Source: Eledone cirrhosa (lineage: Eukaryota). Taken from it: a stretch of DNA of 64,000 nucleotides. Of this stretch, positions 1 to 64,000 are shown piece by piece. The stretch is taken from the NCBI GenBank assembly GCA_964016885.1, contig OZ024741.1, forward strand, positions 266,848,001 through 266,912,000, given 5' to 3'. The stretch's first letter is position 1; the number at the start of each line of letters is the position of its first letter. The position numbers were made by a program, and so were the translations under genes. A model generated the notes under the pieces. The model was not told where the DNA came from, did not search any database, and saw only the letters and a list, made by a program, of their open reading frames with translations.

Positions 1-12
1 AATAAACCACTA

Positions 13-79
<67 letters not shown>

Positions 80-181
80 GAATAATCGAGTATCGAAAAA
101 TCGGCGCACGAGTTCACGATAAACAAAATTCGAGATGAGCGGCAGAGGGCTCCATAATTCAAATAAATCAGAGCTATAACT

Positions 182-251
<70 letters not shown>

Positions 252-254
<3 letters not shown>

Positions 255-626
255 ATAATAATAAAATTGAAGACTAAAATCCAGAGAGGGCTCGATAAGG
301 AAAATATATATCAAATATATAAGAACCGAAGAGCAAATATTTATTAAAATAACAGATTAAAGTTTAAGCAAAGAATCGCTGCTTTCACCCTTAACGGGAT
401 CTTCTGAAACTAACAAAGTCAATCTGTAAACGCAGAACTGGATTAAAAGGGTAGAACACTGGAAGGTAATATCCGTAGTGGTAGAGCATTCAGTCCATGG
501 GACGAGTTTGGTAGAAGTAGTAGCACAACAGTTAGTTCACCATACCGAGAACAATTGTTTCACCTCGGACTGCCGAGCTGAAACAATTGCTCTCGGTATG
601 GTGAACTAACTGTTGTGTTACTACTT
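252..626 (-). mobile_element. (TA)n-anchored dispersed repeat ending in a fold-back hairpin; probable Penelope-like 3' fragment
   Basis: 252-410 recurs inverted at 10242-10400 and directly at 10680-10760. It starts at a (TA)n tract and ends in the 54-bp inverted repeat 515-568/573-626. Confidence 0.55.
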
Positions 627-668
627 ATATATAATCTAAGATCAAAAGATGGTTAAAAGAGTTCCAAG

Positions 669-739
669 TATTTTATTATACGCATTTCAAAAACAAATAT
701 CATCATGGGATGATATCTGCGTTCTCATCAGATAAAATA
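669..739 (-). ncRNA. Type I hammerhead ribozyme motif with extended stem II
   Basis: Minus strand: TATTTTAT-CTGATGA-GAACGCAGATATCATC(CCAT)GATGATATTTGTTTTT-GAAA-TGCGTA-TA-ATAAAATA. Core intact, 8-bp stem I, palindromic stem III, AUA cleavage triplet. Confidence 0.7.
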
Positions 740-1050
740 GGGAGACATGATATGAAGCTTAAAAAACACTTGTGAATAGTGAAGTTTTAAATCAACATAC
801 TGTAGAGTGCTACTTATCCGATATTTGCATTGCTTTATTGTGCTACAATAAAACTCACCTCCTACATATATATATATATATAAAAGGAACGATCGACTTT
901 CATCAAATCGGACCGAGGGAACAATGTTTCCGTTGGTCTTTCCAATTGCTAATACTATCTATCGGTCGCAACTCCAGGTAGAAGGAGCAACGTGAAATAA
1001 AGTGTCTTGCTCAAGGACATAACGCATCGCCTGGTCCAGGAATCGAACTC

Positions 1051-1097
<47 letters not shown>

Positions 1098-1264
1098 ATC
1101 ATGCCTTTATTTTTAAATGTTCTCATTCCTTGTATTTTGATCATGCTTTATTTTTATTTATTATTTATTATATTTTTGTCTTTATTTGTTAATTTTTCAT
1201 TCGCACCGTTTCCTTTCGCTATATGTCTCTCCACCACTCCCCTACACACCTTTTGAACTCTTAC

Positions 1265-1292
1265 CTGAAGAAGGGCTTATGCCCGAAACGTC
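1265..1292 (+). ncRNA. Minimal hammerhead motif of the Penelope pLTR type
   Basis: CTGAAGA-A-GGGC(TTAT)GCCC-GAAA-CG-TC, followed by AATAAA at 1331 and a (TA)n tract. Stem I is only about 2 bp. Confidence 0.6.
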
Positions 1293-1379
1293 GTCCTCCA
1301 CCTACCCCCCACTCTCCTGAGCGTGAATCTAATAAACATTTGTCGTACTGCCTCTCTGTTCTGTCCCTGTTCAATTTTT

Positions 1380-1412
<33 letters not shown>

Positions 1413-1460
1413 AAAATTTGTTTTGCAAGATTTTTTATTTGATAACGTGTGTTGAAACAG

Positions 1461-1803
1461 ATATTGTTATAGCTTAGGAGGATCATGCTGCCAATAAAAT
1501 CACACGCACCTATTGGTTTCCACTTCAATTTATTATAAATTCCCGGATGGTTGGTTCAATAATAGGATGGTTGTTTATATATATTGTCAAAGCTCTTTCA
1601 TCACACATTCAGTGACTGATTTTTATTTTGTGTCGCTCCGTTGTTCTGTCCTACATCATCTTAATTAAAAGAAACACATGAAGAGACAAGACATCAATCA
1701 CTGAGGAGGTCACAGAATGTGTGACGAAAGAGTGCCGACAATGAAAATCAACAGGTACGTGTGATTTTATTGGCACCATGACCCTCTCAAAGTATAACAA
1801 TAT
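1461..1803. mobile_element. Diverged inverted pair of a TA-anchored repeat containing a hammerhead-like motif
   Basis: 1461-1522 pairs with 1742-1803 and 1583-1617 pairs with 1708-1742 at roughly 80% identity. CTGAGGA-G-GTCAC(AGAATGT)GTGAC-GAAA lies at 1701-1729. Confidence 0.5.
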
Positions 1804-1824
1804 ATATATATGTATGTATGTATG

Positions 1825-1857
<33 letters not shown>

Positions 1858-1962
1858 ATGCAAAAGGCAAACAGAAATAACAAAGCAAACGACACAGTAC
1901 AATGAAGAAATATATTATTAGTTTTACGCTTGATTTTACATACATACGTACACGTACACGCG

Positions 1963-2038
<76 letters not shown>

Positions 2039-2044
2039 TAGATA

Positions 2045-2590
2045 GATATGTATGTAAAAGATAAACAGAAATAACAACACAATCGATACAGTATATGGAA
2101 GGAATATATTAGGTTAACGCTTGAAATAGCAGGAAGAGGGTCTTAACGTTTCGGACGCTAGTCCTTCATCAGAAGTAAGAATGAGAAATAAGATAGATTG
2201 AGGGGACGGGCGGGTTGTAATTTGAAAATATGTATTTAAATTAAAATAACAGGTCCATTCATGTTGACATCTCTTGGAAAACTGTTGGTGCTGGCGTTTT
2301 GTGTATGATTTGTTTTTTTTTAGAAAAGTGAATGATGGAACGCTTGTACCTGAATGGAAAAAAACCGTTTTGGAAAAATAGTTATACTTGTGCGCGTGCG
2401 TATGCATGTGTGTGTGTGCGTGTGTGTGTTATTATACGTCCGTAGGAAGCTGAGAAAAATTGTGTGTGTAAGTAAAAGAGTGTGCGCATGCTTGTAAGTA
2501 CGAAGCTATGAGCAAAAGTATGTTCATATAAGGATGTGTATGTGTGTATACAGAGCAGTGAAGGGAAAAGTGGAGTGTGCATATTTTGTC
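2045..2590 (-). mobile_element. Penelope-like pLTR/3' fragment with hammerhead motif, 3' end on (TA)n
   Basis: Homologous to 63135-63400 (same strand) and 6395-6480 (opposite strand). Carries the hammerhead motif at 2142-2175. Confidence 0.6.
2142..2175 (-). ncRNA. Minimal hammerhead motif
   Basis: Minus strand: CTT-CTGATGA-A-GGAC(TAGC)GTCC-GAAA-CG-TT-AAG. Confidence 0.6.
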
Positions 2591-2599
2591 GGTCTATAT

Positions 2600-2870
2600 A
2601 TCTATCTAAGGCAGGTAAAATTCCCGAGATCCATGGACGAGTTCTCTCCAGCGGTCTCTGTCCCTCATTATCGCTGCCATATCCTGCATCTCCAACAGAC
2701 CAGTGTCTGTCCTTAGGGCATCAACATATATTAACCTTGGTCTTCCTCTTCTAGTGTGTCCATGTAGGGGTTCCCAAAGGAGAACTGAGTGCAATGTCAA
2801 CTCTGGATGTCGGTGAGCATGTCCAGCCAACCTCAGTCTCCTCTGTGTCACTTTTGAGCTGACTTTTGAG
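2600..2870 (-). mobile_element. 3' end of an RTE-clade non-LTR retrotransposon (family B)
   Basis: Translation QRRLRLAGHAHRHPE...LLWEPLHGHTRRGRPRLIYVDAL...MRDRDRWRELV is a typical RTE-like C-terminus. Flanked by microsatellites. Confidence 0.8.
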
Positions 2871-2871
2871 G

Positions 2872-2903
<32 letters not shown>

Positions 2904-3147
2904 CACACACGCACACCCGTGTTTGAATGTGTACAAGCAGCTTATTAAGTCTTTTCTATATCTAAATTTCATAAGTGACAGATATATCTTAATCTCTTGA
3001 TTAACCTAACAGACAAATATCAGTTACGACAAATAAATGTAATTACAGCAGTGGGTTGCCGTAACTGTGATGGATTAGGAGAATAAAAATCAAACGGCTG
3101 GATTAGTGCCGTCTATATAACACCTGTGCACAGGTAGAATGGTGTGA

Positions 3148-3570
3148 AGGTGCGTGGCTTAGTGGTTAGCGTGTTCGGCTCACGTTCATACATAAGGTCG
3201 TAAATTTCATTCCCAGCGGTGCGTTGTGATCTTAAGCAAGATACTTTATTTCACGTTGCTTCAGTCAGCTCAGCTGGAGGAGGGGGTGAACTTTATCTGT
3301 AATTTCAAATGGCCAGCTATGTCATACACTGTGTCATGCTGAATCTCCCTGAGAATTAGGTTAAGGGGTACACGCATTTGTAAATGCTTAGCCACCTACG
3401 CTATATCACAAGCTAGACTATACTTGTAATTTAAAGGGCTTGCTGTGACACGCTGAATCTCCCTGAGAATTACATTAGTAATAAACGTGTCTGTGGAATG
3501 CTAAGCCAAATGCGCATTGATTTCACGAATAGGTCGTTTCGTTAATCCAACAACGGGAACACTCGCCGTC
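3148..3570 (+). mobile_element. tRNA-derived SINE with an internal duplication
   Basis: A-box-like GTGGCTTAGTGG, a degenerate B box and the TTAAGCAAGATACTTTATTTCACGTTGC core. Inverted relatives lie at about 975-1052, 4500-4600 and 57220-57345. GCTGAATCTCCCTGAGAATTA occurs twice. Confidence 0.65.
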
Positions 3571-3591
3571 GGAGCCAGCAGAGGGTCCTAC

Positions 3592-4462
3592 AACTGCTGA
3601 AGGGGAGAGATATGTTTTTACTGCTCAGCTAAGGTGCCACTGGGTAACAGATAGTTGGCTGCTGAAGGCGAGAGGTGTGTTTTTACTGCTCAGCTTATGT
3701 GATACTTACTAACAAACAGACAGTTAAGGGCCAGATGTGTGTGTTTCACTCTTCAGCTATGGTGACACTGAATACCAGACTGCCGAGGACCAGAGGTGTG
3801 GTTTTTACTGCTCAGGTATGGTGACACTGAATAACAGACTGCCGAGGACCAGAAGTGTGGTTTTTACTGCTCAGGTATGGTGACACTGAATAACAGACTG
3901 CCGAGGACCAGAAGTGTGGTTTTTACTGCTCAGGTATGGTGACACTGAATAACAGACTGCCGGGGACCAGAGGTGTGGTTTTTACTGCTCAGGTATGGTG
4001 ACACTGAATAACAGACTGCCGAGGACCAGAAGTGTGGTTTTTACTGCTCAGCTATGGTGACACTGAATAACAGACTGCCGAGGACCAGAAGTGTGGTTTT
4101 TACTGCTCAGCTATGGTGACACTGAATAACAGACTGCCGAGGACCAGAAGTGTGGTTTTTACTGCCCAGCTATGGTGACACTGAATAACAGACTGCTGAG
4201 GACCAGAGGTGTGTTTTTATTGCTCAGCTATGGTGACACTGACTGATATACTGTCGACTGCTGAAGGCTAGAGGTGTGTTTTTACTGCTCAGCTTAGGTG
4301 ACACTGACTAACAGACAGTTAAGGGCCAATGGTGTTTTCACTGCCCAGATAAAGTGGCACTGACTAACACACAGTTGAGGGCCACAGGTGGTTTCACTGG
4401 TCAGCTAAGGTGGCACTGATTAACAGACTTTTGAGGGCCAGAGGTGTGTTTTCACTGCCCAG
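3592..4462. repeat. 59-bp minisatellite, about 14 units with degenerate edges
   Basis: GCCGAGGACCAGAAGTGTGGTTTTTACTGCTCAGGTATGGTGACACTGAATAACAGACT recurs every 59 bp. Confidence 0.95.
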
Positions 4463-5641
4463 TGGATTATCGTTTTATGTCAGTAACGGGACCAACTTAT
4501 AGTTTCTACTGGTACTCAGTTTCAGTTGAGTGAACTGGAACAACGTGATATCAAGTGTCTAGTCCAAGGACATAATGCGTTATCCTGTCTGGGAACCAAA
4601 TTACACATACACATATACACACACAAATACGTGTACGACAGGCTTTCGCACAGTTTCCGTATACCAAAGGCCACTCTGAAGATATTATTCAGCCCGAGGC
4701 ACTTGCCAAATATACCGCGCCGTGGGGCTGAACGTGATACCATGTGTATATTATATTCATTTCGTTTCTTAATTTCTGATGTTCAAAAGAAAATGTGACA
4801 AAGGAAAAAGAACCATAAAAACAATCAATCTATCAATTAGTTATTAACAGGTTTAAATGAAACAATTCAATGAATCGATTTCTGTTTTCTAGTGACAAAC
4901 TACAACGACCAATACAGGTTTCCATACTTTCATCGTCTGGACATTTAATTTTTTCTTTCTTTTTGTTTTTGTTATTTTTTCAAATTCGCCTCTGTTCACA
5001 GCTCTGTAGCTTTCAGCCAATCATTGTTCGTGTTTTCCCCCCACGTGACCCCTCAACCGTTGCCCTCCCCATTTCTCTGTCAATCAACAACAAAAATACC
5101 TTCAATGGCCAACGTTAATTTATAATATTTTCTTAATAAGATTTTCTTGTTCCACTCTATTTTTTTTTTTATTTATTTGCCTCTTCTTTCACCCCTCCCT
5201 AAATAACTTTTAATACGCCCATAATTTTTTTTTTAATATTTACTTGGTCAACTTATTGGACTTTATATATAAATATTTCGGATGTTAAATAACTTTTAAA
5301 GGTAAGTTTATTGTCTTATAAATTTATGTTACTTTCGAAATAAATTAATTATAACTTTAGTTCACTAATTTTATAGTAATGATTGTTTCTACTTTTGGCA
5401 CAAGGCCAGCAATTACCTCAGTGTATTACTGGTACTTTATTTTATCGGACCCCGCCAGGATGAAAGGCAAAGTTAACCTCGGCAGTGTAATTATATACCG
5501 CTTTCTATAAATTATATTTTGTTGATCACATTTGATAAATAAACTTTTGATGAGGATATATATATATATATATATATCCGTATGGGCAATATCGAAGTAG
5601 AGTTTATTATTCTTTTTATTAAGGCTAATAGTGAGTCTTGT

Positions 5642-5679
5642 TACGCTGGAGTTTCGCCTGTTTATCACAGGGTCATCAG
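5642..5679 (-). ncRNA. Hammerhead-like motif of a third family, in a TA-anchored repeat at about 5580-5700
   Basis: Minus strand: CTGATGA-C-CCTGT(GATAA)ACAGG-C-GAAA-CTC(CA)GCG-TA. Relatives at 63681-63840 show stem III as CTC(CA)GAG-TA. Confidence 0.5.
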
Positions 5680-6291
5680 AAAAGTATGTATGTAGATTCC
5701 CCTAGTTGTGTTGGGAGGGAGTTAACCACAGTTTAAAAAGGTACTCAATACATTGGTAGAGTATAGGCATCTTTATTATATATGATGATTTCATACGAAT
5801 GAAACAGGTCTAGTTCAGTAGAAGTCATATATATATATGTATATATAGTGTATTGTTACTTCGGTCCTGCTCCTTATCATTAATATTATATATATAACAC
5901 AATTTATATATTGAACGATTTGCAAAAGAAGCTGTCGAAACGGCTGGAGCTCAGCCGTCGGGACCTTGACTCTTTTCCTATGTATATATTTATATGTGTG
6001 TGTGTGTGCGCGCGAAATTAATTAAACTGATGCAGGTGTTTATCGTAAAGCCAGGTGTAATTAATCAAGTCTTTCGTTGCTGTTTTATAGGAATTCATCT
6101 CATCGAACTATAAAATCGAACAAAAAAAAAACAAAACGGTTTCTGATAGATTAAAGGAGAGAAATAATATATTGACAACAACTATCATTTTGAACATGTT
6201 CTTTCGTTTATTTTTGAAGTGTACGAGAAAGTGTTGTTTGAATGGAATTATGTGCGTGAATATAGTAATATATATATAAATATATATATAT

Positions 6292-6338
<47 letters not shown>

Positions 6339-7054
6339 TATGTGTGTAGTATCTATATGCATGCGTGTTTGTGTATTACATATATATATATATCTTGCTA
6401 TATCAAGCGTTAACCTAATATATACCTTCCATATACTGTACCGATTGTGTTGTTATTTCTGTTTACCTTTTACATACATACATATATATATGTTTTAGGT
6501 AATTCCGAATATATATATATATACTACGCAAACATGTATATATACCACTTTGTGTACGTGTGTGTAGTATATGTCTGATTTTTTATGTCCCGTAACTTAA
6601 CGGTTTGACGAAAAGAAAGGTTAATTTTTTACTATTGCTTACACCCGTCCCGGAGCCGGGTGTAGTAGTAATTTTTTTTATATATCAAGAGTAGTTAGTT
6701 GGTGGGTTTCGTTAGGGTTTTATGTTTTTCTTATAATTTTTGATGTTTTGAATGAATATGGCCTTCAAACCCACTGTAAGTTACTCGTCTTCTGGAGTTG
6801 CCCCACCAGAGAAATTCATACACCCGTCTCGTTGATCAGTGTTATAATAAAAATGTACACAAAAAAAAGATAAAATAAATACATACATCGATAAAACAAG
6901 TATCAGACTTGAAAAAATAATAATAAACAAAGAATGTCCGGGATTCAATATGAACGACTAAAATCTTTTCTGGGTGGTGCTCCAGCATGGCTGCAGTCTG
7001 ACTGAAACAGGTACAAGAATATTTATATATATATATATATATATATACATACAC

Positions 7055-7210
7055 AATCTGAGTGAGTTTCTTGGTCAGTGTCCAAGTCTCAGACCCGTAC
7101 AGCAGCACAGACCAAGGTTAACGTATGTGGATGCCCTAAGGAGACACAGGGACAGAGACCGCTGGAGAGAACTCGTCCATGGATCTCGGGAATTTTACCC
7201 GCCCTAGATA
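7055..7210. mobile_element. RTE family B fragment with a 5' inversion
   Basis: About 7058-7106 on the minus strand encodes LLYGSETWTLTKKLTQ. About 7107-7207 on the plus strand encodes RPRLTYVDALR...RDRDRWRELV, matching 2600-2740. TA-flanked. Confidence 0.7.
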
Positions 7211-8933
7211 TACATACATAATTAATTTACAGAGAATTTCGTCAGTAATTAACGTTCGTCATTCTACTTTTAATGATTTAAAAACAAAATCATTTTAAAG
7301 TTTACCACCTAATCTGCCTACATTTCATTAAAACATAAAACATATCTACTTAATACATACAGGGATATTTTATAATTATGATTAAAAGGTATTGTCTTTA
7401 TTCAACAAGCAGTTGTATATTAAATTGTATAATGTTGATTTACAAAAGGTACAAATCAAAAGAAAATAGTCAGAAAGAAGGATAATATTTGTAATTTAAT
7501 CGCGAGAATGGAAAACTTTTTCAGTTAAGTATTATATACACCTGAATGCACAAATAACTTAATCTACGGGCTTTTCTTTTTGTGTGTGTGTGTGTGTTTC
7601 AATTGCCTCTAGTCAGGCTGAGTGTATATCAAACTATTATAAGTTATTAAATAGCTTATCCTAACTAGAATGTGTAATGTTGTATGTAGACTGGTGTTTT
7701 CAATACCGGCTGTTATATATATATATTTATTTATATGTGTGTTTGTGCGAGAGAGAGATACTTCAGAGAGGGTCGTAGGGGCACCGTATTGACATATATT
7801 TCTAGAGCATTAAAAAAAAAATCCTGGCTTATCCCATCTCCTCTCCTTATCCGAATGAAGCAGATTTCTTTCTGAGAAGGATAGAGAAGTGAGAAAGAGA
7901 TATAGGGGAAGAATCGACCCAGTACGAGACTGGAACTTTTTTTTTTATTGACCTTGAATGGATGAAAGGCAGAGCTGACCTCGGAGGTTTTATATAAAAA
8001 TGAAGAATAAGACAGTATGGGGGGATTCTTATATCATTTTATCACCTTATTGCTAGTATATGTATTTCAATGATATCAATTATGTAATTGTTTATACTGC
8101 AATATATGTTCCGGGCGAGTATTTTTTATGTTGTCACCTCACTTTATTCTTTACTATAGCTTTGAGTGAAATTTGGTAGACAGAAAATGCAGAAGTCTGT
8201 CGCATATTTAGAGTGATGGGTTGATGGGAATCTGTCCCCAGGACCAGTGCTCAGAGGAGGAATGATAGAATCATAAGAGCATCGATCCAGGTGCTTTACG
8301 TTCTGAATTCAAATTCCGCCGTGGTCAACTTTGCCTTCTATCCTTCTGGGGTCGGTATAATCGATTTTCTCCTTCCCACAAATTGCTGGCCTTATGTCTA
8401 CGTCTGTGCCTTTGTTCCGTAAACTAGAAGTTCGAAAAAAAGTGATCTGGAGTCGAGATAAATATTTACAATGACAACTCCGAGCCCCCCCCCCCCCCCC
8501 ATGTCTTTACTCCTCCGAGCCCCCCCCCCCCCCCATGTCTTTACTCCTCCGTTATCTAAATAAACCAGTAGTTTCCAACAGTTTTGAAGGTCAAATTCAT
8601 TCAAAACCATAAGGGAAAAAAATGTTCACCTCTAATTCGAGACTAGTGTAGTTGTAAAATATTTAACGGTCTCGGTACGATCAAAGTCTTAAGACTTAAA
8701 CTTGTAAAAGAATGTGTGTAATATATATCTGTGTATGAAAGCACTTTTCTACCTTTGGGTTATTTTAACAGCTTACCTGCTTGTGTGATTTATCCTTTAT
8801 TTGTTCCGCCTGACATAACTACAGTTTAGCAACCCTCAATTTTGTCTTCTCTTGCCTTATAACTTTCTTAATGCATATATTAGTTTTTAATTTGATTATG
8901 TTGGTGAAATGATAAAGAGTGTTTACATTTAAT

Positions 8934-8981
8934 CACTTACGGTCGTTTCATCCTAGCACAAGACTAAAACTCATGGGAGTA
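8934..8981 (-). ncRNA. Decayed hammerhead motif
   Basis: Minus strand: TACT-CCCATGA-GTTTTAG(TCTTGTG)CTAGGAT-GAAA-CG(AC)CG-TA-AGTG. All three stems can form, but the CUGAUGA box has two changes. Confidence 0.4.
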
Positions 8982-9270
8982 TATAGTAATGGTTAAAACG
9001 CAAATATAATATCAGAAGTTTGTCATAAGAACATTAGTAGCATACATAATATGGGAAGTAAGCATAAGTATCAACATTTATATAAGAAAAGATAACAACG
9101 GCATTGTTATATATATAACAAAGGAAGTGTGGTAAGGAACCAGGTGGACCATAACGCACCAGAGTATTCGATACTTGGGGTAGTAGAGTGGGTAATAGGA
9201 AAAGAGTCAGCTACGGCTGAACTCAGTTCAGACCTGGCTGGAGCTCAGCCGTCGGGGTCCTGACTCTTTT

Positions 9271-9312
<42 letters not shown>

Positions 9313-9604
9313 TGTGTGTATATACTAGCCGAATTACCCGCGCTTTGCTGCGTTTAACACTTTTTTATTATAAGAAAATGATGATGAATCAGTGAACTAT
9401 TACAGGCACCCGTTTTACGTGTGTTGTGTTGAAGCGAATAACTATATGTATACTCTGGGAATGTATCCTACATTATCTATTGAGTACACTGAGATACAAC
9501 CGGTCCTTGCATTGATAAATATGCTGGGTCCGTCAACTCCTTATTATATATATATATATATATAATATATTAACAAATGGAAACTATATTTATAAAACCA
9601 TATT

Positions 9605-9669
9605 TATTTCATTATACATATTTCAAGGACACCAAAGCAAATTATGGTGCGCTTTCATCAGATAAAATA
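9605..9669 (-). ncRNA. Type I hammerhead ribozyme motif, same scaffold as 669-739
   Basis: Minus strand: TATTTTAT-CTGATGA-AAGCGCACCA(TAATTTGCTT)TGGTGTCCTT-GAAA-TATGTA-TA-ATGAAATA. Confidence 0.7.
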
Positions 9670-9914
9670 TAATATAGATCAGTTTTATAAACAAATATTG
9701 ACATACCCTTAAAAGAATGCGACCATGTCTGTAATATACTAGGAAAATTCAAATTTTCATATACAATCACATCTTTATACTTACACACCACTATAACTTT
9801 AACCACAACCACCACAACTATTTTCAACAATCATATTATGTTCACTTTTTTTTACACATATATATTTTTTTACTTATTTTTTATCATCTTCATTCTAACT
9901 TATTTATTATCATT

Positions 9915-10245
9915 CCCATAAGGATGAAAGGCAAAGTTAACCTCGGCGGTATATGGTTTGAGTTCAAATCCCGCCGAGGTTAACTTTGTTTTTCATCCTT
10001 ACGGGGTCGATAAAATAAAGTACCAGTAATGCACTGGGATAGTTGCTGGCCTTGTGCCAAAGGTAGAAACAATTATTTATTTATCGGTAATGCACTAGGT
10101 AATTGCTGGCCTTGTGTCTAACGTAGAAACAATTATTTGTTTATCGGTAGAGGGTCGGACGCCATCCTTTCCAGCATAGTTACATCCCTTTACGGTCTGA
10201 GTTCAAATCGCGCCGAGGTTGACTTTGCCTTTCATCCTTATGAAG
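9915..10245 (+). mobile_element. Cluster of tRNA-SINE family A fragments with a fold-back and a duplicated tail
   Basis: GAGTTCAAATCCCGCCGAGG...GCCTTTCATCCTTACGGGGTCGATAAAATAAAGTACCAG core is shared with 18283-18469. Inverted repeat 9915-9949/9971-10005. Confidence 0.8.
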
Positions 10246-10405
10246 ATCCCGTTAAGGGTGAAAGCAGCGATTCTTTGCTTAAACTTTAATCTGTTATTTA
10301 AATAAATATTTGCTCTACGGTTCTTATATATTTGATATATATTTATCCTTATCGAGCCCTCTTTGGATTTCAGTCTTCATAATTATTATTATTACTATAT
10401 ATATA

Positions 10406-10548
10406 TAGAAAGGATGAATATAAAATGAAAGTGCTTTTTTTAAAAAGGAATTTATTAGGTATTGACATATGTTTCTGGAAACATATGTCAATACCTAATA
10501 AATTCCTTTTTAAAAAAAAGCACTTTCATTTTATATTCATCCTTTCTA
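10406..10548. repeat. Near-perfect palindrome (70-bp arms, 2-nt loop)
   Basis: 10406-10475 is the reverse complement of 10478-10548 apart from one extra A. It abuts (TA)n. Confidence 0.95.
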
Positions 10549-11057
10549 CATTTTCTCTGGAATATAATTTATACTCGTTGAGCAAATCTGCACGTACGCT
10601 GTTCATCTCTAACGTAACGATATATTATCACTACATTATTGATAACCTGAAATTTTATATATATATATAGAGAGAGAGAGAGCAAATATTTATTTAAATA
10701 ACAAATTAAAGTTTAAGCAAAGAATCGCTGCTTTCACCCTTAACGGGATCTTCTGAAACTCAGATTCTTTACTTAAACTTTAATCTGTTATTTTACTCGT
10801 ATATTATAAACTAATATATTTCTTTATTGTTCTGTGTTGTTTGCTTTGCATATATACATATGTAAATACACATATACCCTTTTACCTGTTCCAGCCATAT
10901 ATATATATATGGGATAACAAATTATCGCTATAGGTAATCCAGTTAGAGGTTGTGAGTACTCCGTATTGTGGTTAGTTTTAACGTACGGCGTTGTTTGACT
11001 CAACAAGAGGTTTCCTTTGTTAGGTGGCGAGTTCTTGGGAATTCCTATATATATATA

Positions 11058-11198
11058 GGTGGTGAGAACAGACCTCCGATCGCTGAAGCTCACGGTGGAG
11101 ATGACGAAGGACCGTGATAAGTGGAGAGATGCTGTGCTGAATAAGACCCGTCCCACCTTTGCAAGCATGGAAAAGCGGACGTAAAATGATTATGATTT
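11058..11198 (+). mobile_element. 3'-terminal fragment of RTE family A in a (TA)n tract
   Basis: Near-identical to 62971-63110, including the GGACGTAAAATGATTATGAT tail. Confidence 0.85.
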
Positions 11199-11266
11199 TA
11201 TATATATATATATATGAATATGAATTGGTGCTCTGAAATAGCGATATATATATATATATATATATA

Positions 11267-11458
11267 GTGTATTTTGCAATACACTGTATGCTTAATTAAA
11301 AGCATTTCGAAGACCTTACGCTATTGTTTTAGAGTAGTGACAGTCTCACTTACTTTAAATGCTGAAAATTTAAAGTAAGTGAGACTGTCACTACTCTAAA
11401 ACAATAGCGTAATGTCTTCGAAATGCTTTTAATTAAGCATACAGTGTATTGCAAAATA

Positions 11459-11461
<3 letters not shown>
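11267..11461. repeat. Near-perfect palindrome (94-bp arms, 7-nt loop) between two (TA)n tracts
   Basis: 11267-11360 versus 11368-11461 with one mismatch. Confidence 0.97.
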
Positions 11462-11495
<34 letters not shown>

Positions 11496-12310
11496 ACAAT
11501 TGCTAGTTGTAAAACTGACATTGCGTTCCTGTGTATAATGTATAATCTGTGACATTATCTTGATTGATTTTATTCATGATAAAACACAACATTGGAAATT
11601 TCCGAGTTTATAGTTAGCCTACTGCAAACACATTGAAAATATTCAGTAAATAACCTTTTATTTACCACAAGGACACAAGACATTGGGGACAAGAAAGTAT
11701 GTTTTAAAAAAATCAAATTATATGAGTGGTGGATTCACAGTACCGGTGGAGCGTCGGCCAACATGCTTCACAGCATATATCCCGTCGAAGTTAGCTTTGC
11801 CTTTCATCCTTATGGGGTCGGTAAATAAATCACCAGTAATATACTGAGGTCGATTTGATTGACTTTCCCCTCCCTTTCACATTGCTGGCATTGTGCCTAA
11901 AGTAGAAAAATTATTATTATTATTATTTCGCTTTGCCTTTCATCCTTAAGGGGTCGATTTAATCGACTTCCCCCTCACCCAAAATTGCTGGCCTTGTGCC
12001 TATTGTCGAAATCATTATTTCGCCATTTTAAAATAATCATTTCTTTTGATATATAAATTAAACAACTTTTACCCACCAAAAAAGAAAAGCCTCGTGTGTG
12101 CTGGAATCTCGTATTGTTTAAATTACAACAGGTGTTACATGTCAGCCAACAACGTGATTGCTTGACCTGAAAGAAATAGTAACTAAATCTCTCTCTTATC
12201 AACAATATAATCCTACAGACCATTAAAAAGACAGGGACATAGCTACAGTTTAGCCTTCCCCTACACACCCATCAGGATTGTTCGTTTATAACTTTCTTAG
12301 TGTGTGTGTA

Positions 12311-12347
<37 letters not shown>

Positions 12348-12907
12348 TGAAGTGACAGCAACCGGACCTGTCTGAGATGTACGCAGGGTGATGAAACCCT
12401 CCTGCATGCAATCTCCCATTGCCCGTACAGCAGTCCCTGAAATTCAGTGCATGTATTTAAAATTCTAGGTTGAGGGTCCTTCATGATGGATTGATATTGG
12501 TTCGATGGACCCAAATTATACATTTTACCATCTAGAAATGGAATGGACCTCTGTTGGTTTTGACGATGAGTGTTCCAGTTGTTTTATTAATGGTACTGTC
12601 TGCTCCATTTATCTGAAACTAATGTGTAAGTAGTTGAGCATTTCACAGACACGTTTACCATTAATATAATTTTCAGGGAGATTCAGCACGACAGTGTGTG
12701 GCATAGCTGGTCCTTTGAATTACAAATACAATACATCAGTCGGGCTTCCTAACAGTTTATGTCTACCAAAACATGGGCCAACTCGAGGCTATGGTAAATA
12801 ACTGTTGCCCTAGTTGCCACGTAGTGGGATCGAACCCAGGGCCCAGAATTACAAAGAAAATTTCTTAACCATTAAATCATGCTATGTCCACACCAGCTGG
12901 AAATATA

Positions 12908-13009
12908 CAGGGTGTCCCCCCAAAATGTATACACACTTTGATTACCTGTTCAGGCAATATTTATCAGAATGTCGTTGAGGTGTGTATACGTTTTGGGGGG
13001 GACACCCTG
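12908..13009. mobile_element. Tc1/mariner-type MITE, 102 bp
   Basis: TA|CAGGGTGTCCCCCCAAAATGTATACACAC...GTGTGTATACGTTTTGGGGGGGACACCCTG|TA: about 28-bp TIRs and a TA target duplication. Confidence 0.85.
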
Positions 13010-14294
13010 TATTTAACTTACTAAATAGGAGTTTGGTTGTCAAAAACTTAAGACCTACTTTTGATGTGCATTTGTGTGCACATATAAGCAGATATAATTA
13101 CATACAGCTGTGTATCTATCACTGATAGATTAGGCAGATATACACCCTACAAAAATAGAAATAACAATTAATAACTAATCTATATTATTCCGATTCACTG
13201 AATTGGTTAAATAAGTGATTATCTAAATGTGTTTTGACAGCATTTGGTTTATCCATCTCTTCATTTTTTTATATTCCCACTCCATCCACATTTATAATCT
13301 CTAAACTTATTCTTATTCCCATTAAACTTATTCTAATATTCCCACTAAACCTATTCTAATATTCCCACTTAACAGGTCTATATTATTCATAAAGCTGACA
13401 ACGATGAAATCTAGGGGCCCCGTTAGTTATTTTCGCATTAGTGGGGTGAAAGTTTGAAGTGCAAACAGGGTCCTGAAATATCTGAAAACCTAAAGGCCTG
13501 GTTAATATGACCCAGCCCTTTGAGCTCATTCTTATATCCCTTCTAAATCTCTCTCCTTTTATCTCTGTCTCTAAACTCTTATCTTCATTAAAGTTTAAAT
13601 TAAAAGTCTGTCCCAAGCCCAGAGCTTATCCTGGTTTCATTGGTTTTAAATGACTGAGACAACAAGACCCTTCCCTGGACAGGACACCAGTCCATTGCAG
13701 AGTTTATGTTTGTCTCAAGCCCAGAGGCTCATCACCCCCACCCCCACCGGATCTTAAGTACTGGGGTTGATTTAATTATCCCCCCACCTCCCCCAAATTG
13801 CTGCGTACCTAAATTAGAAACTATTATACTGAATTGGCATTCATCCATCCATCCACTCCTTATAAGGATTTATCACTGTCTAACCTCGCTCCCCAATCAT
13901 TGAAGGAAATGACCTGAAAAAAATTTCCCCTTTACTATTAATATATTCTACATTCAATCTTCCTCTCCCATTCATTTAAACCTATTTTACAATGACAATT
14001 ATTGAATGAATGTTGTCGGTGAATATTTCTGACCTGTTGTATTGTGGAAACAGCTTTCCATCAACTGAACTGTTTAATCTCCTCAGTCTATCATCTCTAA
14101 TCTGTTCACACATTGTGACTGTCATCGCTCCCTCTTTCACCCACCCCCTCTCAACCTCACCCCCATTCTCTCTTTCGCGTGCCCTCTTTGCCCCGCCCTC
14201 TCCATCTTTGATTACGTTGAAGAAAGCTTGACAAAGGGGTTGGGAGGACCCCTCAGGCAGGTCAAGGACTGACAACCTCCCTAGTGCTTGTGAT

Positions 14295-14535
14295 GTCCAC
14301 ACTGTAAAGTGGTTGGTAATAGGAAGTGCATCCAGCCGTAGGAAGCTTGTCAAAGGATTGAGAGTACTTTTCAGTTGTGTCAAAGACATGACAACCTCTC
14401 CTGTGTACTCGGTGAACATAAGACCGTATGTAAGTGAAATACAGATCAGTAGCCTCGCTTCAGTACTGACTTGGTTTTTGTAGACCCGTCCAACCATTGC
14501 TAGCAGGGAAAGCGAACCTTAAAGCAATGATGAGA
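14295..14535 (+). mobile_element. SINE-like repeat (family C) with an RTE-related 3' tail
   Basis: CACACTGTAAAGTGGTTGG..TAGGAAG.GCATCCAGCC core and a CCGTCCAACC..GCTAGCAGGGAA..ATGATGA tail resembling the RTE 3' end at 63060-63120. Relatives at 42520-42930, 43585-43930, 52764-52910 and 56020-56190. Confidence 0.65.
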
Positions 14536-14766
14536 TGAAAGCAAAGGAGAGATGAATTGAGTAAATGTGAGATTGTAAGGGAAGGAATGTAACCCGGGAC
14601 TCTGAAAACCAGTGCTAGAGTATGGAAGGGTTGAATGAGGTCAGCAGTGTTATGCTAAGCTGGGGTCAGGAGGATGGGTTGATGCGGGGGTGGAGTTGTC
14701 TGGCTTGGCTACTGCATTAGTAACATTTACTATAGTAGAATGTACATCTGACATTTGGTATGTCTA

Positions 14767-15800
14767 TGAAGTTAGTTGTATATATACATTTATATATTAC
14801 TGTGTAAAGTTGGTTGTATATATATTTATATATTACTGTGTGTGAAGGTAGTTGTATATATACATTTATATATTACTGTGTGTGGAGGTGGTTGTATATA
14901 TACATTTATATATTACTGTGTGTGAAGGTAGTTGTATATATATACATTTATATATTACTGTGTGTGGAGGTGGTTGTATATATACATTTATATATTACTG
15001 TGTGTGGAGGTGGTTGTATATATACATTTATATATTACTGTGTGTGGAGGTGGTTGTATATATACATTTATATATTACTGTGTGTGGAGGTGGTTGTATA
15101 TATACATTTATATATACTGTGTAAAGTTGGTTGTATATACATTTATATATACTGTGTGTGAAGGTAGTTGTATATATATATTTATATATTACTGTGTGTG
15201 GAGGTGGTTGTATATATACATTTATATATTACTGTGTGTGGAGGTGGTTGTATATATACATTTATATATTACTGTGTGTGGAGGTGGTTGTATATACATT
15301 TATATATACTGTGTGTGAAGGTAGTTGTATATATACACATTTATATATTACTGTGTGAAGGTAGTTGTATATATACACATTTATATATTACTGTGTAAAG
15401 TTGGTTGTATACACATGTATATATTACTGTGTGGAGGTAGTTGTATATATACACATTTATATATTACTGTGTGGAGGTAGTTGTATATATATACATTTAT
15501 ATATTACTGTGTGGAGGTAGTTGTATATATACATTTATATATACTGTGTGTGGAGGTGGTTGTATATATATATTTATATATTACTGTGTGGAGGTAGTTG
15601 TATATATACATTTATATATACTGTGTGTGGAGGTGGTTGTATATATACATTTATATATACTGTGTAAAGTTGGTTGTATATATATACATTTATATATACT
15701 GTGTGTGGAGGTGGTTGTATATACATTTATATATACTGTGTGTGAAGGTGGTTGTATATATACATTTATATATACTGTGTGGAGGTGGTTGTATATATAA
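14767..15800. repeat. About 40-bp minisatellite
   Basis: TGTGTGGAGGTGGTTGTATATATACATTTATATATTACTG repeated with length variation in the TA/TG parts. Confidence 0.95.
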
Positions 15801-17763
15801 AGATCCCAAATAATAACCACACCACAAATATATATATATATTTACATATTACTGTGTAATGGTAGTTGTATATATATATGTGTGTGAGGGTTGTATACAC
15901 GTCACTATCTTTAGTTGTGGTGTTCTCACTAATCTCTGCCCCCGTCGTCTGCCTTGCTCTATGGTTTTGTGTGTAGTTGTATGTATTTACATAGACATAA
16001 CTGTCTGTGTGTGTCTAGGTAGTTATGTATATTTACATAAACATTGTTGCCTGTATTTGTGTGTGTGTGTGTGTGTGGATATATGTAGTTGTGTGTGTGT
16101 GTGTATGTATGTAGGTAGTTATATGTATTTACATAGAGATTGCTGTCTCTGGTTTGCTCTATCCTTCCTATATCTGTTCCCCTGTTTCTTCCCCACCCCC
16201 TTCTAGTGTGTGTGTGTGTTATTACATATGTAGAGAGAAAGAGAATGTGTTAATATGTATATGTTGGGTGAGAGTGTGTGTGTGTTAATGTGGGGGGGGG
16301 GATAATTTATAGTCATTGCCTGTCATCCAGTGAAATGTCACCTTAGTGACCCCCTCCCCTACCCCCAAAGTGGTGGTGATTTATAGACGCCCCCCCCCAC
16401 CCCTTCCAATCTTCCTCACCCTAAGGACTCATTACTCACATCATGTGGTGTTGGTGTTTTAACCCCCCCCCCTTTCTCTTCCACTTTCCATCTCATTCTC
16501 TCTGCTGTATTTTTATCCCTTTCTGTTTGTGTGTGTGTATGTATGGTTGTATGTGAATGGTTTGTATGTGTGTGTTAAGGTGTCACTATTTTGTGGCTTT
16601 GGTTAGGCTATAGTGAAATAAATGTTTGACATGTTTGAGCATGCTACTGTGACAAACAGGCATACCTATGCACACACACATATAGATAAAGATTGATGTA
16701 TAGACAGACAGACAGCAGTCAGACTGTCCATCCCGTTAGTGAATGTTCTAAACACAACATGCATATATGCACATTATACCTATAGGTATAGGTATAATGC
16801 CTCATTCACATATGCACAATTTATGTGTATAGGTGTAGTAATTTATATACACATTATACATACATGTTTAGTAGAACCAATGTTGATTGTTGTGATGTCT
16901 GGTATGCTGTTGATAGATCTAGGAAAAACAATCAGAATTAACAATGAATTAAGACAGACTAACAAGGAAACCAAACTGCTAATTTTAGTATTTTTATTTG
17001 TTTCATGGTGAGACCATGTAGCTTAACATAACACAACTGGAATATGTAAAAAGTCTGATATAATAGTGCTGTAGCAGCACTGATTATTGGTGACTGCTAC
17101 AGAGGAAGTCTCTTGTCCAGTGTCTGAGAAAGAATAGTGCAGAGAATGAAACTGAATTTGGATCTTGGCTAAAATATCTGTATGTTTCATAATGGTTATT
17201 TCCGGATATAAAATTATAGCTATTTTGGTCTGCATTTCAATATCCACATATTTGATAATGATCATGGAAGGGTTCAAATTGGATTTATTTGCATCTATTT
17301 ATACATATGCCAGACATGCATTGCATGATTTGCAATCATGCAAGAAAAGCCATGGCCTTTTCAAAAACTTAAGGGAATTTTACTGCTATTTTTAGCATGT
17401 CGAGCGACCACATAGAGGCTCCTTCATTTGCTCATGTTCATTGGTTGGTTTATGATAGCTGTGTATGTATGTAGCAACATTATGCCAGCATATCTGATGT
17501 TATGTGTGTATAAAATGCTGCCTGTGTGTGTTTATTGTGGTGTATGCATGTATATATGTATTATATATATAATATATATGTGTGTGTGTGTGTGCATTTG
17601 TCTATATGTATGTGTATGTTCTTCCCTGCTATGTAAGTGGTGAATGTATTTCCGTAGGTTTAGTGTCATTCTTTAGTCAGGATCTTTTAAATTAGGTTAC
17701 CAGCTGGTTGAACTAATCTAGGGTCACTGGGGCATAACATTACATTTCTGCATGTCTGTCTCT

Positions 17764-18070
17764 GTCTCTGTGTCTATGAGAGCCTCTGTGTGTGTCCGTC
17801 TCTCTGTCTCTGTGTGTTTGTGTCTATGAGAGCCTCTTTCTGTGTGTTTGTGTCCATAAGAGCCTCTGTGTGTGTTTGTGTCTATGAGAGCCTCTGTGTG
17901 TGTCCGTCTCTCTGTCTCTCTGTGTGTTTGTGTCTATGAGAGCCTCTTTCTGTGTGTTTGTGTCCATAAGAGCCTCTGTGTGTGTTTGTGTCTATGAGAG
18001 CCTCTGTGTGTGTTTGTGTCTATGAGAGCCTCTGTGTGTGTGTTTGTGTCTATGAGAGCCTCTCTCTCTG
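17764..18070. repeat. About 28-bp TG/TC-rich minisatellite
   Basis: TGTCTATGAGAGCCTCTGTGTGTGTTTG repeated. Confidence 0.9.
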
Positions 18071-18282
18071 TGCTTGTGTCTCCCTGGGTTTCTATGTGTT
18101 TGTGTACATGTGTGTGCATGCATGTTTGTATTTGTGTCTTTCTGTGCTTGCATGTGTGTCTATCTATGTTTGTATGCTTAGATTCTCAGTGAAGCAGGGC
18201 ATTTATGGTTGGCACTGGGCTGAGAGAGGTGGATGTTGGTCTTGAAAAATCATAGATAGAAGCATTATTTCAACACACTGTA

Positions 18283-18469
18283 GGGCGGTGGATTGGCAGT
18301 ATCGGTGGAGGGTCGGACGCCATGCTTTGCAGCATAGTTAAGTCCCTTTACGATCTGAGTTCAAATCCCGCCGAGGGTGACTTTGCCTTTCATCCTTACG
18401 GGGTCGATAAAATAAAGTACCAGTAATGCACTGGGTAATTGCTGGCCTTGTGCCTAAAGTAGAAACAAG
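18283..18469 (+). mobile_element. Full-length tRNA-derived SINE (family A) with a 17-bp target-site duplication
   Basis: A box TGGCAGTATCGG and B box GTTCAAATCC. TSD is TATTTCAACACACTGTA (18266-18282) / TATTTCAACACACTATA (18470-18486). The central region resembles the Meta/Sauria-type SINE domain (from recall only). Confidence 0.88.
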
Positions 18470-18519
18470 TATTTCAACACACTATACACACACACACAGA
18501 CAGACAGATACTACTGTGG

Positions 18520-21500
18520 AACATTACAAAAACACACCATTACACACAGATACCACTGGTATAGAAACATTACTTCAACACACCTATACACAGTGATACC
18601 ACTGGTATAGAAACATTACTTCAACATACCATTACACACAGATACCACTGGTATAGAAACATTACTTCAACAAACCATTACACACAGATACCACTGGTAT
18701 AGAAACATTACTTCAACACACCATTACACACAGATACCACTGGTATAGAAACATTACTTCAACACACCATTACACAGTGATACCACTGGTATAGAAACAT
18801 TACTTCAACACACCATTACACAGTGATACCACTGGTATAGAAACATTACTTCAACACACCATTACACACAGATACCACTGGTATAGAAACATTACTTCAA
18901 CACACCTATACACAGTGATACCACTGGTATAGAAACATTACTTCAACAAACCATTACACACAGATACCACTGGTATAGAAACATTACTTCAACACACCTA
19001 TACACAGTGATACCACTGGTATAGAAACATTACTTCAACAAACCATTACACACAGATACCACTGGTATAGAAACATTACTTCAACACACCATTACATAGT
19101 GATACCACTGGTATAGAAACATTACTTCAACACACCATTACACAGTGATACCACTGGTATAGAAACATTACTTCAACACACCTATACACAGTGATACCAC
19201 TGGTATAGAAACATTACTTCAACACACCATTACACAGTGATACCACTGGTATAGAAACATTACTTCAACACACCTATACACAGTGATACCACTGGTATAG
19301 AAACATTACTTCAACACACCATTACACAGTGATACCACTGGTATAGAAACATTACTTCAACACACCATTACACACAGATACCACTGGTATAGAAACATTA
19401 CTTCAACACACCATTACACAGTGATACCACTGGTATAGAAACATTACTTCAACACACCATTACACAGTGATACCACTGGTATAGAAACATTACTTCAACA
19501 CACCATTACACACAGATACCACTGGTATAGAAACATTACTTCAACACACCATTACACAGTGATACCACTGGTATAGAAACATTACTTCAACACACCATTA
19601 CACAGTGATACCACTGGTATAGAAACATTACTTCAACACACCATTACACACAGATACCACTGGTATAGAAACATTACTTCAACACACCATTACACAGTGA
19701 TACCACTGGTATAGAGACATTACTTCAACACACCATTACACACAGATACCACTGGTATAGAAACATTACTTCAACACACCATTACACAGTGATACCACTG
19801 GTATAGAAACATTACTTCAACACACCATTACACACAGATACCACTGGTATAGAAACATTACTTCAACACACCATTACACACAGATACCACTGGTATAGAA
19901 ACATTACTTCAACACACCTATACACAGTGATACCACTGGTATAGAAACACTACTTCAACACACCATTACACACAGATACCACTGGTATAGAAACATTACT
20001 TCAACACACCTATACACAGTGATACCACTGGTATAGAAACATTACTTCAACACACCATTACACACAGATACCACTGGTATAGAAACATTACTTCAACACA
20101 CCATTACACACAGATACCACAGGTATAGAAACATTACTTCAACACACCATTACACAGTGATACCACTGGTATAGAAACATTACTTCAATACACCATTACA
20201 CAGTGATACCACTGGTATAGAAACATTACTTCAACACACCTATACACAGTGATACCACTGGTATAGAAACATTACTTCAACACACCATTACACACAGATA
20301 CCACTGGTATAGAAACATTACTTCAACACACCATTACACACAGATACCACTGGTATAGAAACATTACTTCAACACACCATTACACAGTGATACCACTGGT
20401 ATAGAAACATTACTTCAATACACCATTACACAGTGATACCACTGGTATAGAAACATTACTTCAACACACCTATACACAGTGATACCACTGGTATAGAAAC
20501 ATTACTTCAACACACCATTACACACAGATACCACTGGTATAGAAACATTACTTCAACACACCATTACACACAGATACCACTGGTATAGAAACATTACTTC
20601 AACACACCATTACACACAGATACCACTGGTATAGAAACATTACTTCAACACACCATTACACACAGATACCACTGGTATAGAAACATTACTTCAACACACC
20701 ATTACACAGTGATACCACTGGTATAGAAACATTACTTCAACACACCATTACACACAGATACCACTGGTATAGAAACATTACTTCAACACACCATTACACA
20801 CAGATACCACTGGTATAGAAACATTACTTCAACACACCATTACACAGTGATACCACTGGTATAGAAACATTACTTCAACACACCTATACACAGTGATACC
20901 ACTGGTATAGAAACATTACTTCAACACACCATTACACAGTGATACCACTGGTATAGAAACATTACTTCAACACACCATTACACACAGATACCACTGGTAT
21001 AGAAACATTACTTCAACACACCATTACACACAGATACCACTGGTATAGAAACATTACTTCAACACACCATTACACAGTGATACCACTGGTATAGAAACAT
21101 TACTTCAACACACCATTACACACAGATACCACTGGTATAGAAACATTACTTCAACACACCATTACACACAGATACCACTGGTATAGAAACATTACTTCAA
21201 CACACCTATACACAGTGATACCACTGGTATAGAAACATTACTTCAACACACCATTACACACAGATACCACTGGTATAGAAACATTACTTCAACACACCAT
21301 TACACACAGATACCACTGGTATAGAAACATTACTTCAACACACCATTACACAGTGATACCACTGGTATAGAAACATTACTTCAACACACCATTACACACA
21401 GATACCACTGGTATAGAAACATTACTTCAACACACCATTACACAGTGATACCACTGGTATAGAAACATTACTTCAACACACCTATACACAGTGATACCAC

Positions 21501-24500
21501 TGGTATAGAAACATTACTTCAACACACCATTACACAGTGATATCACTGGTATAGAAACACTACTTCAACACACCATTACACACAGATACCACTGGTATAG
21601 AAACATTACTTCAACACACCATTACACACAGATACCACTGGTATAGAAACATTACTTCAACACACCATTACACAGTGATACCACTGGTATAGAAACACTA
21701 CTTCAACACACCATTACACAGTGATACCACTGGTATAGAGACATTACTTCAACACACCATTACACAGTGATACCACTGGTATAGAAACATTACTTCAACA
21801 CACCATTACACAGTGATACCACTGGTATAGAAACATTACTTCAACACACCATTACACAGTGATACCACTGGTATAGAAACATTACTTCAACACACCATTT
21901 CACAGTGATACCACTGGTATAGAAACATTACTTCAACACACCATTACACACAGATACCACTGGTATAGAAACATTACTTCAACACACCATTACACACAGA
22001 TACCACTGGTATAGAAACATTACTTCAACACACCATTACACAGTGATACCACTGGTATAGAAACATTACTTCAACACACCATTACATAGTGATACCACTG
22101 GTATAGAAACATTACTTCAACACACCATTTCACTGTGATACCACTGGTATAGAAACATTACTTCAACACACCATTACACACAGATACCACTGGTATAGAA
22201 ACATTACTTCAACACACCATTACACACAGATACCACTGGTATAGAAACATTACTTCAACACACCATTACACAGTGATACCACTGGTATAGAAACATTACT
22301 TCAACACACCATTACCTAGTGATACCACTGGTATAGAAACATTACTTCAACACACCATTTCACAGTGATACCACTGGTATAGAAACATTACTTCAACACA
22401 CCATTACACACAGATACCACTGGTATAGAAACATTACTTCAACACACCATTACACACAGATACCACTGGTATAGAAACATTACTTCAACACACCATTACA
22501 CAGTGATACCACTGGTATAGAAACATTACTTCAACACACCATTACATAGTGATACCACTGGTATAGAAACATTACTTCAACACACCATTTCACAGTGATA
22601 CCACTGGTATAGAAACATTACTTCAACACACCATTACACACAGATACCACTGGTATAGAAACATTACTTCAACACACCATTACACACAGATACCACTGGT
22701 ATAGAAACATTACTTCAACACACCATTACACAGTGATACCACTGGTATAGAAACATTACTTCAACACACCATTACATAGTGATACCACTGGTATAGAAAC
22801 ATTACTTCAACACACCATTTCACAGTGATACCACTGGTATAGAAACATTACTTCAACACACCATTACACACAGATACCACTGGTATAGAAACATTACTTC
22901 AACACACCATTACACACAGATACCACTGGTATAGAAACATTACTTCAACACACCATTACACAGTGATACCACTGGTATAGAAACATTACTTCAACACACC
23001 ATTACACAGTGATACCACTGGTATAGAAACATTACTTCAACACACCATTACATAGTGATACCACTGGTATAGAAACATTACTTCAACACACCATTTCACA
23101 GTGATACCACTGGTATAGAAACATTACTTCAACACACCATTACACACAGATACCACTGGTATAGAAACATTACTTCAACACACCATTACACAGTGATACC
23201 ACTGGTATAGAAACATTACTTCAACACACCATTACACAGTGATACCACTGGTATAGAAACATTACTTCAACACACCATTACACAGTGATACCACTGGTAT
23301 AGAAACATTACTTCAACACACCATTACACAGTGATACCACTGGTATAGAAACATTACTTCAACACACCATTACATAGTGATACCACTGGTATAGAAACAT
23401 TACTTCAACACACCATTACACAGTGATACCACTGGTATAGAAACATTACTTCAACACACCATTACACACAGATACCACTGGTATAGAAACATTACTTCAA
23501 CACACCATTTCACAGTGATACCACTGGTATAGAAACATTACTTCAACACACCATTACACACAGATACCACTGGTATAGAAACATTACTTCAACACACCAT
23601 TACACAGTGATACCACTGGTATAGAAACATTACTTCAACACACCATTACACAGTGATACCACTGGTATAGAAACATTACTTCAACGCACCATTACACAGT
23701 GATACCACTGGTATAGAAACATTACTTCAACACACCATTACACAGTGATACCACTGGTATAGAAACATTACTTCAACACACCTATACACACAGATACCAC
23801 TGGTATAGAAACATTACTTCAACACACTATTACACACAGATACCACTGGTATAGAAACATTACTTCAACACACCATTACACACAGATACCACTGGTATAG
23901 AAACATTACTTCAACACACCATTACACAGTGATACCACTGGTATAGAAACATTACTTCAACACACCATTACACAGTGATACCACTGGTATAGAAACATTA
24001 CTTCAACACACCATTACACAGTGATACCACTGGTATAGAAACACTACTTCAATACACCATTACACAGTGATACCACTGGTATAGAAACATTACTTCAACA
24101 CACCATTACACACAGATACCACTGGTATAGAAACATTACTTCAACACACCATTACACAGTGATACCACTGGTATAGAAACATTACTTCAACACACCATTA
24201 CACAGTGATACCACTGGTATAGAAACATTACTTCAACACACCATTACACAGTGATACCACTGGTATAGAAACATTACTTCAACACACCATTACACAGTGA
24301 TACCACTGGTATAGAAACATTACTTCAACACACCATTACACAGTGATACCACTGGTATAGAAACATTACTTCAACACACCTATACACAGTGATACCACTG
24401 GTATAGAAACATTACTTCAACACACCATTACACACAGATACCACTGGTATAGAAACATTACTTCAACACACCATTACACAGTGATACCACTGGTATAGAA

Positions 24501-27500
24501 ACATTACTTCAACACACCATTACACAGTGATACCACTGGTATAGAAACATTACTTCAACACACCATTACACAGTGATACCACTGGTATAGAAACATTACT
24601 TCAACACACCTATACACAGTGATACCACTGGTATAGAAACATTACTTCAACACACCATTACACACAGATACCACTGGTATAGAAACATTACTTCAACACA
24701 CCATTACACAGTGATACCACTGGTATAGAAACATTACTTCAACACACCATTACACAGTGATACCACTGGTATAGAAACATTACTTCAACACACCATTACA
24801 CAGTGATACCACTGCTATAGAAACATTACTTCAACATACCATTACACAGTGATACCACTGGTATAGAAACATTACTTCAACACACCATTACACACAGATA
24901 CCACTGGTATAGAAACATTACTTCAACACACCATTACACACAGATACCACTGCTATAGAAACATTACTTCAACACACCATTACACACAGATACCACTGGT
25001 ATAGAAACATTACTTCAACACACCATTACACAGTGATACCACTGGTATAGAAACATTACTTCAACACACCATTACACACAGATACCACTGGTATAGAAAC
25101 ATTACTTCAACACACCATTACACAGTGATACCACTGCTATAGAAACATTACTTCAACACACCATTACACAGTGATACCACTGGTATAGAAACATTACTTC
25201 AACACACCATTACACACAGATACCACTGGTATAGAAACATTACTTCAACACACCATTACACACAGATACCACTGGTATAGAAACATTACTTCAACACACC
25301 ATTACACACAGATACCACTGGTATAGAAACATTACTTCAACACACCATTACACACAGATACCACTGGTATAGAAACATTACTTCAACACACCATTACACA
25401 GTGATACCACTGGTATAGAAACATTACTTCAACACACCATTACACACAGATACCACTGGTATAGAAACATTACTTCAACACACCATTACACACAGATACC
25501 ACTGGTATAGAAACATTACTTCAACACACCATTACACAGTGATACCACTGGTATAGAAACATTACTTCAACACACCATTACACAGTGATACCACTGGTAT
25601 AGAAACATTACTTCAACACACCATTACATAGTGATACCACTGGTATAGAAACATTACTTCAACACACCATTTCACAGTGATACCACTGGTATAGAAACAT
25701 TACTTCAACACACCATTACACACAGATACCACTGGTATAGAAACATTACTTCAACACACCATTACACAGTGATACCACTGGTATAGAAACATTACTTCAA
25801 CACACCATTACACAGTGATACCACTGGTATAGAAACATTACTTCAACACACCATTACACAGTGATACCACTGGTATAGAAACATTACTTCAACACACCAT
25901 TACACAGTGATACCACTGGTATAGAAACATTACTTCAACACACCATTACATAGTGATACCACTGGTATAGAAACATTACTTCAACACACCATTACACAGT
26001 GATACCACTGGTATAGAAACATTACTTCAACACACCATTACACACAGATACCACTGGTATAGAAACATTACTTCAACACACCATTTCACAGTGATACCAC
26101 TGGTATAGAAACATTACTTCAACACACCATTACACACAGATACCACTGGTATAGAAACATTACTTCAACACACCATTACACAGTGATACCACTGGTATAG
26201 AAACATTACTTCAACACACCATTACACAGTGATACCACTGGTATAGAAACATTACTTCAACGCACCATTACACAGTGATACCACTGGTATAGAAACATTA
26301 CTTCAACACACCATTACACAGTGATACCACTGGTATAGAAACATTACTTCAACACACCTATACACACAGATACCACTGGTATAGAAACATTACTTCAACA
26401 CACTATTACACACAGATACCACTGGTATAGAAACATTACTTCAACACACCATTACACACAGATACCACTGGTATAGAAACATTACTTCAACACACCATTA
26501 CACAGTGATACCACTGGTATAGAAACATTACTTCAACACACCATTACACAGTGATACCACTGGTATAGAAACATTACTTCAACACACCATTACACAGTGA
26601 TACCACTGGTATAGAAACACTACTTCAATACACCATTACACAGTGATACCACTGGTATAGAAACATTACTTCAACACACCATTACACACAGATACCACTG
26701 GTATAGAAACATTACTTCAACACACCATTACACAGTGATACCACTGGTATAGAAACATTACTTCAACACACCATTACACAGTGATACCACTGGTATAGAA
26801 ACATTACTTCAACACACCATTACACAGTGATACCACTGGTATAGAAACATTACTTCAACACACCATTACACAGTGATACCACTGGTATAGAAACATTACT
26901 TCAACACACCATTACACAGTGATACCACTGGTATAGAAACATTACTTCAACACACCTATACACAGTGATACCACTGGTATAGAAACATTACTTCAACACA
27001 CCATTACACACAGATACCACTGGTATAGAAACATTACTTCAACACACCATTACACAGTGATACCACTGGTATAGAAACATTACTTCAACACACCATTACA
27101 CAGTGATACCACTGGTATAGAAACATTACTTCAACACACCATTACACAGTGATACCACTGGTATAGAAACACTACTTCAACACACCATTACACACAGATA
27201 CCACTGGTATAGAAACATTACTTCAACACACCATTACACAGTGATACCACTGGTATAGAAACATTACTTCAACACACCATTACACAGTGATACCACTGCT
27301 ATAGAAACATTACTTCAACATACCATTACACAGTGATACCACTGGTATAGAAACATTACTTCAACACACCATTACACACAGATACCACTGGTATAGAAAC
27401 ATTACTTCAACACACCATTACACACAGATACCACTGCTATAGAAACATTACTTCAACACACCATTACACACAGATACCACTGGTATAGAAACATTACTTC

Positions 27501-30500
27501 AACACACCATTACACAGTGATACCACTGGTATAGAAACATTACTTCAACACACCATTACACACAGATACCACTGGTATAGAAACATTACTTCAACACACC
27601 ATTACACACAGATACCACTGGTATAGAAACATTACTTCAACACACCATTACACAGTGATACCACTGCTATAGAAACATTACTTCAACACACCATTACACA
27701 GTGATACCACTGGTATAGAAACATTACTTCAACACACCATTACACACAGATACCACTGGTATAGAAACATTACTTCAACACACCATTACACACAGATACC
27801 ACTGGTATAGAAACATTACTTCAACACACCATTACACAGTGATACCACTGCTATAGAAACATTACTTCAACACACCATTACACAGTGATACCACTGGTAT
27901 AGAAACATTACTTCAACACACCATTACACAGTGATACCACTGCTATAGAAACATTACTTCAACATACCATTACACAGTGATACCACTGGTATAGAAACAT
28001 TACTTCAACACACCATTACACAGTGATACCACTGGTATAGAAACATTACTTCAACACACCATTACACACAGATACCACTGGTATAGAAACATTACTTCAA
28101 CACACCATTACACACAGATACCACTGGTATAGAAACATTACTTCAACACACCATTACACACAGATACCACTGCTATAGAAACATTACTTCAACACACCAT
28201 TACACACAGATACCACTGGTATAGAAACATTACTTCAACACACCATTACACACAGATACCACTGGTATAGAAACATTACTTCAACACACCATTACACACA
28301 GATACCACTGGTATAGAAACATTACTTCAACACACCATTACACACAGATACCACTGCTATAGAAACATTACTTCAACACACCATTACACACAGATACCAC
28401 TGGTATAGAAACATTACTTCAACACACCATTACACACAGATACCACTGGTATAGAAACATTACTTCAACACACCATTACACACAGATACCACTGGTATAG
28501 AAACATTACTTCAACACACCATTACACAGTGATACCACTGCTATAGAAACATTACTTCAACACACCATTACACACAGATACCACTGGTATAGAAACATTA
28601 CTTCAACACACCATTACACACAGATACCACTGGTATAGAAACATTACTTCAACAAACCATTACACACAGATACCACTGGTATAGAAACATTACTTCAACA
28701 CACCATTACACAGTGATACCACTGGTATAGAAACATTACTTCAACACACCATTACACACAGATACCACTGGTATAGAAACATTACTTCAACACACCATTA
28801 CACAGTGATACCACTGGTATAGAAACATTACTTCAACACACCATTACACAGTGATACCACTGCTATAGAAACATTACTTCAACACACCATTACACAGTGA
28901 TACCACTGGTATAGAAACATTACTTCAACACACCATTACACAGTGATACCACTGCTATAGAAACATTACTTCAACATACCATTACACAGTGATACCACTG
29001 GTATAGAAACATTACTTCAACACACCATTACACACAGATACCACTGGTATAGAAACATTACTTCAACACACCATTACACAGTGATACCACTGCTATAGAA
29101 ACATTACTTCAACACACCATTACACACAGATACCACTGGTATAGAAACATTACTTCAACACACCATTACACACAGATACCACTGGTATAGAAACATTACT
29201 TCAACACACCATTACACACAGATACCACTGGTATAGAAACATTACTTCAACACACCATTACACAGTGATACCACTGCTATAGAAACATTACTTCAACACA
29301 CCATTACACAGTGATACCACTGCTATAGAAACATTACTTCAACACACCATTACACAGTGATACCACTGCTATAGAAACATTACTTCAACACACCATTACA
29401 CAGTGATACCACTGCTATAGAAACATTACTTCAACACACCATTACACAGTGATACCACTGGTATAGAAACATTACTTCAACACACCATTACACACAGATA
29501 CCACTGGTATAGAAACATTACTTCAACACACCATTACACACAGATACCACTGGTATAGAAACATTACTTCAACACACCATTACACACAGATACCACTGGT
29601 ATAGAAACATTACTTCAACACACCATTACACACAGATACCACTGGTATAGAAACACTACTTCAACACACCATTACACACAGATACCACTGGTATAGAAAC
29701 ATTACTTCAACACACCATTACACAGTGATACCACTGGTATAGAAACATTACTTCAACACACCATTACACACAGATACCACTGGTATAGAAACATTACTTC
29801 AACACACCATTACACAGTGATACCACTGGTATAGAAACATTACTTCAACACACCATTACACACAGATACCACTGGTATAGAAACATTACTTCAACACACC
29901 ATTACACAGTGATACCACTGGTATAGAAACATTACTTCAACACACCATTACACACAGATACCACTGGTATAGAAACACTACTTCAACACACCATTACACA
30001 GTGATACCACTGGTATAGAAACATTACTTCAACACACCATTACACAGTGATACCACTGGTATAGAAACACTACTTCAACACACCATTACACACAGATACC
30101 ACTGGTATAGAAACATTACTTCAACACACCATTACACACAGATACCACTGGTATAGAAACATTACTTCAACACACCATTACACACAGATACCACTGGTAT
30201 AGAAACATTACTTCAACACACCATTACACAGTGATACCACTGGTATAGAAACATTACTTCAACACACCATTACACACAGATACCACTGGTATAGAAACAC
30301 TACTTCAACACACCATTACACAGTGATACCACTGGTATAGAAACATTACTTCAACACACCATTACACAGTGATACCACTGGTATAGAAACACTACTTCAA
30401 CACACCATTACACACAGATACCACTGGTATAGAAACATTACTTCAACACACCATTACACACAGATACCACTGGTATAGAAACATTACTTCAACACACCAT

Positions 30501-33500
30501 TACACACAGATACCACTGGTATAGAAACATTACTTCAACACACCATTACACACAGATACCACTGGTATAGAAACACTACTTCAACACACCATTACACACA
30601 GATACCACTGGTATAGAAACATTACTTCAACACACCATTACACAGTGATACCACTGGTATAGAAACATTACTTCAACACACCATTACACACAGATACCAC
30701 TGGTATAGAAACATTACTTCAACACACCATTACACAGTGATACCACTGGTATAGAAACATTACTTCAACACACCATTACACACAGATACCACTGGTATAG
30801 AAACATTACTTCAACACACCATTACACAGTGATACCACTGGTATAGAAACATTACTTCAACACACCATTACACACAGATACCACTGGTATAGAAACACTA
30901 CTTCAACACACCATTACACAGTGATACCACTGGTATAGAAACATTACTTCAACACACCATTACACAGTGATACCACTGGTATAGAAACACTACTTCAACA
31001 CACCATTACACACAGATACCACTGGTATAGAAACATTACTTCAACACACCATTACACAGTGATACCACTGGTATAGAAACATTACTTCAACACACCATTA
31101 CACACAGATACCACTGGTATAGAAACATTACTTCAACACACTATTACACACAGATACCACTGGTATAGAAACATTACTTCAACACACCATTACACAGTGA
31201 TACCACTGGTATAGAAACATTACTTCAACACACCATTACACACAGATACCACTGGTATAGAAACACTACTTCAACACACCATTACACAGTGATACCACTG
31301 GTATAGAAACATTACTTCAACACACCATTACACACAGATACCACTGGTATAGAAACATTACTTCAACACACCATTACACAGTGATACCACTGGTATAGAA
31401 ACATTACTTCAACACACCATTACACACAGATACCACTGGTATAGAAACACTACTTCAACACACCATTACACAGTGATACCACTGGTATAGAAACATTACT
31501 TCAACACACCATTACACACAGATACCACTGGTATAGAAACATTACTTCAACACACCATTACACAGTGATACCACTGGTATAGAAACACTACTTCAACACA
31601 CCATTACACACAGATACACTGGTATAGAAACATTACTTCAACACACCATTACACAGTGATACCACTGGTATAGAAACATTACTTCAACACACCATTACAC
31701 ACAGATACCACTGGTATAGAAACATTACTTCAACACACCATTACACACAGATACCACTGGTATAGAAACATTACTTCAACACACCATTACACAGTGATAC
31801 CACTGGTATAGAAACATTACTTCAACACACCATTACACACAGATACCACTGCTATAGAAACATTACTTCAACACACCATTACACAGTGATACCACTGGTA
31901 TAGAAACATTACTTCAACACACCTATACACAGTGATACCACTGGTATAGAAACATTACTTCAACACACCATTACACACAGATACCACTGGTATAGAAACA
32001 TTACTTCAACACACCATTACACACAGATACCACTGGTATAGAAACATTACTTCAACACACCATTACACAGTGATACCACTGGTATAGAAACATTACTTCA
32101 ACACACCATTACACAGTGATACCACTGGTATAGAAACATTACTTCAACACACCATTACACACAGATACCACTGCTATAGAAACATTACTTCAACACACCA
32201 TTACACACAGATACCACTGGTATAGAAACATTACTTCAACACACCTATACACAGTGATACCACTGGTATAGAAACATTACTTCAACACACCATTACACAG
32301 TGATACCACTGGTATAGAAACATTACTTCAACACACCATTACACACAGATACCACTGGTATAGAAACACTACTTCAACACACCATTCACTTGACCTATTA
32401 GGAAACATAACTTCAACACACCATTACACAGGATACACTGGTATGAAACTTACTGTCAAACACACCATTACACAGGACCACTGTATTGAAACATTACATC
32501 AACACACCATTACTGCACGTGAGTATCTCTGGTACTGGTATTGAAACCCCATTACTTCAACACACATTCACAGTATACCACTGGTATAGAAACATTACTT
32601 CAACACACCATTACACACAGATACCACTGGTATAGAAGAAACATTACTTCAACCAAACCATTACACACAGATACCACTGGTATAGAAACACTTACTTCAA
32701 CACACCATTACACACAGATACCACTGTATAGAAACATTACTTCAACACACCATTACACAGTGATACCACTGGTATAGAAACATTACTTCAACACACCATT
32801 ACACACAGATACCACTGTATAGAAACATTACTTCAACACACCATTACACAGAGATACCACTGGTATAGAAGACATAACATTCAACAACACACCATTACAC
32901 ACAGATACCACTGTATAGAAACATTACTTCAACACACCATTACACAGTGATACCACTGGTATAGAACATTACTTCAACACACCATTACACACAGATACCA
33001 CTGGTATAGAAACACTACTTCAACACACCATTACACAGTGATACCACTGGTATAGAAACATTACTTCAACACACCATTACACAGTGATACCACTGGTATA
33101 GAAACACTACTTCAACACACATTACACACAGATACCACTGGTATAGAAACATTACTTCAACACACCATTACACAGTGATACCACTGGTATAGAAACATTA
33201 CTTCAACACACCTATTACACACAGATACACTGGTATAGAAACATTACTTCAACACACCATTACACAGTGATACCACTGGTATAGAAAACATTACTTCAAC
33301 ACACCATTACACACAGATACCACTGGTATAGAAACACTACTTCAACACACCCATTACACAGTGATACCACTGGTATAGAAACATTACTTCAACACACCAT
33401 TACACAGTGATACCACTGGTATAGAAACATTACTTCAACACACCATTACACACAGATACCACTGGTATAGAAACATTACTTCAACACACCATTACACACA

Positions 33501-36500
33501 GATACCACTGGTATAGAAACATTACTTCAACACACCATTTCACACAGATACCACTGGTATAGAAACATTACTTCAACACACCATTTCACACAGATACCAC
33601 TGGTATAGAAACATTACTTCAACACACCATTACACAGTGATACCACTGTATAGAAACATTACTTCAACACACCATTACACACAGATACCACTGGTATAGA
33701 AACACTACTTCAACACACCATTACACAGTGATACCACTGGTATAGAAACATTACTTCAACACACCATTACACACAGATACCACTGGTATAGAAACATTAC
33801 TTCAACACACCATTACACAGTGATACCACTGGTATAGAAACACTACTTCAACACACCATTACACACAGATACCACTGGTATAGAAACATTACTTCAACAC
33901 ACCATTACACAGTGATACCACTGGTATAGAAACATTACTTCAACACACCATTACACACAGATACCACTGGTATAGAAACATTACTTCAACACACCATTAC
34001 ACACAGATACCACTGGTATAGAAACATTACTTCAACACACCATTACACAGTGATACCACTGGTATAGAAACATTACTTCAACACACCATTACACACAGAT
34101 ACCACTGCTATAGAAACATTACTTCAACACACCATTACACAGTGATACCACTGGTATAGAAACATTACTTCAACACACCTATACACAGTGATACCACTGG
34201 TATAGAAACATTACTTCAACACACCATTACACACAGATACCACTGGTATAGAAACATTACTTCAACACACCATTACACACAGATACCACTGGTATAGAAA
34301 CATTACTTCAACACACCATTACACAGTGATACCACTGGTATAGAAACATTACTTCAACACACCATTACACAGTGATACCACTGCTATAGAAACATTACTT
34401 CAACACACCATTACACACAGATACCACTGCTATAGAAACATTACTTCAACACACCATTACACACAGATACCACTGGTATAGAAACATTACTTCAACACAC
34501 CATTACACAGTGATACCACTGGTATAGAAACATTACTTCAACACACCATTACACACAGATACCACTGGTATAGAAACATTACTTCAACACACCATTACAC
34601 ACAGATACCACTGGTATAGAAACATTACTTCAACACACCATTACACACAGATACCACTGGTATAGAAACATTACTTCAACACACCATTACACACAGATAC
34701 CACTGGTATAGAAACATTACTTCAACACACCATTACACACAGATACCACTGGTATAGAAACATTACTTCAACACACCATTACACACAGATACCACTGGTA
34801 TAGAAACATTACTTCAACACACCATTACACACAGATACCACTGGTATAGAAACACTACTTCAACACACCATTACACACAGATACCACTGGTATAGAAACA
34901 TTACTTCAACACACCATTACACAGTGATACCACTGGTATAGAAACATTACTTCAACACACCATTACACACAGATACCACTGGTATAGAAACATTACTTCA
35001 ACACACCATTACACAGTGATACCACTGGTATAGAAACATTACTTCAACACACCATTACACACAGATACCACTGGTATAGAAACATTACTTCAACACACCA
35101 TTACACACAGATACCACTGGTATAGAAACATTACTTCAACACACCATTACACAGTGATACCACTGGTATAGAAACATTACTTCAACACACCATTACACAC
35201 AGATACCACTGGTATAGAAACACTACTTCAACACACCATTACACAGTGATACCACTGGTATAGAAACATTACTTCAACACACCATTACACAGTGATACCA
35301 CTGGTATAGAAACATTACTTCAACACACCATTACACACAGATACCACTGGTATAGAAACATTACTTCAACACACCATTACACAGTGATACCACTGGTATA
35401 GAAACATTACTTCAACACACCATTACACACAGATACCACTGGTATAGAAACATTACTTCAACACACCATTACACAGTGATACCACTGGTATAGAAACATT
35501 ACTTCAACACACCATTACACACAGATACCACTGGTATAGAAACATTACTTCAACACACCATTACACAGTGATACCACTGGTATAGAAACATTACTTCAAC
35601 ACACCATTACACACAGATACCACTGGTATAGAAACATTACTTCAACACACCATTACACAGTGATACCACTGGTATAGAAACATTACTTCAACACACCATT
35701 ACACAGTGATACCACTGGTATAGAAACATTACTTCAACACACCATTACACACAGATACCACTGGTATAGAAACATTACTTCAACACACCATTACACAGTG
35801 ATACCACTGGTATAGAAACATTACTTCAACACACCATTACACACAGATACCACTGGTATAGAAACATTACTTCAACACACCATTACACACAGATACCACT
35901 GGTATAGAAACATTACTTCAACACACCATTACACAGTGATACCACTGGTATAGAAACATTACTTCAACACACCATTACACACAGATACCACTGGTATAGA
36001 AACACTACTTCAACACACCATTACACAGTGATACCACTGGTATAGAAACATTACTTCAACACACCATTACACAGTGATACCACTGGTATAGAAACACTAC
36101 TTCAACACACCATTACACACAGATACCACTGGTATAGAAACATTACTTCAACACACTATTACACACAGATACCACTGGTATAGAAACATTACTTCAACAC
36201 ACCATTACACAGTGATACCACTGGTATAGAAACATTACTTCAACACACCATTACACACAGATACCACTGGTATAGAAACACTACTTCAACACACCATTAC
36301 ACAGTGATACCACTGGTATAGAAACATTACTTCAACACACCATTACACACAGATACCACTGGTATAGAAACATTACTTCAACACACCATTACACACAGAT
36401 ACCACTGGTATAGAAACATTACTTCAACACACCATTACACACAGATACCACTGGTATAGAAACACTACTTCAACACACCATTACACAGTGATACCACTGG

Positions 36501-39500
36501 TATAGAAACATTACTTCAACACACCATTACACACAGATACCACTGGTATAGAAACATTACTTCAACACACCATTACACAGTGATACCACTGGTATAGAAA
36601 CACTACTTCAACACACCATTACACACAGATACCACTGGTATAGAAACATTACTTCAACACACCATTACACACAGATACCACTGGTATAGAAACATTACTT
36701 CAACACACCATTACACAGTGATACCACTGGTATAGAAACATTACTTCAACACACCATTACACACAGATACCACTGGTATAGAAACATTACTTCAACACAC
36801 CATTACACAGTGATACCACTGGTATAGAAACATTACTTCAACACACCATTACACACAGATACCACTGGTATAGAAACATTACTTCAACACACCATTACAC
36901 AGTGATACCACTGGTATAGAAACATTACTTCAACACACCATTACACAGTGATACCACTGGTATAGAAACATTACTTCAACACACCTATACACAGTGATAC
37001 CACTGGTATAGAAACATTACTTCAACAAACCATTACACACAGATACCACTGCTATAGAAACATTACTTCAACACACCATTACACAGTGATACCACTGGTA
37101 TAGAAACATTACTTCAACACACCTATACACAGTGATACCACTGGTATAGAAACATTACTTCAACACACCATTACACACAGATACCACTGGTATAGAAACA
37201 TTACTTCAACACACCATTACACACAGATACCACTGGTATAGAAACATTACTTCAACACACCATTACACACAGATACCACTGGTATAGAAACATTACTTCA
37301 ACATACCATTACACAGTGATACCACTGGTATAGAAACACTACTTCAATACACCATTACACACAGATACCACTGGTATAGAAACACTACTTCAATACACCA
37401 TTACACACAGATACCACTGGTATAGAAACATTACTTCAACACACCATTACACACAGATACCACTGGTATAGAAACATTACTTCAACACACCATTACACAG
37501 TGATACCACTGGTATAGAAACACTACTTCAACACACCATTACACACAGATACCACTGGTATAGAAACACTACTTCAACACACCATTACACACAGATACCA
37601 CTGGTATAGAAACATTACTTCAACACACCATTACACAGTGATACCACTGGTATAGAAACATTACTTCAACACACCATTACACAGTGATACCACTGGTATA
37701 GAAACATTACTTCAACACACCATTACACAGTGATACCACTGGTATAGAAACACTACTTCAACATACCATTACACAGTGATACCACTGGTATAGAAACATT
37801 ACTTCAACACACCATTACACAGTGATACCACTGGTATAGAAACACTACTTCAACATACCATTACACAGTGATACCACTGGTATAGAAACATTACTTCAAC
37901 ACACCATTACACAGTGATACCACTGGTATAGAAACATTACTTCAACACACCATTACACAGTGATACCACTGGTATAGAAACACTACTTCAACACACCATT
38001 ACACACAGATACCACTGGTATAGAGACATTACTTCAACACACCATTACACACAGATACCACTGGTATAGAAACATTACTTCAACACACCATTACACAGTG
38101 ATACCACTGGTATAGAAACACTACTTCAACACACCATTACACACAGATACCACTGGTATAGAAACATTACTTCAACACACCATTACACAGTGATACCACT
38201 GGTATAGAAACATTACTTCAACACACCATTACACACAGATACCACTGGTATAGAAACATTACTTCAACACACCATTACACACAGATACCACTGGTATAGA
38301 AACATTACTTCAACACACCATTACACACAGATACCACTGGTATAGAAACATTACTTCAACACACCATTACACAGTGATACCACTGGTATAGAAACACTAC
38401 TTCAACACACCATTACACACAGATACCACTGCTATAGAAACATTACTTCAACACACCATTACACAGTGATACCACTGGTATAGAAACATTACTTCAACAC
38501 ACCATTACACACAGATACCACTGGTATAGAAACATTACTTCAACACACCATTACACAGTGATACCACTGGTATAGAAACATTATTTCAACATACCATTAC
38601 ACAGTGATACCACTGGTATAGAATCATTACTTCAACACACCATTACACAGTGATACCACTGGTATAGAAACATTACTTCAACACACCATTACACACAGAT
38701 ACCACTGGTATAGAAACATTACTTCAACACACCATTACACACAGATACCACTGGTATAGAAACATTACTTCAACACACCATTACACAGTGATACCACTGG
38801 TATAGAAACATTACTTCAACACACCATTACACAGTGATACCACTGGTATAGAAACACTACTTCAACACACCATTACACACAGATACCACTGGTATAGAAA
38901 CATTACTTCAACACACCTATACACAGTGATACCACTGGTATAGAAACATTACTTCAACACACCATTACACACAGATACCACTGCTATAGAAACATTACTT
39001 CAACACACCATTACACAGTGATACCACTGGTATAGAAACATTACTTCAACACACCATTACACAGTGATACCACTGGTATAGAAACATTACTTCAACACAC
39101 CATTACACAGTGATACCACTGGTATAGAAACATTACTTCAACACACCATTACACACAGATACCACTGCTATAGAAACATTACTTCAACACACCTATACAC
39201 AGTGATACCACTGGTATAGAAACATTACTTCAACACACCATTACACAGTGATACCACTGGTATAGAAACATTACCTCAACACACCATTACACACAGATAC
39301 CACTGGTATAGAAACATTACTTCAACACACCATTACACACAGATACCACTGGTATAGAAACATTACTTCAACACACCATTACACAGTGATACCACTGGTA
39401 TAGAAACATTACTTCAACACACCATTACACAGTGATACCACTGGTATAGAAACACTACTTCAACACACCATTACACACAGATACCACTGGTATAGAAACA

Positions 39501-42327
39501 TTACTTCAACACACCTATACACAGTGATACCACTGGTATAGAAACATTACTTCAACACACCATTACACACAGATACCACTGGTATAGAAACATTACTTCA
39601 ACACACCATTACACACAGATACCACTGGTATAGAAACATTACTTCAACACACCATTACACAGTGATACCACTGGTATAGAAACATTACTTCAACACACCA
39701 TTACACAGTGATACCACTGGTATAGAAACACTACTTCAACACACCATTACACACAGATACCACTGGTATAGAAACATTACTTCAACACACCTATACACAG
39801 TGATACCACTGGTATAGAAACATTACTTCAACACACCATTACACACAGATACCACTGGTATAGAAACATTACTTCAACACACCATTACACACAGATACCA
39901 CTGGTATAGAAACATTACTTCAACACACCCATACACAGTGATACCACTGGTATAGAAACATTACTTCAACACACCATTACACACAGATACCACTGGTATA
40001 GAAACATTACTTCAACACACCTATACACAGTGATACCACTGGTATAGAAACATTACTTCAACACACCATTACACAGTGATACCACTGGTATAGAAACATT
40101 ACTTCAACACACCATTACACAGTGATACCACTGGTATAGAGACATTACTTCAACACACCATTACACACAGATACCACTGGTATAGAAACATTACTTCAAC
40201 ACACCATTACACAGTGATACCACTGGTATAGAAACATTACTTCAACACACCATTACACAGTGATACCACTGGTATAGAGACATTACTTCAACACACCATT
40301 ACACACAGATACCACTGGTATAGAAACATTACTTCAACACACCATTACACAGTGATACCACTGGTATAGAAACATTACTTCAACACACCATTACACACAG
40401 ATACCACTGGTATAGAAACATTACTTCAACACACCATTACACAGTGATACCACTGGTATAGAGACATTACTTCAACACACCATTACACAGTGATACCACT
40501 GGTATAGAGACATTACTTCAACACACCATTTCACAGTGATACCACTGGTATAGAAACATTACTTCAACACACCATTACACAGTGATAACACTGGTATAGA
40601 AACATTACTTCAACACACCATTACACACAGATACCACTGGTATAGAAACATTACTTCAACACACCATTACACACAGATACCACTGGTATAGAAACATTAC
40701 TTCAACACACCATTACACAGTGATACCACTGGTATAGAAACATTACTTCAACACACCATTACACAGTGATACCACTGGTATAGAAACACTACTTCAACAC
40801 ACCATTACACACAGATACCACTGGTATAGAAACATTACTTCAACACACCTATACACAGTGATACCACTGGTATAGAAACATTACTTCAACACACCATTAC
40901 ACACAGATACCACTGGTATAGAAACATTACTTCAACACACCATTACACACAGATACCACTGGTATAGAAACATTACTTCAACACACCATTACACAGTGAT
41001 ACCACTGGTATAGAAACATTACTTCAACACACCATTACACAGTGATACCACTGGTATAGAAACACTACTTCAACACACCATTACACACAGATACCACTGG
41101 TATAGAAACATTACTTCAACACACCATTACACAGTGATACCACTGGTATAGAAACACTACTTCAACACACCATTACACACAGATACCACTGGTATAGAAA
41201 CATTACTTCAACACACCATTACACAGTGATACCACTGGTATAGAAACACTACTTCAACACACCATTACACACAGATACCACTGGTATAGAAACATTACTT
41301 CAACACACCATTACACAGTGATACCACTGGTATAGAAACATTACTTCAACACACCTATACACAGTGATACCACTGGTATAGAAACATTACTTCAACACAC
41401 CATTACACACAGATACCACTGGTATAGAAACATTACTTCAACACACCCATACACAGTGATACCACTGGTATAGAAACATTACTTCAACACACCATTACAC
41501 ACAGATACCACTGGTATAGAAACATTACTTCAACACACCTATACACAGTGATACCACTGGTATAGAAACATTACTTCAACACACCATTACACAGTGATAC
41601 CACTGGTATAGAAACATTACTTCAACACACCATTACACAGTGATACCACTGGTATAGAGACATTACTTCAACACACCATTACACACAGATACCACTGGTA
41701 TAGAAACATTACTTCAACACACCATTACACAGTGATACCACTGGTATAGAAACATTACTTCAACACACCATTACACAGTGATACCACTGGTATAGAGACA
41801 TTACTTCAACACACCATTACACACAGATACCACTGGTATAGAAACATTACTTCAACACACCATTACACAGTGATACCACTGGTATAGAAACATTACTTCA
41901 ACACACCATTACACACAGATACCACTGGTATAGAAACATTACTTCAACACACCATTACACAGTGATACCACTGGTATAGAGACATTACTTCAACACACCA
42001 TTACACAGTGATACCACTGGTATAGAGACATTACTTCAACACACCATTTCACAGTGATACCACTGGTATAGAAACATTACTTCAACACACCATTACACAG
42101 TGATAACACTGGTATAGAAACATTACTTCAACACACCATTACACACAGATACCACTGGTATAGAAACATTACTTCAACACACCATTACACACAGATACCA
42201 CTGGTATAGAAACATTACTTCAACACACCTATACACAGTGATACCACTGGTATAGAAACATTACTTCAACACACCATTACACAGTGATACCACTGGTATA
42301 GAAACACTACTTCAACACACCATTACA
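18520..42327. repeat. 46-bp satellite array, about 517 units
   Basis: Unit TACCACTGGTATAGAAACATTACTTCAACACACCATTACACA(CA/GT)GA repeated head to tail with very few substitutions. Confidence 0.99.
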
Positions 42328-43255
42328 TATACAAACATTGCTCATTGAAGTGTTTCAGTATTTCATTGTGTGCCTTACAAGTAATGTAGTGGAAAAATAC
42401 ATATATCTCTTACTAAATTGTTTATTATTTCAGGTCACATAGCAACATACCTTGTTTTACATGTTCTACATATGTCTGTAACCCATAAATTATAATTAAT
42501 GGTGATCTCCACGATGAAAGCCCCCAGTACACTCTGTAAAGTTGTTGGGGATAAAAAGAATATCGATCCGTCGAAAACCTGTCAAACAAACATTTGAGGA
42601 GGACTTTTCATTTGTCACAGACATGACAAACTCTTTAGTGTAGGTGATATACATAAATGACCACCCAGTATACTTTGTAAAGTGGTTGGTGATAGGAAGA
42701 GCATCCAGCCATAGAAAACGTGTCAAACAAAGGATCAGGAGGACTCTTCAGTCATAGACATGACAACCTCCTTAGTGTTGGTGATTTGCAAAATAAGGGA
42801 TCACCCAGTACACTTTGTAAAGTGGTTGGTTATAGGAAGAGCATCGAGCTGTTGAAAACCTATAAAAAGGTCAGGAGATCTTTTCAGTTGTGTCAAAGAC
42901 ATGACAGCTTCCTTAGTGTTGGTGCCATGATAAAATGCATTTGATTGAGTGTGGGATCATCAGTGGCTCAACTTAAGTACTTACCAGTCTGTGACAGCAT
43001 GTCCAACCCTTGATAGCATCACATTCAAAATTAAAGTATTTACTCTAATACAGCATTTTTTCACAACAATCTGTTCACTAGTAAAAATACTATATTTTTT
43101 AATTAACAAACCAGCTTTTAAATATTTTCTACTAAATCATTACAGGATTTATGAGTCGAAATGCTTCTTTATTGTCTGTGATTAAAGTTAAAACTAACTT
43201 CACTTCACCTTCTCTCACTCTCTCTCTCTCTCTTTCATGTGCAGGTGGCAGCAGT

Positions 43256-43531
43256 ATGAGCAATGTGCATCACCCTCGGCGGCGCAAGCGACGGCCTATG
43301 AACGGTGTTAAAACAGTGGATGTTATCCGTGGCACTCTGGGCTATGGTTTCACTATCTCTGGTCAGAGCCCCTGCACCCTCAGTTGTATTGTAAGTGGCA
43401 GCCCTGCTGAAGCCATTGGACTGAAACCTGGTGACTTCCTGCTTGCTGTTAATGGTGAGAATGTATCTAAAGCTCCACATGATGAAGTTGTACGCATGAT
43501 TGGCACCTCAGTAGGGACCCTCACTCTACAA
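43256..43531 (+). CDS. RGS12: RGS12/loco-like regulator of G-protein signalling, coding exon 1 (PDZ domain)
   Basis: Polypyrimidine tract and AG acceptor at 43243-43244, ATG at 43256, GTAAGT donor at 43532, 92 codons in phase 0. MSNVHHPRRRKRR...GTLGYGFTISGQSPCTLSCIVSGSPAEAIGLKPGDFLLAVNGENVSKAPHDEVVRMI is a PDZ domain with a GYGF loop. An upstream non-coding exon is implied but was not located. Confidence 0.9.
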
Positions 43532-44463
43532 GTAAGTTGTCGTCATTATTTTTCTTTGTTATTTATTTAACACCAGATCATGATGATCATCATTTTACAT
43601 CTGATTTCCCTGCTAGCATGGGTTGGACATGTCATGAGCCAAAACTAAGCAGATTAGGAAACCCAAGTTTTATTTACTAAATTCCATCTGGGGCTTGGTT
43701 TCTACAGCCAAACACTCTTTTAATACTAACCACTTTACTAGGTAGGTTGGGTGCATTTTATTGTGATACCAGCATTACCACTTTACAGAGTGTACTGGGT
43801 GTATTTTATAGTGGTACCAGCACTAACAGCTTACAAAATGAACTAGGTTCCAACACTAACACTTTATAAATCGTACAGGCCGCCTTTTATCATGGCACCA
43901 GCACTACCACTTAGTGTACTGGGTGTATTTTATGAATGAGGAGGAAAGGAAAGCCAGGAGATTGGTGAGGGTGTGTTCAGAAGTAGGAGTGAAATAGAGA
44001 AGCTTGTCATAGGGCCCTCACCATAAGGCTAACCCCTCCTTTAGCAGGATAAAATGGCCTTAAAATGATTATTGCTGGATTGATCAGATCTATGATGAAT
44101 GTTCCAGCCATGACAGTCATGTCTTTTTAAAGGTGTATAGGACTACATTATCCAATGTGTCCTTTCTTTTTCTTAAGACAGTAGGGTGTGATTTGAGGGA
44201 GATTTAGCTACTATTTCTAGCAGGCTGATCTGTTACTATAATCTCTTATTTGTTGAAAGTAGAGAGAAAGGAAGATAATTAGTTACATGGGCTCATAAAT
44301 AAATAAACTTTTGCTTAAATGGACAAAACAAACACACACACATAACATCTACACAGTTTCTGCCTACCCAGTTTACTCACAAAGCATTAGTTGTGCTGGG
44401 GCTAAAGTGAAAAACACTGGCCTAAGTTAATCACACAGCCATGCCTGCACCTGTGTTACTTAA

Positions 44464-44901
44464 CTCTTTTGATACTAACTGGACTGAAATTACCCCTCGT
44501 TCTATGATGCTGAGCTGTTTATTTAAGGTGTTCTTGTTATCTAAAAAACCTTTCAGCTTAATTTTCTATAAGAACCTTTATGTTCCAAACACTATCTTAA
44601 TAATGAGAAAGTTTATTAAATATTACTAAATCATTGAAAATCCTTGGTTATCTTCAAAATTATCTGAACATTTTAGGCAGTGTATTTCATTAGAAATATG
44701 AAAGGGTTAAAGGGTTTATATTTATCTAAAAACCTCACATCATAATTTTATGTAAGAACTTTTGTTATATTCCAAAGGCCAACTTAATGATGAGAAAGTT
44801 TATTATATTACAAAATCATTGCATATCCTTGATTATCTTAAAAATTATCTGAACATTATAGGCAGTGTATTTCATTAGAAATATCGTAATGAAACGGTTA
44901 A
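44464..44901. mobile_element. Tandem copies of an AT-rich piggyBac-like MITE family
   Basis: Two ~190-bp related units, each ending GAAA(G/C)GGTTAA. Relatives at about 51770, 52180, 54650-54910 and 56440-56890. Confidence 0.55.
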
Positions 44902-44930
44902 TAATATATCATGTTTCTTTCTTTCTGCAG

Positions 44931-46961
44931 GTGGCTGAAAATGTAAATACCTCTGATTCTTCAGATGATGATATTCCACAAAGACAGAAGTTCCGACATC
45001 CGAATCGTTTAAGAACTCGACAAGCTGGAGGAAACCGAGTGTTGAAAGACTACAACTCTCAACCACTGGAACAGGTCAACGAATTGCAGAAAATTGCTTC
45101 CAAAAAGAAAGCACAGAGTTCTGAAAATTTACACTCAGATGCTCATCTTAAACAGAAGCCCCCAATTGGTGCTGGAAGACGAAATGTTTGGGACCAAGAA
45201 AATACGGGTTTTGTAATGCAGGAACCTAATCTAGCTTTTAGAAATGTGTATTTAAACTCCCGTAGCTCACACTTCAATAATGTCCAGAAGGTAGACAGTA
45301 CTGACTGGGTCCAGAAAACCGTGACAAACCCAGCTGATAGTCAGTGTTCTTCAAATGCAGAGCTTTCCAACAGGTTGCATGCAACGAGGAGTTCTCGCAG
45401 TGGAAGGCAGTCTGCTCCATGTAACATTGCAATGTCTGTCGATGCTGAAGAATCTGAGGAAGAACGGTCCTTCCAGTTTGACCCAAATGCTGACAAGCAC
45501 TTTGTTGTGGGCTATGTTGGGACCATTGAGATGCCCGGTGACAAAAACTCCCAACATGCTCGCTTGCAATCGTTTCACAGTGCAGTACGCAGGTTGCGAC
45601 TGGAAAAGAAGATTCACACACTTGTTGCTCTGACAATTTCTGGACATGGTGTGAAACTGACCAATGCAGTGCGGAAGATATTGGCTGTGTATCCTGTACA
45701 TCGGATTGCATTCTGTGGCATCTGCCCTGACGATAACCTTTATTTCGGTATCGTAACGTCAAATTGTTCTGATGATGTAAATGAGTCAATAAAACTGGAA
45801 TACGACCCCAGTTTCTCTTGTCATGTTTTTAAAATAAACACTGACATCCAGGCGCATTACATGCATGCTCAGAAAGCTCGTGTCTTTCAGTTTGAATGCA
45901 CCCGTAGCCAAGATTTGCGCCATTGCTATGAGTTTCCACAAACTGCTCTACCAGTAATTAAACCAATCTCTTCTCTTTATAGAGATAGACGCAACAGTAA
46001 AGACTATTTTCCCATCACCCAAGTATTTAATGAACCATCTGTCACTCCATCTCAGAATGTTGCCATTAACAACAGTAGCAGTAGTAGCAGTAGCAGCTGC
46101 AGTAATAGTGACAGCGGGCTTGGTTTTGGAAGGGATGATTCTCGTAATGAAGCTGTTTTTGTGGTCGACATGAACCAGTTGCCTAATGAACACCAAGATA
46201 GAATTGTTAACTGTAATAACAATAGTAGTAATAGTAGTAGTAGTAATAATAGACATACACCATCTTCAATGTCTCTCCAGCAACATTTGTCTCCCTCTGT
46301 CGATATAATACCTACCCCACAATCTGCTTTTCGTTCTACTAATGCTACAAACACTCACGTACAGACCAAAATCACCTCCAATAATGAAGACCCAAAACAA
46401 GGTCGTTTGACTCTAAGGGCTATGCCAGATCCTGTCATGGAGTTACCCTCCCATTTTGAGCAGACAAACTGCAGCAACGTGAAAGGTATGAATTCTTCAT
46501 TACCTGCTGACCAAAATACTAGCATTCTGTCGTATAAGTACCGCTCCAAACAGTGTGTTGAACACAGATCTCGAAGCCGAGAAACGGTTTCCAAAATGAG
46601 CTCCGCTAACCAGCGAGTGTCTTCAGTGGAATGTAAGGCTGAGTCACGTCCACTATCGGCTCCTTATCACCAACTTTCCACTGGGAAACTCTCTGTTGCC
46701 ACCTGTCCTTCAAATACTGATTCTCTTGATGACAAACTGAGCCCCAGAGCTACTCCTTTTAATTCCAAGTTCAAAATTAGGTCACCATCGGCGCCTCCAC
46801 CAGGCTGTGTTACTATTGAAGACTCTGAATTTGAGCAGAATGTCCGACGCCCCCTGGAGGAAATATTTGCAATATTTGACCGTGACCGAAATTCAGAAGC
46901 TTCTTCTGAATCGGAGACTGTCCGGAGATTCTCAGAGGGATTTGCCACAAAGATGACCAAG
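44931..46961 (+). CDS. RGS12: RGS12/loco-like, coding exon 2 (end of PDZ, PTB/PID domain, Ser/Asn-rich linker)
   Basis: tttctttctgcag acceptor ends at 44930 and GTAGGC donor starts at 46962; 2031 nt = 677 codons, phase 0. TLTLQ|VAE completes the last PDZ strand. VVGYVGTIEMP...RIAFCGICPDDNLYFGIVT...SCHVF is PTB-like, and SNSDSGLG resembles the conserved RGS12 motif. Confidence 0.92.
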
Positions 46962-47572
46962 GTAGGCTACAGATTGTGTATTTTGTCTGTTTTCAATTGA
47001 CCTGTAAATTTGTGGGTGTTAGGACGGGCATCAAGTTATAGAAATCAAGACTCTCCACTAAAAAAAAAAGTGTTAAGAGGACTTTGGTGTCACACAGCTT
47101 ACCTATGGAACTTTCTTCCAGCTTCTTGTTTTCCTGACCACTACAATTTCCAAAAATTCAAATGCAACATCAATCGTCATCATCTCTCTCCTTGATAATG
47201 TTCCCTCTGTTTTTTCCTTTTCTCTTCTCAGTAATCCCTTGCATTTTAGTGTCTTTATTGTCTTACTTGGGATGAGTAAATAAAAAAAAAAGATAACAAC
47301 CTCCCATGATTTCTGTATATAATAAATTCTTTCAATATATCTGGGTTCTAATAATGATAATAGTAAATAAATTTTAGAAATCAAAACACCCAAGAGCTAT
47401 TCAGTGTAGTCAAAAGAGCTGTATGTTGCTCCCTAAAAACAAGTTCCTGACCCCTGCTCTGAAACATCCAAAATAAAAGTAAGTTTGGGTCAATTTCTCC
47501 TATCTCTCCTCTTACTACAGCTTATATTTTTATTAACATATTATGTTATATTATTATCAACATATATTATTA

Positions 47573-48860
47573 GGGCAGTATATTATTGGCAGAGTCGTTA
47601 GAACATCACTATATTATTGGCAGAGTCGTTAGAACATCACTATATTATTGGCAGAGTCGTTAGAACATCACTATATTATTGGCAGAGTCGTTAGAACGTC
47701 ACTATATTATTGGCAGAGTCGTTAGAACGTCACTATATTATTGGCAGTCGTTAGAACATCAGTATATTATTGGCAGAGTCGTTAGAACGTCAGTATATTA
47801 TTGGCAGAGTTGTTAGAACATCACTATATTATTGGCAGAGTCGTTAGAACGTCACTATATTATTGGCAGAGTCGTTAGAACATCACTATATTATTGGCAG
47901 AGTCGTTAGAACGTCACTATATTATTGGCAGAGTCGTTAGAACGTCACTATATTATTGGCAGAGTCGTTAGAACATCACTATATTATTGGCAGAGTCGTT
48001 AGAACGTCAGTACTTTATTGGCAGAGTCGTTAGAACGTCAGTACTTTAATGGCAGTCGTTAGAACATCACTATATTATTGGCAGTCATTAGAACATCAGT
48101 ATATTATTGGCAGAGTCGTTAGAACATCACTATATTATTGGCAGAGTCGTTAGAACGTCAGTACTTTATTGGCAGTTGTTAGAACATCACTATATTATTG
48201 GCAGTCGTTAGAACATCACTATATTATTGGCAGAGTCGTTAGAACATCACTATATTATTGGCAGAGTCATTAGAACATCAGTATATTATTGGCAGAGTCG
48301 TTAGAACATCACTATATTATTGGCAGTCGTTAGAACATCACTATATTATTGGCAGAGTCGTTAGAACATCACTATATTATTGGCAGAGTCGTTAGAACGT
48401 CACTACATTATTGGCAGAGTCGTTAGAACGTCAGTATATTATTGGCAGAGTCGTTAGAACATCACTATATTATTGGCAGAGTCGTTAGAATGTCAGTATA
48501 TTATTGGCAGAGTCGTTAGAACATCACTATATTATTGGCAGTCGTTAGAACATCACTATATTATTGGCAGAGTCGTTAGAACATCACTATATTATTGGCA
48601 GAGTCGTTAGAACATCACTATATTATTGGCAGAGTCGTTAGAACATCAGTATATTATTGGCAGAGTCGTTAGAACATCACTATATTATTGGCAGTCATTA
48701 GAACATCACTATATTATTGGCAGAGTCGTTAGAACATTGGATAGGATGCTTTGCGGTATTTGTTCCAGCTTTTTGCTCTCTGAGTTCAAATCCCACCAGG
48801 GTCAACTTTGCTTTTCATCCTTTCAAGGTATAAAAAAGTACCAATCTAGTTGTGGTGTTG
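47573..48860 (+). mobile_element. Family A SINE whose head contains a 31-bp tandem array (47579-48737, about 37 units)
   Basis: Unit TATATTATTGGCAGAGTCGTTAGAACATCAC. The array runs straight into the SINE body GGATGCTTTGCGGTATTTG...GAGTTCAAATCCCACC. Confidence 0.9.
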
Positions 48861-49345
48861 ATTCTTTATATTTCTATATCTCTTTCTCACCTCCTCTCTC
48901 TTACTTTCTGGAAAAAATCTACTGTATTCAGACCTGGATAGGGATGGACTCCGCCAAGTTTTAAAATGCCCTAGAAATGCTGTATGCCACTATGGCATCC
49001 CTACGACTCCTTCGGGTGTTACGGGACCATACCATTATATTATTATTAGATCAGTGGAATGACAGTATTAGTAGAGAGTCAGATAAACTGCTTTGCGGTA
49101 TTTAATTACAACTTTCTACATTCTGTATTCAGATCCTACTGAGGTCAATTTTGTCTTTTATCCTTCCAGGGTTGATAAAATAAAGTACCTGTTAAGTAAT
49201 GGGGTCAATATATTCAACTTTCCCCTTCCCCCAAATTGCTGGTCTTGTGCCAATGTCAGGAGAAAGAATTATTATATTTCTTATTAATTAATATATATTA
49301 GTTTTTCTTTAATTAAATATTTAATTAATGTTCTGTTTATTCCAG

Positions 49346-49450
49346 GCTGATTCTAAACCACCTATTAATAGTGGTACTAGTGCTCATAAGTGGAAGAAAG
49401 TAGGATCCTTTCGAAGACCAAAAATATCCAAACTCAGTCATTCGCATGAG
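49346..49450 (+). CDS. RGS12: RGS12/loco-like, coding exon 3 (not in ORF track)
   Basis: ttctgtttattccag acceptor and GTTTGT donor flank 105 open nt in phase 0: ADSKPPINSGTSAHKWKKVGSFRRPKISKLSHSHE. It joins in frame to SLVAT of the next exon. Confidence 0.75.
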
Positions 49451-49598
49451 GTTTGTATTTAAAAACCTATTACCAATATTATAATAATGAAAATATTGTG
49501 TACTGTGCTCAGGTGCACTACAACAGACTGTAAGATTCAGTCAAACTTAGTTAAATTGACAGGCCAAACTGTGTAAGGTGATAGACATGCATACTTAA

Positions 49599-49791
49599 CT
49601 CTTTAGCATTTAAACTAGCCATATCCATCCAGAATTTTCTCACCAGCTGTAACTGGCCACTCATAGTGATGTTAAGGTATTGTTCTCAAAATAAATATCA
49701 AAATCTCATAGATTCAATATTATGTGAGGTAAGGCCTTTACAGTGAAAATATAATAGTAAATATAGTGTAATGTAAATAAATGCTAAAGGG
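49599..49791. mobile_element. piggyBac-like MITE
   Basis: TTAA|CTCTTTAGCATTTA...TAAATGCTAAAGGG|TTAA: TIRs with a TTAA target duplication. Confidence 0.75.
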
Positions 49792-49984
49792 TTAATGAGA
49801 AAAGGGAGTATGAACATAATCAGTACCTGTAACTTCTGTGAAGGTTCATGGCTTAGTGGTGAGGATATTGAACTTACAATCATAGCATTGTTGGTTAAAT
49901 TGCTCAACCGGGCAGTGTGTTGTGTTCTTCAGCAAGACTATTTATTTCATGTTGCTTTTCATGATATGATTGTAGTCCCTATAT

Positions 49985-50380
49985 TTAAAGCACCCAAGAA
50001 ATTTCAAATGAGATACCTCGTGGGAAAGGCCAGCTAAATCTACATAGGTATGAGCTGTAACACCAATGAGACAGGACAGAGACTTCCTGTCATTAAAACA
50101 CCCAATTAATCTCTTATGAGATACCTTGTGGGAGGGGCTCAGCTAAACCTACAAAGGTATGAGCTGTAACACCAACATGAGAGGACAGGGGACCCCCTAC
50201 CATTAAAACACCCAATTAATTTTGTATAGATACATCCTCTGAGGAGGCTAGCTAAGCCTACAAAGGTATGAGCTGTAACATCAGCATGACAAGACAAGGG
50301 CGCCCTGTCATTAAAACACCCAAGAAATCTCGTATGAGATACATCTATGTAGGAGGCTAGCTAAACCTAAGGAAATGAGC
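49985..50380. repeat. 109-bp tandem repeat, about 3.5 diverged units
   Basis: GGTATGAGCTGTAAC at 50047, 50156 and 50265. Confidence 0.85.
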
Positions 50381-51216
50381 TACGGTCAGACCCGAGAGGA
50401 AAAGGCACAGCACTGCCAGGTTTAAAATTCCCAATACATGTCATATGTCATGGTGGTTCCTGTGTGTCTCTATTAGAAGTTCTGAGAGCAGTGATCAGTA
50501 TGTGTGTATGTCAGTCACTTCAAATGTGGCATCAGCAATGCCATCGTAACATTTATGTCCCTTATAACCTTATAAACAATATACCCGGCTGTCAACAATA
50601 TATACCATATTTAAAATAAAGTATGGGTTGGCATCAGGATCGGGGAGGGTATCCAGTTGAAGAAAGCCTGGTTCAAAATGTCTCCTCCAGTCCATGTAGG
50701 GATAGAAACCTGAACTGGAAAAATGATGATGATGATGGCAGAGGTGGCATAAAAACAACATTCCTGCCAAACTAGTCAGGCCTCAGCATGTCTCACCTCG
50801 CTTCTCTTATCTCTCTCCTTTTTGCAAATGATATATCCCTTGCATTATATATATAGGTCTCTCTCTCTCTCTCTCTCTCTCTCTGCTTTCTTGATGAATG
50901 AAACAGTTCTAGTCTTGTAGAAGTCATTTCTATAATAAAATGAATATATATATATAAACCTTGGGTTGTCTAGGTGTATGTATGAATGAATGTCACATAG
51001 TAAGCCTATAATACACACTGTTTACTCTCCAGCTGTCTATCTATATTTTATGATCTACTCCTTCAGGTGTAGCTTCAGCTTAGGTTGTCAAACATCACAC
51101 CATACTGTGTCCTACAATTGTTTCTATAAAATAAACATACTCACCATGTTGTTGTTGTTGTATCTACATTTTTGGGGTGGTTTATTGGATTACTAGTTCA
51201 ACCAAATATTGAAATA

Positions 51217-51526
51217 CAGTGGAACCTTGGTTCACAAAAGCCTCTCATCATGAACAATTTTTCCTAACATAGAACGTTTTGGATTACAAACAATGTCTCA
51301 AGTAAAGAACGTGCAAGCCAGCAACAACGGTTGGTGACAAGCTGGGAGTATCGGTGGGAAAGGGCCACTTGCTGTGTAGTTAGTTACTAGGGTGATATCT
51401 ATCTGTCTTTCACACTCTTTCTCTCCTGCTATATTTTGTATGGGAAAAATAGTTTCAGTTTACAAGCATTTCAGGTGACAAACAGCCTTCAGGAACGAAT
51501 TAAGTTAATGAACCGAAGTTCCACTG
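51217..51526. mobile_element. pogo/Tigger-like MITE
   Basis: TA|CAGTGGAACCTTGGTTCA...TGAACCGAAGTTCCACTG|TA. Confidence 0.8.
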
Positions 51527-52565
51527 TATAATTAATATTTAATCTCTAATTAGACTAATTAGAAAAGTGGCAAACTCTCCTGCATTTAACCATTAAATTA
51601 CCATATTTTATTAATGAAAGACGCTGCATTTGATTTTCAATTAATTTGAAAATAATCAGTCTCGGAAAGATTTAGTAATATTTATTTATCCAGCATTTGG
51701 AACATAACTTAACAAAGGTGCTTCCATAAAATTAGGATTGAAGGTTTTTAAATAAATATAAACACTTTAACCCTTTCATTTTCATAGATTTTCAATTAAT
51801 ATTGGAAAGAATTATTAAAATACATTTCTCATTACTAAGTTGGTGTTTAGAGAATAACTTAAAGGTTTTTATGTAAAATAATGAGGGATGGTTTTTTTAA
51901 AAATAAATATAGACATTTTTAAAGAAGGAATTTTGTATCATGGAACAGTTTCAGTCAGTTTGGTATTGAATATTACATGAATATTTCCAATGTAAACAAA
52001 TGTTGTCACAGAGTTTAGATGACCTGAAGTATGAGGTTCTTGTATGTCAGACTAATTGTAACTGTCAGTATGAGATATGAGAGAGATAATCGGTAGGGTA
52101 TGGGTAGGATTACATGCTACCACCTGTTGGATGGGTGAAAGCCAAGCTGGAGATTATCTTAGTTTTCATGTGGCATTTAACCCTTTCGTGGCAGCATTTC
52201 TAATGAAATTCACTCTATTTTTATTTAATTAATAAAGAGTTTTGAGGAATCTATGAAATGATTACTTCATTACTAAGTCAGTAAATAAAATTGTTAGAAG
52301 ATTTTAATTTAAATAAGTACCTTTTAAAAGTGATATAGAGTGATTATTACACTGTACACACATACACAAATATGTATATATATATATATATATATACATA
52401 TTTGAGTGTGTGTACACAAAAGGAAAACAGAAATATCAAAGCAAACATGAAGAAATATATTAGTTTCACACTTGATATAGTAGGAAAAGAATCTTATAAA
52501 CATCATCCTTATTTTTACATCTGTTATTCTACATAATAGAAATGTTTTATTTTGTCTTGTTTCAG

Positions 52566-52751
52566 TCATTGGTTGCAACTGGAAATGATGGTCTAATCTC
52601 TGAAAAGCTAGGTACAGCCAACAGTATCAACAGTATTGTAAACCACGACGATGGCACTGATGGTTCTGGGAGGCAGGTGAGCAGAGTGGCTGCCTGGGCT
52701 GTCAGTTTCAACCGACTTCTAGAAGATCCTGCTGGTGTGGAAGTATTCACA
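52566..52751 (+). CDS. RGS12: RGS12/loco-like, coding exon 4 (start of RGS domain)
   Basis: ttgtttcag acceptor and GTAAGT donor, 62 codons in phase 0. VSRVAAWAVSFNRLLEDPAGVEVFT matches the RGS helix 1-3 pattern W..SF..LL.DP.G...F. Confidence 0.92.
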
Positions 52752-52904
52752 GTAAGTTATTGATAACATCATTTTACGTTTGCTTTTCATGTTGGCATGG
52801 GTTGGACAGGTTGTCATGGTCCGAGACGAGACCTGGTCAGAGAATCACATTTTGTTTATACGTTTCATATTTTGGCATGGTTTCTACAACTGGATGCCAA
52901 CCAT

Positions 52905-54075
52905 TTAACAGTGTACTGAGTACATTTTATCATGGCACAAAAACTGAATGTACTGAGTACATTTTATCATGGCACAAAAACTGAATGTACTGAGTACATT
53001 TTATCATGGCACCAACACAAAATGTACTGGGTACATTTTATCATGGCACCAACACAGAATGTACTGAGTACATTTTATCATGGCACCAACACAAAATGTA
53101 CTGAGTACATTTTATCATGGCACCAACACAAAATGTACTGGGTACATTTTATCATGGCACCAACACAATGTACTGGGTACATTTTATCATGGCACCAACA
53201 CATAATGTACTGAGTACATTTTATCATGGTACCAACACAGAATGTACTGAGTACATTTTATTATGGCACCAACACAGAATGTACTGAGTACATTTTATCA
53301 TGGTACCAACACAGAATGTACTGAGTACATTTTATCATGGCACCAACACAAAATGTACTGAGTACATTTTATCATGGCACCAACACAAAATGTACTGAGT
53401 ACATTTTATCATGGCACCAACACAATGTACTGGGTACATTTTATCATGGCACCAACACATAATGTACTGAGTACATTTTATCATGGTACCAACACAGAAT
53501 GTACTGAGTACATTTTATTATGGCACCAACACAGAATGTACTGAGTACATTTTATCATGGCACCAACACAGAATGTATTGGGTACATTTTATCATGGCAC
53601 CAACACAGAATGTACTGAGTACATTTTATCATGGCACCAACACAGAATGTACTGAGTATATTTTATCAAAGCACCAGCACAAAATGTACTGAGTAGATTT
53701 TATTGTGGCACCAGCACAGAATGTACTGAGTACATTTTATCATGGCACCAACACAGAATGTACTGGGTACATTTTATCATGGCACCAACACAGAATGTAC
53801 TGAGTATATTTTATCAAAGCACCAGCACAAAATGTACTGAGTAGATTTTATCATGGCACCAACACAGAATGTACTGAGTACATTTTATCATGGTACCAAC
53901 ACAGAATGTACTGGGTACATTTTATCATGGCACCAACACAGAATGTACTGAGTACATTTTATCAAAGCACCAGCACAAAATGTACTGAGTACATTTTATT
54001 GTGGTACCAGCACAAGCACTTTACAGTGTGTACTTGGTACATTTTATTGTGGCTCAAGCATTTTACAGAGTGTAC
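52905..54075. repeat. 37-bp minisatellite derived from SINE family C
   Basis: Unit AATGTACTGAGTACATTTTATCATGGCACCAACACAG is continuous with the inverted family C copy at 52764-52910. Confidence 0.93.
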
Positions 54076-54939
54076 TGTGTGCGTCTTATGGTTCTAGCAC
54101 TTTATTATTATTGGTTGATTGGTATAATCAGTAGAGCATCGAGCAAAACTACTTTGTGGTATTTAGTTATGACTCTTTATGTTCTGAGTTCAAATCCTGA
54201 TGAGGTTATCTTTACATTTCATCCTCTCAAGGTCGGTAAAATAAAGTGCCAGTAACGTACTGGGATTGTGATGATGATCAAATTTAAAATGCCAAGTTCA
54301 CTGATAAAAGTCTTTTAAGACTGAAAATTTAGAATAAAATACTGCGTTTTATTTTATCATACGTATTGTCTGATCTTCTAAGTTATTTTAAATTCAAATA
54401 ACAGTTGATTGAACTTGTGACCTTTATGCTAACAAAAGTTTTTTCAAACACTTTATACTAACAATTGTTGAATTGGTTTTTCACTTTGTATGCAGATTTA
54501 ATTGTGTTTTGGTTTATTGCCTTTTTATTCCATCTGAGATTAATTTTCTGTCACCTCTTATCAAAATCTCAAACAAAGACAGGGCAATATAAAGCTTATA
54601 TCAGTTTAAGTTACTTGCTTTAAAAGCCTCATGGAAATAATAATGATAAGAAGAAGACTTCCATCATAATTTATGTTATGTTCCAAACACCAGCTTAATA
54701 TTAGCAAAGTTAGTTATATTACTAAATCACTCTAAAATCTTGAATATTTTCAAGATTATTTGAAAGTTATTGGTAATGTCTTTCTTTAGAAATATTATAA
54801 TGAGAGGGTTGAAGATATAGGCAGTGTTTTTCATTAGAAATATTATAATGAGAGGGTTGAAGATATAGGCAGTGTTTTTCATTAGAAATATGGTAACGAA
54901 AGGGTTTAAAAGAAGCCAAGTTAGTGGCAAGTAATGTCA

Positions 54940-55350
54940 ACCCTAAACCACTATCACCAGCATCACAACTGCTCTCACAACCACTATCACTAGTATCACC
55001 ACTGCAACTACTATCACCATCACAAACACTCCCACAACCACTGTCACCATCACTACCATCACCACAACCACTATCACTACCATCACTATTACCACCTCAA
55101 CCACAACCACCATCACCACTACTACCACCTCAACCACAACCACCATCACCACTACTACCACCTCAACCACAACCACTACCATCACCACTACTACCACCTC
55201 AACCATCACTACCTCACCTCAACCACAACCACTACCATCACCACTACTACCACCACAACCATTCCCACAATCACTATCACTACATCACCACTACTACCAC
55301 TTCAACCACTCCCACAACCATCACCACTTCCATTATCATCACTACAACCT
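54940..55350. repeat. Degenerate (CAC/CAT/CTA)n trinucleotide repeat
   Basis: C/A-rich triplet periodicity with almost no G. Confidence 0.9.
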
Positions 55351-55774
55351 CAGATCTTTTGTAAATGTTTATCTGAGAATGACAGAGACTGGGTTTCCTG
55401 CTTCCTTACTGCTATAAAACCACAGATAAAACTGTTTTTTACAATCAGAAATTAATGCCCCCCCCCCCCCCTCTCTCTCTCTCTCTCTCACACACACACA
55501 TACACCTGTATTAAAATTTAATACCAAAATATATATTATAATAACTGTTACAGTCTAACAAAAACGTTTCAAAATTTCTATCTAGAATTCTTGTGGGAGA
55601 TAGAGGCACAAATAGAATTCTTGTGGGAGATAGAGGCACAAATATTCTAAAAGGTTTTCAGTCATACCAGACATCTATGTTCTGTGTTAATGATTGTTTT
55701 CTATTTCCCTCCCCCTGTCTTTTTTTTATCTCTATCAGCAGCCTCTCAAATGAGGGTGTGGACACAATTATATT

Positions 55775-56040
55775 CACACAGTCCACACTGTAAAGTGGTT
55801 GTGTAGGTGTCACAATATAAGTACCCAGTCCACACTGTAAGGTGATTGTGTAGGTGTCACAACTAAAAGCACCCAGCCCACACTGTAAAGTGGTTGTGTA
55901 GGTGTCACAACAAAAAGCACCCAGCCCACACTGTAAAGTGTTCGCGAGTAGATGTCACAACTAAAAGCACCCAGCCCGCACTGTAAAGTGGTCATGTAGG
56001 TGTCACAACTAAAAGCTCCCAGTCCACACTGTAAAAGTGG
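55775..56040. repeat. About 48-bp tandem repeat derived from SINE family C
   Basis: CACCCAGCCCACACTGTAAAGTGGTTGTGTAGGTGTCACAACTAAAAG occurs about 5 times and runs into the family C core at 56040. Confidence 0.85.
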
Positions 56041-56911
56041 TTGGCATTAGGAAGGGCATCCATCTGTAGAAATCTAGCCCAAAACAGTTCTGTATGAGCA
56101 AGATACAGTCACCTGACCCAACTTGCCTCTGATGGGACAACCCGTCTAATCCATGCTAGCGTTGAAAGTGGACATTAAACGACTACGATGATAGTGTAAA
56201 GTGGTGGTAGGAAGGGCATCGAGCCATAGTAAACTTGCCAAACAAAAGGCCAAGAGGACTCTTCAGTTTTGTCAAAACCTCCTTAGTGCTGATGCTACAA
56301 AAAATACACTTATCCAAACCTTGCTAGCTGGGAAAACAGACATTTATTATCAACATTAAATCTCCATTTTCTCATTTAACGTTGATGATACAATATACAT
56401 GATACAAAGCTGTATATTTTAAAGTATTTAAATTTATCTATAAAAACCTTCCATCATAATTTTATGTTGGAACCTTTATTAAGTTATGTTCCAAATGCCA
56501 GTTAAACAATGTTATATTTCTAAATCTCTTTACATTCTTGATTATTTTCAAAATTATTTGAAAATCAGAGGTTTTTAAAATTTTTTTATAAGAAATATTG
56601 TAACATGAGGGGTTAAAGTGTTTCTACCTTCCCTCATAATTTTATGTAAGAACCTTTATTATGTTCTAAACACCAACTTCTTAATTAGAAAGTTAGTCAT
56701 ATTACTAAACCCCTCCAAACATTCTATATTTAAAAAATAATTTGAAAATCATAGGCAGTGTCTTTCATTATATTTATGGTAATTCTCAATTTTTAACTGC
56801 TTTAAGTATACAGTTGTTAAACTTATAAAATATATAGTTTCTATGACTCATTGTCTCTTGTATACACATTATGGTATTGAAAGGGTTACTTTGTATTTCT
56901 TTCAAAAATAG

Positions 56912-56998
56912 GATTTTCTACGAAAAGAGTTCAGTGAAGAAAATATCCACTTTTGGTTAGCAGTTGATGATTTTAAGAGGTCACTTGATGTAAATAAG
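56912..56998 (+). CDS. RGS12: RGS12/loco-like, coding exon 5 (RGS domain; not in ORF track). The gene continues beyond the window.
   Basis: AG at 56910-56911 and GTCAGT donor at 56999; 29 codons DFLRKEFSEENIHFWLAVDDFKRSLDVNK contain the RGS signature FL.KEFS.EN..FW. Confidence 0.93.
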
Positions 56999-57359
56999 GT
57001 CAGTATAGCTTCATCCTTAAATTATTATGTATAGAGATGTCTGTTTTAACACACACACACACACTATAAAAGAGACCAAAGCCTGTCCCAATCCTGCCAG
57101 CCTGGTGTCTCACCAGGCCTGTGCTTCCACTAAGTTCCTTGGATTTAAGTGACTGAGAGTACAAGACTCAACCCTGGACAGGACCAGGTTAAACCTTCCA
57201 ACTGTTGCTGCTGGTACTCATTTTCATCTGAGTATACTGAAGAATCATGAAATGAAGTGTTTTTCTCAATAATACAACATTAGTCCAGGAATCGAACTCA
57301 CAACATTATGATCATAAATCCAATACCCTAACTACTAGGCCACACCTTCACTATGGGGT

Positions 57360-57948
57360 CGGTCGTACAGAGGTCAGCGGCCGAATGAGGGAGTGGGATG
57401 GCGCTAGCTGTCAGTCCATTCTCTGCCTGTTTGTTAAATGTTACTGTGTGTGTGTGTGCGTGTGTTGTTGTCTCGCTTGAGTGTGTGTGTGCGTGTGTTA
57501 TTGCCTTGTTCCTCTGTATTGGCAGTGTAGTATGTTCGTATGGTGGAATGCTACTGCGTGTGTTGTGTGTTGTTGCATCGCTTGTTAACTTAAACCAGCC
57601 ATCTCATTTCGCTTCTCTCTGATCGGTTGTTTATTTGCGGTTGCAGGCGTTTGATAAAAAGCGCTTCCTTGATACGTAACGTGCCGACGTTTCTTTCAGT
57701 CGCTAGAATTGTGACAATGGGCCTTCCGTCTTTGTTTCCGCATTTGTCTATGTGTTTCCGGAAAGACGAGGCCCTGGTTTTAGTGTGTTCCTTGATCCGG
57801 ATGTGCAAAGGTCGAATTGTGCTACCTATGTAGTATTGGTTGCACCTGTCACATTCTATCTTATACATGACGTATGTGCGTAGGCCTACGCACATACGTC
57901 GTGTATAAGATAGAATGTGACAGGTGCAACCAATACTACATAGGTAGC
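57360..57948 (-). mobile_element. 5'-truncated Penelope-like retroelement: C-terminal GIY-YIG endonuclease (57590-57884), 3' UTR and terminal palindrome
   Basis: YVMYKIECDRCNQYYIGSTIRPLHIRIKEH...H...LRIKEALFIKRLQPQIN shows the GIY-YIG motifs with CxxC between them plus the catalytic R, E and N, as in Penelope-type endonucleases. The left boundary is approximate. Confidence 0.85.
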
Positions 57949-58186
57949 TCATTTACAGTGTGGGACTGAGAGATTTTTACTGTGTTACCTACACGGCCAC
58001 ATTACAGCGTGGACTGTGTGTTTTTTTTGTCGTGACACCTACACGACCTCATTTGTTTCGGCCTGGATGTTGTGGCACCAACATAACTTTACATTGAAAG
58101 GGGTGGTGTGGATGGGGTTGGGGTGGTGGTACGGGGGTGTATTTTGTTAGAGGTGCCTACTGACTGTAGTAGGTTTTATTTAGTAT

Positions 58187-59358
58187 TTAGGTAAGGCAGG
58201 TCTTCTCTATTACTGAGTACTGCCAAAGGTCTCGGTCCAGTGACATTGTCTTGGAGAGGTGTAAGTGTGTGAGGTCGGAATTTATCAAGTCGTCCCAGGT
58301 TTTTCTGGGTCTGCCTACTCCGTGGCTACCGTCTACCTTTATTGCCCTGCACTTTTTTATACAGCTGTCGTCTTTCATGCGCATCACGTGACCATACCAA
58401 CGTAGCCTTCTCTCGAGTACACAACATATGATCCCTCATATTTCTAATTTTTCCCTTAGTTCGTTAAAGCTTTGCCGTTCACGTATATTACTATTACACA
58501 TCCAGTGGAGCATGCAAGCTTCGTTCCTCTCTAGTTTGCGTATATCCTCTGCACACAATGCCCAGGTCTCACTGCCATGCAACATTGCTGTTTGTATGCA
58601 GGCATCATACAACCTGCCTTTCATTTTTAGGGAGAACTCTTTAGCGGCTAATAGTGGTATAAGCTCTCTGAACTTTTTCCATCCAGTTCTGACTCTAGCT
58701 ACTGTACTTTCAGAGCACCCTCCCCCACTGCTGATTTTGTCACACAGGTAACAGAAGCTGTCCACTATTTCTATAGAACCCTCTGCGCAATTGAAAAAGC
58801 TAGTATTTTGTGAGCACTTGCTGCTACTTATTGCACCAGAGCACCGGCCACATGTAAAATCTATGTTCTTAGTTAGCTTACCTGTGATCCCACTACATCT
58901 GTTATGCACCCATACTTTGCATTTGGGACATAAAATGGAGTTTCTACCTACGCCTTTCCTACACACTGAGCATGGCCATTTCCCGGAAGGGACCAGCCGC
59001 TCTTGAACTCCACTGTTATAGCCTGAAGGGCAATAATAAATAATAGGGGGCTAAGAACAGAGCCCTGATGAACACCAACTTTTAAGCTAAACTCTTCACT
59101 ATATTCGTTGTTAATTCTAACCTTGCTGACTGTTTCTTTATACATGGCTTGTATAGCTCTCACAAGCCATTCGTCAACACCTAGTTTTCTAAGAGCCCAC
59201 CAGATAATGGAACGGGGGACTCTGTCGAAGGCTTTCTCCAAATCGACAAAAGCTAAGTATAGGGGTTTACTTTTAGCTAGGTACTTCTCCTGTAGTTGTC
59301 GTACAATGAAAAGAGCGTCTGTGGTACTTTTGCCTGACACAAACCCGAACTGCATTTC

Positions 59359-59359
<1 letters not shown>
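58187..59359 (-). mobile_element. RTE-clade LINE pseudogene, 5'-truncated, with the RT active site deleted
   Basis: [42 protein letters not shown], then a jump from EFKSG to PSGKWPC that removes YADD. Followed by a Cys/His finger, LHGSETW and GRPRKTW. Confidence 0.92.
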
Positions 59360-59419
<60 letters not shown>

Positions 59420-59434
59420 TATATTTATATATAT

Positions 59435-59528
<94 letters not shown>

Positions 59529-59972
59529 GCATATATATACACACACACACATATATATATACACACACATATATATATATACATAGGTGGCAAATTGGTA
59601 GAGCTGTTAGAACATCAGATAGAATGCTTTATGATAGTTATTCCGGCTCTCTGAATTCAAAGCCTGCCGAGGTCAACTTTGTCTTTCTAGGTCGATAAAA
59701 AAAATACCAACTGGGGTCGGTTCTTCCTCTATATCTCTTTCTCACTTCTTCTTTTTCACTGTCTATCTTTGTCTGGAAGAAATCTGCTGTACTCAGGCCA
59801 GGGGAGGTTATGAGCTCCGCCAGATTTAAAATGCCTAAGAAATGCTTTATGATAATACGCTGCCCCTACAACTCTTTCAGGAGTTACAGGACTATACATA
59901 TATATGTATATATATGACTATATATATATATGTGTGTGTGTATATATATATATATGTGTGTGTATATATATA

Positions 59973-60015
<43 letters not shown>

Positions 60016-60276
60016 ATATATATATGTGTGTGTGTGTATATATATATGTGTGTGTGTATATATATATATGTGTGTGTGTATATATATATATGTGTGTGTA
60101 TATATATATGTGTGTGTGTATATATATATGTGTGTGTGTATATATATGTGTGTGTATATATATATATGTGTGTGTATATATATATGTGTGTATATATATA
60201 TATATGTGTGTGTGTATATATATGTGTGTGTATATATATATGTGTGTGTATATATATATGTGTGTGTATATATATA

Positions 60277-60338
<62 letters not shown>

Positions 60339-60339
60339 G
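59360..60339. repeat. Two compound microsatellites, (TA/CA)n at 59360-59585 and (TA/TG)n at 59895-60339, around a SINE remnant
   Basis: Read directly from the sequence. A family A SINE remnant lies at about 59585-59720. Confidence 0.95.
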
Positions 60340-63122
60340 ACTGATGAATGTGGAGAACGAATGGGAGAGAGAGAAATTACCCTCAGTAGATCCGACAGAG
60401 GGACCAGCTATTGAGATTGACGAATAAAGGGGCCAAGAGGCGATTAAGGAAATGAAAAATGGTAAGGCTGCTGGACCATCGGGAATAGTTGCTGAGATGC
60501 TGAAGGCATCAGGGGATGTAGGCACTAAACTGGTTGCACGCATCATCAATCAGGCTATATATGGCGGTGTCATACCCAAAGTCTGGTGCAGCAGTATTCT
60601 CATAAATTGCTACAAAGGTAAAGGGGATGCTCTGGAGAGGAGCAATTATAGGGGTATAAAACTGATGGATCAGGTTATGAAAGTGGCAGAAAGGATATTA
60701 GTGCAGTGACCTACATTCCGCAGGCTCACATACATTCTCTGTGTGTGATTTGGCTCTGCTCAGCCAATCAGCGCCAGTAGAAGAGAATGTATCTCTACGC
60801 GCCCTGAAGGAAAAATTCCTGCGTTGATTTGAAGAATCAGCCTCTCGCATCCTGACTGAAAAGGTAAACAACTAACTTTCTTTCGCCGTGAAATCACTAG
60901 CCAACATGTAACACAACAACTTAACCATGGCCTGGCAACACTTCAGCCAGTGGACCGTGCCTTCTGAAATCCTTAATTCGCTTGTTTTATTACTCTTGGC
61001 ATGCCTGCTCTACACAGCTCAACCTTATTAATAAATAATGTAAAACAAGACAAAGTCGTTGTCGATGTTCTTACCACATCTTTCTACAGAACTGGTTACT
61101 CGTGGCGCTACTATCAATAACACAAAATATTCGTACAATAATTTGGTGGCTCTTCGAGCCATGTAAATACAAGTATCACAGAATAAGATTATAATATAAT
61201 TTGTATAGCATCCGAAAGATACAACATGAATAAACAGAAATGGTGCGTGTGAAGATGCAAACGGTGTGAACTTACTATGAATGCGTATCAGTATATTTGC
61301 TTGTTTTAGTAGTAGGAGTCAGCAATCAGCCAGGCAGGTGAGAATAAGTGACAGACTGGTATTTCGTTACGAGAGCTTGTAAATGCAACTTGTCTTGTCT
61401 GTATATCACTTCTTTTCTCCCGGGGCGTAAACAACCCCTGTATTTATAAGGGTTGAAGATAGAAGGATAGATATATCCTCTGAACTTCGGTTAGTCTCCC
61501 CCAAGGGATTAGTTTGCCAAGCGTAAACAAGTCAGAAAGATGGATATATCCTCTGACCTATTTTCTGTCAGGTGTAAACACCTCTGACCTGTGTTTAGTC
61601 TCTCCCAAGGGGTTAGTCTCTTGAGTGTAAGCAACTTACCACGGCTTGTCCCAGAGGCGGGAAAGCTCAGATTCGGTTTTGAATCTTCGCCGCCGTTATA
61701 TTAGCACAACTAATTAGAGAAGGGGTAACTAGATGAGATGCAGTTTGGTTTTGTGCCTGGGAAGAGTACAACAAATGCCCTCTTCTTGGTGAGATAATTG
61801 CAAGAGAGGTTCTTAGAGAAAAATAAGCCACTATACTTAACCTTTGTTGACCTAGAGAAGGCCTTTGATAGGGTACCCCGATCTGTCATCTGGTGGTCCC
61901 TAAGGAAACTAGGTGTTGAGGGATGGCTTGTGAGGACAGTGCAAACTTTGTACAGAGGTACTGTCAGTAAAGTGAGGGTAGGAATGGATTTTAGTGAGGA
62001 ATTCCAGATACAAGTAGGAGTACATTAAGGTTCGGTCCTCAGCCCGCTCTTGTTCATTATAGTCCTCCAAGCCATAACAGAGGAGTTTAAGACTGACTGT
62101 CCATGGGAACTTCTCTATGCTGACGATTTGGTTCTTATAGCAGAATCAGTAGAGGAGTTACAGAATAAATTCTGGCTATGGAAACAGCAATTGGAAGCAA
62201 GAGGACTGAGAGTGAACCGAGCTAAGACAAAAGTGTTGATGAGTAGAAAAGAGGACAAAACTCTGATTCCGTCAGGGAAATGGCCATGTTCGATATGCAG
62301 AAAAGGAACTGGCATAAATTCTATAGAATGCACACAATGCAGATCCTGGGTACACAAGAGATGTAGCGGGATAGCAGGCAAACTAACAGGTAGGGAGAAA
62401 TATGTATGCAGTAGATGTACAGGGAAATTAGACAGTAGAAGTCGCATTGATAGATACATTTTTCAAATGCAGGCGGGTGCTATAGAAGTGGTGGATAGCT
62501 TCCGGTACCTAGGAGATCAGATTAGCATGGGAGGGGGGGGGGGGGTCCGAGGCTATAGTATCTAGAATAAGGATGGGTTGGAAGAAGTTTAAGGTGCTGC
62601 TTCCTCTGCTGACAAAGAAGGGTTTCTCCCTGCGTACGAAAGGCCGGTTATATGATGCCTGTGTGAGGAGCGCGATACTGTATGGTAGTGAGACATGGGC
62701 AGCAACTGCAGAGGATATGCAACGGCTGGAGAGAAATGAGGCAAGCATGCTCCGTTGGATGTGCAATGTAAATGTGCGTGAACGACCCAGCATGAATGTA
62801 TTGAGAGAGAAACTGTGTCTGAGACGGATAGAATGTAGTGTACGGGAGAGGAGACTGAGGTGGTATGGACATGTGATGCGCATGGAGGATGACCGATGGG
62901 TGAAGAAGTGCCAGGAAATGCCAGTTGAAGGAAGACATGGTAGAGGTAGACCACGAAAAACATGGGCGGAGGTGGTGAGAACAGACCTCAGATCATTGAA
63001 GCTCATGGTGGAGATGACGAAGGACCGTGACAAGTGGAGAGATGCTGTGCTGAATAAGACCCGTCTCACCCTTGCAAGCAGGGAAGAGCGGACGTAAAAT
63101 GATTATGATTATGATGATGATG
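60340..63122 (+). mobile_element. RTE-clade LINE (family A), 5'-truncated, with stops and frameshifts, interrupted by a solo LTR
   Basis: [48 protein letters not shown], a Cys/His finger, LYGSETW, RLRWYGHVMR, GRGRPRKTW, and a (TGA)n-like tail. Confidence 0.95.
60702..61700 (-). mobile_element. Probable solo LTR (999 bp, 4-bp TSD, Gypsy-like)
   Basis: Termini TGCAGTGAC...GCCGTTATA form a degenerate TG..CA inverted repeat, and TTAG is duplicated on both sides. Removing it restores the LINE frame ERILAQLIRE. Minus-strand TATAAATA at 61441-61448 and AATAAA at about 60986-60991; short direct repeats at 61470-61620. Confidence 0.7.
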
Positions 63123-63134
63123 ATATTTATATAT

Positions 63135-63400
63135 ATATGTAAAAGGTAAACAAATAACAACACAATCGGTACAGTATATGGGAGGAATATATTAGGTTAA
63201 CGCTTGATATAGCAGGAATAGGGTCTTAACGTTTCAGACACTAGTCCTTCATCAGAAGAAAGAATGAGAAATAAGATAGATTGAGGGGACGGGCGGGATG
63301 GAATTGGAAAAAATGTCTCTAGATAAAAATAACAGGTCGATTCATGTTGACATCTCTTGCAAAATTGTTAGTGGTGGCGTTTTGTGTAAGATTTGTTTTT
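63135..63400 (-). mobile_element. Second copy of the hammerhead-bearing Penelope-like fragment (motif at 63225-63258)
   Basis: Aligns with 2045-2330. Minus strand: CTT-CTGATGA-A-GGAC(TAGT)GTCT-GAAA-CG-TT-AAG. Confidence 0.65.
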
Positions 63401-63587
63401 TAGAAATATACACACACTGTAGTATAAGTTTGGTAGAAATATCCAAGGGTAAGAGCACTCACTGCTTAGGACGAGCTAAGTATAATTAATTACTTAAGTT
63501 CTGGTATATGTCACTGTTGTAATTAATTATATGTATATATATAATGTATTTTATTATTTCTGTTTCCCTTTTGCATATGTGTGTGTG

Positions 63588-63644
<57 letters not shown>

Positions 63645-63669
63645 AAGTGCTTTTGACAAATGTAAGAAT

Positions 63670-63840
63670 GAGTACTCAACACTGAAGTAGAGTTTAACGA
63701 TATTCTTTATTATGGCTAAGTGATGAGTTTCATCTGTCTACTCACAGGATCATCACACAATACAGTTTGATGATCTTGTGAGTTCAACAGGGAAAACTCC
63801 AGAGTAACAAAACTCATCACTTAGCAATGATAAAAATATT
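63670..63840. mobile_element. Decayed inverted pair of the 5580-5700 repeat family
   Basis: 63681-63757 matches 5591-5679 in the same orientation with a small deletion. 63765-63840 is the opposite orientation. Confidence 0.55.
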
Positions 63841-63849
63841 AGAATAGGT

Positions 63850-64000
63850 TAGAATGTTTCAGGAAAGAATTGCTGAACAAAACCAACTGGCAGGAGACCC
63901 CGCTGTACACCCCTAAGCAAGATGGTTGGATAACATCCATGAGCTTCGCTGGTCACGCTTGGTTATCCAGCCAGATCAGTTGGAGACGGTTGCTTCTGAC
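63850..64000 (+). mobile_element. RTE-like LINE 3' fragment, cut by the window end
   Basis: The frameshifted translation KPTGRRPR...ARWLDNIHEL...LETVASD resembles an RTE C-terminus. Confidence 0.5.

What the first reader, a model, noticed from the sequence alone, without database searches (positions are those of the whole stretch)
57590..57948. Penelope GIY-YIG fragment whose 5' truncation point is a loopless 128-bp palindrome
Seen: the GIY-YIG reading frame stops at 57884, and 57885-57948 is the reverse complement of 57821-57884 (63/64 identical, centre AGG|CCT, no spacer). The folded-back arm reads VVYKIEC, the more canonical form, while the other arm reads VMY, so the single difference probably arose after duplication. 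Known: Penelope-like elements often leave 5'-truncated copies with inverted segments. Inference: the nascent cDNA snapped back on itself to prime second-strand synthesis. This differs from L1 twin priming, which inverts a non-overlapping segment. This copy ties the anonymous palindromes in the window to a candidate enzyme family.
Basis: partly seen in the sequence, partly recalled or inferred. Interest (0 to 1): 0.75.

Follow-up and report, generated by a model that had tools for sequence, protein, structure and literature searches.

The report
Broken head-to-head Penelope retrotransposon insertion
The perfect mirror repeat is real and is the remnant of a head-to-head insertion of a young Penelope-type jumping gene, a layout already described for this class, and it likely formed when both cut DNA ends copied the same RNA and the two copies were joined, rather than by one copy folding back on itself.

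Summary
The palindrome is confirmed (63/64, no spacer). It belongs to a young Penelope-like family (RT plus C-terminal GIY-YIG; over 2,200 motif hits). 41 of 83 loci taken in genome order are head-to-head and two-armed, versus 1-2 of 22 neighbouring-LINE controls. Snap-back fails as the family's general mechanism: 58 of 60 two-armed loci pair one tailed with one untailed start, and in 30 of 46 neither arm is contained in the other. Sister arms share subfamily alleles (550/589) and end within 5 nt of each other more often than chance (7/75 vs 0.95). Best reading: both target ends prime on one RNA; a loopless centre forms when both cDNAs stop at the same RNA end and anneal by a self-complementary 2-4-mer (GC here). 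Of 27 other loopless copies, 18 have an arm broken near the centre, like this copy, which also lost its 3' end and 134 nt of the neighbouring LINE. Snap-back remains possible for this short-arm class. Reads were inconclusive. Architecture and tail are published; this scan reached the two-ended reading before on other DNA, including this genome.

The parts
57353..57885 (-). Long arm: 533-nt internal piece of the Penelope-like family (reference positions 2321-2955 on natural copy L047), cut at both ends
   Evidence: other copies 99% identical over 57590-57884
57590..57883 (-). GIY-YIG endonuclease coding end with stop codon at 57590-57592; CxxC between GIY and YIG
   Evidence: Pfam PF01541 23.6 bits; full RT-EN frame in L047
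57353..57589 (-). Part of the 3' UTR; stops before the 3' repeat region, the hammerhead-like look-alike and both normal 3' ends
57884..57885 (.). Self-complementary GC shared by both arms (2-nt microhomology at the loopless centre); this centre is unique in the genome
57885..57948 (+). Short inverted arm, 64 nt (reference 2322-2386), ending at neither normal start site
57868..57868 (-). Single mismatch (G>A on the long arm, CpG site); partner base 57901 keeps the family allele
57150..57354 (+). Left flank: SINE-like repeat complete to its 3' end; only AT of its usual (AT)n tail is left and is shared with the long arm (start of the repeat not mapped)
57950..59366 (-). Right flank: LINE (RTE label recalled from its C-terminal motif, not tested) lacking its last 134 nt and (GAT)n tail; one extra base at 57949; no target-site duplication

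Best explanation
This is a broken head-to-head, two-armed insertion of a young Penelope-like retrotransposon, likely made when both cut target ends primed reverse transcription on one RNA and the two cDNAs were then joined at their 3' ends. Shown for the family: about half of insertions have two arms facing outward from a central junction, one starting at the tailed and one at the untailed 3' site, in (TA)n. Inferred steps: (1) the endonuclease cuts both strands in the (AT)n between the SINE-like repeat and the LINE; (2) both 3'-OH ends prime on the same RNA; (3) both cDNAs run off the same RNA end (here a break at reference 2321) and anneal through the self-complementary GC, which gives a centre with no spacer; (4) the perfect palindrome then loses most of one arm together with flank DNA (the LINE 3' end) and the outer part of the other arm, during integration or later; (5) one CpG transition follows.
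For: Two-armed: 41/83 loci holding the first 100 exact motif hits on contig C1, 21/50 in a GIY-YIG-motif set, 14/32 top hits. One tailed plus one untailed arm in 58/60 loci with both ends at normal sites, against 49% expected from single arms (36/86 tailed), p 3.5e-16. 30/46 simple loci break containment (12 multi-piece loci left out). Three loci have a second arm that is only the tail (L054, L111, L163; also L251). Sister arms share the allele at 550/589 subfamily sites vs 56% for random pairs. Inner ends within 5 nt: 7/75 vs 0.95 expected (p 1e-4); outside the 2997 hot spot 4 vs 0.55 (p 0.002). All three kinds of loopless centre seen are self-complementary overlaps (GC, TA, ATAT); 27/76 junctions overall have 1-5 nt overlaps. 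Of 27 loopless copies at 2997, 15 keep both normal ends and all 15 pair tail with no tail; 6 of those have an internal deletion starting 16-65 nt from the centre, 11 have one arm cut to 16-132 nt, 1 has both arms cut. Arm broken within 160 nt of the junction: 17/26 independent loopless vs 7/68 unequal junctions, p 2e-7; cut arms border (TA)n in 1/12 vs 40/85 single-arm 5' junctions, p 0.012. In vitro a Penelope protein cuts and extends both strands from two start sites that bound the tail and is predicted to be a dimer (PMC11167929).
Against: This copy has neither normal outer end, so the tail-pairing and containment tests cannot be applied to it; its assignment rests on analogy with its family. 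Same-subfamily arms could come from two RNAs of one source locus or from gene conversion; only 10 of 48 sister arms are closer to each other than to every other copy. PMC11167929 saw no difference in start site between strands, which does not by itself predict strict pairing. 46/76 junctions have inserted or unmapped bases rather than overlaps. The motif sample favours two-armed loci (two chances to match). The timing of arm loss is not shown.
Confidence: 0.62

Rival explanations
1. Snap-back (first reader; self-priming as in PMC3846280): the first cDNA folded onto itself, 64 nt of second strand were made, and that end was joined to the resected target.
For: Short arms are strongly tied to loopless centres; the short arm is contained in the long one here; palindromes at inverted junctions were read as self-priming in rotifer Penelopes; a 2-bp self-annealing model is proposed for L1-induced inverted duplications of flank DNA (10.1101/2024.12.14.628481); a LINE copy here shows a looped fold-back (L206).
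Against: No loop is kept and the template offers no stem for this centre: the next templated base is A, not C, and the natural stems nearby would give other junctions. Impossible for 30/46 sister loci. Loopless copies with intact ends pair tail/no tail 15/15. Short arms border (TA)n less often than ordinary 5' junctions (1/12 vs 40/85), and six loopless copies show the same break points as internal deletions with the normal end still present.
Confidence: 0.17
2. Twin priming with an internal second primer: a resected target end inside the LINE 3' UTR primed 64 nt from the end of a broken RNA, and the SINE-side end primed internally at an AT; no later loss is needed.
For: The LINE sequence at the break resembles the antisense element over 7 nt (6 of 7; AAATGTG vs AATTGTG); AT is shared at the other end; classical non-overlapping inversions occur in the family (L004, L011, L221, L257).
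Against: The base at 57949 breaks that microhomology; internal outer ends are rare outside loopless copies (3/68 short ones); two internal primings at one site are needed.
Confidence: 0.14
3. Two separate RNAs from one source locus, copied by a dimer, stopped by chance or at a strong stop at the same base.
For: Explains containment failures and tail pairing if the dimer is asymmetric; 23/124 arm ends fall at 2990-3007, a natural stop.
Against: 2321 is not a hot spot (centre unique); equal ends outside the hot spot exceed permutation (4 vs 0.55).
Confidence: 0.05
4. Assembly or read fold-back chimera.
For: No public record bridged the centre or the arm-LINE junction (see Tried and rejected; inconclusive).
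Against: The mirror stops after 64 nt and enters a different element; the arms differ at a CpG; 27 loopless copies recur at one family position with aged, differing arms.
Confidence: 0.02

Closest known systems
Endonuclease-positive Penelope-like elements with an adjacent inverted 5'-truncated copy and one-sided 30-40 bp tail (Craig et al. 2021, PMC8557442; passages read)
   Same: RT plus C-terminal GIY-YIG with CxxC between GIY and YIG, partial tandems, inverted 5' copy, tail on one side, (TA)n targets.
   Different: That paper ascribes the tail to endonuclease resolution and gives no counts in the passages read; here tail pairing (58/60), containment failure (30/46) and equal inner ends are counted, and this copy has lost both outer ends.
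Adineta vaga Penelope elements (Arkhipova et al. 2013, PMC3846280; first fifth of text and passages read)
   Same: Palindromes at inverted head-to-head junctions.
   Different: Read there as self-priming, possibly on an antisense template; the family data here favour priming from both target ends.
Poseidon_Ac in vitro (Frangieh et al. 2024, PMC11167929; first two of four parts read)
   Same: Both strands cut and extended, AT-rich target, two start sites bounding the tail, predicted dimer.
   Different: No strand difference in start site reported and no head-to-head product analysed in the parts read; tail here lies at the start codon region, not 111-118 nt into the ORF.
L1 twin priming (Ostertag and Kazazian 2001; recalled, and as cited in 10.1101/2024.12.14.628481, passages read)
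   Same: Both target ends prime on RNA; cDNAs joined head to head with short microhomology.
   Different: In L1 the second primer anneals internally and arms mostly do not overlap; here both primers start 36-41 nt apart so the arms overlap almost wholly.

Membership tests
EN+ Penelope-like elements | One ORF with RT followed by C-terminal GIY-YIG endonuclease | tested here: met
   L047: RVT_1 E 1.3e-8 and GIY-YIG at the C-terminus; that copy is frameshifted near its start; the window holds only the EN end
EN+ Penelope-like elements | CCHH motif with two cysteines between GIY and YIG | tested here: met
   VVYKIECDRCNQYYIG...KEH...KH; motif definition
EN+ Penelope-like elements | Partial tandems (pLTR), inverted 5' copy, optional 30-40 nt tail | tested here: met
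   L047, L036, L166, L263 tandems; 41/83 two-armed; ends at 3319-3324 or 3360
EN+ Penelope-like elements | Hammerhead ribozyme in the pLTR | tested here: inconclusive
   No canonical core by regex or Rfam; a degenerate look-alike lies near reference 3078-3108, outside the window copy
EN+ Penelope-like elements | RT groups with PLE/telomerase RTs in a tree | not tested
   No reference set fetched
Neptune/Nematis clade | CX2-5CxxC linker upstream of GIY-YIG | tested here: inconclusive
   Linker reads CSLRDCPIRHANCC: cysteine-rich but not the exact motif; clade not assigned
Naiad/Chlamys | N-terminal endonuclease | tested here: not met
   EN is C-terminal
cDNA snap-back product | Second arm contained in the first, with a loop or template stem at the fold | tested here: not met
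   Containment holds for this copy but fails in 30/46 sisters; no loop and no template stem
L1-type twin-priming inversion | Inverted piece lies 5' of, and does not overlap, the direct piece | tested here: not met
   Arms overlap fully here; a minority of family loci do fit (L004, L011)

The most novel reading that the evidence does not exclude
Penelope integration is a coordinated two-ended reaction in which one RNA molecule is copied twice, once from each of the two start sites; loopless centres mark the 5' end of that single RNA, and the perfect palindromes so made are fragile and delete their own arms and neighbouring DNA, so Penelope families act as a genome-wide source of small deletions and intronic hairpins.
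Probability: 0.4. Interest if true: 0.65.

Novelty: new member of a known kind. Interest (0 to 1): 0.4.

Why it matters
How Penelope-like elements make their inverted repeats is open: one paper proposed self-priming, another endonuclease resolution, and an in vitro system now exists. The counts here (strict tail pairing, containment failure, equal inner ends, broken arms at loopless centres) give sharp predictions that this system can test. The single locus is a dead fragment in a likely intron and matters only as an example; the layout is published and this scan has noted the two-ended reading several times.

Tried and rejected
Independent reads: 6 indexed runs hold the family; contigs of 4 runs and one RAD-seq run gave no record bridging the centre or the arm-LINE junction. 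They are short unitigs or reduced libraries, probably of other individuals, so this is no verdict either way. Rfam on a full-length copy: 19 matches, all below gathering score, no ribozyme. Hidden short inverted arms at single-arm 5' ends: 16/87 at 8 nt or more vs 5/85 control, nearly all (TA)n self-matches; only L166 is a real 15-nt tailed arm. Arm-to-arm identity as a same-template test: weak (median 2.55% vs 4.2% to other copies; nearest other copy 1.4%); subfamily sites were used instead. Target-site duplication: none of 4 nt or more within about 30 nt of either end. Propagated palindromic subfamily: rejected, the centre occurs once. Same family for the other window palindromes: rejected. 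LINE control L213 looked two-armed but its arms are separated by (TA)n; 8 of 30 control loci ran off the fetched stretch and were left out. Literature: searches for Penelope with twin priming (2 papers, listing only) and with self-priming/both strands (1 paper, listing only) gave nothing on a dual-priming count; the library lacks most subscription papers and no supplements were read, so absence from print is not shown. The retrozyme preprint (10.64898/2026.07.22.740005) had no passage on tails or palindromes. No complex or structure prediction was run.

Full report
Observation. The palindrome is as described: 57821-57884 and 57885-57948 are reverse complements at 63/64, with the mismatch at 57868/57901 and no spacer; it folds far better than any of 200 shuffles. 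The minus-strand frame is a GIY-YIG domain. The window lies in a 3.0-Gb animal genome.

The family. The 295-nt coding piece has 1,755 candidate places, the best 40 at 99% identity; a 34-nt 3' motif has 2,209 exact matches and a 32-nt GIY-YIG motif 432. Natural copy L047 carries a 450-nt upstream repeat, RT and C-terminal GIY-YIG and served as reference (3,360 nt from the start codon). Copies end either at 3319-3324 or at 3360, a 36-41 nt optional tail, and mostly run into (TA)n (73/85 single-arm 3' ends, 129/138 two-arm outer ends). This is the published layout of endonuclease-positive Penelope-like elements (PMC8557442; PMC3846280). The clade was not determined.

This copy. The long arm spans reference 2321-2955 and the short arm 2322-2386. 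The family base before the break is G, so both arms include the central GC. Neither outer end is a normal one. On the left, a SINE-like repeat is complete up to the AT of its tail; on the right a LINE lacks its last 134 nt and tail. There is no target-site duplication. The centre occurs once in the genome.

Among 83 loci that hold the first 100 motif hits on contig C1, 41 are head-to-head two-armed; among 50 new loci from the GIY-YIG motif list, 21 (15 listed hits were not fetched; L219, L241 and L246 were left out as off-edge or repeats); among 32 top hits, 14, this copy included. The motif sample favours two-armed loci. Of 30 control LINE loci taken the same way, 22 show their 5' end, and one has a directly joined inverted arm, a looped fold-back; a second is two insertions split by (TA)n (Fisher p 6e-5 or 5e-4).

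Mechanism. Snap-back requires one arm to be contained in the other. In 30 of 46 simple loci the shorter arm has the tail that the longer lacks (12 multi-piece loci dropped), so both arms were read from RNA. One arm is tailed and the other not in 58 of 60 loci, where single-arm copies predict 49%; in L054, L111, L163 and L251 the second arm is the tail alone. Sister arms share subfamily alleles at 550 of 589 site comparisons against 56% for random pairs, though overall identity separates sisters from other copies only weakly (10 of 48 closest). Inner ends fall within 5 nt in 7 of 75 unselected loci (0.95 expected), 4 of them away from the hot spot at 2997 (0.55 expected). Exactly loopless centres were seen at 2322 (GC), 2349 (TA) and 2997 (ATAT), each a self-complementary overlap, within the 1-5 nt overlaps found at 27 of 76 junctions. 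Two identical cDNA ends can anneal only through such a word; a single cDNA folding back should keep a loop, and the family sequence has no stem that yields this centre. These data fit the in vitro finding that a Penelope protein cuts and extends both strands from two start sites bounding the tail (PMC11167929). Inference: two primers, one RNA, joined 3' ends.

Why the arm is short. 27 loopless copies centre on 2997. Nine have both arms whole; six keep both normal ends but have a deletion in one arm starting 16-65 nt from the centre; eleven (two of them duplicates) have one arm cut to 16-132 nt; one has both arms cut. All 15 with both ends pair tail with no tail. An arm broken near the junction is seen in 17 of 26 independent loopless copies against 7 of 68 unequal junctions, and cut arms border (TA)n in only 1 of 12 cases against 40 of 85 ordinary 5' junctions (the two sets differ slightly in the shortest arm detectable). 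The simplest reading is that loopless palindromes lose arm and flank DNA, during integration or later; the window copy, with a 64-nt arm next to a clipped LINE, fits. True snap-back or internal second priming for this short-arm class cannot be excluded.

Other palindromes in the window. Those at 515-626, 10403-10550 and 11268-11460 do not match this family. In the best 30 genomic hits of each, the 515 family is two-armed in 14 (13 of 14 one-tailed) with a hammerhead-like core in 16; the 11268 family is two-armed in 20 (16 of 17 one-tailed), forms about 321-nt tandems and has a U3-A8 hammerhead-like core in 21 (variant described in PMC4209133, passages read); the 10403 family runs into a GIY-YIG-like frame in 9 or more loci (20.2 bits, below cut-off). 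The 515 and 10403 frames show a CxCX5C linker and lack the CxxC, as described for the Hydra clade (read by eye).

Artefact check. Public contigs and reads did not bridge the junctions, which is inconclusive; anatomy argues against a chimera.

Prior work. The layout and tail are published. Earlier notes of this scan, consulted after my reading was fixed, report the same two-ended reading in this and other genomes; a second look-up on loopless short-arm copies found nothing. Verdict: real, a new member of a known kind, interest 0.4.

Noticed in passing
window 56912-56998 (+): An exon-like stretch between AG and GT encodes part of an RGS domain (Pfam PF00615, 29.4 bits); the palindrome lies about 0.8 kb downstream, likely in an intron, where it would form a 64-bp RNA hairpin (untested).
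   Followed up: partly
window 515-626: Near-loopless head-to-head insertion of a hammerhead-bearing, Hydra-like Penelope family; tail on the left arm only.
   Followed up: partly
window 10403-10660: Head-to-head insertion of a second Hydra-like family with a tail of about 95 nt on the right arm; L343 is a near-loopless sister.
   Followed up: partly
window 11221-11460: Head-to-head insertion of a retrozyme-like family with about 321-nt tandem units and a U3-A8 hammerhead-like core; L288 has the same junction at another place on the same contig.
   Followed up: partly
family reference 2990-3007 (e.g. L067, L080, L156): 23 of 124 arm 5' ends fall in 18 nt, a likely transcript start; a smaller cluster near 3100 lies at a degenerate hammerhead look-alike.
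   Followed up: partly
L206:800-842: A control LINE copy has a 32-nt 5' fold-back with an 8-nt loop, the signature expected of true snap-back.
   Followed up: partly
L162, L163, L055, L258 junctions: Junction inserts are short re-copies of nearby sequence, resembling polymerase-theta templated insertions (label recalled).
   Followed up: no
window 287-412, 10242-10354, 10649-10795: A further abundant repeat occurs three times, with inverted pairs in other loci (L252); probably another Penelope-type end.
   Followed up: no
L185 and L186 (contig C13, 0.55 Mb apart, opposite orientation): Identical short-armed loopless insertion with identical flanks: a segmental duplicate.
   Followed up: no
window 58994-59363 and 61730-62099: Inverted pair at 71% identity, 2.4 kb apart, likely two LINE copies.
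   Followed up: no
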